Shown here: in pieces, positions 1-63,568 of the stretch
Position numbering within the stretch: position 1 is the stretch's first letter
Layout: each line of letters begins with the position of its first letter
Virus record (IMG/VR): IMGVR_UViG_3300048599_000861
Location: 1 to 63,568 of that record
Reading direction: 5' to 3' (one strand)
DNA length: 63,568 nucleotides
DNA from: a virus
Lineage: Duplodnaviria > Caudoviricetes
The notes under the pieces: generated by a model
Database searches by the model: none
What the model was told of the DNA's origin: nothing
What the model saw: the letters and a program-made list of their open reading frames with translations, nothing else
Program-made: the position numbers and the translations under genes

Positions 1-174
1 ATGCCAGCCACCAAGTACAGGATCGAATGGACGGACGCCGAGGGCCACCGCTACCACGTAACCGCCGACGATTACCAAGCCGCGAACGCGATGTTCGAGG
101 TCTTCAAGGCCGCCAAGATCTGTAAGGCCGAGATGGTCCCGGTAGCGCAGAAACCGGCCCGGAGGGCGAAGTAG
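1..174 (+). CDS. Small hypothetical phage protein (57 aa)
   Basis: ATG at 1, TAG at 172-174, directly abutting the next ATG; phage-like codon usage. Confidence 0.55.
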   Translation: MPATKYRIEWTDAEGHRYHVTADDYQAANAMFEVFKAAKICKAEMVPVAQKPARRAK

Positions 175-426
175 ATGACCGCCGAACTAACCGCCCGACT
201 TGAGCACGCGAAGCGCGAGGTCCTGGCCGACGTGGCAGCCGGAACAGTACCAGCGACGGCAGCAAGCTTCTCCGAACTGCACGACTACGTGGACGCTAAC
301 GGGTACGGCGGGGCTTTCGATGACGACGCGCCAGAGGTGTGGGACGAGGTCCGGAACGAACTGCAGGACGCGCTGGACGCCCGGATTCGCTCGGGGGACA
401 TGGCGCGCGAAGCAGCGTCGCTGTAA
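175..426 (+). CDS. Hypothetical phage protein
   Basis: GGAGG upstream; acidic 83 aa with SFSELHDYVDANGYGG motif. Confidence 0.7.
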   Translation: MTAELTARLEHAKREVLADVAAGTVPATAASFSELHDYVDANGYGGAFDDDAPEVWDEVRNELQDALDARIRSGDMAREAASL

Positions 427-439
427 CTTTTTTCTGGCG

Positions 440-485
440 TGTACGCAATTGCTCCAGTAGATTTGCGTACAAACCACCTTAACCT
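440..485 (+). promoter_or_regulatory. Operator copy 1 (TGTACGCAA-N14-TTGCGTACA) plus -10-like TAACCT
   Basis: Half-sites at 440-448 and 463-471; TAACCT at 480-485; same motif recurs at 4538, 37711, 51632. Confidence 0.75.
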
Positions 486-568
486 TCCAATAGCCGAACC
501 GCACTAGGGGGTACGGCGAACGCGCACACGGCTCCCCGCCAAGACACCCAAACAGGAGAGATGGAAGC

Positions 569-733
569 ATGGAAACGCTTACGACAGAACAGGTAGTCAC
601 GGCGACCGAGGCGTTGCTGATATGCCCGCGCTGCTGCGCCGAGGTCGTCTATACCCGGGACGCAGAGGAGGTCAACTGCCCAGAGTGCGGCGAGTTGATC
701 GCAACGCCCGAGGAGAGCCAATGCCCACAATGA
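569..733 (+). CDS. Small Zn-ribbon protein (54 aa; below ORF-track cutoff)
   Basis: METLTTEQ...CPRC...CPEC...; AGGAG upstream; first gene after operator 1. Confidence 0.6.
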   Translation: METLTTEQVVTATEALLICPRCCAEVVYTRDAEEVNCPECGELIATPEESQCPQ

Positions 734-800
734 ACCTATCCGCCCCCGGTACGACGTACGGGCCATGCCTCTGGTAGGTGGATATCGGTCATCGCCTTGG

Positions 801-1049
801 CTATTCGGATTTGAGTGTGTCTGACGAATCGGAACTCAAGGCCGGATCGGATGTGGTTTTGCAGCGATGACGACGCAGATCAGAAGCACTGAATTCGACA
901 CCACAAGTGGGGCAAGGACGCATGATCTTCGGGCGTCCGCTGCCAGCACCATAGGTGCGCCTTTTAGCGGCGTTGCGCCGTGCCCACTCAGACGTGAGCA
1001 CGGCGTCAGGGATGCTGGCAGGGTCGATGGAATCGGACCACTGACGCAT
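801..1049 (-). CDS. Small basic protein with GRP motif and CxxC...HxC Zn finger; putative DNA-binding autoregulator
   Basis: RRNAAKRRTYGAGSGRPK..CPTC..HRC; coupled to upstream gene; stop codon lies inside the left TIR. Confidence 0.65.
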   Translation of the reverse strand: MRQWSDSIDPASIPDAVLTSEWARRNAAKRRTYGAGSGRPKIMRPCPTCGVEFSASDLRRHRCKTTSDPALSSDSSDTLKSE

Positions 1050-1295
1050 CTACCACACCACCGGATACTGACGGCGGATAGTGTCGCCGTAGATCGTTTC
1101 GCCCTTGGAGAATCCGCTCTCACAACGGATGACCATAGCAGAAGACTGGTTGGGCCGATTGCCGGGGATGCTGACCTTGTGCTGCTTCGCAGCCTTGACC
1201 ACATCGGCTTCAGTGGCATGAGCCGAGTAGACCTTCGTGGTGTTCCGAAAGAATCCGTCTCTGTCGATCACGGCGAATTGTTTGTTGTTTTCCAT
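1050..1295 (-). CDS. Hypothetical 81-aa passenger protein, probably leaderless
   Basis: ATG 6 nt downstream of a consensus-like -10; lower GC than flanks. Confidence 0.7.
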   Translation of the reverse strand: MENNKQFAVIDRDGFFRNTTKVYSAHATEADVVKAAKQHKVSIPGNRPNQSSAMVIRCESGFSKGETIYGDTIRRQYPVVW

Positions 1296-1301
1296 GACCT
1301 A

Positions 1302-1330
1302 ATCATAAAACAGCTAGCTGTTAAATGCAA
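1302..1330 (-). promoter_or_regulatory. Sigma70 promoter TTGCAT-N17-TATGAT with a 14-bp palindromic operator in the spacer
   Basis: -35 at 1330-1325, -10 at 1307-1302; perfect palindrome AACAGCTAGCTGTT at 1309-1322. Confidence 0.8.
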
Positions 1331-1439
1331 GAACTAAGCGACACACTCAAATCCGAAAATCCATCGCCTTTTCATCGAAGAAATCTTTCAGGAATAAGCA
1401 GATTCGACTTGATGAGCGCGGGCTTCAGAGTGATTAATC

Positions 1440-1676
1440 GTGTCAATGAAGAGCATAAACCAACTCGCACAAGAAGAAGGCGATAGCAGCCGGAACGAAG
1501 CCAACCGCATTCGGGAACGCGAAAGTGCCATTCGCAGCGCTTGGCGCCAGATCGCCTTCAACACCAACCGCCGCCCCGCAGCCAAGGAGATCGCGGAGCA
1601 GACCAGCCTGCCCGAGAACTACGTACGGGTGGTTTGCGAGAGGAACGGAGACCTCCTACAGGAGGACGCGCAATAA
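1440..1676 (+). CDS. Hypothetical protein with possible C-terminal HTH
   Basis: PAAKEIAEQTSLPENYVRVV resembles an HTH; true start may be 1446. Confidence 0.55.
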   Translation: MSMKSINQLAQEEGDSSRNEANRIRERESAIRSAWRQIAFNTNRRPAAKEIAEQTSLPENYVRVVCERNGDLLQEDAQ

Positions 1677-1679
1677 GAT

Positions 1680-1748
1680 GCCCCGCTGGGCGGCGCGCGC
1701 CGCACAGCCCTGCTCGAAGAGTTGGGGCCGAAACCGCAAGGTCGCAGG
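1680..1748 (+). ncRNA. Putative variant type I hammerhead ribozyme
   Basis: Stem I CCTGC/GCAGG; core TCGAAGA (consensus CUGANGA); GAAA; stem III ACC-GCAA-GGT; GTC cleavage triplet; loop II TGGGGC can pair with GCCCCG at 1680-1685. Confidence 0.4.
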
Positions 1749-1766
1749 AAAAGGAGAGACACAACG

Positions 1767-2330
1767 ATGTTCTTCACAATCGATACCGACAACGAGATCG
1801 TAGCGCACGAAACCGCTCCGGCCGCGACGGATGGCGTGCTGGTCTTCTCGACCGAGAAGGAACTCATCAAGGCCACCGCCGAGTGGCCGATGGGCCGGAT
1901 GGTGGATACCTGGAACGGGTTCGCGGGCGTGGCCGGCGCCTTCGGCGACCTGAAGCCGGTGAAGAAGTTCATGGACCGCCCGACCGCGATCAAGCGGATC
2001 TGGAAAGCCCTCCAGCGCCTCGCCGACGAAGTGCGTAAGGCCGCCGCCCAGAAACCGCCCAAGCCGAAGGCCGCGAAACCGGCGAACACCAAGACCCCAG
2101 GCGACGCCAGCGCCAAGCCCGCCCCGCGCGAGGGAACGCACAAGGCCAAGATCATCGAATTACTGAAGCGCGATGGCGGCGTAACGCTCGACGAGATCGT
2201 GGCCGAGACCGGCTGGCAGAAGCACACGATCCGGGCCTTCGTGAGCACGCTGCCCAAGAAGACCGGGCTGCAGATCACAAGCACCCGCCGCGAGAGCGAC
2301 AAGGCGCGGGTTTACGGGGTGGCGCAGTAA
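1767..2330 (+). CDS. DUF3489 domain (winged-helix) protein
   Basis: C-terminal PREGTHKAKIIELLKRDGGVTLDEIVAETGWQKHTIRAFVS signature; AAGGAG RBS. Confidence 0.85.
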   Translation: MFFTIDTDNEIVAHETAPAATDGVLVFSTEKELIKATAEWPMGRMVDTWNGFAGVAGAFGDLKPVKKFMDRPTAIKRIWKALQRLADEVRKAAAQKPPKPKAAKPANTKTPGDASAKPAPREGTHKAKIIELLKRDGGVTLDEIVAETGWQKHTIRAFVSTLPKKTGLQITSTRRESDKARVYGVAQ

Positions 2331-2554
2331 TGGGCTGCAACCTGCAAGGCCAAGTCGAGTTCTGGCAGGCACTATTCGTGCTGCTATCAATCGCCACCCT
2401 CGCGGTCCTGGCGGTGCCAGCATTCGCGGATCGGGTGGCGCGCTGGCTCCACGCGCACTCGATCGCACTCACCGCGTTGTACAAGGTCATGCGCGCCGCC
2501 ATCCGCGCGTACCGGCGAATTCACCAGACGGTGATGGAGGAGACGGCCCAATGA
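2330..2554 (+). CDS. Small membrane protein
   Basis: Hydrophobic segment FWQALFVLLSIATLAVLAVPAF; TAATG coupling. Confidence 0.55.
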   Translation: MGCNLQGQVEFWQALFVLLSIATLAVLAVPAFADRVARWLHAHSIALTALYKVMRAAIRAYRRIHQTVMEETAQ

Positions 2555-3141
2555 CGAGCGAAACCAACGCGGGGATGCCGGCGGAAGCCGGCACCCCCGA
2601 TCCGAGGCCGAGGCGCGGCAGGCGCGCGAAGACGGACGCGCCCAATCCGAAACCGAAGATCACTCTTCTCACCAACATCAACTTCATCCGACACGGCGAC
2701 TTTCGGTTCGAGTGCCACGCACTCCTCATCGAAGAGAATCATAAGAGCCTGTTCGAGCCCGTCACCCAGATCCGCGGGTTCGGTACAACCGGCTGCGCCC
2801 CGACATTCACGCGCTGGATGAAGGTTGGCGTGCAGTTTGCGCTCGACGACGCGGATAGTCGGCAATCGGCGGTTATGATCGGGGAGAGCGGAAACGCGCG
2901 GCCGATCTTTCAGGGGTGCATGCTCAGATTCGACGATGGCCAGGAGTACTTCCTTCAGATCCACAACGAGCGCTTCCCACTCGACCTGGTGGATGTGACG
3001 CAATACGAGCGCGACTACCTGCGCATCTGGGACATCCTGGAACAAAAAGTCGAGGAGTACTGGCCCGAGCACCAGCGGATGCCGCGCAACGATTGGGGAC
3101 CGCCTCTCAGGAGAAAGAAAACGGCGGGAGGAACCCAATGA
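2551..3141 (+). CDS. Hypothetical protein
   Basis: ATGA overlap, GGAGG RBS, 196 aa. Confidence 0.65.
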   Translation: MTSETNAGMPAEAGTPDPRPRRGRRAKTDAPNPKPKITLLTNINFIRHGDFRFECHALLIEENHKSLFEPVTQIRGFGTTGCAPTFTRWMKVGVQFALDDADSRQSAVMIGESGNARPIFQGCMLRFDDGQEYFLQIHNERFPLDLVDVTQYERDYLRIWDILEQKVEEYWPEHQRMPRNDWGPPLRRKKTAGGTQ

Positions 3142-3362
3142 TGCGCCTTCGTCTTCGGTTCGCCCTCCGCTGCCCAAAGCATCGTAGGTTCAACCCAGAC
3201 CAGGGCCGCGGCGCGGTCAAGGCCGGCTGTACAGCCTGCCAGGACCTCTGCGCCATTTACTCGCTCGCCCAGCAGGTGTTAGAACGGGTGAAGTACTTCG
3301 AGCATGACTATGCGCCCAGGGAAGTCGGCCCGTTGGCCGATAAGGAAGTAGGACTGGCATGA
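3138..3362 (+). CDS. Hypothetical Cys/His-rich protein
   Basis: ATGA overlap; CPKH...CTAC. Confidence 0.6.
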   Translation: MMRLRLRFALRCPKHRRFNPDQGRGAVKAGCTACQDLCAIYSLAQQVLERVKYFEHDYAPREVGPLADKEVGLA

Positions 3363-3706
3363 ATCCGCTCATCATCGCGATAGTCCTTGCAGCCGGCCAA
3401 CAACAACCGCCGGCGGCACCGCCTTCCGACTTCAAGATCGAGCTATGGGCCATGACCGCGGCGCGCCACCAGTGGCCCTCGGTGCCTGAACCGGCCCCCG
3501 CGAAGCAAGCGGTGCCTGTGGCCACCGCACCACCCAAGGACCATCGGACACCCGAGCAGAAGGCGTCCGACGACAGACTCCTGGCGGATTACAGCGCGCT
3601 GGTCGCCCGTTGCGGTACCGGGCGTGTCATTCTGGATAAAGCCTCCGGGTTCTACGTGCCCGAATTGAAGTGCGACGGCAAAGATGGGAAACAAGCACAT
3701 CGATGA
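3359..3706 (+). CDS. Hypothetical exported protein
   Basis: N-terminal hydrophobic MNPLIIAIVLAAG followed by a Pro-rich linker; two Cys. Confidence 0.55.
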   Translation: MNPLIIAIVLAAGQQQPPAAPPSDFKIELWAMTAARHQWPSVPEPAPAKQAVPVATAPPKDHRTPEQKASDDRLLADYSALVARCGTGRVILDKASGFYVPELKCDGKDGKQAHR

Positions 3707-3962
3707 CGACTCCCTCGAAGCCTACAGCCTGGGACGCCTCTCCGAATACAGGGCGGCGCCGGTAGAGGAGCATCTCCTCATCTGCGCCGCATGCCGCGCC
3801 CGCCTCGTCGGTTGGGATCGGTACCTCGCTGGCATGAAGACCGTTCTCCGTAAGCTCGCCCGCCTCAAGCCCCGCCACCTGACCGCCCGACCGCCTGACG
3901 TTTCCCCCAGGTCCCACGCTACAGCAGCCCCGTGCGCGCCGTGTGGCCGCGTGTTCGCCTGA
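3684..3962 (+). CDS. Stand-alone zf-HC2 (zinc anti-sigma, ZAS) domain protein
   Basis: HIDDDSLEAYSLGRLS....VEEHLLICAAC = HxxxCxxC ZAS motif. Confidence 0.75.
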   Translation: MGNKHIDDDSLEAYSLGRLSEYRAAPVEEHLLICAACRARLVGWDRYLAGMKTVLRKLARLKPRHLTARPPDVSPRSHATAAPCAPCGRVFA

Positions 3963-4129
3963 GCGCCCCAAGGTCGGGTAGTTCACCCCGGCCCGCGACC
4001 TGGCGCACCTATCGCCACGTACGGCAAGGCGCGCGGTCTGCCGTCTTTCTCCACAGGGCGAGGTTCCACGCGCCCCCCTATTAAGGGCCTAAAATCTAGG
4101 TCCGGTGATGAATCTTGTTCTCGCGTGGT

Positions 4130-4450
4130 CCCAGTCTGGATTCTATCTCTTGCGTTTTCAGTCACTTATAGCCTTTTAGGCATATTTAGCCGTGCTCCGG
4201 GTTATGACTAAATACGCTAAGTGTAGCTGTGTCAAATAGATAGCTGCGATTACATGCTCGTTTTTTAGCCGTTTAGCCGTGTGGTTGGACGTCTCCGTCG
4301 TCTTCTCTATGGAATTCGCTAAATGACTAAAAATCTCCTGTAAGTCTTTTGGAATGAAACAGCTACAGCGATAGTCACAGAACTATGGCCGCTAAATCCT
4401 GTCCTGTATAGGAATAAATTACTGAAAACACGGGACTTATCACAACTAAA
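4130..4450. repeat. AT-rich intergenic region with convergent iteron-like repeats; candidate replication origin
   Basis: TTTAGCCGT at 4185, 4264, 4272; reverse-oriented (CG/GA/AA)CTAAA at 4206, 4317, 4325, 4390, 4444; IHF-like motifs; marked GC drop. Confidence 0.5.
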
Positions 4451-4537
4451 AGCGGGGCGCGCGCCGGTGGGTGCCATGACGGGCCGGTTTTGGGCGGCTG
4501 GCGAGCGCGCCACTATAGGAAGGGCACACCGCGCACT

Positions 4538-4583
4538 TGTACGCAAAGTCTTGTGCGCCTTTGCGTACAGATTCTTCTATACT
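4538..4583 (+). promoter_or_regulatory. Operator copy 2 plus -10 TATACT (candidate late-operon promoter)
   Basis: TGTACGCAA 4538-4546, N14, TTGCGTACA 4561-4569, TATACT 4578-4583. Confidence 0.75.
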
Positions 4584-4656
4584 TGGATCGTCTCGCGCCT
4601 TGCGGGGGCGCTTTATAGTCCCACGGGTTGACACAAAAACCCGCCCGCCAACCTCG

Positions 4657-5028
4657 ATGCCCGATCCACGCCCAAAAAACGAATTCGCGCCACGCGTACA
4701 GGTGGTCTCGCCGACTGGCGAGCACGTCTTCACGGTTCACGCCGAGGAGGCCGCCAATATGGTCCGGGCCGGTAAAGCCCGCAAGACCCGCGAGGGCCGG
4801 CGCGTTGCCGTGATCGCGCTTACGAGGTCGCTAGCGAATGAGGAGCGGTCGCCTTGCTCGCGCCCGTCCATTCGCCAGTTTATGGGCCAGAGCTACACGT
4901 ACCGGAGGGCGCTGAAAGAAGGGGACGAGATCGTCGCGTACACGACGGAGTTCAAGTACATCGATCCTCGCGACCGAGCGATCTTCCTGTTGAGCGTTAC
5001 CGATTGCATGAAGCAGGCGGCGGCGTAA
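4657..5028 (+). CDS. Hypothetical protein
   Basis: First ORF after operator 2; ATG at 4657 chosen within the track ORF 4537..5028. Confidence 0.6.
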   Translation: MPDPRPKNEFAPRVQVVSPTGEHVFTVHAEEAANMVRAGKARKTREGRRVAVIALTRSLANEERSPCSRPSIRQFMGQSYTYRRALKEGDEIVAYTTEFKYIDPRDRAIFLLSVTDCMKQAAA

Positions 5029-5311
5029 AGGGGCTTCTTGGTTGACGTTTGGCACGTTTGTTGAGGGGAGGCGGGCGTTGGGCTCCTTGGGCGCCCGCCA
5101 AATTTCATGAAGGCAGAAGAAACCCGCCGCGGCGGGGCATGGATAGCGCGCGAACGCGGCGCAAACGAAATCGAACCGCCAACCGAATCGATCATGCCCC
5201 CGAAGCCGCCTGCAACTGCGCCGCTGTTTGAGCACGCCAGGATTCATCCCGGAGCGGTCCTCGTGATGGCGACGGTCTGCGAGGTAAGCATCACGGAGTT
5301 CGTTCATCGCT

Positions 5312-6166
5312 ATGCCTGAAATCGACTGGACCAAGATCGACACCCTTCGGGCGTCGCTTGCCACCCCACGCTTACGCGTGAACCAGGCAGTCGATGACGA
5401 AGTGAAGTTCATCGAGTACGACTTCAACGACAAGAAGCGCTTTCCCCGGCCCCCAAGCCAGGTCGAGCTCACCCACCTAACCGACCTCCAGTACGGAAGC
5501 AAGAACTTCCAGGAAGACCGCTTCCTCGCCTATCGCGAGTGGATGCTGGCCAGCCCGAATCGCTTCGCATTTCTGGGCGGCGACATCATCGACGCCGCGA
5601 CCGTCCTTAGCATCGCAAGCCCCTACGAGAATAACGGCGAGCCTATCGCCCAGGTGCGTGGTATCTGTAAGCTCCTGGAACCATTAGCCTCGCGCGGTCG
5701 CATCCTGGGCTACGTCGGCGGCAACCACGAGCGGCGCACAGCAAAGACCTTTGGGGATTCTGGCTCGCTTATCGCCGAGCGCCTGCAGGTCCCGTACTCC
5801 CGCGGCGTGCAACTGATCGATATCCAGTTCGGCGACCACAAACCGTTCAAGGTCTCGCTGTGGCACGGCTGTGGTTCAGCCCGGACGAAAGGCGCGAAGG
5901 CCCAGATGGTGCACCGCTTCATGCAGCAGGCGGATTCGCACGTCTATCTGGTCGGCCACCTTCACGACGTCGTGCTGCTGTTCGATTGGCGTCAGCAACG
6001 CACTGGCGGCCACATCAAACTCCAGAAGATCGCCGGCATCATGAGCTCGAGTTTCCAGGGCTACTGGAACTCGTACGCCGAGGTAGCAGCGATGTCGCCC
6101 AGCGACACGATGATGGCGCGCGTGATCCTGGAGCACAACGGGAAGTGGGAGGTAACGCTTCGGTGA
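5312..6166 (+). CDS. Calcineurin-like metallophosphoesterase
   Basis: Motifs TDLQYG, GGDIID, GGNHE, WHG, GHLH. Confidence 0.88.
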   Translation: MPEIDWTKIDTLRASLATPRLRVNQAVDDEVKFIEYDFNDKKRFPRPPSQVELTHLTDLQYGSKNFQEDRFLAYREWMLASPNRFAFLGGDIIDAATVLSIASPYENNGEPIAQVRGICKLLEPLASRGRILGYVGGNHERRTAKTFGDSGSLIAERLQVPYSRGVQLIDIQFGDHKPFKVSLWHGCGSARTKGAKAQMVHRFMQQADSHVYLVGHLHDVVLLFDWRQQRTGGHIKLQKIAGIMSSSFQGYWNSYAEVAAMSPSDTMMARVILEHNGKWEVTLR

Positions 6167-6411
6167 AGAAGATTGGTTCATCGTGGGACGCTATCGACGC
6201 GCTGCGCACCAAGGCGAGCATGGTCGCCGACGATGTGCCTGCGAACGCGTTCAGCGTTAACGAGTACGCAAAGCGGTATCGCCTCATCTACTCGACAGCG
6301 GTGCAGCAGGTCGCCCGCTTGGTTGCGGTTGGGGCGCTCAAAACAGGAAAGCGGATGGGTGTGGATGCTCACGGTCGCGCCCGCCTCATGAAGGTTTACT
6401 GGCCAGCATGA
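6163..6411 (+). CDS. Small winged-helix-like protein
   Basis: GTGA overlap, GGAGG RBS; FSVNEYAKRYRLIYSTAVQQVARLVAVGAL. Confidence 0.6.
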   Translation: MKKIGSSWDAIDALRTKASMVADDVPANAFSVNEYAKRYRLIYSTAVQQVARLVAVGALKTGKRMGVDAHGRARLMKVYWPA

Positions 6412-6851
6412 ACCAACGATTCGAGGAGGCGCTTCGATGCCAAGCTTCTGGTAGGACGGATGGGAAGACGATCCCATTGACTGCTTCGACCAAATCTGCG
6501 GCCACGCCAGCCAGCGACGCCGCGATTCGGGACGGCTGGCCGCAGTTCGCCGCGAACGTTCGAAGCAGGCTCGAGGTCGGGGCGCGCGCGTACGGTGATG
6601 CGTCGTTCGAACTGCCCGCTGGTCGCCTTGCTGTCGAGATCGAGCAGGAGTTGCTCGACGTAATGGGGTGGGGCTTCATCCTGTGGTCGCGCATCCAGGC
6701 GCTCAAGGGGAAACTGGTGGCGCTGGAGGCTGCGGCGCGGCCCGCCACGGACGCGCCGGGCACGCTTCAGCCGGTCGGAGGCGACTGGCGGAATGGATCG
6801 AGCCATGCTGCACAGCAATCCTCGGTCCAAACGGGTCCTCCCTGGGGGTAA
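6408..6851 (+). CDS. Hypothetical protein, MazG-like/all-alpha NTP pyrophosphohydrolase-like core
   Basis: RLEVGARAYG...EIEQELLD; resembles the frameshifted gene at 47665. Confidence 0.5.
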   Translation: MNQRFEEALRCQASGRTDGKTIPLTASTKSAATPASDAAIRDGWPQFAANVRSRLEVGARAYGDASFELPAGRLAVEIEQELLDVMGWGFILWSRIQALKGKLVALEAAARPATDAPGTLQPVGGDWRNGSSHAAQQSSVQTGPPWG

Positions 6852-6933
6852 ACGCGGGCGGGTGGTAAGGTAGCACGCTTGCGCTAGTGTCCAGTCAAAT
6901 TCCGGGGTTTCAGTTTCAGTTTCAGCGGTTTCC
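6833..6933 (+). other. Putative cos packaging site (cosQ-like GGGTCCT, cosN region, cosB-like repeats)
   Basis: GGGTCCT at 6833-6839 is identical to lambda cosQ; GC-rich segment follows; GTTTCA x3 at 6907-6924; upstream of a GpA-type terminase. Confidence 0.6.
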
Positions 6934-6942
6934 ACAACCAAG

Positions 6943-8190
6943 TTGATCGACCTCTCCCATCTGAAGATCGTCCTCTGGCCGGTAGGCCGCCTGGTCGCGT
7001 ACGCGAAGAACGCGCGCACGCATTCCGAGCGGCAGGTCGAGCAGATCGCGGCCAGCATCCGCGAGTTCGGCTTCGTAAACCCTGTCCTGGTCGACAAAGA
7101 CGGCGTAATTATCGCCGGCCACGGGCGCCTGCTCGCCGCCAAGAAGCTCGGCATGGCCCAGGTCCCGGTTATCGTCCTGGGATACCTGACCGAATCGCAG
7201 CGCCGCGCACTAGTCATCGCCGATAACAAGATCGCGATGAATGCCGGCTGGGACGAGGCGATGCTCCGCGAGGAGTTGGACGCGATCCTGGAGGACGGTT
7301 TCACCCTCGATCTGGTCGGTTTCAGCAACGACGAGTTGGACGCGCTGATCGTGGCCGAGGAGAAGACGGTCGAGGGGAACACGCCCGAAGACGAGACTCC
7401 CGAACCGGCCGCAGATGCGCCGGTAACGGCTCCCGGCGACGTGTGGATCATGGGGAAGCATCGGTTGGTCTGCGGAACCGCGGAGAATCTCTCGATGCTC
7501 CAGAAGGCCCTGGGCGGCGGCACGGCGGATATGGTCTTTACGGACCCGCCGTACAACGTCAACTACGAGGGCAAGACCGCCAAGAAACTCAAAATCGAAA
7601 ACGATGCACTCGGGGGCCGGTTTTACGAGTTCCTGCGCGACGTCTGCGCGAACATGCTGGCGGTGACCAACGGCGCCGTGTACATCTGCATGTCCTCCTC
7701 GGAGTTGCACACGCTGTTCAAGGCGTTCGTGGACGCGGGTGGCCACTGGTCGACGTTCATAATCTGGGCGAAGCACCACTTCACGCTGGGCCGGTCGGAT
7801 TACCAGCGGATGTACGAGCCGATCCTGTACGGGTGGCGGGAGGGCGCGCATCACTTCTGGTGCGGCGAGCGGAACCTCGGCGACGTGTGGCAGATCAAGC
7901 GGCCCATGGCGAACCTGGAACACCCGACCATGAAGCCGGTCGAGCTCGTGGAGCGCGCGATCCGCAATAGCAGCAAACCGGGTGCTCTGGTATTGGACCC
8001 GTTCGCCGGAAGCGGGACCACGCTGATCGCGTGCCACAAGTCGGATCGCCGAGCGGCAGTCATGGAGTTGGACCCGAAGTACTGCGATGTGATCATCCGG
8101 CGATGGCAGCAATTCGCCGGGGCCCGGGCTTGCAACGAGAGCGGGGTCGCGTTTGACGATGTGGCCGCGCGCGCGAAGGTGGCGGCGTAG
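6943..8190 (+). CDS. ParB-like N-terminal domain fused to N6/N4 DNA methyltransferase
   Basis: NARTHS..QIAASIREFGF..IIAGHGR (ParBc); FTDPPY; HPTMKP; LDPFAGSGTT. Confidence 0.93.
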   Translation: MIDLSHLKIVLWPVGRLVAYAKNARTHSERQVEQIAASIREFGFVNPVLVDKDGVIIAGHGRLLAAKKLGMAQVPVIVLGYLTESQRRALVIADNKIAMNAGWDEAMLREELDAILEDGFTLDLVGFSNDELDALIVAEEKTVEGNTPEDETPEPAADAPVTAPGDVWIMGKHRLVCGTAENLSMLQKALGGGTADMVFTDPPYNVNYEGKTAKKLKIENDALGGRFYEFLRDVCANMLAVTNGAVYICMSSSELHTLFKAFVDAGGHWSTFIIWAKHHFTLGRSDYQRMYEPILYGWREGAHHFWCGERNLGDVWQIKRPMANLEHPTMKPVELVERAIRNSSKPGALVLDPFAGSGTTLIACHKSDRRAAVMELDPKYCDVIIRRWQQFAGARACNESGVAFDDVAARAKVAA

Positions 8191-8192
8191 AT

Positions 8193-8723
8193 GTGCTTGT
8201 ATCCGTAGCAGAGTGGGCAAAGGCCGAGGGGATCTCCCACCAGGCGGCGAACAAACGCATCCGTGTCCACGGGATTCCGAAGCATGGCGGCAAGGTCGAT
8301 CCCGATGAGGCCCGGCGAATCTTTGAGGGGACCAAGGACGTACGCCAGCAGGAGCGCGGAGCGAAGCCCAAGCGGCGCGAAGAGGAGCCGCTGGACATCC
8401 CTGGTGCCGTGGCCGACACGGGCATCGCTGGTCGCAGGCCCGAGATTCAGACCGCGCTCGACGCGGTCAAGTTGAAGCGCGAGAAATTGCGCTTGAAGCA
8501 GTTGGAAGGCTCGCTCGTCGATGCCGACGAAATCAGCAGCGCAACCGAGGCGCGTTTTCGGGGGGATGCTGAGGCGCTTCTCAATTGGCCCGCGCGTGTG
8601 TCCGCGGAAATTGCGGCTGAACTTGGAACGGACGAACGGTTAACCCATGCGGCGCTGGATAAATACGTGCGCCAGTTTATGCGCGAGCGCAGCATGGTGC
8701 CTGTTGCTGTGGGGGAACGCTGA
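8193..8723 (+). CDS. Terminase small subunit (Nu1-like)
   Basis: N-terminal HTH, coiled coil KLKREKLRLKQLEGSLV; directly before the large subunit. Confidence 0.8.
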   Translation: MLVSVAEWAKAEGISHQAANKRIRVHGIPKHGGKVDPDEARRIFEGTKDVRQQERGAKPKRREEEPLDIPGAVADTGIAGRRPEIQTALDAVKLKREKLRLKQLEGSLVDADEISSATEARFRGDAEALLNWPARVSAEIAAELGTDERLTHAALDKYVRQFMRERSMVPVAVGER

Positions 8724-8724
8724 T

Positions 8725-10767
8725 ATGCGCTCCGCGCACGAGCTTGTAAACGAAGCGGCCAATCGTGCCTGGGCGCCTCCTCCCACCATGTCGGTCTGGG
8801 AATGGGCAGACGCGAACCGGCACCTTGGAGCGGATTCGCCCGAGCGGGGCAACTACCGAACGGATCGCACCCCGTACGCCAGGCAGATCATGGACTGCCT
8901 CTCGCCGTTCCACCCGGCGCGGCATATCGCGTGGGAGAAGGGTGTTCAGATCGGCGCCACGACGGTCGGGCTGAACTGGATCGGGTTCATTGCATCGCAG
9001 AACCCGGCGCCGACGATCATCACCCTCCCATCTGAAGGCGTGGCAAAGGAGTGGAGCCACCAGCGGTTGACGCAGTTGGTAGAGGAGACGCCCTGCCTGC
9101 AGTCGAAGCTCGTGGACGCGAAGCGCAAGGGGAGCGGCAGCGTCTACCTCAAGCGGATCGCGGGGACGACGGTTACGATCAAGATCGCCTGGTCGTCGAG
9201 CGCGAAGAAACTCCGGTCGACGCCGGCGGCTAATCTCCTGAGCGACGAGGTCGACGGGTTTGAGAACGACCCGGACGGCGAGGGTTCCGTGCTGGTGCTA
9301 CTCGACGGGCGCTTCGTCAACTTCCCGCGCGGCAAGCACTTCATGATCTCGACTCCCACGAGGGAGCCGAGCAAGATTCACGCCGAGTTCCTCAAAGGGG
9401 ACCAGCGCCACTACTTCATCCCGTGCCCGTTCTGTGGCCGCTTCCAGAGCCTGGACGACCCCAATCATAAGCGCGGGTTCCGGTCGCTGAAATGGTCCGA
9501 TGGATTCCTCGGCTTCGAGTGCGTCAGTTGCGGCCAGCGCTTTGCCGAGCGGTTCAAGACGCAGTTCCTCTCCCGCGGCATGTGGGTCGCGACGCGAGAG
9601 GCGCCCGAACTGCTGCGCGATGGTTTCGACGACCCGCGCCATCTGGCATCTATCATCTCCCGCATGGAGCGGGAGAAGTTCGCCTCGTTCCACTCGTCGG
9701 CGATGTATTCGCCGATTGGCTGGTACTCGTGGGATACGCTCCGCGAAGACTGGCAGAAAGCGCAGCACAGCGCGAACGACCTGAAGGCGGTCATCAACAC
9801 CAAGTTGGCCGAGGTTTGGGAGGAGCGCGGCGACGTTCCCGACGACGAGAAGATCTGGGCCAGGCGGGAACATTACCACCACTTCTCCCAGGGCATCGGA
9901 AAGCTGCCTTGGAACTCGGAGGCGATGGTGCCTCGGCGCGGTCTGATCCTCACGGCTGCCGTCGATATCCAGCAGAACCCTCCGCGCATCGAGGTCGGGG
10001 TGAAAGCCTGGGGCCGCGGGAAGGAAGCTTGGCACGTCGGGTATTGGGTCTTCTACGGCGACGTTTCGCGCATCGAGAACGAGCCGTGGCAGCTACTCGA
10101 CGAGTTGCTCGCGAAGGACTTCCGGCGCGAGGACGGCGCGATGCTCTCCATCATGGCGATGGGCATCGATACCGGGTACCTCGCCAACGTCGTCTATGAA
10201 TTCGCCCTGAAGCATCCGCAACCGTGGCACAGCGACGCGACCGGCTCCAGGGTTGTCGAGATGCGGACGGTCATCCCGACCGGAGGCGATCCGCACGACT
10301 GGCAAAAGATCGTCTCGTCGGTATCGAAAACCGACGCCGCCAGGAAGCGGCAGAACGTTCGCATCTGGAAGGTCGGCGGGTGCGCCGCCAAGGGCGAGCT
10401 TTACGGCTGGCTGAGGCTGCCGATACCGGAGGGAGACACGCCTTCGCCGGGCTTCCAGCACTACCCGGACTATCAGCGCGCGTGGTTCACCGGGCTCTGT
10501 TCTGAGCAGCGCAAGGTCGCAGGCAACGGTAGGCCATATTACGAGATCATCCCTGGCCACGAGCGCAACGAGCCCCTGGACACTGAGCAGTACAACCGGC
10601 TGGTAGCCGCGGTGTGCGGGATCGACCGCTTCACCGATGACGAGTGGGGCCAACTCGAAAGCCGGCCCGAGGACGAAGCGGCCGAGACGGCGCAGTCCTC
10701 GGTCCGGGACGACCGCTCTGAGCACGACGGGCGCCGGGACTGGTTTGGAAGGAAGGACTGGTTTTAG
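8725..10767 (+). CDS. Terminase large subunit, GpA family
   Basis: RTPY; Walker A KGVQIGAT; DEVD; ISTPT; CPFC/CVSC; AVDIQ; NEPLD. Confidence 0.95.
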   Translation: MRSAHELVNEAANRAWAPPPTMSVWEWADANRHLGADSPERGNYRTDRTPYARQIMDCLSPFHPARHIAWEKGVQIGATTVGLNWIGFIASQNPAPTIITLPSEGVAKEWSHQRLTQLVEETPCLQSKLVDAKRKGSGSVYLKRIAGTTVTIKIAWSSSAKKLRSTPAANLLSDEVDGFENDPDGEGSVLVLLDGRFVNFPRGKHFMISTPTREPSKIHAEFLKGDQRHYFIPCPFCGRFQSLDDPNHKRGFRSLKWSDGFLGFECVSCGQRFAERFKTQFLSRGMWVATREAPELLRDGFDDPRHLASIISRMEREKFASFHSSAMYSPIGWYSWDTLREDWQKAQHSANDLKAVINTKLAEVWEERGDVPDDEKIWARREHYHHFSQGIGKLPWNSEAMVPRRGLILTAAVDIQQNPPRIEVGVKAWGRGKEAWHVGYWVFYGDVSRIENEPWQLLDELLAKDFRREDGAMLSIMAMGIDTGYLANVVYEFALKHPQPWHSDATGSRVVEMRTVIPTGGDPHDWQKIVSSVSKTDAARKRQNVRIWKVGGCAAKGELYGWLRLPIPEGDTPSPGFQHYPDYQRAWFTGLCSEQRKVAGNGRPYYEIIPGHERNEPLDTEQYNRLVAAVCGIDRFTDDEWGQLESRPEDEAAETAQSSVRDDRSEHDGRRDWFGRKDWF

Positions 10768-10980
10768 ATGCTCCAGCTATCCGAGCTTCAATCTATGCGC
10801 GACACGCTGCAGCGTGCCATCTACAGCGGCACACGCCGGGTGCAGTTCTCGGACCGCCTGGTTGAGTACCACACGGTAGACGACATGCGGAAGGCGCTCG
10901 CCGACCTCGACGCCGAAATCGCCAAGGCTTCCGGAACGACGCCGTCTTCCTTCAGCCTCGCCATGCACAGCAGGGACTAA
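10768..10980 (+). CDS. Head-tail joining protein (gpW-like)
   Basis: 70 aa between terminase and portal; AIYSGTRRVQFSDRLVEY. Confidence 0.85.
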   Translation: MLQLSELQSMRDTLQRAIYSGTRRVQFSDRLVEYHTVDDMRKALADLDAEIAKASGTTPSSFSLAMHSRD

Positions 10981-12555
10981 ATGAACGCCCTCGACAAGTT
11001 GATCGGCTATTTCGCGCCCGAGCGGGCGTACCGGCGCGCGCGCTTCCGTGCCGCGACCGAAACGTTCTCCTACGATGGCGCGAAGACCGGGCGCCGGACG
11101 GACGGGTGGATCGCCGCCGGCGGCGACGCGAACACCGAAGTCGGCGCGGCGCTGATCAATCTTCGGAATCGCTCGCGCGAATTGCTGCGGAACAACCCGT
11201 ACGCGACGAAGGCCATCGGCGAGTTGGTCGGAAACACGGTCGGGACGGGTATCGTGCCGCAGGCGAAGACCGGCGATGCGGCGACCGACAAGATCATTGA
11301 CGAGGAGTGGCCGCACTTCGCCGAGAACTGCGATCCAGGCGGGCAGTTGGACTTTTACGGGATGCAGGCGCTGGTAGTGCGGACCACCGCCGAGAGCGGC
11401 GATGGAATTGTCCGATTCCGGCCGCGCATGCCGAAGGACAATCTTCGCATCCCACTACAGTTGCAGGTCCTGGAGGGTGACTTCCTGGATAGCGGGCGCA
11501 CGATGAGCACCGCGACGGGTTGTGTGATCCAGGGTGTGCAGATGAACCTCCTGGGGCTGCGGGAGGCGTACTGGCTCTACAACTACCACCCGGGCGGCAC
11601 GTACATCCTCAACCCGCGGGGTGGCATTTTGAGCCAGCCCGTGAGCGCCGACCAGGTGATGCACACGTATTGCCTGCTCCGGCCCGGACAGATCCGCGGC
11701 GTACCGTGGCTGGCGCCCGTGATGCTGGCGTTGCGCGACCTCGACGATTACCGCGACGCCGAACGCATGCGGAAGAAGACCGAGGCGTGTCTCGCTGGAA
11801 TTGTCACGCGGCCGGAAGGTGCGGGCGGCCTGCCGATCGGCGCGAAGTCCACGGACCCGAAGACCGGTAACACGCTGGAGCGAATGTATCCCGGCATGAT
11901 CGAGTACTTGAAGCCGGGGGAGGATATCCGGTTCAACGAGCCGACTGCCGCAGGTGGATACCGCGAATACCTGATGGCCGAGTTGCAGGGGATTGGTGCG
12001 GGCGTGAACGTCCCGTACGAACTGCTGTCGGGCGACCTTTCGAACGTCAACTATTCCTCGTACCGGGCCGGTATGCTCGGCTTCCGGAACGCAATCGAGG
12101 CGTTCCGCTGGTTGACGCTGATCCCGATGTTCTGCAGGCCGGCGTGGCGCCGGTTCATTGACACCCTCGTCCTGGTCGGCAAAATCCCCGAGCCGAACTA
12201 CGGCGTCCAGTGGACGGCACCGAAGTTCGAGAGCGTCGATCCGCTGAAGGATGCGATGGCCGAGTTGAAGCGCATCCGTACGGGCACCCTGACGCTTTCG
12301 GAAGCGATCGCGCAGAACGGCTACGATCCCGAGAAGCAGTTGCAGGAGATCAAGCGGATCAACGACCTGCTCGACGAGTTGGCGATCGTTCTCGACTGCG
12401 ACCCGCGCAAGACCAACGACAAGGGCGGCGAGCAACCTCCTGCGGACGGTGGCGAACAGCAGCCGGCGAAGCCGAAGGGCGCCGCCACGAAAACGTCCGC
12501 TCAGTTCTACTCGGCCCGGCAGTGGGACACACCCACTCGAATCTATCGCTCGTAA
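10981..12555 (+). CDS. Portal protein, lambda family
   Basis: LRNRSRELLRNNPY; RPGQIRGVPW; LSGDLSNVNYSSYR; VDPLKD. Confidence 0.95.
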   Translation: MNALDKLIGYFAPERAYRRARFRAATETFSYDGAKTGRRTDGWIAAGGDANTEVGAALINLRNRSRELLRNNPYATKAIGELVGNTVGTGIVPQAKTGDAATDKIIDEEWPHFAENCDPGGQLDFYGMQALVVRTTAESGDGIVRFRPRMPKDNLRIPLQLQVLEGDFLDSGRTMSTATGCVIQGVQMNLLGLREAYWLYNYHPGGTYILNPRGGILSQPVSADQVMHTYCLLRPGQIRGVPWLAPVMLALRDLDDYRDAERMRKKTEACLAGIVTRPEGAGGLPIGAKSTDPKTGNTLERMYPGMIEYLKPGEDIRFNEPTAAGGYREYLMAELQGIGAGVNVPYELLSGDLSNVNYSSYRAGMLGFRNAIEAFRWLTLIPMFCRPAWRRFIDTLVLVGKIPEPNYGVQWTAPKFESVDPLKDAMAELKRIRTGTLTLSEAIAQNGYDPEKQLQEIKRINDLLDELAIVLDCDPRKTNDKGGEQPPADGGEQQPAKPKGAATKTSAQFYSARQWDTPTRIYRS

Positions 12556-12568
12556 CGGAGGAACACCA

Positions 12569-13222
12569 ATGGCAAATCTCACCGATCAGCGCCGACCGGA
12601 CCAGGACTTCCTCCGGCAGTGGGAGGAGTCCGGCAGGCAGGCACTTGCTGCGCAGATCAGTCCCGAGAGCATCAACGAGGAGCAGCGCACCGTGGACGTC
12701 ATCTGGTACACGGGCGTGGACGTCGACCGATGTAGCTGGATGGATGGTCCGTATAAACTGCGCCTCGATCCGGCTGGCGCGGACCTGTCCTTGCTCAACA
12801 ACGGTGCTCCCGTTTGCGACAACCACTGGATGGGCGGCGTCGACGATCAGAAGGGCTGCGTAGACCGCGCCTGGGTCGACGGTTCCAACTACAAGGCCAC
12901 GTTGCGATTCAAGCGGTCCACCGAGCAGACCGGCCCGCGCCCGGCGCTGGACGGGCTCTGGCAGGACATCAAGGACAAGATCGTCACCAAGTTTTCGATG
13001 GGGGTTGAGATCCTCGCCTCCCTTGAGAAGAGGGACAAGGACGGGAAGCTGACCCTGAAGACCGCCACGAAGTGGCGCCCGTTCGAGATCAGCATCGCGC
13101 CCATACCAGCCGACTTCGGCACGACCACCCTTTCCGCCGAGCGCGGCGCGCCAACGCCGAACCGCGCACAGATGGAATCGAATTTCCGGGATCGCGAGGT
13201 ACAGATCCTGCGCCTCCGGTAA
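12569..13222 (+). CDS. Prohead protease (HK97/U35-like)
   Basis: GGAGG RBS; APVCDNH, FSMG, WRPFEISIAPIPAD. Confidence 0.85.
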   Translation: MANLTDQRRPDQDFLRQWEESGRQALAAQISPESINEEQRTVDVIWYTGVDVDRCSWMDGPYKLRLDPAGADLSLLNNGAPVCDNHWMGGVDDQKGCVDRAWVDGSNYKATLRFKRSTEQTGPRPALDGLWQDIKDKIVTKFSMGVEILASLEKRDKDGKLTLKTATKWRPFEISIAPIPADFGTTTLSAERGAPTPNRAQMESNFRDREVQILRLR

Positions 13223-13278
13223 CGCAGTACCCCGCCGCTGCGAAGGCAGCCGGGCACTTCAAACAGGAGAAACACAAC

Positions 13279-14883
13279 ATGAAGACCATTGAGCGCCTTC
13301 GCCAAATGAAGGGCAAGGCGGTGGAATGCATGGAAGCGCTGAACGCGCTTGCCAAGAAAGAGAATCGCGAACTGAACGCGTCGGAGAAGTTGGAGTACGA
13401 CGCGCGTAAGGCCGAGGCCGAAGAGTTGACCTCTGCCATCAAGCAGCTCGAAGAAGAACTGGCCGCGCAGCCGCCGACTCCCGCTCCGGCTCCGGCGCCC
13501 GCCGCGCAACCGCCCGCGCCGGCTCCTTCCGCTCCGGATGCCGAGACGCTCCGGAAGCAGGCAGTGGAGGCCGAGCGCCTGCGCGCGAGTCAGATCCGCA
13601 CGATGGCCGCGCCGTTTCATCTGGACGAGAAGTTCGTGAACGCGCTGGTGGACGAAGGCGTCACCGTCGAGACCGCCCGCGAGCGCATCATGACCAAACT
13701 CGCCGCGGTCGCCGGGGAGAGGCCGAATAACCCGGCCAACCCGGGTGCGAGCATCAGCGCCGACGCCCGCGACAAGCTGCGCGCCGGCATGGAGGCGTCC
13801 ATCCTGTTCCGCGGCAATCCGGCGGATTCGAAGCTGCGGGATGCGGGGCGCGAGTTCGCCGGCTTCACCCTCGTGGACATCGCCCGCGAGTGCCTGGAGT
13901 CCATCGGCATCAAGACCCGCGGCATGAGCCGGAACGAGATCGCGCGCGTCGCGCTGCAGGGGCGCTACGGGGCCGAGCAGTATTTCTCCGGCGTGGGCAT
14001 GATGACCACCAGCGACTTCCCGAACATCCTCGCGAACGTCGCAAACAAGACCCTGCGCCAGGCGTACGAGGCCGCTCCCCAGACCTTCAAGCCGTTCTGC
14101 CGGCAGGTCTCCGCGAGCGACTTCAAGCCGATCAATCGCGTGCAGTTGAGCGACGTGCCGACCCTGCCGAAGATCAACGAGAAGGGCGAGTTCCACCGCA
14201 CCGCGCTGTCCGACTCGAAGGAGACCTACTCGCTGGCGACCTTCGGCGAGATCGTCGCGATCACCCGCAAGACCATCGTCAACGACGACCTGCAGGCGCT
14301 CACCCGCGTCCCGGCCGGCCTGGGACAGGCCGCGGCGAACCTGGAAAGCGACACGGTGTGGGGCATCATCATCAACAACGGCAACATGGCGGATGGCGCC
14401 GCCCTGTTCGTGCTCGCGGGCCACGGCAACCTGAAGGCCACGAACGGTCTGGCGGCGGTCGCGAACATCACCGCTGCCCGCGTTCAGATGCGCACCCAGA
14501 AGGGACCGAAGGGCACGATCCTGAACCTCGTTCCCAAGTACCTCATCGTCCCGGCCGCGCTGGAAGGAATCGCGTTCCAGTTGATCAATCCGATCAACCT
14601 GGCGGCGACCGCCGCGACCTCGGACGTTCCGCAGTTCGTCCGCTCCATGATTCCGATTGTGGAGCCGCGCCTCGATGCAGCCGCGAACGGCACGACCACG
14701 TGGTACACGGCGGCCGATCCGTCGCAGATCGACACCATCGAGTACTGCTACCTCGAGGGGCAGCAGGGCGTGTACATCGAGACCCGCCAGGGCTTCGACG
14801 TGGACGGCGTGGAGATCAAGGCCCGCCTGGACTTCGCCGCGGGCGCGATCGACTACCGCGGGCTTCAGAAGAACACCGCGTAG
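13279..14883 (+). CDS. Major capsid protein (Mu gpT-like C-terminus) with N-terminal scaffold-like region
   Basis: AGGAG RBS; TTSDFPNILANVANKTL; PKYLIVPAALE; GFDVDGVEIKARLDFAAGAIDYRG. Confidence 0.92.
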   Translation: MKTIERLRQMKGKAVECMEALNALAKKENRELNASEKLEYDARKAEAEELTSAIKQLEEELAAQPPTPAPAPAPAAQPPAPAPSAPDAETLRKQAVEAERLRASQIRTMAAPFHLDEKFVNALVDEGVTVETARERIMTKLAAVAGERPNNPANPGASISADARDKLRAGMEASILFRGNPADSKLRDAGREFAGFTLVDIARECLESIGIKTRGMSRNEIARVALQGRYGAEQYFSGVGMMTTSDFPNILANVANKTLRQAYEAAPQTFKPFCRQVSASDFKPINRVQLSDVPTLPKINEKGEFHRTALSDSKETYSLATFGEIVAITRKTIVNDDLQALTRVPAGLGQAAANLESDTVWGIIINNGNMADGAALFVLAGHGNLKATNGLAAVANITAARVQMRTQKGPKGTILNLVPKYLIVPAALEGIAFQLINPINLAATAATSDVPQFVRSMIPIVEPRLDAAANGTTTWYTAADPSQIDTIEYCYLEGQQGVYIETRQGFDVDGVEIKARLDFAAGAIDYRGLQKNTA

Positions 14884-14955
14884 GCGGTGGTGACGTGAAC
14901 CGGGGCGGCGCTTGTAACGCCGCCCCAAGAATCTCAGAAACAGGAGAAAAGGATC

Positions 14956-15723
14956 ATGACGAATTTCGTTCAGAAAGGCGAAACGCTCACCGTCACCGCG
15001 CCGTACGACGTTCTCAGCGGTGCCGGCGTGTTGGTGGGAATCATCTTCGGCGTCGCCGCGAACAGTGCTCTCAGCGGAGCAACCGACCTGGAGATCGCGA
15101 CGGAGGGAGTATTCGAGCTTCCCAAGACCCTGGCGCTGGACGTGGCGCAGGGAGACGCCCTGTACTGGAACGACACCACCAAGGTGCTGACCAAGACGAC
15201 CAGCGACGTCGGCCCGGTTGCCGAGGCTACCGCGGCAGCGGCGAACGGTGTGGCGACGGTCAAGGCCAAACTGACGACCTCGTACGCCGCCCCGCTGGAC
15301 CCGACCATCCTCCGGTACGCGACGGTCGAGGTGTCGAATGCCGAGATCAAGGCGCTCCGCGCGACCCCGAAAGAACTGGTCGCCGCTCCCGGCGCGAACA
15401 AGATGTTGCAGTTCGTGTCCGCAGTCCTGGTGAACAACGGCGGCGCGAACGCGCTGACCGAATCCGCCGATAACATGGCCGTGAAACTCGGCAACGGTGC
15501 AGGCGCCGCAGTGAGCCAGGACATCGAAGCCACGGGCTTCATCGACCAGACCGCCGCGACCGTCACCAGCGCCCTGCCGAAGGTCGACCCCATCGTGGCG
15601 AAGGCGAACGCCGCGAATAAGGCGCTCGTCCTCCACAACACCGGCGATGGCGAGTACGGCGGCAACGCCGCTGCCGACGTGACCATGTCGATCAAGGTCG
15701 CGTACCGCGTCCACTCGGTGTAG
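14956..15723 (+). CDS. DUF2190-family capsid cement/decoration protein with C-terminal extension
   Basis: MTNFVQKGETLTVTAPYDVLSGAGVLVG..FGVA..EGVFELPK; 255 aa. Confidence 0.8.
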   Translation: MTNFVQKGETLTVTAPYDVLSGAGVLVGIIFGVAANSALSGATDLEIATEGVFELPKTLALDVAQGDALYWNDTTKVLTKTTSDVGPVAEATAAAANGVATVKAKLTTSYAAPLDPTILRYATVEVSNAEIKALRATPKELVAAPGANKMLQFVSAVLVNNGGANALTESADNMAVKLGNGAGAAVSQDIEATGFIDQTAATVTSALPKVDPIVAKANAANKALVLHNTGDGEYGGNAAADVTMSIKVAYRVHSV

Positions 15724-15736
15724 CCCACGGCGGCGA

Positions 15737-16033
15737 ATGATGGCACCTGATCCATTCGCCGCGGCCAATGCCGCCTGCGTTGCCCTCCTCGGCCAGTCTG
15801 TTTCTATTCAACCGGCCGCAGGGGATGCTTTCACTGTCCTCGGAATTCTGGAGAAGACGACGGACGAGGAGCGGCACGCAGACGGATTGTACGCGAAGCT
15901 TTTCCTCAACCGGGCCGACTGCCCGGTCCTTCCCGACCACGGCGACGAGGTGACCATCGCCGACGTGACGTATAAGGTCTTCGAGGTTCTCATCGACCCC
16001 GGTGGCGGGGTTCGACTTTCCCTGCGCGCGTGA
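15737..16033 (+). CDS. Head-tail joining protein (gpFII-like)
   Basis: Position; PDHGDEVTIADVTYKV motif. Confidence 0.7.
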   Translation: MMAPDPFAAANAACVALLGQSVSIQPAAGDAFTVLGILEKTTDEERHADGLYAKLFLNRADCPVLPDHGDEVTIADVTYKVFEVLIDPGGGVRLSLRA

Positions 16034-16037
16034 TCCC

Positions 16038-16490
16038 ATGGCATCGGCTCGGGTCTTCTTCAAAAAGCAGGTCCGGATCGACCATCTCACCTACAAGCAG
16101 CAGGCGATGTTCAAGATCGGGAACGTCGGCGTTGCGTCGGTGAAGGCCAGGGTTGGCGCCGCGCTCGGTCCGACCGATACCCCGGCGAAGCCGCTCACGA
16201 AGCGGTGGGCCATCACGAAAACCAGGTTGGGCAAGGGGAACCGCCGCAACCTGACGTTCACCGGGGACATGCTCCGCAACTTCCTGGTCCGGACGGTGAG
16301 CGACAACAAGGCAAAGGCCAGCAACTCAACCCGCAAGGACCGCATCAAGGCTTGGATCAACCAGCAGATCGAGCCATGGGTGGTGTTTTCGCCCAAGAAT
16401 ACCAAGGCTGTCGAGGACGCCTCCAAAAAGGTGCTCGATGAAATGGCGCCTCGGTTGGTGCTGGAGAAAGCCCTGAACGGCGGCAAATGA
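16038..16490 (+). CDS. Neck/tail completion protein
   Basis: Basic protein with NLTFTGDMLR; position between head and tail genes. Confidence 0.6.
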   Translation: MASARVFFKKQVRIDHLTYKQQAMFKIGNVGVASVKARVGAALGPTDTPAKPLTKRWAITKTRLGKGNRRNLTFTGDMLRNFLVRTVSDNKAKASNSTRKDRIKAWINQQIEPWVVFSPKNTKAVEDASKKVLDEMAPRLVLEKALNGGK

Positions 16491-16960
16491 TCGACCCATC
16501 CGAACTCGTTAACAATCTAGTCTCGCTGCTCCGCGACATTCCGGACCTCGTCGTCGAGATGAACGGGGACGTGGAGCGGATCTTCCCGTATCACGACCAG
16601 TACCCGAAGCGCGCCAGTCTCGCGCACGCGATTCACGCGATGCCGGCACCATCCGTCATGGTCGTCTGGCAGGGAACGGGGCCGGGCACGTTCGGCGGCG
16701 TCGACGTCTGGAAGCACCAGATCACCCTCTTTGTGCGGGCGCGCGAGACGTTCGATGGCGACTCGCCGACCGGATACTACAGGCTTTTCAGGCTGATTAC
16801 CAAGGGCGTTCCCGCCCAGGGTGACCAGCCAATGAGCAACACGACGGTCCACGCCTCCTGCTACCCGATGGATCTTCCAACGATCCAGCGGCAGACGGAT
16901 GCGGAGGGGCTCGACTACTTCGAGATCCCGCTGACATTTACAGAAATCGGAGACGACTGA
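16487..16960 (+). CDS. Tail terminator-like protein
   Basis: Position before tail tube; ATGA coupling. Confidence 0.6.
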   Translation: MIDPSELVNNLVSLLRDIPDLVVEMNGDVERIFPYHDQYPKRASLAHAIHAMPAPSVMVVWQGTGPGTFGGVDVWKHQITLFVRARETFDGDSPTGYYRLFRLITKGVPAQGDQPMSNTTVHASCYPMDLPTIQRQTDAEGLDYFEIPLTFTEIGDD

Positions 16961-17112
16961 TGAAGGTTTGGATGAAACCTCCCTTCGGTGCGGGCGAACC
17001 GAAGGAGGTCGATGCAACGCCCGAGGTCCTGACGCCGCTCATGGTCGCTGGCTGGAGCCAGTGCGACCCGCCGGCCAGCAACGAGGAGGTGACGACGAAT
17101 GTCCACGACTAG
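16960..17112 (+). CDS. Small hypothetical tail-region protein (50 aa; not in ORF track)
   Basis: TGATG coupling; MKVWMKPPFGAGEPKEVDATPEVLTPLMVAGWSQC... Confidence 0.6.
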   Translation: MKVWMKPPFGAGEPKEVDATPEVLTPLMVAGWSQCDPPASNEEVTTNVHD

Positions 17113-18142
17113 GCTGCAGGAGGTCCTGGTTGCCTTTGGGAAGGGCAAGCAGACCGACATCGCTACCGCGCAGGCGGCGGCCGTCATGTGGCGGTTCGGA
17201 AAGATCAACGCCGCGCTCGCCAACCCGAAACTGGCGACGGAAAACGACGCCGAGGAGTACGGCAAAGGCCACGAGTTCGCGACCCAGACGTTCAAGACGG
17301 CGTGGGACGTGGGCGGAACGCTGGAGAAGTACCTCGGCGCGGAAATCGCAGCCTGGGCCATGGCGTTCGGGCTCGGCAAGGTCGTGAAGTCCGGGACCAC
17401 CCCGAATTTCACGTACACCTGCACGCCGCTGTTCCCGTCTGCCGGCGACGCCGCCGAACTGCCGTATTTCTCGTATTGCGAGCAGATCCGACCGGGCGCC
17501 GGGGTGGTGCTCGATCGCATGGCCATCGGTTGCGCCGTCGAGGGCTTCCAGATTTCGGTTGGATCCGGTCCCGGCCGCGCGAATTCGAAGCTCTCCGTCG
17601 AGTTCGTCGGCTCCGGAAAGGTTACGGATTCCGCGACCGGCATCACCATGCCGGCGGCGACCTCCGAGAAACTGCTTCCCTCGGCGTCGCTCACACTGAC
17701 CATCAACGGCGTCGATTACGTCACGAACAAGAACATCGTCTCCCTGGAGACGGGATGGAAGAACAACATCCGGATGGACTCCGGCTTCTTCCCGGGCTCC
17801 GGCTTCCAGACGGCGGGCGACGGCTCCACGGGCGCGATCCGGGGCCGACTCGAGTTCGGCAACCGCGCCGGGAACCTCCGGTTCGTGGCCCGCTTCGAGA
17901 ACGGATCGGCGGAATACACGAAGCTCAAGGCGCAGACCACGGGCACGGCGGTAATCCACCTCCAGTTCGATGTCAACAATGCGCTCGACCTTACCTGGCA
18001 GAAGGTGGCGTTCCAGACGGTCGAGATCGGCGAGACGGACGGCATTCTGACCGTGGCGGTCGAGTGCACCCCGATGTACGACGCCAGCAACGGCATCCTC
18101 ACGGCTGTCGCAAAGTGCGGCGTGGATGGCATCTGCCAGTAA
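17099..18142 (+). CDS. Major tail tube protein
   Basis: GAGGAGG RBS; 347-aa beta-rich protein upstream of chaperone and tape measure. Confidence 0.75.
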   Translation: MSTTRLQEVLVAFGKGKQTDIATAQAAAVMWRFGKINAALANPKLATENDAEEYGKGHEFATQTFKTAWDVGGTLEKYLGAEIAAWAMAFGLGKVVKSGTTPNFTYTCTPLFPSAGDAAELPYFSYCEQIRPGAGVVLDRMAIGCAVEGFQISVGSGPGRANSKLSVEFVGSGKVTDSATGITMPAATSEKLLPSASLTLTINGVDYVTNKNIVSLETGWKNNIRMDSGFFPGSGFQTAGDGSTGAIRGRLEFGNRAGNLRFVARFENGSAEYTKLKAQTTGTAVIHLQFDVNNALDLTWQKVAFQTVEIGETDGILTVAVECTPMYDASNGILTAVAKCGVDGICQ

Positions 18143-18155
18143 GCGAGACTCTTTC

Positions 18156-18812
18156 ATGGAACAGACGGCAGTTTTCGACGCTACCAGGGCAATCGCCCTC
18201 AAGATCCCCGGCCCGGACGGTGGAAAAACCGTCCGGGCTCGGTTCCCTTCCGACGAGGAGTGGACCGAGCGGCAGCGGCGCCGCAAGGTGATCGTGAAGC
18301 AACTTGGCCGCGGATCTTCCGAAACCACCATGGTCGGCGGCGAGGAAGTGGACGCCGGGCTCCTGGCGAAGATCAGAACGGATGACGGCCACCCGGCTGT
18401 CGACCAGTACGAGGCTTCGCGCATCATCCAGGAGTTGAGCGAGTGCGACATCGACGATGTGGTACCCGCTGGCGACGCTTTCCGCATCTCCCTGCGGGTT
18501 CCGGGCGGGAACACCACGGTGGTCGTGGGCATGCCATCAGCGAAGGACGTGACCGAGTACCGCCGCGGATTCGCCACGGTGCTCGACAGGCCCTACGGTC
18601 GCCAGGAGTTGACCATCAACCTTCGCGTCGCCGGGGACCTGTTCAAGAAACTGGTCCAGGCGGTGGAGGGGTACGCCGAGGACGTTCCGATCATTCACCA
18701 GGCGGCGGCCGTCAAGGGCGCGATTGAAGCGCTGGACTACACCTTCGCGGAGGATCGGGAGGCAAATTTTCGCAAGGGGAGTGGCCAGACCAACCCTCCC
18801 TCCGCTATATAG
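18156..18812 (+). CDS. Tail assembly chaperone (gpG-like)
   Basis: Between tube and tape measure; ends in slippery heptamer A AAT TTT (18764-18770). Confidence 0.75.
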   Translation: MEQTAVFDATRAIALKIPGPDGGKTVRARFPSDEEWTERQRRRKVIVKQLGRGSSETTMVGGEEVDAGLLAKIRTDDGHPAVDQYEASRIIQELSECDIDDVVPAGDAFRISLRVPGGNTTVVVGMPSAKDVTEYRRGFATVLDRPYGRQELTINLRVAGDLFKKLVQAVEGYAEDVPIIHQAAAVKGAIEALDYTFAEDREANFRKGSGQTNPPSAI

Positions 18813-19102
18813 TCCATTGGGTGCTCCGGCGCGATCAGTTGTGTGAGCCGGGACTGTGCCCGGACGCGCCAGAAGATGGGGGGCGCTGCGATCGGTGCCC
18901 GCTGGATAAGCTCGATGCCGCTCAGTCCAGCGAGACCGGTCTACTGATTCGGCGCGCCATCGACCTAAAAAGCGCCCTGAAGATGGGTGTCCACATCGGC
19001 CTGGATGATATTCGGGCCGATGAATTCTACGCCATGGTCGTCATCGACGACGAGAGAGAGAAGTTCGACCGCGAGCAGGTGAACAATGGCCGACAAAAGT
19101 AA
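18770..19102 (+). CDS. Tail assembly chaperone -1 frameshift extension (gpT-like part of gpGT)
   Basis: -1 frame open from the slippery site: SQGEWPDQPSLRYIVHWVLRRDQLCEPG..., continuous with track ORF 18821..19102. Confidence 0.75.
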   Translation, partial: SQGEWPDQPSLRYIVHWVLRRDQLCEPGLCPDAPEDGGRCDRCPLDKLDAAQSSETGLLIRRAIDLKSALKMGVHIGLDDIRADEFYAMVVIDDEREKFDREQVNNGRQK

Positions 19103-22100
19103 GATCGAACTGGTCATCGAAGTCGATCCGTCCAAGGGCAACGCCGGCATCAAGTCCATCAATACCGGCCTGTCCAGCATGGAGCAGTCCGCGGTACGTG
19201 CCACCCGCAGTGCGTCCCAGGGGATGGACGGGTTCACATCGAGCATGGTCAAGGGTGCGGCTGTTGGAAACCTGCTCGCGGAGGGAATTCGGACGGCTCT
19301 CGGTTGGCTGAAGCAGATGACGGTCGAGGTGGCGAAGTACGCCTCCCGGACCGAGGTGATGACCATCGTCAGTAACCAACTGGCGAAGGTAAACAACGTC
19401 GCGGCCGGGTCCGTGGATCTCCTCATCAAGCGCATCACCGGTCTTGGTATTACGACCCAGGAGGCGCACGGCGTTATTCAGCGCATGATCTTCGCGGAGT
19501 TGGACCTCGCGAAGGCCATCCAACTGGCGCGCGTGGCTCAGGATGCCGCTGTCATCGCGAACGTCAACTCCTCGGAGGCCCTCGAAAACATCATCCTCGG
19601 CATCACGACGGGCCAAACCCGGTTGCTCCACAACATGGGGCTCCAGGTGTCGCTGGAACAGACTATCCAGGCCGAGGAGAAGCGGCTTGGGCGGGCCATT
19701 ACCGAGAGCGAGAAGCGCTCGGCCATGCTGAACAAGGTGCTGGAGGAGGGGGTTAAGATCCGAGGCACCTACGAAGCGGCAATGCAGAGCGTAGGCAAGC
19801 AGATGACTTCCCTTCCGCGCTATTTCGCCGAGGCGAAGAACGCCATCGGCGAGCGGTTCATGCCGGAAATGCGGAAGGTGATCGACGGCTTGAAGGACCT
19901 GGCGATTTGGCTCAAGGATAATTCGGCGATGGTCGCCGATCTCGCCAAGGTTATCGCCACTGCTGCCGGGATCGTAGCGGCTGCGGGGCTGGCTACCAAG
20001 CTGTTTGAGATCGTGGCCGCACTGCGCGGGCTGGTGGCGCTCGCCGCGGCGAACCCTATCGGGCTTATCGCTGCGGGGGTGGTCGGAGCCGGCGCGATTC
20101 TGTACTCGGAGTGGCGCAAGATGGAAGCGCCGTTCCGGGCTATGGACGAGGCGTACCAGAAGTGGCTGCAGAGCCAGATCACGGGCGCGAAAACGGGCGC
20201 GGATCTGGCTTCCGCGACCGACAAGGTCGAGAAGGCGTTCGCCGCCGGAACCATCGGGGCGAAGGAATACGCCCAGGCCATGGACATGCTCGACTCGGCC
20301 AAGGCTCGTGTCTACGGATGGGGCGACCTCTCCGATTTCAGCAAGAACCTCGGCCTGAAGATCAAAATTCCGAACCCGAAAGAGGAAGCGGCGGCGGCAG
20401 CCGCGCTCGCGGAGGAGATCCGCAAGGAGCAGCTCTCGAACGATAAGGCGTTCCGGGATCGCGCGCTCGAAGCGTCCAGGGCTGGCCTGACCGGGCTCGC
20501 GAAGGACATGGCCGATGTGAACGCCGAGATCGGCAAGCGGAACGTCATGGTGGATAAGGCAGGCGTCTCCCACTACGTGCCGCTCACGAAAGCCGCGTGG
20601 AAGTCGATCATCGAAGAGCTTCAGTACAAACTCGCGGCGTTCAAGCATAAACTCGCCAAAGACAATCGCGAGCACCTCGCCGACTACCTGAAGGCGGAAG
20701 AAGAAGCCGCGCACAAGCGCATGGAGTACGAAACGCGAATCTTCCAGCAGCGGCTCGCCAACGACGAGGAGATCGCCAAGCGTAATCTGGAGCACATCGG
20801 TTCCCTGTACCAAATTCAGGAGGAGCGCGCCGGCTACGTCCGGGATAAGCAACTCCGGGACGTCGATGGAATGGACGCCCAGACTTTGCAGCAGAAAATC
20901 TGGGTGGAGGGCCGGAAATCGGAGATCGAGATCGAATACCTGGAAAAGGTCCACGAGATCAAGATGCGCCTTTTCGATCTCGAAACCTCGCGGATGGTCC
21001 TGGAGGAAGAGGCGAACATGAATCGCCTCGGCTACCGGGCAGACGAGGTGAAGGCGCGAATCGCGGAGCTTAGCCAGCAGCGTGAGGATATCCGACAGGC
21101 GACCCAAGAAGGGACGGACGCCTCCATCGATGCCGCGCGCCAGAACGCGGCGAACCGCCAGGCGCAGATGGTCCGGGACCACAACCGACAGGTCTTTGAG
21201 TCACTGAAGCAGCAGGCGGGCGGCGTGTTCGACGCGCTCCTCACCAAGTCGCAATCGGTGTGGCAGGCAATCGGTAACTCGTTCAAGACCGCCATCCTCA
21301 CTGCAATCAAGGAAGTTGTGACATCGCGTGTCGCGGCCATGTTGATGCAGTTGTTCACCGGCCAGAGGGCATCGTTCGCTGGCGGTGCCTCCCCCGGTGG
21401 ATTGGGTGGCATGCTGGGTGGGCTTGGGGGAATGCTTGGGGTTGGATCGGTCCCGGTTTTTGGTGGATCAAACAGCGGCCCCATCCCCGGTGGTGCCGCG
21501 GGCGGATGGGGAACGCCTCCGTTTATTTCCGGCGGATCCGGCACTGGTGGGTGGGCCGGTGGAATCTCTGGTTGGGCTGGCGGGCTTGCGAACCTCAAGT
21601 CGTTTTTTGGGATCGGTGGCAGTATAGAGACCGCTCCCGGCGTTGCTACAACCTGGGAATCGGCCACACTAGGGCAGAAGCTCTCGTCCATTGGCAGGTC
21701 GAATGCCTCATTGATGGGGGGCGGGCTTCTGGCGATCGATGGAGTTCGTCGCGGCGGATGGGCCGGACTCGCAGAAACGACAGGAGGCGGGGCCCTCATT
21801 GGCGCGAAGTTTGGCGGTCCACTGGGAGCCCTGATCGGCGCTGGAGCGGGTCTTATTGGCGGGCTGGTGGGGCTATTCCGCGAGTCGGATACCGACCATG
21901 CGCGGAAGCTCATCAAGCAGGTGTACCAGGTCGATATCAGCGATAAGCAGTACCTGCAGAAGATCGTCGACATAGCGAAGCAGTCGTTCGCCGGAAGCAT
22001 CAGCACGGCGGTGTACAGCCCCCAAGTGCGCGAGCTCGTCGAGTTGTACAGCCAGACCCGCGGAGGCTCCTACTTCAACGCCTACACGCCCAGAGCCGCC

Positions 22101-22325
22101 ACGTTGGCCAACTCAGGCGGGGCGCTGACTCAGTCTCCGTTTTACGTGAATGGATCGGCCTACGCTTTTGCCTCATCGGCTCCGACTACTCCAGGGAGCG
22201 GAGCCGTTACGCGAGTTGGCAGCGCCTCACCGCAGATAACGCTCTCGCTCGATCCCGGAGCCACCAAAAGCGTCCTCAACGGGCGGGCGACGTCGCTGCT
22301 CGTTCCCGGGGCGATTCGGGGCTGA
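19086..22325 (+). CDS. Tail tape measure protein
   Basis: 1079 aa, alanine-rich helical/coiled-coil with hydrophobic and Gly-rich segments; canonical position. Confidence 0.9.
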   Translation: MADKSKIELVIEVDPSKGNAGIKSINTGLSSMEQSAVRATRSASQGMDGFTSSMVKGAAVGNLLAEGIRTALGWLKQMTVEVAKYASRTEVMTIVSNQLAKVNNVAAGSVDLLIKRITGLGITTQEAHGVIQRMIFAELDLAKAIQLARVAQDAAVIANVNSSEALENIILGITTGQTRLLHNMGLQVSLEQTIQAEEKRLGRAITESEKRSAMLNKVLEEGVKIRGTYEAAMQSVGKQMTSLPRYFAEAKNAIGERFMPEMRKVIDGLKDLAIWLKDNSAMVADLAKVIATAAGIVAAAGLATKLFEIVAALRGLVALAAANPIGLIAAGVVGAGAILYSEWRKMEAPFRAMDEAYQKWLQSQITGAKTGADLASATDKVEKAFAAGTIGAKEYAQAMDMLDSAKARVYGWGDLSDFSKNLGLKIKIPNPKEEAAAAAALAEEIRKEQLSNDKAFRDRALEASRAGLTGLAKDMADVNAEIGKRNVMVDKAGVSHYVPLTKAAWKSIIEELQYKLAAFKHKLAKDNREHLADYLKAEEEAAHKRMEYETRIFQQRLANDEEIAKRNLEHIGSLYQIQEERAGYVRDKQLRDVDGMDAQTLQQKIWVEGRKSEIEIEYLEKVHEIKMRLFDLETSRMVLEEEANMNRLGYRADEVKARIAELSQQREDIRQATQEGTDASIDAARQNAANRQAQMVRDHNRQVFESLKQQAGGVFDALLTKSQSVWQAIGNSFKTAILTAIKEVVTSRVAAMLMQLFTGQRASFAGGASPGGLGGMLGGLGGMLGVGSVPVFGGSNSGPIPGGAAGGWGTPPFISGGSGTGGWAGGISGWAGGLANLKSFFGIGGSIETAPGVATTWESATLGQKLSSIGRSNASLMGGGLLAIDGVRRGGWAGLAETTGGGALIGAKFGGPLGALIGAGAGLIGGLVGLFRESDTDHARKLIKQVYQVDISDKQYLQKIVDIAKQSFAGSISTAVYSPQVRELVELYSQTRGGSYFNAYTPRAATLANSGGALTQSPFYVNGSAYAFASSAPTTPGSGAVTRVGSASPQITLSLDPGATKSVLNGRATSLLVPGAIRG

Positions 22326-22327
22326 CC

Positions 22328-22720
22328 ATGGCGCTCGGGTCGGTCTCCAACGCCGCGCCTGCGACGGTCCTACCGTTCAGTCTGTGCGTTTCATTTTCCG
22401 AGGGTCTCGAAGTCCAAGAGCGCGGCCTCGAATACCGAGACGGGACGCTGGAGCGCTCGCGCCTGGTTGAGACAACGCGGCGCCGCTTCTCCCAGGCGAA
22501 GAGGCTGACCGTCGATCAGATGGACGATCTGCGTGAGTTTTGGGACGCGCGGAAGGGGCCCCTGGAGCCGTTTTACTTCTACCACTGCAAAGAAGGAGCG
22601 CACGATCCGACTGGAGTTGCGACGGCCGGCCGGTACACGGTCAGGTTCGACGGCGACTGGTCGGAGCAGTGGGGAATGGCGCGTGGTGACGTTTCGATAT
22701 CGATAGTGGAAATCGCATAA
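22328..22720 (+). CDS. Distal tail protein (gpM/DUF2460-like)
   Basis: LREFWDARKGPLEPFYFY...VRFDGD; follows tape measure. Confidence 0.7.
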   Translation: MALGSVSNAAPATVLPFSLCVSFSEGLEVQERGLEYRDGTLERSRLVETTRRRFSQAKRLTVDQMDDLREFWDARKGPLEPFYFYHCKEGAHDPTGVATAGRYTVRFDGDWSEQWGMARGDVSISIVEIA

Positions 22721-25700
22721 ATGAGCGACACGATCGGCAGAATCACGGTACCCGACGTAACGCCCAGCGGGACCTTTCCGCTGAAGCCTGACTACGGGTA
22801 TGGTGTAGCCCAGCAGCGTAAGGTCATCACGCACACGTTCGGATCCGCGAACGCCAAGATAGAGCAGCGCTTCTACGTGGGAACCTCCGCGCGCCGGTTT
22901 CTGTTCCGCCGCGCCAGCCTGAACGAAACCGCGCGGCGTTTACTACGCGATTTCTGGCAGACTCAAAAGGGACCGGACGGCGCATTCACCTACAACGCGC
23001 CGGCGCCAGGAGGAGCCAGCACTGAGGCGGTCACGGTGCGCTTCGAGATTGCCCCTCTGACGTTCGAGCACCTCTCGGACACCATGTGCTCCGTCGGGTT
23101 GACATTCGTAGAGGTCGTCAATCCGGCGGACGCGCCCACGTACAGCGTCTCGTCGACGTGCACGCGGTTCCCGTCGTTGGCGCTCAACACCGCACTTCTG
23201 AGCCAAGTCCAGGAAATCATCCCGCTCGTCCACATCACCGTACGCGAGGAGGGCGTCCCGGAAATCTACCTTTCGGACCGTCGGTGCACGGTCGACGGCC
23301 AGCTCTACTTGCCGCGACTCCTCCGTATCGGGGAAGAGGGCGGAGACGCGCTCATCACACAAACGCTCGACGGCGCCCCTGACGACGTGCGATTCGTATT
23401 CGGGAACTCCGACCGGGTAATGGCGGAGGTATCGCGCGACACGGATCTTCGCGACGCGCGCATCGATCTGTCTCTCTACCACGTCGGCAGCGCAATCAAA
23501 CTGGACCTATGGTCTGGCCAGATTGCCGACTGGCAGATCGACGACGGGCCGGAGTTTCCAGTCACCGCGCAGGACTGGCTACGTAACGACAGCCTCATGG
23601 TACCTGAGGCGAGAATTACCCGGACATGTCGTAAGCCGTTCAACACCGCGGCCGCCGGCTGCCCCTACGCGACGCAGGGTAGCGGTGGAGACCCGGATGT
23701 CTGCGATCACTCCTACGATGGCGACAACGGATGCGTGGCGCACGGGATGAAGCGCTATTTTGGGGGGGTCCGGGCTGAGGTGCAGGGCGTTCTCATCAAG
23801 GACAACTCATCGGGTACTTTTGGGATTGGCAGGCGCCTGATGAATGCTACCAGCCAGGTTGCCGACTCCATCTACGGCGACGCTTTGCCGGCGATCTGGC
23901 ACGATGACGATGGGAAGCCGAATCTCGGGCTTCCGGTGAATGCCAAGCTCGCCGCCGGACGGCCGGAGGGCGATTTCTATGACGCTCTCGGGATAGTCGG
24001 CGAGGGGCCGTTGAGCGCGTACACCGAGCCACAGATGTATGAGCAGGCGGACGGGGCGAAGATTATGCTGGCGCACACGGTCGACGGCTCTCCGCACCAT
24101 GGCTTCCGCACCGACGGAACTGGAAACGACTTCGGACTGCGGACCGTGCGCGGAACCGATCCGGCCGGCGATCACGATTACTTTTCGCTCGGTCGCGTGG
24201 GAACATCGGCTGGATCTGGAGAAGTGGCAGACGGTGGATCGGTATATCGGGACGTGTTTGCGGCTGGCGCGGCTTTCGCCGAGATTCGAATCTCCGTTCC
24301 CAAGGGCTCTCCGCCATCGAGCATCACCGAGCACGCCATGAAAGTGTTTGTGTCCGGAGGACTCTCAGGTTACACCTGGGACGCCCCGGGCTCGCGGACG
24401 CTGGCGCCGCGCGTTACCAATCCGGTATGGGTAGCGGTTAACACGTACCTTCGGGGAATGGGACTTCGCAGCGCGACCGCGGCGGAGCAGGAAGCGTACT
24501 TCGACATCGAGGCGGCGATTGCGACGGCGGATATCTGCGACACCGTGGTTGACAAGTTGGTAGGTACTGGCACGGAGAGGCAGTATCGTTTCCGTGGCGT
24601 ACTGGCAGACCCGAAACCACTGCGCGACTGGCTTCGTGAGATCCTCAACACCTGTCTCGGTTACTTCACTTGGTCGGCCGGCAAGCTCAAGATCGGCTTG
24701 CGCTACTCGGCAGAAGCGCCTCACGCACTCACCATCGGGAACGTGTTGCTGGGATCGTTGCGCGTGGCTCCGATCAAGCCGCAGTTCGAGCGGTTAATTG
24801 TCGAGTACGCCGACGAAGAGTACGGATTTCAGCGCAACCAGTCCGAGTATCGGGACGATGACCACGCCGCACGCCGCGGCCGCCGCATCAATCCTCTGAC
24901 ATCTACGCTGGCCCTGGTGGGCTGTTCTTCGAAAAGCCTCGGAGCGCGTATTGCGACGATTCGCACGCGCGAGGAGGTTGGCGGCGTCACCGAGTCCGAG
25001 CAACGCGCCGCCGCGGAAGTATCGCTGCGGACGACAATTCTGGCGCTGGAGGTTGACGCTGGATCGGTGTGCTCATGCTCGACAGGGCTCCCCGATTACC
25101 AGGGGAAGTTCCGCGTCACCTCCTGGCGGCTCAATCGCGACTGGTCAATCGATCTGGCTGGCCGAAGCGTTACCGACAGCATGTATGACGTCACCACCGG
25201 CCCGAAGGCTGTTGACGCTCCGGCTGCGCCGATTCCTGTTGAGCCGGCGCGCGACTGGAACCCACCTCCGGAACCGAGCTTTGGAGTCGCGGTCTCATCC
25301 CTGGATCCCACGGTTGCTGAAGTCTCTGGGTTGACCTTTCCGGACGGACCCGACAACACGCATACCGTCGAGTCCGGGTCGTTTTCATTCTGGTACGTGG
25401 ACGAGGCCGCAGTCTGCCCTACGCTCGCCGCAGGCATCGATGCTGATGACACCTCCATGACGCTCGACTCGGCGTCCGGAGTAGGCAATTCTGAGTACTA
25501 CCTGATCGGAGCGGAGATCGTCGGAACGACGGGGGACCCCACGGGCGACGTGGTACCGATCGCGCTCCGTAGCCAGCTCGGCAGCACGGCCGCCAGCCAC
25601 TTGACCGGCGTCGCGGTTCGCAAGCTTATTCAGCGTGTGGTCACCGTCGCCTGGCCAAAGTACTTCTGGGATTCGGCCGACGCCGCAGGCTGGAAGCTCG

Positions 25701-26116
25701 ACGTCTCGCTGCCCGACACCAAGCTTGTAGCGGTCGTGGCTACGGTCCGCAATGACTACGGCGAAGGCCCGGCGGGTATCGTATGCACGACCGGAACCAC
25801 GGACCAAGGTCTTCGCCTTCAGTCGCCGTCAGCCGGATCGGGCGCGCTGACGATGATCGCGGTGGTCAACACGGACCGCTCGCTCTCGGCTTCTGACGGA
25901 GATCAAGTGGTTACGGTAACCACAACGACGCGCGGCTGCACGATTACACTTCCGCCGGAGTCGGGAATGATTGGACGCACGGTCACAGTGAAGCGCGCCG
26001 CCGGCTCCACATACGACGTTATCGTCGCCCCAGGTGCGAGCGACACGATCGAGGGTTCTGGTAGTTCGGTAACGATGTCCGAGGACAGCGAAAGCAGAAC
26101 CTGGACGGGTCAGTAA
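22721..26116 (+). CDS. Tail tip/hub protein (fused gpM/gpL/gpJ-like domains)
   Basis: N-terminal DUF2460-like repeat; Cys cluster (CRKPF..GCPY..CDHSY..GC); TNPVW; 1131 aa. Confidence 0.8.
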   Translation: MSDTIGRITVPDVTPSGTFPLKPDYGYGVAQQRKVITHTFGSANAKIEQRFYVGTSARRFLFRRASLNETARRLLRDFWQTQKGPDGAFTYNAPAPGGASTEAVTVRFEIAPLTFEHLSDTMCSVGLTFVEVVNPADAPTYSVSSTCTRFPSLALNTALLSQVQEIIPLVHITVREEGVPEIYLSDRRCTVDGQLYLPRLLRIGEEGGDALITQTLDGAPDDVRFVFGNSDRVMAEVSRDTDLRDARIDLSLYHVGSAIKLDLWSGQIADWQIDDGPEFPVTAQDWLRNDSLMVPEARITRTCRKPFNTAAAGCPYATQGSGGDPDVCDHSYDGDNGCVAHGMKRYFGGVRAEVQGVLIKDNSSGTFGIGRRLMNATSQVADSIYGDALPAIWHDDDGKPNLGLPVNAKLAAGRPEGDFYDALGIVGEGPLSAYTEPQMYEQADGAKIMLAHTVDGSPHHGFRTDGTGNDFGLRTVRGTDPAGDHDYFSLGRVGTSAGSGEVADGGSVYRDVFAAGAAFAEIRISVPKGSPPSSITEHAMKVFVSGGLSGYTWDAPGSRTLAPRVTNPVWVAVNTYLRGMGLRSATAAEQEAYFDIEAAIATADICDTVVDKLVGTGTERQYRFRGVLADPKPLRDWLREILNTCLGYFTWSAGKLKIGLRYSAEAPHALTIGNVLLGSLRVAPIKPQFERLIVEYADEEYGFQRNQSEYRDDDHAARRGRRINPLTSTLALVGCSSKSLGARIATIRTREEVGGVTESEQRAAAEVSLRTTILALEVDAGSVCSCSTGLPDYQGKFRVTSWRLNRDWSIDLAGRSVTDSMYDVTTGPKAVDAPAAPIPVEPARDWNPPPEPSFGVAVSSLDPTVAEVSGLTFPDGPDNTHTVESGSFSFWYVDEAAVCPTLAAGIDADDTSMTLDSASGVGNSEYYLIGAEIVGTTGDPTGDVVPIALRSQLGSTAASHLTGVAVRKLIQRVVTVAWPKYFWDSADAAGWKLDVSLPDTKLVAVVATVRNDYGEGPAGIVCTTGTTDQGLRLQSPSAGSGALTMIAVVNTDRSLSASDGDQVVTVTTTTRGCTITLPPESGMIGRTVTVKRAAGSTYDVIVAPGASDTIEGSGSSVTMSEDSESRTWTGQ

Positions 26117-29088
26117 TGGGGAACTGGATACAGACCAGCAGCGCCGGGCCGCAGACTGGCGGAGGAGTCTATGCTCCCCTTCTGCCGGCGAGCGTCTCGG
26201 CGTCTGAGAACACTGCGCTTCGCACGGTCGATCCCAATACGCGCGAACCGATAGACGTGATCGACGTGACGATCACCAGGCAGACGGATGATCGGGCTGA
26301 ATGGTTTGACGGGTGGCTCTACGATCCTGCTGTGGGATGGGGAGGAAGTGAAGGCAGGTGGAAGGTGGGGGATACCGTTCGGATCTACCGCAAGGCCCCA
26401 CCGACTACAACGTCCGGCTACAAGGTCCGCTTCACAACTGGCTCGAGCCAGGGCGAGAACGACCCGGCGAACGCGGTTGAGAGTGGAGCGTTTTCTCTTA
26501 CGGGTGTACAGCGCCCGGCGGCCAGTGGCGTCAGCATCGTCACGCCGGGTGCATTCTCCGTGCGAAGCCGTCCGGACGGCTCGATCTACGCATACATATC
26601 TCCCTTCACTTGGCAGGACCCGACGGCTGATGTATGGGCGTTCTTCACGCGCATCACCGTACAGGTGGGGCGCTACATCAGCGGCGTCTGGACGCCGGCC
26701 CCGGGTCGCACTGCGGCGGTAGATGAAGGTGGAGATGAGATTCCCCATGCCGGCACGCAGGTTACTGGTGGATCGCACTCCACCAATGGGCTCGCGCTCG
26801 ACTTCAATGCTCCGGGGTCGCTCAACAACATCGTGAAATTCCGGTTCTATCTACAGAATCGGCTCAGCACGAGCGAGTGGGATTTTACCGACACCAACAA
26901 GACCAGGTATCAGCTCGACTACGACGTCAGCATTACCCCCATCGCCGTGTCGTCGGTGGCATTGAGCGAGACCGGCTCTCGCAGCATCAACGCCAGCCAG
27001 GAGACCTTCTCCACCACCAGGACTACGGTGGCGGTGTCGGTGAATCCGGCGACGCTATCGCTGACGCTCTGGCACAGCTACGATAACGGGACGACATGGG
27101 ATTGGATCGGATGGTTCGACAAGACGGGAACCTCCGGGATCACGCTCGATGTCGTGCATGCCGTCCCGCTGACGGCCGGTACGTGGAAAGCGGCGGTGGC
27201 TCCGCGCCAGGTAGGACGCACCTCGACGCTACCAGCCGACGCGGTGGTGAGCTCCGCATACGCAATGCCTGGGCTTTCCGCGCCAGCCGCCTCCTCGGTG
27301 CATTCCGCCTCTGTCAGCACGCCTGTGCTCTACAGGGTCAACGAGCAGGGGATTCAGTACTGGGGTCTGGAGTATGTGAAGGCAACGCTGAATGGCACAG
27401 CGGGAGCTGCCGTTGACGTCTACGCGTGGACCACAAAGTGGCAGGTGCGGAAGTGCAACATTGACGGAAGCGTCGCCGCTCCCGATGCTGAGGGAGAGTG
27501 GAGAACCTTCGCTGAGGTGCTGCGCCCGATTACAAACAAGGAATTCGTCATCCCGATTGACCAGTGGACAGTGCCGGCCGATCCTACATATTCGTATTTC
27601 CAGTTTCGAATCGTCCTGATAAATCGAAATGAGACGTCTACGATCGCGACGTGCTGGGGGGGCGGCGCTACAGCTTCGTCTCCATTTCAAGTCCTGCCGC
27701 AGGGCAGAACGCTGAAATTGACCGCGGCAAGCCCGGAAACCATCGGAGTTGTGGGCGATGGTCGGGAGCTGTTGGTGGATTGCGGCTTTGAGTTTTCCGC
27801 GATTGGTCCCGTTGATGGCACGCCCGGAAAACGGAGGTGGTATCCCAACTCGGGCAGTATGGCCGTCGCGGCCGGGGCGGGACTCCCAGCCGGCGGGGGC
27901 CAATATGCTTCTGTGCCGTATGTCCAGTACGCCGGAGCCTTGCAGTTTGTGCCAGTCCGTGTTGGCTACCGATACTTGCTTGGTTGCTGGGCGCGTTCCG
28001 ACGCTCTAGCGACGCAGCCAATGCGGCTATACGTGGATTTCTATAGCGACAACGGGGATAACCTCGGCTCATTTGCTGCGACGGCAGACTTGCCGTGTTC
28101 GACGACGTGGCAGTGGTACACGCTGCTGTCGCTTCCGGCTCCTTCGGGTGCTTCCTGGGCGCGTACCATCTTTGCCTGGCAACCTTCTGGGAGTGGAGCC
28201 GGCGCGTGGTGGATTGATGGATGTTCCGTGACGGAGGCTGTAGATGTGGGTCCAGGTCTACACGTCAACGCTTCCGGAGGGCTGCAGTTTTCGGCCGGTC
28301 TAGGCTTAGAGGATGATGGATCGGGCGCGTACAGAGTGAAGAACTCTGCGTATATCGAGATCAATGAGGCCGGAGAGCCCATAATAAAGCCGGCATCGAT
28401 ATCGTCGGATAACCTAGCGCCATCTTCGCTCGGTGACCTTTCGAAGTATTCGTCGTCCGTTAGAGCCGTGAGCATTGTGTTTGGTGAGCCCAGCCTACCT
28501 AACACTTTATATCCGAACGGATCAGTTATTTTCGACTTATCTGTCGGCTACTACAAAGCTAATACCTCCGGGGTCTGGAAATCTGCCGCGCGCGCCTCGG
28601 ATATTATTGCCGGGACGCTCGCGTCCGGCGTATCGTACTCCGGCGTCGTGAATGCTGGACAGGTCAATGGCGGGCAGTTCCTGGGTGCTGCATATACGAT
28701 GGTAAACGGGGACACGACGGCTAAAATAGGAGCGTTCTCGGACGTCAATTTCTCCCTGACTGCTGGGTTAAAGGTGAGTTCCGGCTCCAGCTATCTCGGC
28801 GTCGATTCGTTTCGCTTGAAGTGTTCCGCCAATTACGGAAACGATGTCAGTGAGATTAATCCAGGGGGATTTTACCACAGCGTTTCCGGAGATACGTATT
28901 ACGGTCGGCTGCAGCTTGGCAGGCTGCTGGTAAGTCACGGACTGTCAACGGCCAGCTCGGCGTACTGGAATTATCCCCTGGTGCTCGGGAATTATTATAT
29001 TTGGGTCGACGCGTACGGGAGGTTGCGGATCAAGCTGGGTGCGCCAACGAGCGATTTGGATGGCGGACTGGTAGGGCTACAAGCCTAG
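26116..29088 (+). CDS. Tail fibre / receptor-binding protein with carbohydrate-binding-module-like domain
   Basis: Beta-rich; ELLVDCGFE...WWIDGCSVTE (CBM4/9-like); C-terminal LGNYYIWVDAYGRLRIKLGAPTSD motif typical of fibre/spike ends. Confidence 0.7.
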   Translation: MGNWIQTSSAGPQTGGGVYAPLLPASVSASENTALRTVDPNTREPIDVIDVTITRQTDDRAEWFDGWLYDPAVGWGGSEGRWKVGDTVRIYRKAPPTTTSGYKVRFTTGSSQGENDPANAVESGAFSLTGVQRPAASGVSIVTPGAFSVRSRPDGSIYAYISPFTWQDPTADVWAFFTRITVQVGRYISGVWTPAPGRTAAVDEGGDEIPHAGTQVTGGSHSTNGLALDFNAPGSLNNIVKFRFYLQNRLSTSEWDFTDTNKTRYQLDYDVSITPIAVSSVALSETGSRSINASQETFSTTRTTVAVSVNPATLSLTLWHSYDNGTTWDWIGWFDKTGTSGITLDVVHAVPLTAGTWKAAVAPRQVGRTSTLPADAVVSSAYAMPGLSAPAASSVHSASVSTPVLYRVNEQGIQYWGLEYVKATLNGTAGAAVDVYAWTTKWQVRKCNIDGSVAAPDAEGEWRTFAEVLRPITNKEFVIPIDQWTVPADPTYSYFQFRIVLINRNETSTIATCWGGGATASSPFQVLPQGRTLKLTAASPETIGVVGDGRELLVDCGFEFSAIGPVDGTPGKRRWYPNSGSMAVAAGAGLPAGGGQYASVPYVQYAGALQFVPVRVGYRYLLGCWARSDALATQPMRLYVDFYSDNGDNLGSFAATADLPCSTTWQWYTLLSLPAPSGASWARTIFAWQPSGSGAGAWWIDGCSVTEAVDVGPGLHVNASGGLQFSAGLGLEDDGSGAYRVKNSAYIEINEAGEPIIKPASISSDNLAPSSLGDLSKYSSSVRAVSIVFGEPSLPNTLYPNGSVIFDLSVGYYKANTSGVWKSAARASDIIAGTLASGVSYSGVVNAGQVNGGQFLGAAYTMVNGDTTAKIGAFSDVNFSLTAGLKVSSGSSYLGVDSFRLKCSANYGNDVSEINPGGFYHSVSGDTYYGRLQLGRLLVSHGLSTASSAYWNYPLVLGNYYIWVDAYGRLRIKLGAPTSDLDGGLVGLQA

Positions 29089-29105
29089 ACAACGGAAGGA
29101 AAAAA

Positions 29106-29465
29106 ATGAACGAGACCGAAAAAGAGAAAGCGATTCGAGATTTAGTGGCTTCTGGCGGTTCGATGGAGACGTTAATCAGTCAACTGCACACGCAGCGCCG
29201 AAAGCTGGAGTTAGAGCAGGCGCGCGCGCGCCAGCCGCAAGTGTCATTGTCGGATGGTTTCGTCGATGCCATCCGCGACGAACTGCGTAGGCAACCGACA
29301 GTCGATGAGATGACTCCGTCCGGCATGGACTATCTCTGCTTATCGGTTCAGGACTGCATTGACTCCGGGAACCTCACGGACATCATGTTTGCCTTGGCGC
29401 GGGTGTGGCGCAAGGCTTGGTTTCTCCAACCGCACCTTGGACCGATCACTCAACCGAAAACGTGA
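29106..29465 (+). CDS. Hypothetical protein (possible fibre chaperone)
   Basis: AAGGA RBS; directly follows the fibre gene. Confidence 0.55.
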   Translation: MNETEKEKAIRDLVASGGSMETLISQLHTQRRKLELEQARARQPQVSLSDGFVDAIRDELRRQPTVDEMTPSGMDYLCLSVQDCIDSGNLTDIMFALARVWRKAWFLQPHLGPITQPKT

Positions 29466-29826
29466 CGAGGTTGTCTTGTTTGGTATACCGCTGTACGGAT
29501 AATGAGGCAATTTCCGCGCGCGGAACCAATACGAGGGCGGTGCCGCAGTAGCCAGCATTGAGATGCGGTGGGTTACGCAGCCAGATCGTTCCGGTCTCGG
29601 CGTTGCGCCGCGTGTATCGGATCTCAAAAGCGTCGCTTGGGAAGTCGCTGCATGCGGTGATGAGCACGCCACGCACCTCCGCCGGCGGATCAACGACCGC
29701 CGGTATCGGTAGCGGGTTTCGATTCGACCAGTCCAGCACAAAAATCTCGACGTTATCTTGACGCGCCCTGTAGGGCGTTTGGGAAAACGCCGCAAGTGCA
29801 ATCAAGCATAGTAGTGAGCGCTTCAT
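29446..29826 (-). CDS. Exported hypothetical protein, opposite strand (moron-like)
   Basis: Signal peptide MKRSLLCLIALAAFS; two Cys in mature part; own upstream intergenic region. Confidence 0.6.
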   Translation of the reverse strand: MKRSLLCLIALAAFSQTPYRARQDNVEIFVLDWSNRNPLPIPAVVDPPAEVRGVLITACSDFPSDAFEIRYTRRNAETGTIWLRNPPHLNAGYCGTALVLVPRAEIASLSVQRYTKQDNLVTFSVE

Positions 29827-30029
29827 GGCGAGCACAGTATAGCACATGCGTTTTTTTCGGTGTGAGTCAGGCAGTGACTTGCGCTACGTAGTTTCGTATA
29901 TCTTACGACCGAGCACCAACTGAAGGCACAGGGAGTGTTACTGTCTGCGTATCAGTGTGCATTGGCGGTGTTGTGCGGCGCCGCGCCACTTCGGCCGGGA
30001 AGGAATAACACCAAGGGGGGAATTGGTGA

Positions 30030-30686
30030 ATGGAAGAACCGCTGGCGGTAATGCGGGCGCTTGTGAGGGTTCTTAGGTCTCTGGGATTCACAAATCCAGC
30101 CATTACAGCCGCGCTTGGAAACATCGGGAAGGAAACCGGTTTTAGGTTGTGCGAGGAAGATTTGGATTACAGGCGCACCCCAAACTCCCGTATCAGGAAG
30201 GTGTTTGGATCTCGAATCAACATGTCCGACGATGCGCTGACGGCCATGAAGCAGTCGCCGGAGCGATTTGCGGAGCACGTGTACGGTATGGGGTGCGTCC
30301 TGGGGCGCAGAATAGGGAACACGGGTCCCGGGGATGGGTGGAAGTTTCGGGGGAGAGGGTACATACAGATAACCGGGCGCACAAACTATCTACGCGCCTC
30401 TCGTGATCTATACGGCGATGATCGGCTGGTGCAACACCCCGAGATGCTGAATGATCCTGAATGCGCGGCGACCGTCTCTGGTTGGTACCTGCTTCGTGCA
30501 GTGCCAATAATGGCGAAGCGAATGGGACTAGACCCGGCTGCGTGCTCGCAATCCGATATGAATCTTCTGTACACGAGCGCCATCGCCGGAACCCCGATTA
30601 GGCGCGGGGTTGGGTACCTGGGGAATGAAGTCATAAAGAAAGTGGACGCCTGGGCCGACAAGGTGGTGGAGGTGGTGAATGAGTAA
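30030..30686 (+). CDS. Endolysin, glycoside hydrolase family 19-like
   Basis: KETG..EEDL; GNTGPGDGWKFRGRGYIQITGRTNY. Confidence 0.9.
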   Translation: MEEPLAVMRALVRVLRSLGFTNPAITAALGNIGKETGFRLCEEDLDYRRTPNSRIRKVFGSRINMSDDALTAMKQSPERFAEHVYGMGCVLGRRIGNTGPGDGWKFRGRGYIQITGRTNYLRASRDLYGDDRLVQHPEMLNDPECAATVSGWYLLRAVPIMAKRMGLDPAACSQSDMNLLYTSAIAGTPIRRGVGYLGNEVIKKVDAWADKVVEVVNE

Positions 30687-31365
30687 GATGAAGGATGTGC
30701 TGGTCTGCGCATTGCTGGCGTCCATGACGTTGGTGGCGGTATACGCCGTCCTACTGATCCGGGAGGCCACGACAGCTATGCGCGCGGTTCCGGCGTGGCT
30801 CCAGACCGAAGTGCAGGCCACCCGCGCGGACCTCGTCGGGCAGCTCGCCGACGCGCGGAGCGACATCACCGCCCAGATCGAGGGAGCACGGACGGACGCG
30901 CTCACCAGGACCGAGCGTCAGGTAGCGGCACTCCAATCCGGCGTACTGCAAGAAGTTGGCCTGATACGGCAGACTGCCGACCGGCGGCTCGGCGATACCC
31001 TGGCGCGGGCGGATACGGCACTGGCGCAGGTCGCGGGTCTTCGCTCGGACCTAAAACCGGCCATCGATGGTGCAGTCGCCTTGGAGACGGATGCGAAGGA
31101 CTCCTGGGATGACATGTATTGGGACGTGAAGGCGCTCGTAGGCTCGGCGACCGTCGCGGCGCGCGGCGTCGCGGAAACCTCGGATGCGGTCGGGCAGGCC
31201 GCGCCCAAACTGACGATCGCAGCAGCCAGTATTGGCGCCAGCGCGTCCGGCATAGCCGCCGACGTCAAGCGCGAGGTTGACGAGGCGACCAAGCCAAAGA
31301 AGTGGTGGCAGAAGGTGCTCGGCCCGTTCTACACCGCGGTTCGACTCGTCGGCGTGTTCCTGTAA
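30679..31365 (+). CDS. Membrane-anchored coiled-coil protein (spanin-like candidate)
   Basis: N-terminal TM helix, long Ala-rich helical body, C-terminal KKWWQKVLG..hydrophobic tail; follows endolysin. Confidence 0.55.
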   Translation: MSKMKDVLVCALLASMTLVAVYAVLLIREATTAMRAVPAWLQTEVQATRADLVGQLADARSDITAQIEGARTDALTRTERQVAALQSGVLQEVGLIRQTADRRLGDTLARADTALAQVAGLRSDLKPAIDGAVALETDAKDSWDDMYWDVKALVGSATVAARGVAETSDAVGQAAPKLTIAAASIGASASGIAADVKREVDEATKPKKWWQKVLGPFYTAVRLVGVFL

Positions 31366-31389
31366 TCAATCTCGAAAGGACAACCGAAT

Positions 31390-31866
31390 ATGAAGTTTCG
31401 ACTCGTTGTAATTATCGCTCTGTGCATGGCCGTCACCGCCATGGCGCAGACCACGCTGCCGACTCTGTCGCAGCCGCAGTTCATCCTGTCCGGCGGTCTC
31501 GGGTTCAATCACTACGAGACACCGCAGATCAAGGGGCAGCTCAGCTTCGCGACGCGCGTCGCGGACGGTCTCTACAATATCTCTACGCTGAACACCACGT
31601 CCAAGGTTTCCACGCTCTCCACCGGGATCGCGAAGCGGTTTCATGTTGGCGAGGGATTCGCGCTGTCGGCCTTGGTGGATGGCGGCATTGCGACGGGCGG
31701 AGGGAATGTCGGCGGGGCGGTGTCCGGAGGCGGCATCCTCACTTACGACGTGTCGAAATGGTCGAAGGTGTCGGGATCGTTCGCATACGGAGCGGTCCAG
31801 ATCGCACAGACGAGTCTGGGCGGCGTGCAACCGACGTTCTCGTTCGGGGTGGGAAAGGTGTTCTAG
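31390..31866 (+). CDS. Small outer-membrane beta-barrel-like protein
   Basis: Sec signal MKFRLVVIIALCMAVTAMA; alternating amphipathic strands; ends TFSFGVGKVF (terminal Phe beta-signal). Confidence 0.65.
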   Translation: MKFRLVVIIALCMAVTAMAQTTLPTLSQPQFILSGGLGFNHYETPQIKGQLSFATRVADGLYNISTLNTTSKVSTLSTGIAKRFHVGEGFALSALVDGGIATGGGNVGGAVSGGGILTYDVSKWSKVSGSFAYGAVQIAQTSLGGVQPTFSFGVGKVF

Positions 31867-31886
31867 GCGGAGCAGGGCCTGGAGAG

Positions 31887-32096
31887 ATGAACTCGTTATC
31901 TAACATTCTGCGCCAAATTGGATCCGGCTTGGCGGTGTTTATTGAACGTGAAGCCGGACACATTGTGATCCTCGTCGTCCTTATCTGGTGGAGTTGCCAG
32001 ATAATGCAACATAACGTCGAGTTCGGGCAACGACTGGCAGATCAGGCGATCGGAGCATTGCTGTATGCGATGAACATTCGCAGGCAGAAAAGATAA
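31887..32096 (+). CDS. Small membrane protein (holin candidate)
   Basis: GGAG RBS; hydrophobic HIVILVVLIWW and AIGALLYAM; basic C-terminus RRQKR. Confidence 0.55.
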   Translation: MNSLSNILRQIGSGLAVFIEREAGHIVILVVLIWWSCQIMQHNVEFGQRLADQAIGALLYAMNIRRQKR

Positions 32097-32125
32097 AAGC
32101 ACAACGGGATGGGGGGGGGCGTTCC

Positions 32126-32431
32126 ATGGAGACGGGAGACATCAGTCTAGACGAGCACAAGTTCCGGCTGCACGTGGTGGAGTCGTTGACTCGCCTGGAG
32201 GTGATCGGAGAGGCAACAACGAGTCACCTGGCTAGGCTAAACGGGAGCGTGGCGCGGCACGAAGAGAGGATTGGCACCATCCAGGCGTCTATGGTAGACC
32301 AAGCGGCCGAGCGCAGAACGGTCGTGGCGTGGTGGGCGCGCCTGTCCCCACTGGTGTGGCTGGCGGTTGGTGGGGTTATCGCGATGTTTTTAATGCACGG
32401 GAAAGAGCTTCTGCAGGTCTTTAAGGGGTAG
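32126..32431 (+). CDS. XhlA/holin-like membrane protein
   Basis: LARLNGSVARHEERI coiled coil plus C-terminal TM helix. Confidence 0.6.
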   Translation: METGDISLDEHKFRLHVVESLTRLEVIGEATTSHLARLNGSVARHEERIGTIQASMVDQAAERRTVVAWWARLSPLVWLAVGGVIAMFLMHGKELLQVFKG

Positions 32432-32434
32432 ACG

Positions 32435-34138
32435 ATGAAAACGATGAAAGTGTCTCTGCTTGCGGCCATCTTGCTGTGCGCGAGCGCCATAGCGGCGGTT
32501 GAGATATCCGATACCGTCTCTACTCCATTCAGCGGGATAGCGTTCAACGGAAGAATGGTCGTCTCTGGACCAAACATGACCACGGCCGATGGCCGAACGG
32601 TATTGAGGTGGCAGGCCACATATCAAGTGTCATCTGGGGTGATTTCTCCGAGTATATATCTGGAGCCAAACGACACCTCAACACCGCCCGGCACTTCGTA
32701 TTCGGTGCGGTACATGCCTTCCGCCGGAGGAGGCCCAGCGTGGACAGAGACGTGGGTTGTCCCGACCAGCAATACGCCGCTGACGATACAGCAGGTGCGC
32801 ATCGTTGGATACTCCCAACTGACCGCTGGGCTCATGGTTGCGCCCACCCAGATCTTGAGATCGGGAGCCACCACCGGTCAGTCGATGTGCTGGGATGGGG
32901 CGCGCTGGGGCCCCGGAACGTGCGGCGGCGCGTCGAGCGTGTTCGGAAGAACGGGTACGGTGACGGCGCAATTAGGAGACTACACCACGGCGCAGGTAAC
33001 CGAATCGGGCAATCTGTATTTCACCTCGGCGCGCGTACTCTCGGCCATGTCCGGTTTGTATCAGGCTCCGATTTTAGGGGCTCCGAGCACCTGGCCATCC
33101 TCGTTCACGCCCGCGACTCACGCATCGAGCCACGCCAGCGCCGGTGCCGATCCTCTGACCATCGGACAATCGCAGGTGAGCGACCTCGTCTCGGACCTTG
33201 CGGAGAAAGCAATGGCCTCCGATCTCGCGGCGCACTCATCCCGGGCCGACAACCCGCACGCGGTCACGAAAACACAGGTGGGGCTCGGCAGCGTTGATAA
33301 TACGGCCGATTCTGCAAAGCCCATCAGTTCCGCGACGCAATCAGCCCTGGATCTGAAACTCGCCACGTCGGCGCGCGGCGCCGCGGACGGTGTTGCGTCG
33401 CTGGACTCCGGCGCGAAGGTGCCCACGGCTCAGTTGCCCCCATCGGTCGTACAGACCGACGGATCCGGCAACGTGGCCATCGCTGGCTCAGCGAGCTTTG
33501 GGACCCCCGGCCAGTCTACATATATTGACATGGTTAGTGGGACGTGTCCCACTACCGCGAGCACTGGGTATGATGGGACGCTGTGCTTCCAGGCTGGGCA
33601 ACTCTGCCAGGTTACGAACGGGGCCCCGGTATGTGGGCTCGGCGGATCTGGAGGATCGGGCGGCCCCACGTCGTATCCGCTGCGGACGAAGATCAGCGGG
33701 GCGACGAGGGATTCCACGACGGATGGCTCGGTCGATACGTACACGATCCCAGCCAGTACCATGGCGGTGGGAGATATCCTGCGCATTCATGCGTATTGGA
33801 CCCATACCGGCGGTACTACCCTGGTGCCCCGCATCAACACCAAGATCGGGGGCTCCGCGATCCACTCACAGATAGCCCCGGTCGCGTCGGAAACAGCGCT
33901 CAGGTTGGATGCCGAGATCATGATCGTCGCATCGGGTGTGTCTGCCCAAAGTGCAAGTACCGCCTGGTACCGTTTGGCGGCTGGAAGCTTTGGGGGAGCA
34001 CTGGCCGGATCTCCGTCGTTTGATCCGAACGCGGCACAGACCATCGATTTCAGGTGCAACTGGCAGACAGGGTCAGGCGAGACGTTGACGCTTGTCTGGT
34101 TCAGCGTCGAAATCGTGAAGGTCGCGAACGTTCAGTAG
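32435..34138 (+). CDS. Signal-peptide-bearing tail-fibre-like protein
   Basis: Signal MKTMKVSLLAAILLCASAIAA; fibre-type motifs SSVFGRTG..GDYTTAQVTE..NLYFT, DNPHAVTKTQVGLGSVDNTAD..KPIS.ATQ.ALD, GVASLDSGAKVP. Confidence 0.7.
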   Translation: MKTMKVSLLAAILLCASAIAAVEISDTVSTPFSGIAFNGRMVVSGPNMTTADGRTVLRWQATYQVSSGVISPSIYLEPNDTSTPPGTSYSVRYMPSAGGGPAWTETWVVPTSNTPLTIQQVRIVGYSQLTAGLMVAPTQILRSGATTGQSMCWDGARWGPGTCGGASSVFGRTGTVTAQLGDYTTAQVTESGNLYFTSARVLSAMSGLYQAPILGAPSTWPSSFTPATHASSHASAGADPLTIGQSQVSDLVSDLAEKAMASDLAAHSSRADNPHAVTKTQVGLGSVDNTADSAKPISSATQSALDLKLATSARGAADGVASLDSGAKVPTAQLPPSVVQTDGSGNVAIAGSASFGTPGQSTYIDMVSGTCPTTASTGYDGTLCFQAGQLCQVTNGAPVCGLGGSGGSGGPTSYPLRTKISGATRDSTTDGSVDTYTIPASTMAVGDILRIHAYWTHTGGTTLVPRINTKIGGSAIHSQIAPVASETALRLDAEIMIVASGVSAQSASTAWYRLAAGSFGGALAGSPSFDPNAAQTIDFRCNWQTGSGETLTLVWFSVEIVKVANVQ

Positions 34139-34153
34139 GAAAAGGAGCATAAG

Positions 34154-35155
34154 ATGGACCAACAGTTTATCGACTACATCATTCGGCAGGCCGCGCTCGC
34201 GCAGGCGAGATACGACGCGACGTACGCCGACGATTTGCGGCGGTTCCAGGAGGGATGCGAGGCGTATCCGGCGCGCGCGCAACACCAGTACGATATCGAC
34301 GGCACGATTCTTGTGCCTCCGACCGTACCGGTAAAGAAGACATGCGCTGAGGTCAACGGGATCTTGGTCGAGGGCACATGGGTGGACCCGAACCTGCACG
34401 CGCCCGTGTTCAGCCCGCAGGTGGTGCCCGTGCCCACTGGGCTGCCCAACATTTCGCAAGCCACCACACTGGATCAGATCGCGCTCAGATTGGACCAGCT
34501 CGGCGGCATGCTGGTCCTGCTCGCCAATAAGCTCGACGTGATCACGGGAGCGATGAAGATTCCCCTGTTGCTGATCGCGTGCGGATTGCTTGCGGTCGGA
34601 ATGGGGATGGCCGCCGAGCAACATTCCGCTACCCTGGCGTGGCAGGACAGCGTCAACCCGGCGGGCACGACCTATATCGTGCTCGGGGCCTCGGGTGCGT
34701 GTACGACTACTACTCCGTTTTCAGTTTTGGCGTCCGGCGTGACGGCCAAGACTTACCGGGATACGCCCCTGTCTCCGGGACCACGATGTTACGTCGTTAA
34801 GGCGACCTACAATGGAAAAGAGTCCGCCCCCTCGGACTCTGTAACAGGATCGGTCCCGGCATTTCCCCCGTCCGGGCTGGCCGTCACAGGTCGCGTCCTG
34901 GCTTGGGTTGCCAGCCCGGATGGGGGCACAAATTCGGTATACCGTGCAGTCGGTATCTGTTCCGGCATTTCTTCGGCAACGAAGATCGCTACGGGGCTGT
35001 CTGCACTCACGTACACCGATGTTGTGCTGCCCGCTGGGGACTATTGCTACGGTGTGACTTCTACCGTTGGGGGAGTCGAGTCGCCGCCGTCGAACACCGT
35101 GCAGGTTTCGATTGCAGCAGCGTCTCCGACGCAAGTCACGGTCCAGGTGCAGTAG
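34154..35155 (+). CDS. Two-part ORF: N-terminal hypothetical domain plus signal-peptide-bearing tandem fibronectin type III protein (internal start 34553)
   Basis: GGAG-N2-ATG at 34553, MKIPLLLIACGLLAVGMGMAA; two FN3-like repeats (ATLAW..TY.D..CYVVKA..ESAPS / LAW..TYTD..YCYGVT..ESPPS). Confidence 0.65.
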   Translation: MDQQFIDYIIRQAALAQARYDATYADDLRRFQEGCEAYPARAQHQYDIDGTILVPPTVPVKKTCAEVNGILVEGTWVDPNLHAPVFSPQVVPVPTGLPNISQATTLDQIALRLDQLGGMLVLLANKLDVITGAMKIPLLLIACGLLAVGMGMAAEQHSATLAWQDSVNPAGTTYIVLGASGACTTTTPFSVLASGVTAKTYRDTPLSPGPRCYVVKATYNGKESAPSDSVTGSVPAFPPSGLAVTGRVLAWVASPDGGTNSVYRAVGICSGISSATKIATGLSALTYTDVVLPAGDYCYGVTSTVGGVESPPSNTVQVSIAAASPTQVTVQVQ

Positions 35156-35180
35156 CCAGTAATCTAGGGGGGCTGAAGAA

Positions 35181-37205
35181 ATGCGTCACTTATTGATCGC
35201 TCTGGTTTCGTTTGCCGTGGCGCATGCCGCGGTCACAAAAACGCCTACGGACTGTGCGACGCGTCCGTGCCTCTATGAGATTACCTGCGACGCGGCGAGT
35301 TGCACGGCTGGCGAGCTTGCCGAGGTGCAGGCAGCTCTGTCGAACGCCTACCGCGGCGACACTATCTCATTGGAGGCTGGGCGCATCTGGGAGGGCACCC
35401 TGTGGGTCACCGCGCGGCCCGGCTCATCCGGCTACCTGACCATCCAGTCGAGCGCGGTCGCCTCGCTACCGGATGGCGTGCGTGTAACTCCAGGCCACGC
35501 ACCCCTGATGCCGCGGATTCAGCTACCGCCGTCAGCGGCTGGTGGAGCGTGGGAGGGCATCGTGATCGACTCCTCCACGCCTCCGGTGGAGTATGTGCGG
35601 TTCATCGGGCTGGAGATCGCCGGCAATCCGGCCGTTACCGGCGCGCAGCGCGCGTCGTTGGATCTCGTACGGCTCGACCAAAACACCGCTACGTCCATCG
35701 ATCAGTTGCCCAACCACATCGAGTTCCTACGCTGTTACCTGCACGGGGCGATTGCGGGCGAGGTGAGGAATGCGTTCCTGGCGAATGCGCGGGACTTCGT
35801 GTTGCGCGATTCGTACCTGAGCGAAATCAAGATGGTGGGGATCGAGACTCATGGGGTTAGCTCCTATAACAGCCCGGGACCATTCACGGTCGAGAACAAC
35901 TACATCGAGGCGGCCGGAATCGGGATGCTGTGGGGCGGTGGAAGCGGAGGCGGATCGATCACGACCGAGATGAACCCGTCCAATGGGGTCATCCGCTACA
36001 ACTACGTCACCAGACCGCTGAAGTGGTTCTCGGCTTCGGCGGACTTCACCGGGGCCGAGCCGATCCACAAGAACCTACTGGAGTGGAAGCAGGGGAGTAA
36101 TTGGTTGGTCGAGTACAACCTGCTGACCAACTCGTACAAAGGCGCGCAGAATAACCAGTCCGGCGCCGCGGTGGCTGTCAATATGCGCCTGCCGTTCCCG
36201 GACGCCACCTGGGCGGTGACCGAGGACATCATATTTCGGCGCAACATGGTGCGCGGCGCTGCAGGGACCTGGTCGTCACTCGGGAAGGACGACCTCTACG
36301 GATATACCGGAACTGTCCGCAGGATCGCGATCACGGATAACCTGTTCACTGACATCGGCAAGCAGTGGTTCAGCTCCAACTCCGCGGCGGGTCTCTACTT
36401 CGGGAGGGTGATCTACGGGCAGGAAGACTTCGCCGTAGAGCGAAACACCACCTACTACCTACATCAGAATGACGACGATCAGGGGGTTGGGATCTCCTAT
36501 GAGGGCTCGTACCCGATTGTCAACTTTACGTTCAGGGACAACTTGACGCCTCGCGGCCAGTACGGATTCAAGATGTCGGGTTACGGCTCGGACGGCGCGT
36601 CTCTCACGGCGGGTACGACCGGAACCCTGGTTGTGACCAACAACACGTTCCCCGGGGCGAGCACATTCTTATGCACGACGTGTTCAGACAACATGTACCC
36701 CGCCCGCGCTTCTTGGGACGCCAACATTGCAGGTTGGGTCAGTCCGTCCACGGGTGACTACTCACTCGGGGCGGAGTCTCCATATCTGACGGCTGGCAGC
36801 ACCGGAGGGCCGCTCGGGGCTGATATGGACGCGCTCGCGCAGATTCGCACGCTGACTGTGACTCCGGCTCCTACGAGTGCCGCGTTGACCTGGACCTTGA
36901 CCGACCCCATCTCGACGTTGCCGTGCACGCTTGAGGTATCCAGCGATCGGAACCTCCTGAGCAAGCTTGGCGCGTGGACGCTGGTGTCGGACACTGATCC
37001 ATCAGTCGGGGGACCATCTGGCACCATCTCCGGGGGCGCTTCTCGATCGGTCGCGGTCAACGGACTCACGCCGGCGACCACTTACTATTACCGGTTGATG
37101 TGTCCAGGAGATGCGGCCGAGGGATCTGTAATGACCTCGGGGCAGATGATATCACAACCAACTCGAGTGTTTGGCGTTCGCATTTCTGGGGGTAGGATTC
37201 GCTGA
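35181..37205 (+). CDS. Exported right-handed beta-helix (pectin-lyase-like) protein with C-terminal FN3
   Basis: Signal MRHLLIALVSFAVAHA; GDTISLEAG; GPFTVENNYIEAAG; KNLLEWK; VNGLTPATTYYYRL. Confidence 0.75.
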   Translation: MRHLLIALVSFAVAHAAVTKTPTDCATRPCLYEITCDAASCTAGELAEVQAALSNAYRGDTISLEAGRIWEGTLWVTARPGSSGYLTIQSSAVASLPDGVRVTPGHAPLMPRIQLPPSAAGGAWEGIVIDSSTPPVEYVRFIGLEIAGNPAVTGAQRASLDLVRLDQNTATSIDQLPNHIEFLRCYLHGAIAGEVRNAFLANARDFVLRDSYLSEIKMVGIETHGVSSYNSPGPFTVENNYIEAAGIGMLWGGGSGGGSITTEMNPSNGVIRYNYVTRPLKWFSASADFTGAEPIHKNLLEWKQGSNWLVEYNLLTNSYKGAQNNQSGAAVAVNMRLPFPDATWAVTEDIIFRRNMVRGAAGTWSSLGKDDLYGYTGTVRRIAITDNLFTDIGKQWFSSNSAAGLYFGRVIYGQEDFAVERNTTYYLHQNDDDQGVGISYEGSYPIVNFTFRDNLTPRGQYGFKMSGYGSDGASLTAGTTGTLVVTNNTFPGASTFLCTTCSDNMYPARASWDANIAGWVSPSTGDYSLGAESPYLTAGSTGGPLGADMDALAQIRTLTVTPAPTSAALTWTLTDPISTLPCTLEVSSDRNLLSKLGAWTLVSDTDPSVGGPSGTISGGASRSVAVNGLTPATTYYYRLMCPGDAAEGSVMTSGQMISQPTRVFGVRISGGRIR

Positions 37206-37289
37206 CCGGTCGCAGGGTCCAGGCGCGAGCATATGTCGTTCAAATCTCCCATGAAGCGATGAATCTCATCTATGAGTGCCTGTCGGCCA

Positions 37290-37652
37290 CTAACCACCAC
37301 CCGAGTGATCGGGCGTCGCTTTGTCATCAGTTTCCTCGAAGTGCTTTTTTCCGAAACGCCGGAACAGCGGGAGAGAGCCATAAATATGCTTCTCGAACGC
37401 TCGGATATAGTCATCCGGGGCCAACTCCAGGAAATCGATGAAGCTGTCTACAAGCTTGCGTGACTTGTCCGGGAGCTTTGCTATCCGGCCCGCAATAGGA
37501 GGAAGGGTGGTATGTGGTGCTTCCTTACCTAGACTGTTCTCAACTGCCTGCGCGACAAAGTCTTGCAGGCTCATTCCACGGCGGGTGGCTTCGACCTTTG
37601 CCTGGGTGTGCAGGCGGCCGGGAAATCTCAAGGTCACTGTCGGTTCGCTCAT
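37290..37652 (-). CDS. Ribbon-helix-helix transcriptional regulator (candidate immunity repressor)
   Basis: TVTLRFPGRLHTQAKVEATRRGMSLQDFVAQAVE = RHH pattern; divergent from the replication operon across operator 3. Confidence 0.75.
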   Translation of the reverse strand: MSEPTVTLRFPGRLHTQAKVEATRRGMSLQDFVAQAVENSLGKEAPHTTLPPIAGRIAKLPDKSRKLVDSFIDFLELAPDDYIRAFEKHIYGSLPLFRRFGKKHFEETDDKATPDHSGGG

Positions 37653-37710
37653 ATATCTAGTCCATTTCGGCGGTGATTCTTCACAGATTTTTCTGCGTCC
37701 GCAGGCCGCT

Positions 37711-37756
37711 TGTACACAAATATACTGAGCCATTTGCGTACAAAACCCTTTACCAT
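37711..37756 (+). promoter_or_regulatory. Operator copy 3 plus -10 TACCAT (genetic-switch region)
   Basis: TGTACACAA 37711-37719, N14, TTGCGTACA 37734-37742, TACCAT 37751-37756. Confidence 0.75.
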
Positions 37757-37829
37757 CCTCTCGTAGCCGCAGCGGGCAAGTAAGCGCAGTTATAGACTAC
37801 GCTGCTTCTCCACATGCGGTCAAGCACAA

Positions 37830-39551
37830 ATGTGTACTATGCCAATTGGTACCGCCGACACTCGCGTTGAGATCATCGGTCCCCGAATTTTCCTACACAC
37901 CGGGTTCGCTAACTTGCTCCTTTGCAAGCGGATACCGGGTGGTGCGTGGGACACTGAACGCCGCGCCTGGAGTTACCCGGCGACCCCGCAGGCGGCGCGA
38001 TTAATAAAAGGATATTTCAAGGGCGTCGCGTCGGAGAGCCTGAACGCCCTGGCGAACCGCAAGCCACGGCGCGCGCAGGTTCCCTCGGCCCGGCCCGCCG
38101 AGGTTACCCCACCCAAGCCGGCGCAGGCACCCCCCGCCACGATTCCCAACCTGAAGACCAGCCCCTGGAAACATCAGATCCTCGCGTACCAATTCCTCCG
38201 TTCCATTTTTCAGCCCGAGGGCGGTTGGGCGCTGCTGGCCATGGGAATGGGCACGGGAAAGAGCCTCACGACCATCGGCGCAGCGTGCAACCTCGACGCG
38301 GATCTGATCCTGGTGATCTGCCCCTTGCGCGTCGTCGACGTCTGGCCGCTTCAGTTTCGGCTCCATGCGGGCATTCCGATTCGCGTCTTAGCACTCGGCG
38401 ACGACGCCGGCACGGTCGCGCAGAAGATGAAGCGCGCGTCCGATGCGACGAAGCTCGCGCAGACGCGCGGCGAGCGGCTGGCGATCGTGATCAACTACGA
38501 GTCGCTCTGGCGCGATCCCTTCGCCCAATGGGCACTGGCGCAGAAGTGGGGCTTGGTCATCTGCGACGAGAGCCACAGGATCAAGAAGCCCAGCGGTAAG
38601 GCGTCGGTGTTTTGCGGCCGGTTGCGCACGCGCTCTCGGTACCGCCTGGCGCTCACCGGGACGCCGATGCCGCACAGTCCCCTGGATATCTACGGGCAGT
38701 TCCGGTTTCTGGACAACCGCATCCTTGGCAATTCCTACCACGCCTTCAAGCAGCGGTTCGCCGTGATGGGAGGGTTCCAGCAGAAACAGGTTGTCGCGTA
38801 CCGCAACCTCGAGGAACTCGAAGCGCTGATGCGGACGATCACGTTCCGGGTTGGCAAGGATGTTCTGGACCTCCCGCCCGAAACCCATGTCACATATCAC
38901 TGCGACCTGACTCCTGATGGGGCGCGTGCGTACAAGGCGCTGGAGAAGGACTTCGTGGCCGAGGTCAAAGAGGGCCTCATTACCGCCGCGAATGCGATGG
39001 TCAAGCTGCTTCGCCTGCAGCAGATCACCGGAGGCACCGTAAAGACCGACGATGATCGGTTTGTCCAAATCGACCAGAGCAAGCAGAGTCTCCTGGCCGA
39101 CACGCTCGAGGACATCGGGACGGATCGCGCGGATGGGTTCGAAGCTTCCGGCGAGCCTGTCGTGGTCTTCTGCCGCTTCCACTCCGACCTCGACGCGGTC
39201 CATGCCGCGGCGGCGAGCCTGGGCTTCACCAGCATGGAGCTATCGGGCCGACGCGACGACCTCAAGGAGTGGCAGGCCGGTAAGGCACAGGTCCTGGCGG
39301 TCCAGATCAGCGCGGGCGGCGTTGGCGTAGACCTAACCCGCGCCCGGTACAACATCTACTACTCGCTTTCGTACAGCCTCGGCGAGTACGACCAGTCTCT
39401 GTCCCGCGTTCACCGGCCCGGTCAGACGAGGCCGGTAACGCACATCCATCTCGTCGCGCGCGGGACCGTTGACGAGAAAGTCATCCGGGCGCTTGAAGCG
39501 CGCGCCGAGGTGATCGAATCCATCCTCAACCAAATCAAGGAGCAGGCATGA
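37830..39551 (+). CDS. SNF2/DEAD-like superfamily 2 helicase
   Basis: MGMGTGKS; ICDESH; LTGTP; GGVGVDLT; QSLSRVHRPGQ. Confidence 0.93.
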   Translation: MCTMPIGTADTRVEIIGPRIFLHTGFANLLLCKRIPGGAWDTERRAWSYPATPQAARLIKGYFKGVASESLNALANRKPRRAQVPSARPAEVTPPKPAQAPPATIPNLKTSPWKHQILAYQFLRSIFQPEGGWALLAMGMGTGKSLTTIGAACNLDADLILVICPLRVVDVWPLQFRLHAGIPIRVLALGDDAGTVAQKMKRASDATKLAQTRGERLAIVINYESLWRDPFAQWALAQKWGLVICDESHRIKKPSGKASVFCGRLRTRSRYRLALTGTPMPHSPLDIYGQFRFLDNRILGNSYHAFKQRFAVMGGFQQKQVVAYRNLEELEALMRTITFRVGKDVLDLPPETHVTYHCDLTPDGARAYKALEKDFVAEVKEGLITAANAMVKLLRLQQITGGTVKTDDDRFVQIDQSKQSLLADTLEDIGTDRADGFEASGEPVVVFCRFHSDLDAVHAAAASLGFTSMELSGRRDDLKEWQAGKAQVLAVQISAGGVGVDLTRARYNIYYSLSYSLGEYDQSLSRVHRPGQTRPVTHIHLVARGTVDEKVIRALEARAEVIESILNQIKEQA

Positions 39552-39745
39552 AGGTCGAGTTGACCGTTACGTTTACCGGCGACGAGATCCTGGCCATGTG
39601 CGCGGAGCGCGTGGCCAAGATCGAAACCGCCGTTCCGGGCAAGTTCAAGCTTCACCATGGCCTCTACGGCGCGCGTGAAGTTGTGGCCGAGTTCGTCCCC
39701 GACGAGACGAAACCGGCGCCCGAACCTGCGGAGGCCGCCGAGTGA
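39548..39745 (+). CDS. Hypothetical protein
   Basis: ATGA coupling, AAGGAG RBS. Confidence 0.6.
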   Translation: MKVELTVTFTGDEILAMCAERVAKIETAVPGKFKLHHGLYGAREVVAEFVPDETKPAPEPAEAAE

Positions 39746-39975
39746 TCCCCATCGAACCCTGGATGCGGGAGAACCCATTCACCTTCCACCACAACGGTGA
39801 GGGCAACTACACGGTTCGGGACCTGAACGGCAAGGCCCTCGGTACGGTCGTCTCCACGGCGCCCGTCGCCGCGACCGGGAAGTTCGTTATCCCGGGCAGG
39901 CCCGAACTGTACAACCACATCAGCGAAGCGGCCCACGTGCTCGCCGCCGAGCAAAAGCAGGAGGTGGCCGCTTGA
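39742..39975 (+). CDS. Hypothetical protein
   Basis: GTGA coupling, GGAGG RBS. Confidence 0.6.
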   Translation: MIPIEPWMRENPFTFHHNGEGNYTVRDLNGKALGTVVSTAPVAATGKFVIPGRPELYNHISEAAHVLAAEQKQEVAA

Positions 39976-40412
39976 ACACCGCCGAGCTTAAGGAGTTCGT
40001 GGCGCTGGAGGGCGAGAAGTCCGACCTGAAGACCCGCCTGAAGGCCATCGAGTCTCGCCTGGGTGAACTCGACGAGTCGCTCACCAAGCAATTCATCGAG
40101 GACGGCATCCAGTCGACCCGCATCGACGGTCGTACGGTCTACCTCCACCGCGACATATACGCCTCGGCCAAGGACGGCGACAAAGAGGCGGTGATCGTGG
40201 CGCTGAAGGAGTGCGACCTCAGCCAGTACGTCCGCGAGGATTACAACGCCAACTTGCTCAAGGCATTCGTGCGCGAGATGGTCCACGAGGCAGAGGAGAA
40301 GGCTCGCCTTGAGGGCCGCGTGCTCGACGATCCGGCGCAGGCAGTCCCCGCCCGCCTGGCCGAAACCATCAACATCTCGACCGTCTTCTCGGTTTCGAGT
40401 CGGCGGTCCTAA
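39972..40412 (+). CDS. Conserved phage replication-module coiled-coil protein
   Basis: TTGA coupling, AGGAGG RBS; EDGIQSTRIDGRTVYL..LLKAFVRE. Confidence 0.65.
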   Translation: MNTAELKEFVALEGEKSDLKTRLKAIESRLGELDESLTKQFIEDGIQSTRIDGRTVYLHRDIYASAKDGDKEAVIVALKECDLSQYVREDYNANLLKAFVREMVHEAEEKARLEGRVLDDPAQAVPARLAETINISTVFSVSSRRS

Positions 40413-40425
40413 CCCAAGGAGGAAA

Positions 40426-41196
40426 ATGAGCAAGGAACTCACAGTACAGCAACCCACGCCGGTAACGGCGTTGCGGGTGCTAAACGCCGATTCGAACCTG
40501 GAACTCGTCCAGGCCGCCATCGCCGAAAACGTCGGAGCGGGCGGCATCACCGAGTTCGATTTCGACCGCATCAAGATCCCCGCCGGCGGTGGCCTGTCGT
40601 TCAACGTGACCACGCTGGAGGGCGAGGACTCCGAGAAGACCATCACCGGAGTGATCGTCCTGGCGCGCGACGCTCGCGCGTTCTGGCAGAAGTCGCTCGA
40701 CGAGGGCGGCGGCAACCAGCCCCCGGACTGCCACTCGAACGATGGCATCACCGGGATCGCCAACCCCGGCGTGAATGCGGGCGGCGACTGCACCAAGTGC
40801 CCGCTGGCCCAGTTTGGCAGCGACACCAAGGTCGTCAACGGCGCCACGGTCCAGGGCCGCGGTCAGGCGTGCAAGGCGATCCGGCAACTGTTCATCCTGC
40901 GGGGCGACTCGCTGCTCCCCGTGGTCCTGGCGCTGCCGCCGACCAGCCTGAAGGCCGCGAAGCAGTACATGCTGCGCCTCGCCGGCCAGGGCGTGCCCTA
41001 CTGGGCGGCCATCACGAAGATCGGATTGGAGAACGCGCAGAACGGCGGCGGGATCAAGTATTCCAAGGCCACCTTCGCGTTCGCGGGCCTGCTCAACGAG
41101 GAGCAGAAGGCCAAGGCGAAGCTCTACTCCGACATGCTGAAACCCCTCGTCGTCCGCATGGTCGTGGACGTAACCGATTACTCGGAGGAGAAGTAG
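40426..41196 (+). CDS. Putative ssDNA-binding / recombination protein
   Basis: RIKIPAGGG; PPDCHSNDG; CTKCPLAQFGS; GQACK; LPPTSLK; acidic C-terminus. Confidence 0.55.
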   Translation: MSKELTVQQPTPVTALRVLNADSNLELVQAAIAENVGAGGITEFDFDRIKIPAGGGLSFNVTTLEGEDSEKTITGVIVLARDARAFWQKSLDEGGGNQPPDCHSNDGITGIANPGVNAGGDCTKCPLAQFGSDTKVVNGATVQGRGQACKAIRQLFILRGDSLLPVVLALPPTSLKAAKQYMLRLAGQGVPYWAAITKIGLENAQNGGGIKYSKATFAFAGLLNEEQKAKAKLYSDMLKPLVVRMVVDVTDYSEEK

Positions 41197-41544
41197 GTGT
41201 TCGGAGACACCCTGATCGCGCTCAACAAGGGCGCTACCGTTGCCGAACTCAACGACAAGCTGTCCGAGGTCGTGGCCGCAGTACGGGCCACGGCCAAGGC
41301 CGGCGCTGTCTCGCTCACGCTCAAGATCACGCCCGGTTCGAAAGGCAACGCCGACATGGTGTTCATCGAACCCGACGTCAAGATCAAGATCCCGTCCGCT
41401 CCCAAGGGAGCCACGCTGTTTTTCACCACCGACGATAACCGGCTGACGCGCCGCGACGAGCGCCAGGAAGAACTGCCGTTCGATGCCGCGAACGTGAAGG
41501 TCATCGACATGAAACCCGAAACCAGGGTCAGGGAGGCCATGTGA
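41197..41544 (+). CDS. Conserved phage protein (partner of DUF2303)
   Basis: ELNDKLSEVVAAVRATAKAGAVSLTLKI..FFTTDDNRLTRRD. Confidence 0.7.
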   Translation: MFGDTLIALNKGATVAELNDKLSEVVAAVRATAKAGAVSLTLKITPGSKGNADMVFIEPDVKIKIPSAPKGATLFFTTDDNRLTRRDERQEELPFDAANVKVIDMKPETRVREAM

Positions 41545-42422
41545 ACGCAGAAACCGTCAAAGGACTCGGAACCCTCAGCGCGCCGGCGGGCACGGTAGAA
41601 GCCATCGCGAAACTCGCCCGGGTGTCGCACTCGCCGATCAGGCTGGATACGCCCGACCCGCGCAAGCCCGCGCCGTTCGTGGTCGCCCCCACCGATTACG
41701 AGATCAAGCGCCCCGAGGTCCCGCTGTGGCCCTCGCGGATCGCGCAGGAGGTCGATCTGCACGACGCCACGAGCTTCTCGGCGTACGTGAACGACTTCAA
41801 GGAGAAGACGACCACCGTCTTCCTCGACGAAGACCAGCGCACCTTCACCGCGATCCTGGATTACCACCAGGCGAGCGGAGGGAAGGAAGATGTCGCTCCG
41901 CGCTGGTGCGATCACGTGGCCACGTTCACCGCGGCGACCACCCCGGAGTGGGATACCTGGTTCGGGAGCAACAAGAAGGCGTTCGGACAGGTCGAGTTCG
42001 CCACGTTCCTCGAAGACAACCTGATCGACGTCGCCGAGCCTCCGGGGGCCGACCTCCTGGAGATCACCCGCACGCTGGAAGCGAAGAAGGACGTGTCGTA
42101 CTCCAGCGCCATCCGTCTGAACAACGGCTCCGTCCGCATCAACTACGACGAGGCCATCAAGGGCACGGCCAACACGCAGGCCGGCGTCATCGAGATCCCG
42201 GAACAGTTCACGCTCCAGATTCAGGTCATCAAGGGCGGTAGCCAGTTCCGGTTCCCGGCGCGCTTCAAATACCGGCTGAAGGACCGCTCGCTGTACCTCT
42301 GGTACGAGATCGTGCGGCCGCACAAGATCCTGGAGCAGGCCATGGCCGAGACCGTCGCCGCGATCCAGGAAGCCACGGGCATGACCATCCGCAAGGGAGT
42401 CGCCGAGCTACCCACCGAATAA
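41541..42422 (+). CDS. DUF2303 (YfdQ-like) protein
   Basis: SFSAYVN..TAILDYH..QVEFATFLEDN..IPEQFTL..ARFKYR. Confidence 0.85.
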   Translation: MNAETVKGLGTLSAPAGTVEAIAKLARVSHSPIRLDTPDPRKPAPFVVAPTDYEIKRPEVPLWPSRIAQEVDLHDATSFSAYVNDFKEKTTTVFLDEDQRTFTAILDYHQASGGKEDVAPRWCDHVATFTAATTPEWDTWFGSNKKAFGQVEFATFLEDNLIDVAEPPGADLLEITRTLEAKKDVSYSSAIRLNNGSVRINYDEAIKGTANTQAGVIEIPEQFTLQIQVIKGGSQFRFPARFKYRLKDRSLYLWYEIVRPHKILEQAMAETVAAIQEATGMTIRKGVAELPTE

Positions 42423-42437
42423 CCCAGGGACCTATTC

Positions 42438-44183
42438 GTGGATCAAGCGAAACAATTCCTGGAGGCGCTCTTCGCCGCGAAGGAGCCAGGTGAGCACGTG
42501 CTCATCTGGCTTCTCGACGGCAAGCGTTCGGCCTGGTTCGACGACCTGGACAAGGCCGCTGCGTTCGTACACGAGAACCGCTCACGGGACGTGTACGTGG
42601 GGGTGGCGCTCTCCCCCAAGGACCACGGAGCGCACCTCCGCTTGAAGATCGAAAACACCGAGCGGATGCCTTCCTCGATCGTCGGTTTGTGGTCGGACAT
42701 CGATATCGCCGACACGGTCCACAAGAAGAAGAACCTCGCTCCATCCACCGAGCAGGCCATGACGGTCCTGTTCCCCGAATTCCCTCCGTCTATCCTGATT
42801 CACTCCGGGGGTGGCCTGCAGGCGTGGTGGCTGTTCAAGGAACCGTGGGTACTAGAGAACGAGGAAGAAACAGCCAAGGCCGGCGCGCTGGCCACGCGCT
42901 GGATACGGGCCATTCGGGCCCGCGCCGCGGCGAAGGGCTGGGATATTGACTCGGTCGGCGACCTGACGCGCGTGCTGCGCGTCCCAGGCACGAACAACTG
43001 CAAGATCCCAGGGAAGCCCCGCCCGGTACAGTTACTCCAGATCAACGACCGCCGTTACGACCCGTCCAACCTGGAGGACATTCTCGACTTCATGGGGGCC
43101 GAGCGGGTGAGCACCGTCAAGGCCCAGGTCGTTTCGGGCGAGCAGGTGAAGTACTCCTCCGACGCCGAGCCGCCCCTGCAGCGGTTCCAGGTGCTGTGCG
43201 AGGTGGAGCCGAAGTTCAAAGCCGCGTGGGACCACACGCGCAAGGATCTGAAAGACCAGACCGCCTCGGCGTACGACATGGCGCTCGCCAACTTCGCCGT
43301 GCAGTCGGGCTGGAACGACCAGGAAATCACGGACCTCCTCATCGCCCACCGGCGACGCTATAAGGAGGACCTGAAGCTCCGGGACAGCTACCACGCGAAG
43401 ACGATCTCCAAGGCCCGCGCCAAGTTCTCGGGCGGCGACGTGGTGCGCGAGCTCGAATACCTAATCACCCCGGAACCGGAGGCGGCGGCGCGCGAGGCCG
43501 ATGGGGAAAAGAAACCCGCCCCCGCCGTCAAGCCCGATCCGGCGCAGAAGAAGGGATCGATCAAGGACCGCATCGCCCAGCTATTCGGGGTCGAGATCAC
43601 CCGCATCAAGAAGTACCTGTCCGACCCGCCCGAATACGAACTGGAGACCCCGGAGGGCTGCATCCGCCTGGGCGAGGTCCAGAACCTCATTCGCCCGGAC
43701 GCGCTGCAGTTGAAGATCGCCGCGGTCGCCGGGAAGCTGATCCCGGACTTCAAGCGCGGCGCGCAGTGGTCGATCATCGCGAAGGCCCTGCTGGAGGCGG
43801 TCGTCGAGGTCCCTGTCGGCGCCGAGGGTTCGGACGCGGGGCTGGCGAATAGCTGGCTCGCGGCGTACCTCGACGCGAAGCCTGTCCTGGACAGCATCGG
43901 CGAGGCCGATGCCAGCAAGTCCCCGTTCAAGAAAGACGGGCGCATCCACGTGTACCTGGGCGATCTTAGGCGCTGGGTCCACGTATCCCACGGCGACCGC
44001 ATTCCCCCAAAGGAACTCGGCATCAAGCTGCGCCGCGCCGGCGCGGAGCCGACCGTGGTCGGGTTCGAAGGAACTACCCGCCAGGTCTGGCGGTTGGCCG
44101 ATGGCTTCGCGCCGCAGAAGCGCTCGGCAGACCCACCCTCGTGGGTCACCGATGAAGAGCCAGTGAAGGAGCACATCAATTGA
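42438..44183 (+). CDS. DNA primase (RepB/AEP-like primase-polymerase domain)
   Basis: LWSDID; IHSGGGLQAWW; DLTRVLRVPGTNN; primase C-terminal-like ASAYDMALA. Confidence 0.8.
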   Translation: MDQAKQFLEALFAAKEPGEHVLIWLLDGKRSAWFDDLDKAAAFVHENRSRDVYVGVALSPKDHGAHLRLKIENTERMPSSIVGLWSDIDIADTVHKKKNLAPSTEQAMTVLFPEFPPSILIHSGGGLQAWWLFKEPWVLENEEETAKAGALATRWIRAIRARAAAKGWDIDSVGDLTRVLRVPGTNNCKIPGKPRPVQLLQINDRRYDPSNLEDILDFMGAERVSTVKAQVVSGEQVKYSSDAEPPLQRFQVLCEVEPKFKAAWDHTRKDLKDQTASAYDMALANFAVQSGWNDQEITDLLIAHRRRYKEDLKLRDSYHAKTISKARAKFSGGDVVRELEYLITPEPEAAAREADGEKKPAPAVKPDPAQKKGSIKDRIAQLFGVEITRIKKYLSDPPEYELETPEGCIRLGEVQNLIRPDALQLKIAAVAGKLIPDFKRGAQWSIIAKALLEAVVEVPVGAEGSDAGLANSWLAAYLDAKPVLDSIGEADASKSPFKKDGRIHVYLGDLRRWVHVSHGDRIPPKELGIKLRRAGAEPTVVGFEGTTRQVWRLADGFAPQKRSADPPSWVTDEEPVKEHIN

Positions 44184-44626
44184 CGGAGTACGTTGCTGGA
44201 TTTCTCTTTTCGCCTGACCGGGAACTCGTGGCACTTATTCGGAAGAACCGCCCGCAGTGGCAGGCGGGCCGGTTGAATGCCATCGGAGGCCACATCGAAC
44301 CGACCGACGATTGCCCGAAGTTCGCCATGCGGCGTGAGTTCGAAGAGGAGGCGGGGGTATCGCTGCCATCACGGGAATGGCCCGATGACTGGCAGCACTT
44401 CTGCACCGTCGCCGGGGACGGATGGCGCGTCCACTATTACCGCTCATTCTCCGCTGCCATCTACAACCTGGAGAGTCCTACCGACGAAAAGGTGGCTCTA
44501 TACGGCGTCGCACAGCTACCGCGCGAGTGCATGACCAACGTGCAGTGGCTGATCGCGATGGCGCTCTCGATGGACACGGAGCGCGCGGCGTCCTTCGATA
44601 TCCGGGAAATCGGGCGGGGCATGTGA
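44180..44626 (+). CDS. NUDIX hydrolase
   Basis: Nudix box GGHIE......AMRREFEEEAG. Confidence 0.9.
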   Translation: MTEYVAGFLFSPDRELVALIRKNRPQWQAGRLNAIGGHIEPTDDCPKFAMRREFEEEAGVSLPSREWPDDWQHFCTVAGDGWRVHYYRSFSAAIYNLESPTDEKVALYGVAQLPRECMTNVQWLIAMALSMDTERAASFDIREIGRGM

Positions 44627-46281
44627 GCGAATCCTTCCAGAGCAACGAGGGCGCGCTCGAATACCGGATATTCGGGCCTCCTGGCACGGGGAAGACGACC
44701 TTTCTCTCGCGCCAGATCCAGAACGCCGCCGACCGATTCGGCTCGGAGCGCGTCCTGGTGACGAGCTTTACCAGGGCGGCAGCCGCCGAACTTGTGGGCC
44801 GCGAACTCCCGGTCCCGCGCCAGAACATCGGCACGCTCCACGCGCACTGCTACCGGGCGCTCAACAGCCCCGAGATCGCGGAACTCAAGGTCGACGAGTG
44901 GAACAAGGACCGGCCGCAGTACGCCGTCTCGGGCGGCACCAAGGGGGCGCTCGACGAGTCGAACGTAGACCAGTCGTACGAGAAGCCAGGCGACGAACTC
45001 TTCTCCCACATGCACAGCCTCCGCGCCCGCATGATCCCCCAGGAGATGTGGCCTCCCTCGGTCCAGGCGCTGGCAGCGCAGTGGCGTGCGTGGAAGTCCG
45101 ATAACGGGCTGGTCGACTTCACGGACATGCTGGAGATGGCGCTCGCGGATATCCACGTGGCGCCCGGCGATCCACAGGTCCTGATCGCCGACGAGGCGCA
45201 GGACTTCTCGAAGCTTCAACTCTCGATCATCCGCCAGTGGGGGCGCCACACCGAATACACCCTGGTGGCAGGCGACGAGGACCAATTGCTGTACGGTTGG
45301 TGCGGTTGCACGGTCGATGCGTTTTTGAAACCGCCAGTTCCGGATTCTCAAAAGCGCGTCCTGCAGCAGTCGTTCCGGGTACCGCGGGCGGTCCACGCGC
45401 TGGCGCAGCGGTGGATCGAGACGGTAACCCAGCGGGAACCGAAGGAGTACCTTCCGCGCGACTGCGACGGCGAGGTGCGCGCCCAGCATGAAGGCTCCTG
45501 GCGCAACCCGGAGCCGATCCTGGCCGACGCCGAGAAGTACCTCGCCCAGGGCAAGTCGGTCATGTTCCTGGCCGCCTGCTCCTACATGCTCGACCCGCTG
45601 AAGGCGGCGCTCCGGGCGGCCGGGGTGCCGTTCCACAACCCGTACCGCAAGACGCGCGGTGATTGGAACCCGCTGGCGCGCGGCGAGAAGAGCATGGCCG
45701 GGCGCCTGCTGGCGTTCCTGCGCCCGCGCGAGGAGGTCTGGGGAGTGGACACCGGCGAATGGTCGGGCGAGAACCTGCGGCGCTGGGTCGAGATCGTCAA
45801 GTCGGACGGGCTGCTGGCCCACGGCGCGAAGACACGCATCGCCACCTTGTCGCCCGAGGACCGGGTGGAGATCGACCTCCTGGCGCAGCTATTCGAACCG
45901 GAAGCCGCCGAGCAGATGATCACGGTCATCAGCACGGGGACCGTCGAGGACTGCGTGAAGTGGCTGCTCGACCGCGTGCTCGCGGCGAAGAAGAAGGCGA
46001 CCGAGTACCCGGCGACCGTGCTGACGAAGAAGGGCCCGCGCGCGCTGGTCGAGAAGCCCCAGATCATCCTGGGAACCATCCACAGCGTGAAGGGCGGGCA
46101 GGCTGACGTGGTCTACCTGATGCCCGACCTGAGCCGCGCCGGCATGGTCGAGTGGTCGGCCCCCGGCGAGCGCCGCGACGGGGTGGTGCGCCAGTTCTAC
46201 GTCGGCATGACCCGCGCCCGCGAGTCGCTGATCCTGTGCAGGCCGGCGTCGGTGTGGCACGTACCAATGGGGGTTCAGTGA
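44623..46281 (+). CDS. UvrD/Rep superfamily 1 helicase
   Basis: GPPGTGKT; DEAQD; GDEDQ; QSFR; TIHSVKG; FYVGMTRAR. Confidence 0.93.
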   Translation: MSESFQSNEGALEYRIFGPPGTGKTTFLSRQIQNAADRFGSERVLVTSFTRAAAAELVGRELPVPRQNIGTLHAHCYRALNSPEIAELKVDEWNKDRPQYAVSGGTKGALDESNVDQSYEKPGDELFSHMHSLRARMIPQEMWPPSVQALAAQWRAWKSDNGLVDFTDMLEMALADIHVAPGDPQVLIADEAQDFSKLQLSIIRQWGRHTEYTLVAGDEDQLLYGWCGCTVDAFLKPPVPDSQKRVLQQSFRVPRAVHALAQRWIETVTQREPKEYLPRDCDGEVRAQHEGSWRNPEPILADAEKYLAQGKSVMFLAACSYMLDPLKAALRAAGVPFHNPYRKTRGDWNPLARGEKSMAGRLLAFLRPREEVWGVDTGEWSGENLRRWVEIVKSDGLLAHGAKTRIATLSPEDRVEIDLLAQLFEPEAAEQMITVISTGTVEDCVKWLLDRVLAAKKKATEYPATVLTKKGPRALVEKPQIILGTIHSVKGGQADVVYLMPDLSRAGMVEWSAPGERRDGVVRQFYVGMTRARESLILCRPASVWHVPMGVQ

Positions 46282-47126
46282 TCGTAGCCCGCGTGTTCCC
46301 GAGACGAACATCCTGCACGCCAACCGATCATCTCGCATTCGTCGGGTCACCCGGGCTGTTTGCTCCGCGCGGTATCGACGAAGTCCACATCAGTGTGACA
46401 TTTTCCTGGGATCTACCAGAAGCGGAACGCCTGGCAGTGGAGTGGTCCGATGTAGCGCCCGTACGAATCGGGGGGCCGGCCACGGGCATGCGTGGCGAAG
46501 CGTTCACTCCGGGGCAATATTTGAAGCCAGGTTGCACAATCACATCGCGCGGTTGCCCCAACCGCTGTTGGTTCTGTTCCGTTCCTAAGCGCGATGGCAA
46601 TATTCGCGAACTCCCGATCACGGAAGGGTGGAACGTTTTTGATGACAACCTGCTGGCCTGCAGCGAGCGCCACATCCTGTCGGTGGTCGATATGCTGCGC
46701 CAGCAGAAACGCAGACCAGAGTTCACCGGGGGCCTGGAGGCCGCGCGGTTAACACCGGCGCTGGCTGAGATATTGCGGTGGGCGCGGCCGAAGCAACTAT
46801 TCTTTGCTTACGACACGCCAGACGATTGGGAACCGCTAGTGCGCGGCGCCGCGATGTGTTGGCAGGCAGGATTTACTAAGGCATCGCATTGCCTGCGCGC
46901 TTACGTGCTCTGTGGATGGCCCAAAGACACGATGGCCGCTGCCGATGCGCGAATGCGTCAGGTTCTGTCGCTGGGGGTGATGCCCATGGCGATGCTGTGG
47001 CGTGATCAGAGGGGACTGAAAAATCCCGCTTGGCGGCACTTTCAAAACATCTGGGCGCGACCCCAAATCGTGGCGAGCGCGCTCGCAGGTGTGGTTGCAA
47101 CTCAATCCAAGGAGAACAAGTCATGA
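46278..47126 (+). CDS. Radical SAM protein (copy 1)
   Basis: TSRGCPNRCWFC (CxxxCxxC); DDNLLA; GGLEA. Confidence 0.85.
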   Translation: MIVARVFPRRTSCTPTDHLAFVGSPGLFAPRGIDEVHISVTFSWDLPEAERLAVEWSDVAPVRIGGPATGMRGEAFTPGQYLKPGCTITSRGCPNRCWFCSVPKRDGNIRELPITEGWNVFDDNLLACSERHILSVVDMLRQQKRRPEFTGGLEAARLTPALAEILRWARPKQLFFAYDTPDDWEPLVRGAAMCWQAGFTKASHCLRAYVLCGWPKDTMAAADARMRQVLSLGVMPMAMLWRDQRGLKNPAWRHFQNIWARPQIVASALAGVVATQSKENKS

Positions 47127-47380
47127 ATCCAACACCGCCATGCGCGGTCTGCGGCAACCCCGTCGAGATGGAAATCGCCCAGGGCGTGCGCTTCTCGACC
47201 GGGCCGAACAGCACGGTCGTCGTATTTGAGCACCCCAAGATCGTCAACTGCCCGACGTGCGGAGCGGCCCTGCACCTCGCCGTCACGGGCATTCAGGGAA
47301 ACCAGATGAAGACGGTCCAGGTCCCCCAGGCGAGCCACCCGCTGGTGGTCATCCCGAAGGGGCGGGTACAGGTGGGCTGA
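47123..47380 (+). CDS. Zn-ribbon hypothetical protein
   Basis: CAVC...CPTC; AAGGAG RBS. Confidence 0.65.
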   Translation: MNPTPPCAVCGNPVEMEIAQGVRFSTGPNSTVVVFEHPKIVNCPTCGAALHLAVTGIQGNQMKTVQVPQASHPLVVIPKGRVQVG

Positions 47381-47664
47381 TGGCCGAGGCACTGGAAAAG
47401 ACCATCGTAGAGACCATCGTCAAGCACCTGCGGACGGTGCCAGGGTGCATTGTCCGCAAGCGCCATGGGACGGCGTTCGGCGTGGCGGGCGACCCGGACC
47501 TCTACGGGACCTTGAACGGCCGCCACTTCGAACTCGAGGTCAAGCGGCCCGGAAACCCGCCCACGGCTCTGCAGGAGAAGCGGATGGAGGAGTGGCGCGT
47601 GGCCGGCGCGATTGTGGGCGTTGTCCACAGCCTGCAGGAGGCGCGCGAGGTGATGGGGGTATAG
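47380..47664 (+). CDS. VRR-NUC domain nuclease
   Basis: AGDPDL..ELEVKRPG..TALQ (PD-(D/E)xK). Confidence 0.88.
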   Translation: MAEALEKTIVETIVKHLRTVPGCIVRKRHGTAFGVAGDPDLYGTLNGRHFELEVKRPGNPPTALQEKRMEEWRVAGAIVGVVHSLQEAREVMGV

Positions 47665-47896
47665 ATGCTGGATACGCTTAACAAGCCGGAACCGGCGCCG
47701 GTCCACAACGACTCGCGCCCGATCTGGGGAACTCGTAATCGAGGACATGCAGGCGCGCGACCATGCTGGCCGCCAGAAGTACGGCATGCCGCTGCAGGCG
47801 CACAACGGGCGCGACCCGCTGGTGGATCTCTACCAGGAACTGCTCGACGCGGTTGTCTATCTGCGCCAAGCGATCGAGGAGCGGCGCTCCCAATGA
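47665..47896 (+). pseudogene. Frameshifted MazG-like/dNTP pyrophosphohydrolase-like gene
   Basis: Removing one G from GGGG (47726-47729) gives ...RPIWELVIEDMQARDHAGRQKYGMPLQAHNGRDPLVDLYQELLDAVVYLRQAIEERRSQ*, ending in ATGA overlap with the next gene. Confidence 0.75.
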
Positions 47897-48444
47897 TTGC
47901 TACCAAGGGCGAGTTCAATGCGCTGTCACGCGCGGGCCGGCTCGGTAACTACCTGCGCTCCTGGGACACGCCGGCGGCGGTGGAAGCCTCGGGGTACCGG
48001 GGCTTCCTGACCATCCGGTCGCGGACACCGTCCAGCCGTTGGTTTGTGGCTGAGGTCCACTACCTGGACCTGGAGCGCGTCCTGGGCAAGATCGCGCGCT
48101 GCGGCGGGCCTGATGCCTCGGCGTTCTATTTCCAGGAAGTGCCCGCCCCCGGAACGCGCCGCATCGCCAACTTGGAGGCGATGCTCACCGAGCGCGGCGT
48201 GTTCCTGTATTTCGAACGGGACACCATGAACCCCGTGCGAGGTATACGGGAGCGCGGGTCCTGTGTCGACGGTGGCCTCCGTGCGCAGGCCGTACTGCGG
48301 TCCCTGCTCTCGCCCGGTAGCTACGACACGCTCCAGGAGATCTGGAGCGAACACCCCACATCGATCATCGAGGCAACCGAGTGGGCCGCGCCCTGCGGTG
48401 CCTTTCATCAACCGCTCACTGTTTGGGAGGTACGCGATTTCTAA
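47893..48444 (+). CDS. Hypothetical protein
   Basis: ATGA coupling with GAGGAG RBS; MIATKGEFNAL...; real start lies inside track ORF 47665..48444. Confidence 0.65.
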   Translation: MIATKGEFNALSRAGRLGNYLRSWDTPAAVEASGYRGFLTIRSRTPSSRWFVAEVHYLDLERVLGKIARCGGPDASAFYFQEVPAPGTRRIANLEAMLTERGVFLYFERDTMNPVRGIRERGSCVDGGLRAQAVLRSLLSPGSYDTLQEIWSEHPTSIIEATEWAAPCGAFHQPLTVWEVRDF

Positions 48445-48445
48445 C

Positions 48446-48781
48446 ATGACAATCGAAGATCGCATTCGTAAGGCATGGTCGCTGGAATCCACGAAAGACT
48501 GGCGACCGGACAATCCGGCTTGGGGCCAGTGCGCCGTCACTGCCCTGGTCGTTCAGGACGAACTCGGCGGGACACTCCTGCGCGGCGAAGTGGCTGGCAT
48601 CGGAAGCCACTACTGGAATCGCCTTCCCGATGGCGGCGAACTGGACCTGACGCGAGAACAGTTCGCGCCGTCTGTTCAGATCACAAACCCCCAGGAGCGA
48701 AGCCGAGAATACGTCCTTTCGTTTCCGGATACCGCGAAGCGGTACGCCGTCCTGCGTCGGAGGTTCGAGGGGCAGGAGTGA
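48446..48781 (+). CDS. YunG-family protein
   Basis: W.PDNPAWGQCAVTALVVQD.LGG..HYWN..DLTREQF. Confidence 0.75.
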   Translation: MTIEDRIRKAWSLESTKDWRPDNPAWGQCAVTALVVQDELGGTLLRGEVAGIGSHYWNRLPDGGELDLTREQFAPSVQITNPQERSREYVLSFPDTAKRYAVLRRRFEGQE

Positions 48782-49260
48782 TCTGGCGCATATCATATCG
48801 CTGCGATCCGGCAGCTAGGGACATTGCAGACCGCCACTACAATCGGCAGCATATCGGTGCGCCCGGTTTCGTCCCGCCCGGACGTTGCCTTGTCCTATTG
48901 ACCAGCGGTGCGCTGTGGGTGTCCTCGTGGCCGTTTGCGGAATATGTCAAGCACGAATGGGCTGGCGCCTGGATCAACTCATGCTTCAGGCGCGAATCCG
49001 GACCGGTCGCGAGTGAGATGATCCGTCAGGCTGTGGCTGCCACGGTCTGGTATTGGGGCGTGCCTCCGGACCTCGGATTCGTGACCTTCGTTGATCGGGC
49101 GAAGGTCCGGAACAAGCGCGACTTTGGTCGCTGCTACCGACGCGCTGGCTTTCGCGTTTGCGGCGAAACCAAAGGCGGCCTGCTCGCGCTGCAACTCGCG
49201 CCCTCCGATATGCCACAACCGGAAGCACCGCTCGGCGCGCAGGAAAGGCTTATAGCATGA
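48778..49260 (+). CDS. Putative Mom-like GNAT-fold DNA modification protein
   Basis: ADRHYNRQ..PPG; SCFR.E..ASEMI; VTFVD..GRCYRRAGF..G. Confidence 0.5.
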   Translation: MIWRISYRCDPAARDIADRHYNRQHIGAPGFVPPGRCLVLLTSGALWVSSWPFAEYVKHEWAGAWINSCFRRESGPVASEMIRQAVAATVWYWGVPPDLGFVTFVDRAKVRNKRDFGRCYRRAGFRVCGETKGGLLALQLAPSDMPQPEAPLGAQERLIA

Positions 49261-49634
49261 CTCCCGACGAGATCCGCATCGCACAGGCGCTGGCCCGGTG
49301 CTCTTTCGCGCCGGGAACCAGCGCCAAGCGTTTCGTGCGCCAGATGGAGGCGCGCGCCGCAAACTCTCCCGCGCCCCCGTTATCTGACCGCCAGCGCGCG
49401 TACCTCTGGGCGGTCGCGTGGTCTTGGCGGCGGCAGCTACCCCGCCGGCTTGTGGATCTGGCAGGCGAGTATAGCGGGGGCGTCGGAATTCGAGGGCGGC
49501 AGGTACTGGAGGAGCGGCTGCGCGCACAAGTGGCCACCGTTACGCAACAGCGGGCGCGTGTTGCGCCGGCGCGGGAGGAGCCTCTGGTTCTACCCACCCC
49601 GCCCGACGACCGCCAGGGGGCCCTGTTTACCTAA
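49257..49634 (+). CDS. Hypothetical protein
   Basis: ATGA coupling; CSFAPGTSAKRF..LSDRQRAYL. Confidence 0.6.
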   Translation: MTPDEIRIAQALARCSFAPGTSAKRFVRQMEARAANSPAPPLSDRQRAYLWAVAWSWRRQLPRRLVDLAGEYSGGVGIRGRQVLEERLRAQVATVTQQRARVAPAREEPLVLPTPPDDRQGALFT

Positions 49635-49826
49635 CCCCGAGCCAAAGTGCATCGACTGCGGCACCATGCTTCGGCAGATCGACGACCGCCCAGGCAAGGA
49701 GGCGTGGATCTGCCCGGTTGCGCTCGAGGCGCAACGGCGCGGGCTCCTGGGCCAGCCCGGGCGGAAGCACAAGGCGGTGTGGGTCTACGAGCGCAAGCGG
49801 GTGGTTACGGGGGAGGGCGGCGCGCG

Positions 49827-51350
49827 GTGAGCGACTTCTCAATCCTGCAGGGCGATGTGCTGGAAGTCTTGCGCTCGATGCCGAGCGAGTCGGTCCACTG
49901 CTGTGTGACCAGCCCGCCGTACTTCGGGTTGCGCGATTACGGAACGGCACGGTGGGAAGGAGGAGACCCGAAGTGCGCGCACCGCCGCTGCAACGTGCGG
50001 CCAGGAAATTCCGGCCGAACGATCACCGGAAAGGGACTCCAGGCTTCCCTGGTCTCGAGCGCGACGCCGTTCCGCGACACGTGCCGGATATGCGGAGCAG
50101 TGCGCGTGGACCCACAGGTTGGTCTTGAGCGCACGCCCGGCGAGTACATCGAGCGCCTGGTCGCTATCTTCCGGGAGGTTCGTAGAGTCCTGCGGAGCGA
50201 CGGTACGCTGTGGCTGAACCTTGGCGATTCCTACACGACGAACGGCGGGCACGCGGACAGCGGAGTTGCTGCGCGGAGGTCCAAGATCGCCGCCGGCGAG
50301 CGACCTGAATACGCGATGCGGGAATTTCGATGCCGGCCAGTCGACGGACTGAAGCCCAAGGACCTGATGATGATTCCGGCCCGCGTCGCGATCGCGCTCC
50401 AGGACGACGGCTGGTACCTGCGCTCAGACATCATTTGGGCGAAACCCAATCCGATGCCGGAGAGCGTCACGGACCGGCCCACCAAGGCGCACGAGTACCT
50501 GTTCCTGCTCGCCAAGAGCGAGCGCTACTACTACGACCGCGAGGCGGTCCTGGAGCCGCTGGTAAGCACGGAGAAGGACGTCGCGCGCATCAAGATCCTG
50601 GGGCGCGGCGAGCAGGACTCCTCCCGCGCCTTCCCCGGCGCGCCACAGCGCGACAAGTCGGGCGGGTTCCCACCGTCGTACCGGGGCAGTTCGTTCCAGA
50701 CCGGGAAGACGGGCGCGAGCTGGAGCAATATCGGCCAGGGACCGCGGTACGAGCACGCCGGCCGTAACCGGCGCTCGGTCTGGACGGTCGCGACCGAGCC
50801 TTTCCCCGGGGCACACTTCGCCACGTTCCCGACCGCGCTGGTCGAGCCGTGCATCCTCGCCGGCACGTCCGAAGCCGGCTGCTGCCCGGACTGCGGCCAG
50901 CCATGGGAGCGGGTCGTCCTCCGGAAGCCGATGCGGATCGAGCGGTCCGGCCGCGGCCAGGCGCTCGGCGAGTTCGGCAGGACCGCCGCGAGCGGGACCA
51001 CGGTGGAGGCTCCGTCCTCGACCACGAGTGGTTGGCGCCCGCCGTGCCGTTGCTACGACGACCGCTACCGCACGGAGTTCCCCGCGCCGCGCCGCGCCAG
51101 GAAGCGCGCACAGCGGGCGGCGTGGCCCGACCGGTGGCGTCGCCTGCGGCTCCGGCCCGGCAAGGACTCCTGGCCGGCGGTGCCGTGCACGGTCCTCGAT
51201 ACGTTCTGTGGATCGGGCACGACCGGGCTGGTAGCGACCCGCAACGGCCGAAATTTCCGCGGCATCGAACTCAACCCCAATTACTGCGAAATGTCCCGGA
51301 GGCGCATCACGTCCGACGCGCCGCTGCTCAACGTGGAGGTACCCGCTTAA
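49827..51350 (+). CDS. DNA methyltransferase, N4-cytosine/N6-adenine family, with Cys-rich insertions
   Basis: VTSPPY; WLNLGDSY; IIWAKPNPMPESVTDRPT; HFATFP; LDTFCGSGTT. Confidence 0.92.
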   Translation: MSDFSILQGDVLEVLRSMPSESVHCCVTSPPYFGLRDYGTARWEGGDPKCAHRRCNVRPGNSGRTITGKGLQASLVSSATPFRDTCRICGAVRVDPQVGLERTPGEYIERLVAIFREVRRVLRSDGTLWLNLGDSYTTNGGHADSGVAARRSKIAAGERPEYAMREFRCRPVDGLKPKDLMMIPARVAIALQDDGWYLRSDIIWAKPNPMPESVTDRPTKAHEYLFLLAKSERYYYDREAVLEPLVSTEKDVARIKILGRGEQDSSRAFPGAPQRDKSGGFPPSYRGSSFQTGKTGASWSNIGQGPRYEHAGRNRRSVWTVATEPFPGAHFATFPTALVEPCILAGTSEAGCCPDCGQPWERVVLRKPMRIERSGRGQALGEFGRTAASGTTVEAPSSTTSGWRPPCRCYDDRYRTEFPAPRRARKRAQRAAWPDRWRRLRLRPGKDSWPAVPCTVLDTFCGSGTTGLVATRNGRNFRGIELNPNYCEMSRRRITSDAPLLNVEVPA

Positions 51351-51673
51351 TGCCGTATTCACTCGACGACCTGCGAAAGGCCAGGCAACCGAAGCCAGCC
51401 GAAAACGATCTGCTCGCGCGAATTCCGCCAGATGCGCCGCACGATACCGACGAGGCCCTCGGGTGCTGGAACGGCGAGCGATTCGTTTCCTGGAAGGAGT
51501 GGATCCTCTCGCGCCCAATCGAGGCATTTATCGATAGAAATAGGGTTGAGAATTCTTGCGAGTCGGCCCACCGCGAAGGCGGGTCAGCTACCAAATCCCA
51601 CCGCAAGCACGAGATGCAAAATTCTGGCATTTGTACGCAAAAATCTCTGGCTATTTGCGTACAAATGCACTAG
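51350..51673 (+). CDS. Hypothetical protein
   Basis: TAATG coupling, GGAGG RBS; 3' end runs through operator 4. Confidence 0.5.
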   Translation: MPYSLDDLRKARQPKPAENDLLARIPPDAPHDTDEALGCWNGERFVSWKEWILSRPIEAFIDRNRVENSCESAHREGGSATKSHRKHEMQNSGICTQKSLAICVQMH

Positions 51674-51676
51674 CGT
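51632..51676 (+). promoter_or_regulatory. Operator copy 4 plus -10-like TAGCGT
   Basis: TGTACGCAA 51632-51640, N14, TTGCGTACA 51655-51663, TAGCGT 51671-51676. Confidence 0.75.
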
Positions 51677-51871
51677 AGACAGTACGAAAGGACATGAGAA
51701 TCGGATGCGGAAATCGAAACGCAGAAGCGACGGGCCCGCTACCACGGACGCTTCACTCGTGTGCCTGCGCGCTAACTAACTAACTAGCCCAACTCAACAA
51801 GGAGACAAGCCAAGCATGTCGTGCCATGCCAGAACTCGAAGTGTGTCCGAAGGGAGCGCCCGGTAGAAACC

Positions 51872-52807
51872 ATGGGCAAGGACACCAAAATCTCCTGGTG
51901 CGACTCCACCGTAAACCCGGTCGTTGGGTGTGACGGATGCGAGTTGCACCGCGCGGGCGACGAACACAGCATCTGCTACGCCGCCTCCCTGGTCGGCCGC
52001 TACTCAGGACACCGCGGTTGGCCAGCCTCATTCGATAGACCAGAATTCTTCGCTGGCCGCATTGAGCAAGCCTGCCGCTGGCCCAATCTCACCGGACAGG
52101 ACCGCCCGGAGAAACCGTGGCTGAACGGCTACCCTCGGACGATCTTTCTCGGCGACCTCGCCGACATCTTCAGCGAGTCCCTCTTGCCCGACTGGCTCGC
52201 GCCCTTCCTCCCAATGATGCAGCGGGCACCGCATATCTGGATCATCTGCACCAAGCGGCCCGCTGCGGCGCGGCGTTTCTTCGAAACCTGGGGATGCCCG
52301 CCGAACTTCTGGGTACTCACCACGGTGACGAGCGCCGCCACCCTCAACCGCGTCGAGGAACTCCTGCGGATCACCAACGCTCCAGTCCTCGGCGTCAGCT
52401 ACGAGCCAGCACTTGGGCCGATCGCGCACGCCATTGCGCCGTACCTCGCCTTCGACGGATGCGGTCGCTATCTCGACTGGCTGATCTGCGGCGGTGCTTC
52501 CGGTCCAAAAGCGCCTCCGATGCCTTCGCATTGGGCCTTCGATCTCCGCGACCAGTGCGAGGCCACGCACACGCCCTTCTTCTTCAAGCAGTATTCCGAG
52601 TGGATCGATTGCGGCTGCGAGGCATTCGGAAAAGCCCACTACGGGACGCCGCGCCACATCCGCTCGGACGGGACCTTCTGGCCGGTTGGCGAGGTTCCGG
52701 GCGACGAGGACGCCGACGTACTGACGGTTGTCCCTGCAGGGGTGAAGACGGCAGGCGCGAACCTCGGCGGGCGTGAGTGGCGCCAGATGCCGGAGGTGCG
52801 CCGATGA
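51872..52807 (+). CDS. DUF5131 (phage Gp37/Gp68) family protein
   Basis: TKISWCDSTVNPVVGC..CYA; TKRP; SYEPALG; DWLICGGASG; PFFFKQ; GREWRQMP. Confidence 0.9.
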   Translation: MGKDTKISWCDSTVNPVVGCDGCELHRAGDEHSICYAASLVGRYSGHRGWPASFDRPEFFAGRIEQACRWPNLTGQDRPEKPWLNGYPRTIFLGDLADIFSESLLPDWLAPFLPMMQRAPHIWIICTKRPAAARRFFETWGCPPNFWVLTTVTSAATLNRVEELLRITNAPVLGVSYEPALGPIAHAIAPYLAFDGCGRYLDWLICGGASGPKAPPMPSHWAFDLRDQCEATHTPFFFKQYSEWIDCGCEAFGKAHYGTPRHIRSDGTFWPVGEVPGDEDADVLTVVPAGVKTAGANLGGREWRQMPEVRR

Positions 52808-53007
52808 ATGCCAGCACGGTTCTTCGGGAAGCCTGCACCGAGATGCGGCAATGCCACGAGCGGATCGACAGCCTTCTCGCGGCAAATCCAGAAGCGGTCG
52901 ATCAGGGCCTCGCGGCGGAATGGCGCAAGCAGGCGGCCGAATCTACACGGGCACTTGAGGCCGCGACAGCGCGCGTCCTGGGCCGGATTGCGGGGCAGGA
53001 ATGCTGA
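52804..53007 (+). CDS. Hypothetical protein
   Basis: ATGA coupling, GGAGG RBS. Confidence 0.55.
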   Translation: MNASTVLREACTEMRQCHERIDSLLAANPEAVDQGLAAEWRKQAAESTRALEAATARVLGRIAGQEC

Positions 53008-53303
53008 GCATGGACCTCACAGACCAGAGCATCCAGACTCGCTTCGAAGCATTCCACGCCAACCACCCGGAAGTCTACAGGGCCATCGTGAAACTGGCCT
53101 TCGATCTCAAGACGCGGGGATTCCGGCGCTACGGTCTGAAGTCGCTCTTCGAACGCGTGCGCTGGCACTTCCAGATCGATCTCGACCTCGGCGAGGAGTG
53201 GAAGCTCAACAACAACTACACCAGCCGGTACGCCCGGAAGCTGATGGCCGAGTTCCCGGAACTGGAGGGCTTCTTCGAAGTCCGGGAGTTGAAGGCCGCA
53301 TGA
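53001..53303 (+). CDS. Conserved phage hypothetical protein
   Basis: FEAFHANHPEVY..ERVRW..KLNNNYTSRYAR..GFFEVR. Confidence 0.75.
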   Translation: MLSMDLTDQSIQTRFEAFHANHPEVYRAIVKLAFDLKTRGFRRYGLKSLFERVRWHFQIDLDLGEEWKLNNNYTSRYARKLMAEFPELEGFFEVRELKAA

Positions 53304-53869
53304 CATCCCAGGACCTCGTAATCGAGAACCTCCCGCTCGCCGCCAAGATCGCGAACGGGATCTCGCGGCGGCTGCCGCGCCACATTGATCCGCAGGACCT
53401 GCGCCAGGAGGCCAGCCTGGGCCTTCTACGCGCTGCGGCCCGGTACGACGGAGCCGGGAACGTTCAGTTCGGCGCGTACGCGCGCCGGCGCATTTCGGGG
53501 GCAGTCCTCGACAGCCCGCGCGAGGACGATCACCTTTCGCGCCGAACCAGGCGGCACATGAAAGCAGAGGGTGCCGACGACTATTCCTTCCCGCTGCAGA
53601 TGACCGCGCCCGACGCGCTTCCGGGAAACGCGCCCGCGCCAGACCAGTGCGCCGCGGAGGCCGAACGGCGCCGCCTGCTCGACGCCGGGATAGCTACACT
53701 GCCCGCGCGCCTGCAGAGTGTGGTGCGCGCCTACTACGACGGCGAGCAGACGATGCGCGAGATCAGTCACACGCTCGGCGTCAACCAGGGCCGGGTATCC
53801 CAGTTACACGCTCGCGCTATTGGGATGCTGCGAACGCACTTCCAGGTCCAGGGGGTAAGCGAACTGTGA
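53300..53869 (+). CDS. Sigma-70 family (FliA/WhiG-like) RNA polymerase sigma factor
   Basis: Region 2 DLRQEASLGLLRAAARYD..FGAYARRRISGAVLD; region 4 TMREISHTLGVNQGRVSQLHARAI. Confidence 0.85.
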   Translation: MTSQDLVIENLPLAAKIANGISRRLPRHIDPQDLRQEASLGLLRAAARYDGAGNVQFGAYARRRISGAVLDSPREDDHLSRRTRRHMKAEGADDYSFPLQMTAPDALPGNAPAPDQCAAEAERRRLLDAGIATLPARLQSVVRAYYDGEQTMREISHTLGVNQGRVSQLHARAIGMLRTHFQVQGVSEL

Positions 53870-54282
53870 TGCCGAACCTGGATTACCACAGCATCACCGC
53901 ACTCGTATGCCCGCGCTGCGGGGTGGAAAGCAAGGGCCCGCACCAGAATTGGGCCGCATGCGTTGACGCCCTCCGCAGCGTGATCGGGGACATGCAGATC
54001 AAGATCGACGGGCTGGAAGAGAAGCTTGCGCGGTCCAAGTCGAACGCGTCCGAACCAGCGAATCCGGCGCGCCGCGAACCGAAGGACGCCAGGTTCCACC
54101 AGATCGTGGTCCTCGACGGCGAGGTCCTGCGGTTGGACGTGGCGGCAGTTCGCCTGGGCCTCACGCCGATGGCGCTGTATTTCCGGATTCGCAAGCGCAT
54201 CGGAAAGTTCACCGACCAGGTAGACATCAGGGCCATCGGCGCGGACGTCAGCCAGCGCCCCTGGCTTACGGCGCGGTCATGA
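53869..54282 (+). CDS. Hypothetical protein with Zn knuckle and C-terminal HTH-like segment
   Basis: CPRC...H....C; AAVRLGLTPMALYFRI. Confidence 0.6.
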   Translation: MPNLDYHSITALVCPRCGVESKGPHQNWAACVDALRSVIGDMQIKIDGLEEKLARSKSNASEPANPARREPKDARFHQIVVLDGEVLRLDVAAVRLGLTPMALYFRIRKRIGKFTDQVDIRAIGADVSQRPWLTARS

Positions 54283-54601
54283 GGAAAGAAGAATGCCCCC
54301 GCTGCGGGCTGGTCGTCGCAGGCTCACACCGAACGGCGGAAGACTGCTTGGCGCACCTCGCCCCACGGTACGCCCTCGCCGCACGCTGGACGAGTTCGAA
54401 TACCGCGTGTTCCAGATGCACTTCCTGGGCGGCGCCGACTGGCGGGCATGCACGCGCGCGCTTGGCCTGGACCGTGGAAACTTCTTCCACGCCGTATACC
54501 GCATCGAACAGAAGCTCGGGCGCGTGTTTTTCGAGATCCAACCGTACGCCCTGTACCCGCTCCGGGAGTACTTCGGAGCGGTGACCGAGAGGACCAACTA
54601 A
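54279..54601 (+). pseudogene. Frameshifted gene; C-terminal part resembles a sigma-region-4-like conserved acidobacterial protein
   Basis: Frame 54279 MRKEECPRC..APRYALA switches near 54378-54382 to RTLDEFEYRVFQMHFLGGADW..LDRGNFFHAVYRIEQKLGRVF..PYALYP. Confidence 0.6.
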
Positions 54602-55303
54602 GTGAGAGTCGTTTACTTCGACCTGGAAACGGGTGGGGTGCTGGACCACCACCCCATCATTCAGATCGCCGCCGTCGCGATCGACGAGAGCACCTGGCGC
54701 GAACTCGGGGCCATCGAAATGAAGCTTCAGTTCGATCCGGCGACCGCCGACCCCGAGGCTCTGGCGATGAACCACTACAACGCGGCTGTGTGGCGCGCGG
54801 AGGCCGTCCCGGTAATCCAGGCGATCTCGCGCTTCGCACGATTCATCGAACCGTACAAGGTTCTCCATCTGATCAGCAAGCGCACGGGGCGCCCGTACAG
54901 CGTGGCGCAACTGGCTGGCCACAACGGGGCGTCGTTCGACGGGCCGCGGATTCAGCGACTGTACAAGGACGCCGGGGCATTCCTGCCTGCCGACCCGCGT
55001 GTGCTTGACACGATGCAGCGGGCGATGTGGTGGTTCCAGGAGCGCGGCATCCGGCCCGAGTCCTTCAAGCTCGAAGCGCTCTGTAACTACTTCGGAATTC
55101 CCATCGGGGAAGGCGAGACGCACGACGCGCTCGCCGACGTACGGCTAACGATCCAACTGGCGCGGCGGTTGCGCGACCGCGACGCCGAACCGGCCGCTGT
55201 GCCGAGTGCGGAGGCCATCGCGAGCGGGTTGAGCGTTCCGGTGGCGACCGTGAGAAGCGACATTCGCGCCACAGACTACAGCACGCAAGGAGGCAGGAAA
55301 TGA
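54602..55303 (+). CDS. DEDDh 3'-5' exonuclease (DnaQ-like)
   Basis: FDLETGG; GHNGASFD; HDALAD. Confidence 0.9.
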   Translation: MRVVYFDLETGGVLDHHPIIQIAAVAIDESTWRELGAIEMKLQFDPATADPEALAMNHYNAAVWRAEAVPVIQAISRFARFIEPYKVLHLISKRTGRPYSVAQLAGHNGASFDGPRIQRLYKDAGAFLPADPRVLDTMQRAMWWFQERGIRPESFKLEALCNYFGIPIGEGETHDALADVRLTIQLARRLRDRDAEPAAVPSAEAIASGLSVPVATVRSDIRATDYSTQGGRK

Positions 55304-55542
55304 AGATCGAGTTGGGCCAGAAGGTCAAGGATAAGATCACCGGATTCACCGGCGTGGTGACCGGGAGAACCGAGTACATCACCGGCTGCGAGCAACTGCT
55401 CGTGCAACCGCCCACGAAGAACGACGGCGCGTTCACGGAGCCGCGCTGGTTCGATGTGGATCGACTGGACGTGATCGAGCAGGAGAAGGTCTCGCTCACG
55501 GTCAAGAAGGCAGGCTTCGACTCCCCCGCGCCGGCGCGGTAG
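55300..55542 (+). CDS. Conserved phage hypothetical protein
   Basis: LGQKVKDKITGFTGVVTGRTEYITGC..WFD..RL. Confidence 0.8.
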   Translation: MKIELGQKVKDKITGFTGVVTGRTEYITGCEQLLVQPPTKNDGAFTEPRWFDVDRLDVIEQEKVSLTVKKAGFDSPAPAR

Positions 55543-55550
55543 CGGGACAC

Positions 55551-55855
55551 GGGATTGCCGATGATCGTGTGCGGACTCATCGCGGACGCGGGTTCGATTC
55601 CCGCCACCTCCACCAACCTGGCGGCTCTGACTCGGTTTGCGTGTTGGCAACCGGGTTATCCGCCTCCATGCGGGGGTGTACAGGTTTCGACGGGATGCAG
55701 CGAGCGCACGGGAGGCATTGGGCAGGCGACCGTCCTTACAGGCGCAAACCATAAAGGCCAACAACACTGTGGCCCTGCCGATGGCTGCCTAGCAGCGCTG
55801 AAGCGGCGCACGCCGGGGGACCCGCAAGGGTGCGCGGCAACAGAACCCCGGCCCT
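55551..55855 (+). ncRNA. ssrA: Circularly permuted (two-piece) tmRNA
   Basis: Acceptor piece ends GCGGG-TTCGATT-CCCGC-CACCTCC-ACCA (55588-55615); hairpin intervening sequence 55616-55671; coding piece starts GGGGGTG-TACAGGTTTCGAC (55672); G3:U70 pair; P2 pairings between the pieces; tag GCC..GCT GCC TAG 55757-55792 = ANNTVALPMAA. Outer ends approximate. Confidence 0.93.
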
Positions 55856-55868
55856 ACAAGGAGAATCG

Positions 55869-56057
55869 ATGAACGCTACGAAACGCAAGGCGCCCGCGAA
55901 GGCGCAGAACAGCAAGCAGGGAACGGTGAAGTTCACCGTCGTCAGCCCCTTGGCGATCCTGGCCATGCTCGGCGAAGCATGGGCTTCCGGATACGTTGCC
56001 GCCCTGGCGGAATCGAAACCGCGGCGCAGCAAGAAGGCGGTGGCATCGAAGTGCTGA
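55869..56057 (+). CDS. Small hypothetical protein
   Basis: AAGGAG RBS immediately after the tmRNA. Confidence 0.55.
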   Translation: MNATKRKAPAKAQNSKQGTVKFTVVSPLAILAMLGEAWASGYVAALAESKPRRSKKAVASKC

Positions 56058-56851
56058 CCCACAGCGGCGTCCACGTAACCCGCGAGTTCGGCGCACCGAC
56101 GATCCGCGACATCGCCGTGCAGAGCATGCGCCTGGTGCGCTGGTCGGGCGGTGGTGAGGTCTTCTGGCCCATCGGCATGCACTGCCTGCTCGTCGCCGAC
56201 CTGATGCCGAAGAGCCTCGAAAATCCTATCAGGCCCATGCAGGAGATTCCGACCGATCACTGGCTCGATGTCCACGCGCTGCTCCACGACGCCGCCGAGG
56301 TCTCCGTGGCCGACGTTCCCAGGCCAATGAAGACCGGCGAGGCGCGCGCCGTCGAGGACAGCGTGCAGTCGCGCATCTTCGCCTCGCTCGGAGTCCCGGA
56401 GCCGACCGAAGCGATCAAGGCGGCCGTCAAGCGAGCCGACTTCCGGGCGGCGCTCGCCGAAGGCGCCTGCGGTTGCGCGGGCCGCGGCTACCAGCAGACC
56501 CAGACCGGGTTTCACAACGACCCCGAGGCCGAGCAGATCCTGCGCGCGTACCTCGCCCGGTACAACGTCGCCGACGCGATTAACGCGGACGGGCAGTGGG
56601 CGCTCTGGTACGAGGCCCGCCTGCGGCAGGCCATGCGCGCCGCCCAGCGCGCCGTGTCCTACGCTCCCGAAGCCGAGGTGCAGACGCCAGCGCCGGCGGC
56701 GCCGACCTGGAGAACGGTTATCGATTCTCCGCAGCAGGACGTCCTCTGCGCCATCCAGGCGCTCTACCGCTCCCAGGAGCACAGGCCGTCGTACGAGGCC
56801 GTTCGGGACGTCGTGATGCGCGCCTTCCAGGGCCGCGAGGGTAAGCGGTAA
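56051..56851 (+). CDS. HD-domain 5'-deoxynucleotidase-like protein (YfbR/YfdR-like)
   Basis: DIA...R..RWSG..HCLLV; ALLHDAAE...DVPRPMK; VKRAD. Confidence 0.8.
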   Translation: MLTHSGVHVTREFGAPTIRDIAVQSMRLVRWSGGGEVFWPIGMHCLLVADLMPKSLENPIRPMQEIPTDHWLDVHALLHDAAEVSVADVPRPMKTGEARAVEDSVQSRIFASLGVPEPTEAIKAAVKRADFRAALAEGACGCAGRGYQQTQTGFHNDPEAEQILRAYLARYNVADAINADGQWALWYEARLRQAMRAAQRAVSYAPEAEVQTPAPAAPTWRTVIDSPQQDVLCAIQALYRSQEHRPSYEAVRDVVMRAFQGREGKR

Positions 56852-57186
56852 TGCTGGGCATCTACAACGCGACCTGGTGGTTCGAACATCGCCCGAGGCT
56901 GCGTTACTGGCAAGCGTTCCTGCTGGCCTTGGTCTGGACTCTGGTGTGGGGCTGCGCGCGCTGGCCGCGGCTCCGCATCTATTTCCGCTGCGCCACCTAC
57001 GCAGGCTGGGTTGCGTGGCGCAACGCCTTTGCCTGGGGCCGGCGCGAGTGCCCGGAGCCTGTCGTCTGCGAAGAGTGTGGCTGGGCAGGCCCGCGGCGCT
57101 GGGTCTTCCACGCCTACCAGGATGACGGAAGCGGAGAGGACGTCGAGCCAGTCGACGAGTGCCCCAATTGCGGAAGGGAGATTTGA
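56851..57186 (+). CDS. Hypothetical Zn-ribbon protein
   Basis: TAATG coupling; CEECGW...CPNCG. Confidence 0.55.
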   Translation: MLGIYNATWWFEHRPRLRYWQAFLLALVWTLVWGCARWPRLRIYFRCATYAGWVAWRNAFAWGRRECPEPVVCEECGWAGPRRWVFHAYQDDGSGEDVEPVDECPNCGREI

Positions 57187-57683
57187 TGGACACCCAATAC
57201 GAATCGACAATGCAGGACCTCGACAAACGGGCGGCGCTGGTGAAACTCGCTCAGTGCTTCCATCAGAACGGTCTCAGCCAGGTTGGCATGGTCATATCCG
57301 AGATCGTCTCCGGAACGGCGCAACAGGTCCTGGCCTGCTTACGAGCGCTGCACCAGTGGCGCTACACCGAGGCGGCCGAACCCGCGCCCGAGATCGCCGA
57401 GTTACGGCGCCTGCGCGAGGGCCTCGATGCGCTCAAGAAGGAACTAACCGACGATCCCACATTCGGCAGCATCATTGAACTGGTTTTCTACGGCCCGCTG
57501 CGCGAGGCCGAGGCCGAGAATCGCAGGCTTCGCGCAGTGCTCCACGACGTGCTCGGCATCTTTCGGCCGCACCCGCATCAGGAGGGGCACTACCTCATCC
57601 TGACCGTCGATATCGAGCGGATCAAAGGCCAGATCGCGCGGGCGCTGGGCGTGGTCGAGTCAACCGAGGCCCAGAATGGCTGA
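57186..57683 (+). CDS. Hypothetical protein
   Basis: TGATG coupling, GGGAG RBS. Confidence 0.6.
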   Translation: MDTQYESTMQDLDKRAALVKLAQCFHQNGLSQVGMVISEIVSGTAQQVLACLRALHQWRYTEAAEPAPEIAELRRLREGLDALKKELTDDPTFGSIIELVFYGPLREAEAENRRLRAVLHDVLGIFRPHPHQEGHYLILTVDIERIKGQIARALGVVESTEAQNG

Positions 57684-57942
57684 CCGAATCGCTGAGAGTA
57701 TAGACGCCGTCCTGGCCTCAGTCGGTCCCGACGATGGTCCCAACTACGACAACTTCGCGCCGCACGTGAACGCCAGCGCCCAGCTACAGAAGCTCGTGTT
57801 CGCGCACGTGAGCAGGTTCTTCGCCAGCGAACTACCGATTCCCGACCGGATTCAACTGGCGGTCCTGCATTCCTTCTGGCTGGGCTTCGAGTCGGGCAAG
57901 GCGGTGGAGCAGGGCGAACGGATGGAGGAGATATTCGGATGA
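57676..57942 (+). CDS. Hypothetical protein
   Basis: Overlap-coupled within the operon. Confidence 0.55.
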   Translation: MADRIAESIDAVLASVGPDDGPNYDNFAPHVNASAQLQKLVFAHVSRFFASELPIPDRIQLAVLHSFWLGFESGKAVEQGERMEEIFG

Positions 57943-58196
57943 TCAGCTATCCACTTCAGTACCAAGAGTTGCTGCGTAAGAGCGTGGACGAGGTGACTAA
58001 CGCGCGGGTGAATCTCGCTTGCGCGGAACAAGACGCAGCGAAGGCCAAGCGAGCATCAATCCAAGCCGACAATCGCGTCGAGGAACTCAAGACAGAGTTG
58101 GAGAAAGTGAAATCCATCCTCGATGTTCGCATCAAACGCTCACCCTACGAGGCGGTGGAGCAATTCAAAACCGATACCGGGCGGTACCCAATATGA
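57939..58196 (+). CDS. Hypothetical coiled-coil protein
   Basis: ATGA coupling, GGAGG RBS. Confidence 0.55.
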   Translation: MISYPLQYQELLRKSVDEVTNARVNLACAEQDAAKAKRASIQADNRVEELKTELEKVKSILDVRIKRSPYEAVEQFKTDTGRYPI

Positions 58197-58489
58197 TCGT
58201 CGTCAAAGTCGAGATGTGGCCCGGTGGCGACGAGTCGCGCGCGAGGGAATTCGCGCGGGCTACGATCACGAACCAGGTCAAGACGACGGTGGCAAGCAGA
58301 GGCCAGCTTGGCGACTACGCCGTGTGCTTGTCGGGAGGAATCTGGGGTGGCCCCGACTTCATGACGCGGACTTGGAGGACGGGCGCCGTTACCGGGTTTG
58401 ACCGTGTTCGGCGTGGGGTCTGGGACCTGCTCTTCTTGGCGCTTCGCAACACGGTGGGGTACCGAAATCAAAGGAGCAACCGGGCGTGA
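58193..58489 (+). CDS. Conserved phage hypothetical protein
   Basis: MIVVKVEMWPGG..GDY..GAVTGFDR...VWDL. Confidence 0.7.
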   Translation: MIVVKVEMWPGGDESRAREFARATITNQVKTTVASRGQLGDYAVCLSGGIWGGPDFMTRTWRTGAVTGFDRVRRGVWDLLFLALRNTVGYRNQRSNRA

Positions 58490-58854
58490 ATATTGAAATC
58501 AAACTTGGCCGAGTAAAGCGCGACTCTAGAATCTTCATCGATGGCGCGGAAGTAACCCGCGGCGTCCTGGACTTCGAGGTCGATCCTGGCGGCGGGTTAC
58601 TTGGAGGTCCGGGCATGACCGACATACCCATCGTGCGCCTGAAGGTGTGGCCACGGACACTGGCCATCTCCGGTGAATTGGGGGAGGTGGTAAAGGCTGA
58701 TCTCCTGGCGCATAGCGGGCGCAGAGAACTTCGGCGCGCGCTGCGCGGGGCGGTGTACCGCTTGTTCCGTAACATCCGCTTGGCCGCGGATGAACTGCGC
58801 CAGATCTGGCGAGAGGCTCACCCCAATAATCATGAGCGGTGGTGGGAAAGATGA
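58486..58854 (+). CDS. Hypothetical protein
   Basis: GTGA coupling, AAGGAG RBS. Confidence 0.55.
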   Translation: MNIEIKLGRVKRDSRIFIDGAEVTRGVLDFEVDPGGGLLGGPGMTDIPIVRLKVWPRTLAISGELGEVVKADLLAHSGRRELRRALRGAVYRLFRNIRLAADELRQIWREAHPNNHERWWER

Positions 58855-59408
58855 ATCCCTACACCGAGATTTACAGCCTGAAGGCCGACCGCGCCACCGA
58901 CGCATTGATCGCGGAGCGGGTGATGGGCTGGAAGCCCCGCGGGCCGCATCCGATCTTCGGGACGCCTGTCTACGCGACCGGCGTTGGGGACGGATTATTA
59001 CCGCACTTCAGCACCGAGGTTTACGAGGCGCTTCGCCTCTGGGACCATCTTGCGATTTCAGGATGGCAGTGCTCGCTCGTTCATAAGCCATTCGAAGCGA
59101 TGCCGGACGACCAATGGGTGTTCCATGGCGTTCGACTACGCACCACGGTGCTAAAGGGCCGCACGCCCGGACCAACGGCAACCATCGACAAAGCAGTATC
59201 TCAGCGGATTGAATCGTTCTCCGCGCGCGGAGACACACGGGCCTTTGCGATCGCTCGCGGTGCCCTGTTCGCGGTCGATGTGCTCAAGCGCAAACGACCG
59301 TGCGTGCATCCTCCGGGGTATGTTCACTGCTCGTGGTGTGGGTTTGATGCGAAGACGGGCAACCCCGGCCAGTGGCCCCCGCCGCCGTTCGAAAGGATCG
59401 ATCAATGA
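58851..59408 (+). CDS. Phage ABA-sandwich-domain-like protein
   Basis: DALIAERVMGW..PHFST...A..L..AFAIARGAL. Confidence 0.65.
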   Translation: MNPYTEIYSLKADRATDALIAERVMGWKPRGPHPIFGTPVYATGVGDGLLPHFSTEVYEALRLWDHLAISGWQCSLVHKPFEAMPDDQWVFHGVRLRTTVLKGRTPGPTATIDKAVSQRIESFSARGDTRAFAIARGALFAVDVLKRKRPCVHPPGYVHCSWCGFDAKTGNPGQWPPPPFERIDQ

Positions 59409-59662
59409 CGCACGTACCGGATTGTGACAAGCAGCCACCGCGCGCCGGGAAGATGGTCGCCGTTTGCGGAGCAAAGGTCTCCATCCGCAAGGCAGTGACA
59501 GCCTTCCCGTCGTGCCCGCACTGCGACGACCTGAACCTTGGGTGCCTGGAGGCACTCCGTGAAATCTTCGACTCGATGGATCAGGTCGTCAGGCTCATGA
59601 TCGACAGAAGCGCGTTCATCAAGGCCCAGCGAGCGCTCTCGCGCAAGAGGTGGCGGCGATGA
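59405..59662 (+). CDS. Hypothetical Cys-rich protein
   Basis: ATGA coupling; VCG..CPHC. Confidence 0.5.
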   Translation: MTHVPDCDKQPPRAGKMVAVCGAKVSIRKAVTAFPSCPHCDDLNLGCLEALREIFDSMDQVVRLMIDRSAFIKAQRALSRKRWRR

Positions 59663-60009
59663 AAACGCGAGTCGTCAACCGCCGGCGCGAGCGCTTCGAT
59701 GTGTACATCGGGCGCCCCAGCCCGTTCGGAAATCCGTTCAGCCACATGCCGGGGACGCTGGCGAAGTTCAGGGTAGCTACTCGCGAGGAGGCGATCACCA
59801 AGTTCCGCGAGTGGTTCCTGGCGCAACCGGCCCTGGTGGAGCGCGCCCGCCGCGAGTTGAAGGGAAAGGTGCTGGGATGCTGGTGCAAGCCGGCGTCCTG
59901 CCACGGCGATGTGATCGCCGAGATCATCGATGGGGAAAGAAACACGGCAGCAGCAGACGCGTTCATGGGGATCTTCGGCATGCAGCGAATCGACGAGGGC
60001 CAGCAATGA
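59659..60009 (+). CDS. DUF4326 domain protein
   Basis: DVYIGRPSPFGNPF..ELKGKVLGCWCKP..CHGDV. Confidence 0.9.
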   Translation: MKTRVVNRRRERFDVYIGRPSPFGNPFSHMPGTLAKFRVATREEAITKFREWFLAQPALVERARRELKGKVLGCWCKPASCHGDVIAEIIDGERNTAAADAFMGIFGMQRIDEGQQ

Positions 60010-60206
60010 CTCCGAGTTGCCTGCTAACCCCTTCCCAGGTCGCCGACCGCCTCCAGGTGTCGGTGGCCTGGGTGCGCGACCACAGCACGCGCAAGTACCC
60101 GCGGCTCCCGGTAGTGCGGATCGGTGGATTACTCCGGTACGACGGCGCCGATATAGACAAGTGGATCGCCGAGCAGCGGGCCGAGGGATTCAGGAGGGCA
60201 TCATGA
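60006..60206 (+). CDS. Excisionase-like HTH protein
   Basis: LLTPSQVADRLQVSVAWV..LPVVRIGGLLRYD..DIDKWI. Confidence 0.85.
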   Translation: MTPSCLLTPSQVADRLQVSVAWVRDHSTRKYPRLPVVRIGGLLRYDGADIDKWIAEQRAEGFRRAS

Positions 60207-60547
60207 AGGCGTTTCTGATCTGTTCAGTGAGGGGAGCGACCGCGGAAACTCTCCGCGCCCAGGAGCAGTACGTCGCGGAGCTCGAGGCGCGGGGCTACGA
60301 GGTTCACTATCCCCCCAGGGACACGAACCAGGCCGCGGACGCAGCGGAGATTTGCTCCCAGAATTTCTGGGCAATCAAGAACGCGGATGAGGTTCACGTT
60401 TTCTACAGCCCGAAAAGCCAGGGCACGCATTTCGATCTGGGAATGGCGTTCGCGCTCGCGAAGAAGATCGTTGTTGCGCGAAACGTCCCCTACGGTCCCG
60501 GTAAGAGTTACGCCCGGATGCTGGACGAGTGGAGGACATGGCGATAG
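60203..60547 (+). CDS. Nucleoside 2-deoxyribosyltransferase-like protein
   Basis: YPPRD; AIKNADEV; SQGTHFDLGMAFAL.K. Confidence 0.75.
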   Translation: MKAFLICSVRGATAETLRAQEQYVAELEARGYEVHYPPRDTNQAADAAEICSQNFWAIKNADEVHVFYSPKSQGTHFDLGMAFALAKKIVVARNVPYGPGKSYARMLDEWRTWR

Positions 60548-61428
60548 CTCGCGTGTTCCCGCGCCGTACCCGCGCAACCCCAGACGATAAGCTGACATTC
60601 GTTGGAGGACCTGGGCTGTTCCCACCTGAAGTTGAGGCGGTTCATATAAGCGTCACGTTCAGTTGGGATCTGCCCACCGCGCACCGCCTCGCGGCCGAGT
60701 GGGAGCGAATCGCCCCAGTGAGGATCGGCGGGCCGGCGACGGGTGAACCTGGCGGCGACTTCGTTCCTGGCTTGTATCTCAAACAGGGATACGTGATCAC
60801 GTCGCGCGGCTGCCCCAACCGCTGCTGGTTTTGTTCGGTCTGGAAGCGCGAAGGGCAGGCTATCCGAGAGTTGCCAATCACCGAGGGCTGGAACGTTCTG
60901 GACGATAATCTGCTCGCGTGCTCCCCGAAGCATATCTGCGAAGTAATGGAGATGCTACGGAGACAGAACCGGCAACCGGAGTTCACTGGTGGAATTGAAG
61001 CGGCCCGACTCGATCAGTGGAGCGCCGAGGCCATCCGGTCGGTGCGCCCGAAGCAGCTATTCTTCGCATTCGATACGCCCGATGATTGGGAGCCTCTGCT
61101 CCGCGCGGCAGACCTGTGCTGGCGCGCGGGTTTCACGAAGACCTCCCACGCGATCCGCGCGTATGTGCTGTGCGGCTGGCCGAAGGACACGATGGCGCAG
61201 GCAGAGCAGAGAATGCGCCAAGTGCTCTCCCTAGGAATAATGCCGATGGCGATGCTGTGGCGCGACCTTGGGGGTAAGAAGAACCCAGGATGGGCACATT
61301 TTCAGAAGCGGTGGGCGCGGCCCCACATCGTCGCTACCGAGCTTGCTGGAAGGGCGGCGCACGATCAAGTATCCCAACTTGAGCTTGATGAAGTTCGCAG
61401 CAGCACGGTACTGTCACCCGTGAGGTAA
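60538..61428 (+). CDS. Radical SAM protein (copy 2, paralogue of 46278)
   Basis: TSRGCPNRCWFC; long peptide blocks identical to copy 1. Confidence 0.85.
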   Translation: MAIARVFPRRTRATPDDKLTFVGGPGLFPPEVEAVHISVTFSWDLPTAHRLAAEWERIAPVRIGGPATGEPGGDFVPGLYLKQGYVITSRGCPNRCWFCSVWKREGQAIRELPITEGWNVLDDNLLACSPKHICEVMEMLRRQNRQPEFTGGIEAARLDQWSAEAIRSVRPKQLFFAFDTPDDWEPLLRAADLCWRAGFTKTSHAIRAYVLCGWPKDTMAQAEQRMRQVLSLGIMPMAMLWRDLGGKKNPGWAHFQKRWARPHIVATELAGRAAHDQVSQLELDEVRSSTVLSPVR

Positions 61429-61430
61429 CA

Positions 61431-62621
61431 ATGCCGCGCGAAAAGCACCAGAACGGGTGGGTCAAGGTCGCCGGAAGGCGAGAGAAGAAGTGGATCGGGC
61501 ACTGGCGGCCATACCGCGAGGACGGAACCCGCGGGCACTCCACGGTCGTGCTGGGCCTGAAGGCGAAGATGGCCAAGTGGGAAGCCGAGGATAAGCTCCG
61601 CGCCCACATCGCCGAGGAGACCCACAAGGCCGAGAAGCCCGAAGGCGATCCCACCTTCAAATGGTTCTGGGAGCATCGATTCCTGCCGACCCGGACGTGG
61701 TGTCCGAAAACCGAATCCATCATCAAGAAGATCTTCGAACTGCACGTGCTGCCAGTCGTCGGCGACCGCAAGCTGCGCGAGCTCGAAAAATTCGAGATCG
61801 ACGTGCTCGTCAAGAAGCTCGCCGAGTGCTGGTCCGGGAGCTTGGTGCAGAAGGTCCGCATCTACACCAAGGCGGCGCTCGAGGACGCGATCGACCAGGG
61901 CCTGCTCGACCGCAATCCGGCGCGTAAGGTGGTAAGGCCGTCCACGCGCGCGGCCTGCAGACGGTTCCTCTCGCTCGACGAGATCGCGCGCCTGCTGGAC
62001 GCCATGGAAGGCCGCGACCGTCTGGTGGCCCGAATCTGCATCGTGCTCGGCCTGCGTCCGGGCGAGGTATTCGCGACCAAGTGGGACGACTTCGATGAAG
62101 GGACCGGGCGCCTTCGCGTCGACGAGTCCGCTGTGGACTGCGAAATCAAGGACACCAAGACCCCCGGTTCCCGCGCCTGGGTGTGGCTGCCGAAGTCGAT
62201 TACCGAGGAGCTTTCGAAGTGGCGCACGGTAAGCGCCTCGACGCTGATCTTTCCGTCGCGCAGCACGCGCCCCATCAGCACGCGCAACTTCCTGCGGCGC
62301 CATATCTGGCCGGCGGCCGTGCGGGCCGGGATCATGCAGAAGAAACCGAAGGACTGGCCGAAAGGCAAGCAGTGGGTCGATCCCGCGACGTCGGTCAACT
62401 TCCGCGCCTTCCGCAGGACCTGCGCGACGTGGTTCCACGAGAGCGCCGGTACGAAGAACACCCAGGCGCTCCTGCGCCACACCACGCCGATCACCACGCT
62501 GGGCGTGTACGTTCAGGAGTTACCAGAGAGCGTCCGGACGGCGGTCGAGGCCCTCGACCAGAAGCTTTGCGGCGGTGGCGCGGCGCTCGCCGCAGCGGAA
62601 CCAAAGGGTCCGGTCCAGTGA
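61431..62621 (+). CDS. int: Tyrosine recombinase / phage integrase
   Basis: GLRPGE (R), DTKT (K), FRAFRRT (HxxR variant), LRH, GVY; adjacent to tRNA. Confidence 0.93.
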   Translation: MPREKHQNGWVKVAGRREKKWIGHWRPYREDGTRGHSTVVLGLKAKMAKWEAEDKLRAHIAEETHKAEKPEGDPTFKWFWEHRFLPTRTWCPKTESIIKKIFELHVLPVVGDRKLRELEKFEIDVLVKKLAECWSGSLVQKVRIYTKAALEDAIDQGLLDRNPARKVVRPSTRAACRRFLSLDEIARLLDAMEGRDRLVARICIVLGLRPGEVFATKWDDFDEGTGRLRVDESAVDCEIKDTKTPGSRAWVWLPKSITEELSKWRTVSASTLIFPSRSTRPISTRNFLRRHIWPAAVRAGIMQKKPKDWPKGKQWVDPATSVNFRAFRRTCATWFHESAGTKNTQALLRHTTPITTLGVYVQELPESVRTAVEALDQKLCGGGAALAAAEPKGPVQ

Positions 62622-62635
62622 AAACCCCGAACGTT

Positions 62636-62657
62636 CTGGTACACAACTGGTACACAA
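62636..62657 (+). repeat. Tandem direct repeat CTGGTACACAA x2 (integrase arm-type site candidate)
   Basis: 62636-62646 and 62647-62657, between int stop and tRNA 3' end; IHF-like TAAGTCTTTCGTTT at ~62679. Confidence 0.65.
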
Positions 62658-62695
62658 ATGCGGTTCGGGGAATTTCGGTAAGTCTTTCGTTTTCA

Positions 62696-62772
62696 TGGTC
62701 GGGGCGGGGCGATTTGAACGCCCGACCCCCTGCGCCCAAGGCAGGTGCGCTACCAGGCTGCGCTACGCCCCG
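62696..62772 (-). tRNA. tRNA-Pro(TGG); prophage attachment site
   Basis: CGGGGCGTAGCGCAGCCTGGTAGCGCACCTGCCTTGGGCGCAGGGGGTCGGGCGTTCAAATCGCCCCGCCCCGACCA; cloverleaf with anticodon TGG and encoded CCA. Confidence 0.97.
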
Positions 62773-63568
62773 ACATATTGATGCTCTCCTTAATACTAGA
62801 ACACTTTCCCGGCGGCGACACGAAATTGGAGATCAGCGAGGCGAGCTCGACCGGCGTCTCCCGCATCGGGTAGTGGCCGGCGCCGGTGAGGACCGCGAGC
62901 GACGAGTTGGGACACCAGGCCAGAATCGTCTCCTGCATGCGCACGGCTGAACAGCCGGGGTCGAGCGCTCCGCAAATCACCAGCACCGGAACCGCCGCGC
63001 CCTTCACCTCGACCGCAAAATCCGTCTGCGTCCAGGCGGCCATGTATTCTTCGAGGGGCGCCCCCGCCGTCGCAGCCAGACTCAACTCCAACAACTCGTC
63101 CACCCAACCACAATCGCGCGCCCTCCCCGTGTTGACGTCGATTAGCTCCCGTCGCGCGGCGGGAGCGACGATGGCGCGGTGGAGCAACTCCCGGCGAGCT
63201 TCGTCGATGCCGGCGCCCGACGCCGGGACCGGCGCGATCAAAATCGCCGACGTCAATCGGCGCGGAGCGTCCACCATCAGCCGCTGCGCCGCCATGCCCG
63301 CCATCGAGTGGCCGACAATGTGAAACGTCGCCCAGCCGAGGCGATCCGCCAGAGCCAGCATGTCGACGGCGATGGCGGCGATGTTGTAGGGGCCGGGATC
63401 GGCGCGACGCTCTCCATACCCGCGGCAGTCGAGGTAGGCGCAGGTGAAGCGCGCCGGATCGAGGCAGTCGAAGAAGGGCTCGAAGAGTCGGTGGTCGCCG
63501 AGCCAGCCGTGTACGACGATGAGCCGGTCGGGGCCGTGGCCGATCACGCGCGCTGGGACGAGGGACAT
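62750..63568 (-). CDS. Alpha/beta fold hydrolase (host gene)
   Basis: VHGW; GHSMAG nucleophile elbow; catalytic Asp (GALDP) and His (AGHY). Confidence 0.88.
   Translation of the reverse strand: MSLVPARVIGHGPDRLIVVHGWLGDHRLFEPFFDCLDPARFTCAYLDCRGYGERRADPGPYNIAAIAVDMLALADRLGWATFHIVGHSMAGMAAQRLMVDAPRRLTSAILIAPVPASGAGIDEARRELLHRAIVAPAARRELIDVNTGRARDCGWVDELLELSLAATAGAPLEEYMAAWTQTDFAVEVKGAAVPVLVICGALDPGCSAVRMQETILAWCPNSSLAVLTGAGHYPMRETPVELASLISNFVSPPGKCSSIKESINMSGRSAAW

What the first reader, a model, noticed from the sequence alone, without database searches (positions are those of the whole stretch)
55551..55855. Prophage-encoded circularly permuted (two-piece) tmRNA inside the early operon
Seen: the tRNA-like 3' end (T-arm GCGGG/CCCGC, acceptor strand CACCTCC-ACCA, ending at 55615) lies upstream of the tmRNA 5' end (GGGGGTG TACAGGTTTCGAC at 55672). 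A 56-nt hairpin spacer separates them. The two acceptor strands pair 7/7 including the G3:U70 alanine determinant. P2 forms across the pieces (CGGGATG 55691/CATCGCG 55578; GCGCACG 55704/CGTGTGC 55566; GGCA/TGCC). Downstream come a pk1-like knot, the UA resume signal at -5/-4, a tag ORF, a hairpin over the stop codon, and a 3' pseudoknot (GCGCAC/GTGCGC, GCCGGGG/CCCCGGC). Established: permuted tmRNAs are classically known from alphaproteobacteria, some cyanobacteria and some betaproteobacteria; the textbook phage tmRNAs are one-piece. Inference: a temperate phage of a probable acidobacterium carries its own two-piece ribosome-rescue RNA. It could counter host defences that cleave mRNA or tmRNA, or redirect proteolysis.
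Basis: partly seen in the sequence, partly recalled or inferred. Interest (0 to 1): 0.92.

Follow-up and report, generated by a model that had tools for sequence, protein, structure and literature searches.

The report
Two-piece tmRNA gene in acidobacterial prophage
A prophage that probably lives in a soil acidobacterium carries its own complete, circularly permuted ribosome-rescue RNA (tmRNA) gene, of a different build and with a different tag from the one-piece tmRNA found in every genome checked from its likely host group; phage-borne two-piece tmRNAs are already in print.

Summary
ARAGORN calls a permuted tmRNA at 55523-55883 with tag ANNTVALPMAA. Rfam tmRNA_permuted scores 109.7 bits against a cut-off of 47.

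The gene lies inside a tRNA-Pro-integrated siphovirus-like prophage, between phage genes. This prophage group carries three more distinct relatives. One sits at the same place in a related phage contig. One sits in a prophage of a genome of the order of a MAG titled Bryobacterales; that genome also has a standard tmRNA. One is a cut metagenome contig. Across the four, 96.5% of 172 cells pair and 6 pairs show compensatory changes.

The host is probably a Terriglobia acidobacterium. All 5 such genomes tested have a one-piece tmRNA with tags ending FAYAA.

The novelty claim is overstated. Phage two-piece tmRNAs are published (PMC9004378). My pattern scan found 38 permuted tmRNAs in IMG/VR contigs, and 19 of the 20 tested are beta-type.

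Verdict: real, probably functional, a new member of a known kind. The twist is a host phylum that uses one-piece tmRNA. The function in infection is inferred, not shown.

The parts
55300..55542 (+). Upstream phage ORF (80 aa, phrog_16275, unknown function). Its stop codon lies 11 nt before the Rfam start of the tmRNA gene.
55553..55615 (+). Acceptor piece. It holds the 5' strands of three P2 helices (55554-55559, 55566-55572, 55578-55584), the T-arm (55588-55604), the 3' acceptor strand (55605-55611) and an encoded ACCA (55612-55615).
55616..55671 (+). Intervening sequence of 56 nt, predicted to be removed on maturation. It forms a stable hairpin whose basal helix (GGCGG/CCGCC) shows a compensatory change in L022 (GCCGG/CCGGC). 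TCCAT(G/A)C just before G1 is kept in 3 of 4 members; L022 reads GCCATGC.
55672..55852 (+). Coding piece. It holds the 5' acceptor strand (55672-55678), the 3' strands of P2 (55691-55697, 55704-55710, 55714-55719), the PK1-like knot (55720-55745), the tag frame, the stop hairpin and the 3' pseudoknot. The true 3' end is unknown.
55757..55792 (+). Tag reading frame GCC...TAG, encoding ANNTVALPMAA, with U at -5 and A at -4 before the resume codon.
55784..55796 (+). Hairpin over the stop codon. A hairpin at this place is present in 4 of 4 relatives.
55806..55852 (+). 3' H-type pseudoknot (S1 55806-55811 with 55830-55835; S2 55812-55818 with 55846-55852). The same topology with different letters is found in 4 of 4 relatives.
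55869..56057 (+). Next ORF (62 aa), with AAGGAG at 55858-55863, starting 17 nt after the pseudoknot. It is not conserved among the relatives. It shows that the tmRNA gene has no room for a terminator of its own.
54602..55303 (+). DnaQ-like 3'-5' exonuclease gene (phrog_192, PF00929), an upstream phage neighbour.
55979..56851 (+). 290-aa phage gene (phrog_318, named a dNMP phosphatase). It lies downstream of the tmRNA in both the window and L022 (about 70% aa identity).
61431..62621 (+). Tyrosine integrase, 79% identical to that of L022.
62696..62772 (-). tRNA-Pro(TGG). It is the attachment site at the prophage's right end, with its 3' end facing the integrase. It is the marker used to place the host.

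Best explanation
This is a working two-piece tmRNA (ssrA) gene that belongs to a small lineage of temperate phages of Terriglobia (Acidobacteriota).

Inferred mechanism:
- It is transcribed as part of the phage's replication and nucleotide-metabolism operon.
- The intervening hairpin brings the two acceptor strands together.
- RNase P cuts before G1 (55672), and the 3' end is trimmed to the encoded CCA (55615).
- The result is an acceptor RNA of about 63-70 nt base-paired to a coding RNA of about 185 nt.
- Host AlaRS charges it through G3:U70, and host SmpB and EF-Tu deliver it to stalled ribosomes. The phage encodes no SmpB.
- Translation resumes on GCC and adds ANNTVALPMAA.

It would thus add rescue capacity during phage growth. 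It marks rescued peptides with a phage-specific tag ending ALP(M/L)AA instead of the host-group ending FAYAA.

What is shown: the gene's anatomy, its place in the phage, its conservation with compensatory changes, and the one-piece tmRNA of the likely host group. What is inferred: transcription, processing, charging and any benefit to the phage.
For: - Detection: ARAGORN and Rfam RF04321 at 109.7 bits.
- Phage context: terminase, portal, head-protease, tape measure, helicases, primase, sigma factor, exonuclease and integrase next to tRNA-Pro. The record is an IMG/VR provirus, 89% complete.
- Four distinct relatives: the window; L022 (= L187); the G034 prophage (L172, identical to L188); and L186, cut at its 5' end.
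- L022 is syntenic with the window: DUF5131 70% aa, sigma factor 48%, tmRNA, the 290-aa gene about 70%, integrase 79%.
- The G034 copy lies among a tail-like protein gene, an endolysin-like gene and exonuclease, Erf and DnaN-like genes. G034 also has a standard tmRNA at 163.6 bits.
- Structure across the four: 96.5% of 172 cells pair, against 37-56% when partners are slid. Six pairs change on both sides: T-arm 3, acceptor 1, P2 1, 3' knot 1. G3:U70 is kept in 4 of 4.
- The stop hairpin and H-type knot are found in 4 of 4.
- In the last six tag codons I count four synonymous differences and one Met/Leu change (alignment). This points to selection on the peptide.
- Host group: 5 of 5 genomes sharing the tRNA-Pro have a standard tmRNA and 0 of 5 a permuted one over the cut-off. 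ARAGORN read their tags as ANQQFAYAA, ANTQFAYAA or ANNQQFAYAA.
Against: - No RNA evidence: no holder on record as RNA was listed, and nothing was seen of ends or processing.
- Only four sequences support the covariation, and they are related, so the shuffle control overstates significance.
- The second stem of PK1 never varies and its first stem varies on one side only, so PK1 is untested by covariation.
- No promoter or terminator was found by the sigma-70 consensus scan. That scan does not cover acidobacterial or phage-sigma promoters.
- The host is placed only by a tRNA gene shared across a class and by kinship with a prophage in G034. The flanking hydrolase has at best 52% identity in 301 genomes of the order, and no tRNA is called in the 3 best-match loci.
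- The lineage is rare: 1 of 151 genomes in the order sample.
- The tag ending MAA has no tested protease partner.
Confidence: 0.82

Rival explanations
1. It is a passenger: a tmRNA gene picked up from a bacterium by a phage, carried without function and decaying.
For: It is rare: 1 of 151 genomes in the order sample. Only 2 hits, L022 and L188, came up in IMG/VR for the clade pattern; the window's own record may be left out of such scans. A related phage contig with a homologous exonuclease (L003) has no tmRNA. No expression data exist.
Against: Four diverged copies in at least three different gene contexts keep every helix. They show 6 compensatory pairs, an invariant G3:U70, an open tag frame, mostly synonymous changes in the tag's last six codons, and a 3' knot rebuilt with different letters. 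A decaying copy would lose these.
Confidence: 0.07
2. It acts as a decoy or inhibitor of the host's trans-translation, titrating SmpB or AlaRS, rather than as a rescuer. The TLD-only RNA of mycobacteriophage DS6A is thought able to act this way.
For: The phage encodes no SmpB, so it must compete for the host's. PMC4131195 (passages) reports that a TLD-only molecule strongly inhibits tmRNA.
Against: A decoy needs no tag frame, resume signal, stop hairpin or pseudoknots, yet all are kept in 4 of 4 members. The tag's C-terminal ALP(M/L)AA is kept through synonymous changes.
Confidence: 0.06
3. It is the host's own ssrA, or an attachment-site remnant of it, placed inside the prophage by misassembly or by imprecise excision.
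For: tmRNA genes are frequent integration sites, and fragments of ssrA occur in prophages (PMC4383910, search listing and start of abstract; PMC9004378, passages).
Against: The gene is complete and permuted, whereas all 5 genomes checked from the likely host group have standard tmRNA genes with different tags. It lies about 6-7 kb from the integrase and tRNA-Pro end, between phage genes on one strand. The same layout recurs in L022. G034 holds both kinds.
Confidence: 0.02

Closest known systems
Two-piece ssrA of OM43 phage Melnitz and other phage two-piece tmRNAs (PMC9004378; abstract and passages seen)
   Same: A phage-encoded, complete, circularly permuted tmRNA placed among early genes, with no phage SmpB found here. 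That paper reports that the phage's tmRNA type need not match its host's lineage.
   Different: Melnitz is a 141.5-kb T4-like phage in which the authors found no integrase. Its ssrA is of alphaproteobacterial type and sits behind a glutamine riboswitch. Here the phage is a temperate siphovirus-like prophage of about 63 kb or more, and the tmRNA is nearest the beta type. No other Rfam family reached its cut-off anywhere in the window, and nothing credible matched around the gene in the E-value scans of 55300-56100 and 55480-55920. The likely host phylum uses one-piece tmRNA.
Betaproteobacterial two-piece tmRNA, Rfam RF01850 (the lineage of Sharkady and Williams 2004, known to me only from the reference list of PMC9004378 and from recall)
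   Same: It is the best-matching clan member. It shares the sequence of the tRNA-like domain, GGUUUCGAC, the P2 layout and the CAGGCGAC loop of PK1. A profile built from 18 beta-type viral copies aligns the first 90-94 nt of the coding piece at 17-24 bits.
   Different: It scores 65.5-68 bits, under the cut-off of 84. The 5' extension of the model (positions 1-51) and its 3' part do not fit. The tag ends ALP(M/L)AA, whereas most of the viral copies end in ...ALAA, and the others in endings such as RLAA, RLVA or AIAA.
Caulobacter two-piece tmRNA (Keiler, Shapiro and Williams 2000; recalled, and cited in PMC9004378)
   Same: The general mechanism I assume: one precursor, removal of an intervening segment, and two RNAs held together by the acceptor stem and P2.
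   Different: That one is chromosomal, the only ssrA of its cell, and alpha-type. It is experimentally shown; this one is not.
One-piece tmRNAs of cluster C mycobacteriophages (Bxz1 and others) and Bacillus phage G; the TLD-only RNA of DS6A (PMC4131195, passages)
   Same: Phage-borne tmRNA genes.
   Different: Those are of standard, unpermuted form, or lack a tag frame (DS6A).
Standard tmRNA of Terriglobia/Bryobacterales (loci L164-L168, L185)
   Same: Universal tRNA-like domain motifs and the AN... start of the tag.
   Different: One piece, 350-357 nt, tags ending FAYAA, and a different P2 and PK1 sequence. A profile of 14 such genes matches only about the first 25 nt of the phage coding piece in 3 of 4 members.

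Membership tests
tmRNA, permuted (two-piece) form, Rfam RF04321 | Covariance-model score at or above the gathering cut-off | tested here: met
   109.7 bits against 47, model positions 1-213 of 213. Relatives score 104.5 (G034) and 83.8 (L186, cut at its 5' end).
tmRNA, permuted (two-piece) form, Rfam RF04321 | tRNA-like domain: 7-bp acceptor stem with G3:U70, T-arm with a GGUUCGAUUCC-type loop, encoded CCA | tested here: met
   Sequence. All acceptor and T-arm cells pair in 4 of 4 members, G:U at position 3 is kept in 4 of 4, and there are 4 compensatory pairs.
tmRNA, permuted (two-piece) form, Rfam RF04321 | Gene order permuted: the T-arm and 3' acceptor strand lie upstream of the 5' acceptor strand and tag frame, separated by an intervening sequence | tested here: met
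   The 3' end is at 55615 and the 5' end at 55672, with 56 nt between. There is no tRNA-like 3' end after the coding part. RF00023 matches only 55544-55615 at 36.6 bits.
tmRNA, permuted (two-piece) form, Rfam RF04321 | Tag reading frame that starts at an Ala resume codon and ends in a hydrophobic ...AA and a stop | tested here: met
   ANNTVALPMAA. Relatives are ANQPMALPMAA (read from the alignment; ARAGORN started it earlier), ANSYENALPLAA and ANSNEYALPMAA.
tmRNA, permuted (two-piece) form, Rfam RF04321 | Pseudoknot PK1 just upstream of the resume codon | tested here: inconclusive
   An H-type knot can be drawn at 55720-55745 and all its cells pair. The 5 pairs of S2 never vary, and S1 varies on one side only, so covariation cannot speak.
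tmRNA, permuted (two-piece) form, Rfam RF04321 | Processing into two RNAs, alanylation, SmpB binding, trans-translation | not testable with these tools
   No holder on record as RNA was listed. This needs bench work.
Betaproteobacteria-type two-piece tmRNA, Rfam RF01850 | Score at or above the gathering cut-off of 84 bits | tested here: not met
   65.5 and 68.0 bits. 19 of 20 other viral permuted tmRNAs pass at 89-163 bits.
Standard one-piece tmRNA, Rfam RF00023 | Full-length match over the cut-off of 47 bits | tested here: not met
   36.6 bits on 55544-55615 only.
ssrA attachment-site fragment carried by a phage that integrates into ssrA | A partial 3' piece of the host's ssrA beside the integrase at the prophage end | tested here: not met
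   The gene is complete and lies 6-7 kb from the integrase. The attachment site is tRNA-Pro.

The most novel reading that the evidence does not exclude
A phage-restricted tmRNA lineage has carried the two-piece build into Acidobacteriota, a phylum in whose sampled genomes I found only one-piece chromosomal tmRNA genes. It works there as an orthogonal tagging system. Its tag ending ALP(M/L)AA, unlike the host-group ending FAYAA, sends rescued peptides to a different fate during infection or lysogeny, such as another protease or adaptor, or slower decay. A lysogen would then run two tmRNAs with two different degrons side by side. A bolder version, which I hold less likely, is that the permutation arose independently in phages rather than being inherited from the beta-type lineage.
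Probability: 0.2. Interest if true: 0.65.

Novelty: new member of a known kind. Interest (0 to 1): 0.4.

Why it matters
Why phages carry tmRNA genes is unsettled. The proposals in print are keeping the hijacked translation machinery running, or tagging host proteins for recycling (PMC9004378; PMC12656738).

This case offers a clean natural contrast. The phage tmRNA differs from the tmRNA of its likely host group in build (two pieces against one) and in tag ending (ALP(M/L)AA against FAYAA). In one genome (G034) both kinds sit together. The products of the two systems could therefore be told apart by mass spectrometry, and the two RNAs by size.

It also shows that permuted tmRNA calls in non-proteobacterial, non-cyanobacterial genomes can be prophage cargo. 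In addition, RF04321 gives false calls over its cut-off where a tRNA directly precedes a standard tmRNA, which is a practical point for annotation.

It does not change what is known about trans-translation itself.

Tried and rejected
- Own promoter or terminator: the sigma-70 and intrinsic-terminator consensus scan of 51400-58200 gave 0 promoter-like sites and 5 terminator-like sites, none flanking the gene on the + strand (shuffles give 5.5). The scan does not cover phage-sigma or acidobacterial promoters.
- Cultured relatives: the terminase has at most 36.4% identity in 796 INPHARED records. The tmRNA DNA matches only 34 nt of T-arm and acceptor in 2 phages.
- First clade pattern: it was too strict (A fixed at one place) and gave 0 hits in genome contigs. 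The relaxed pattern later showed it would have missed G034.
- Left attachment site: no repeat of 12 nt or more of 62600-62800 occurs elsewhere in the window, so the left end is not in the record.
- Empty attachment site: the flanking hydrolase has at best 52% identity in 301 genomes of the order, and no tRNA is called in the 3 best-match loci. The host genus stays unknown.
- Conserved protein partner downstream: the small ORFs after the tmRNA show no evident likeness among the four members on reading their translations.
- Origin: pairwise identities do not separate beta-type viral copies from acidobacterial standard genes. The profile comparison leans to beta-type but is weak. I had no bacterial alpha, beta or cyanobacterial reference genomes within reach, so no tree was built.
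- Sequencing runs: no RNA holder was listed, and all three runs hold small shares. When laid, most cover is the universal T-arm and acceptor. One contig in a soil run (55659-55910, 11 differences), two in a rhizosphere run and one in a wastewater run (55597-55730, 6 differences, across the intervening sequence) look like relatives. They are contigs, so they say nothing on ends or expression.
PMC516066 is not held.
- Supplements were not opened. Table S1 of PMC9004378 (the phages with two-piece tmRNA) and Supplementary Table S2 of PMC11915505 (phylum breakdown of permuted forms) may already list members of this lineage or acidobacterial instances, which bears on the novelty claim.
- 'Not in print' rests on these searches. 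None returned a paper whose title or abstract start concerns tmRNA in phages of Acidobacteria; I did not open the 8 papers listed.
Full report
**What is there**

The stretch 55553-55852 on the + strand is a circularly permuted tmRNA gene. ARAGORN reports a permuted tmRNA at 55523-55883 with tag ANNTVALPMAA. The Rfam model tmRNA_permuted (RF04321) matches 55553-55792 over all 213 model positions at 109.7 bits, against a cut-off of 47.

- T-arm at 55588-55604.
- 3' acceptor strand CACCTCC at 55605-55611, then ACCA ending at 55615.
- A 56-nt intervening sequence.
- 5' acceptor strand GGGGGTG at 55672-55678. The two strands pair 7 of 7, with G3:U70.
- P2 helices formed between the two pieces.
- A tag frame at 55757-55792, preceded by U at -5 and A at -4.
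- A hairpin over the stop codon.
- An H-type pseudoknot at 55806-55852.

The intervening sequence folds into a hairpin of -26.2 kcal/mol (z -3.5; 0 of 200 shuffles as good).

Two small corrections apply. The helix CATCGCG/CGGGATG has a G.G mismatch, which is kept in the three relatives that have letters there. The PK1-like knot shows no compensatory change (its second stem never varies, its first varies on one side only), so covariation is silent on it.

It is truly permuted. The standard model RF00023 matches only the T-arm and acceptor piece, at 36.6 bits under its cut-off. No tRNA is called there, and nothing tRNA-like follows the coding part. Instead AAGGAG and the ATG of the next ORF follow 6-17 nt after the pseudoknot.

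**It belongs to a prophage**

The window is an IMG/VR provirus record rated 89% complete. Almost all likely genes lie on the + strand. They include:
- large terminase, portal, head-protease fusion and tape measure;
- two helicases and a primase/polymerase;
- two DNA methyltransferases;
- DUF5131 and a sigma factor;
- a DnaQ-like exonuclease (54602-55303) and a small phrog_16275 gene that ends at 55542;
- the tmRNA;
- a 290-aa gene (phrog_318), a DUF4326 gene, and a tyrosine integrase (61431-62621);
- tRNA-Pro(TGG) at 62696-62772 on the - strand, with its 3' end facing the integrase, and then an alpha/beta hydrolase gene.

So the tmRNA lies 6-7 kb inside the prophage, among replication and nucleotide-metabolism genes. 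No SmpB gene is in the record. A sigma-70 and terminator consensus scan finds nothing that would make it a separate transcription unit, which fits co-transcription but does not prove it.

**Relatives**

A general pattern for permuted tmRNA found 38 IMG/VR contigs, and ARAGORN calls a permuted tmRNA in all 38. One of them, L022, has a tag ending ALPMAA.

L022 is a related phage fragment with the same gene order. tblastx gives DUF5131 70%, sigma factor 48%, the tmRNA, the 290-aa gene about 70%, a DUF4326-region match 80%, and integrase 79%.

A clade-specific pattern then found three more loci:
- L187, identical to L022 over the tmRNA region compared.
- L188, a 59.8-kb IMG/VR contig.
- L186, a 1.2-kb metagenome contig that starts inside the T-arm.

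A survey with RF04321 of 151 genomes from the order of G002 (a MAG titled Bryobacterales) gave one match over the cut-off. It is G034:C5:90371-90614, at 104.5 bits, with tag ANSYENALPLAA, and is identical to L188 over the tmRNA region compared.

In G034 the gene lies between a tail-like protein gene and an endolysin-like gene on one side and exonuclease, Erf, DnaN-like and DUF5131 genes on the other, so it is again in a prophage. G034 also has a standard tmRNA on another contig, at 163.6 bits.

That makes four distinct sequences in at least three gene contexts.

**Evidence of selection**

On the four-sequence alignment I counted pairs for the acceptor stem, T-arm, three P2 helices, PK1 and part of the 3' knot.
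- 96.5% of 172 cells form standard pairs, against 36.8-55.8% with partners slid by 1-3 columns.
- Six pairs change on both sides: three in the T-arm, one in the acceptor stem, one in P2 and one in the 3' knot.
- G3:U70 is kept in 4 of 4.

With four related sequences the shuffle control is generous, so I rest on the slid controls and the compensatory pairs.

An unguided search for the best H-type knot after the stop hairpin returns the same topology in all four, with different letters:
- S1: GCGCAC/GTGCGC, CGCGC/GCGCG, CCGAGT/GCTCGG, CCGCGC/GCGCGG.
- S2: 7-8 pairs.
- Between 0 and 7 of 200 shuffles scored as high.

The last six tag codons encode ALP(M/L)AA in all four. By my count on the alignment, they differ by four synonymous changes and one Met/Leu change. 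A dead or decoy copy would not keep all this.

**The host and its own tmRNA**

Of the 80 listed, 78 are titled as Acidobacteriota lineages, mostly Bryobacterales, Bryobacteraceae, Solibacteraceae and Terriglobia. Many match the whole tRNA exactly, and some match at about 90-95% over a stretch that also covers the roughly 34 nt on its 5' side.

The terminase has up to 50% identity to prophages in that order (24 of 301 genomes at E 1e-60 or better). It has at most 36.4% identity in cultured phages. The flanking hydrolase gives no close match (52% at best), so the genus is unknown.

Five genomes with the tRNA-Pro were tested:
- 5 of 5 have a standard tmRNA, at 152-170 bits.
- 0 of 5 has a permuted one over the cut-off.
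- ARAGORN read their tags as ANQQFAYAA, ANTQFAYAA or ANNQQFAYAA.

In a sample of 151 genomes of the phylum, 4 passed the RF04321 cut-off at 51.6-58 bits. All four are a tRNA-Asp directly followed by a standard tmRNA, so they are false calls. In 151 genomes of G034's family only G034 itself matched.

So in this phylum I found the two-piece form only in phage context.

**Origin**

Among Rfam's tmRNA clan the best match is the betaproteobacterial type, but at 65.5-68 bits it is under its cut-off of 84. Nineteen of 20 other viral permuted tmRNAs that I tested pass that model at 89-163 bits. My pattern favoured that type, so this is not an unbiased census.

A profile of 18 such viral copies aligns the first 90-94 nt of the coding piece of all four members, at 17-24 bits. 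A profile of 14 acidobacterial standard genes matches mostly the first 25 universal bases, at 6-14 bits. Plain pairwise identity does not discriminate.

I read this as a divergent offshoot of the beta-type permuted lineage that circulates in phages, rather than a fresh permutation of the host's gene. The evidence is weak, and I had no bacterial reference sets for a tree.

**How it most likely works**

The anatomy, the phage context, the conservation and the contrast with the host group are shown. The steps below are inferred from the Caulobacter two-piece system (recalled; cited in PMC9004378) and from general tmRNA biology.
- It is transcribed within the phage operon.
- The intervening hairpin folds and the acceptor stem closes.
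- RNase P cuts before G 55672, and the 3' end is trimmed to CCA at 55615.
- The two RNAs stay paired through the acceptor stem and P2.
- AlaRS charges the RNA through G3:U70, and host SmpB and EF-Tu deliver it.
- Translation resumes at GCC 55757 and adds ANNTVALPMAA.

The benefit may be extra rescue capacity while phage nucleases and heavy translation produce non-stop messages. It may also be a different fate for tagged peptides, because the tag ending differs from the host's. Neither is tested.

**Known or new**

Phage-encoded two-piece tmRNAs are in print. The Melnitz paper (PMC9004378; abstract and passages) describes one in an OM43 myophage. It reports that of 133 unique tmRNA structures in 402 phage genomes, 53 were called two-piece by ARAGORN, 50 of them from marine or aquatic phages.

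The 2025 tmRNA database paper lists 79 unique bacteriophage sequences and 11,946 permuted ones (PMC11915505, passages). Its phylum breakdown is in a supplement that I could not see.

My searches returned no paper whose title or abstract start concerns tmRNA in phages of Acidobacteria; I did not open the papers listed.

I therefore file it as a new member of a known kind. It has three notable points:
- It is carried by temperate soil-type phages, not marine lytic ones.
- The likely host phylum has one-piece tmRNA.
- The tag ending is distinct.

**Verdict**

Interest is moderate at 0.4. It is a tidy natural system for asking what phage tmRNAs do, not a new kind of thing.

Noticed in passing
window 439-473, 4537-4571, 37710-37744, 51631-51665: Four copies of a 35-nt palindromic motif (TTGTACGCAAA, 13 nt, TTTGCGTACAA), 63-100% like the reference copy. 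By the ORF list they fall in gaps between the larger + strand ORFs. The last copy lies about 155 nt before the DUF5131 gene, at the head of the gene run that holds the tmRNA. They may be operator, promoter or processing sites tied to the phage's own sigma factor.
   Followed up: no
window 46285-47075 and 60545-61335: A stretch of about 0.8 kb is present twice at about 70% identity, 14,260 nt apart. Each copy overlaps an ORF with a weak radical-SAM match, at 46152-47126 and 60529-61428.
   Followed up: no
L189-L192 (G391, G367, G355, G328): RF04321 passes its cut-off (51.6-58 bits against 47) where a tRNA-Asp gene directly precedes a standard tmRNA gene. These are false 'permuted' calls in 4 of 151 Acidobacteriota genomes, which is a caution for automatic annotation.
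   Followed up: yes
L086, L082, L042, L060, L062, L106, L112: Besides the full tRNA-Pro, these acidobacterial loci hold a second copy of only its 3' 41-52 nt (87-100% alike), 0.8-5 kb away. This looks like attachment-site repeats of other elements integrated at the same tRNA-Pro, and it suggests a core that runs from the anticodon loop to the 3' end.
   Followed up: partly
window 52808-53869: The prophage encodes its own sigma-70-family factor, with regions 2 and 4. It is conserved at 48% in L022 and lies 1.7 kb upstream of the tmRNA.
   Followed up: no
window 62750-62772: The hydrolase ORF on the - strand runs 23 nt into the 5' part of the tRNA-Pro gene. Either its true stop is earlier or the overlap is real.
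   Followed up: no
L003 (IMGVR_UViG_3300045965_000132): This is the only IMG/VR relative found with the exonuclease as query (52% identity). ARAGORN calls no tmRNA within 4 kb on either side of the exonuclease homologue, so the tmRNA is not tied to that gene.
   Followed up: partly
G003:C62:15246-15595 and G003:C175:1-352: One acidobacterial MAG shows two full standard tmRNA matches (169.8 and 155.7 bits), both touching an end of the fetched locus. ARAGORN called only the first. It may be a duplicated gene, strain mixing or a binning artefact.
   Followed up: no
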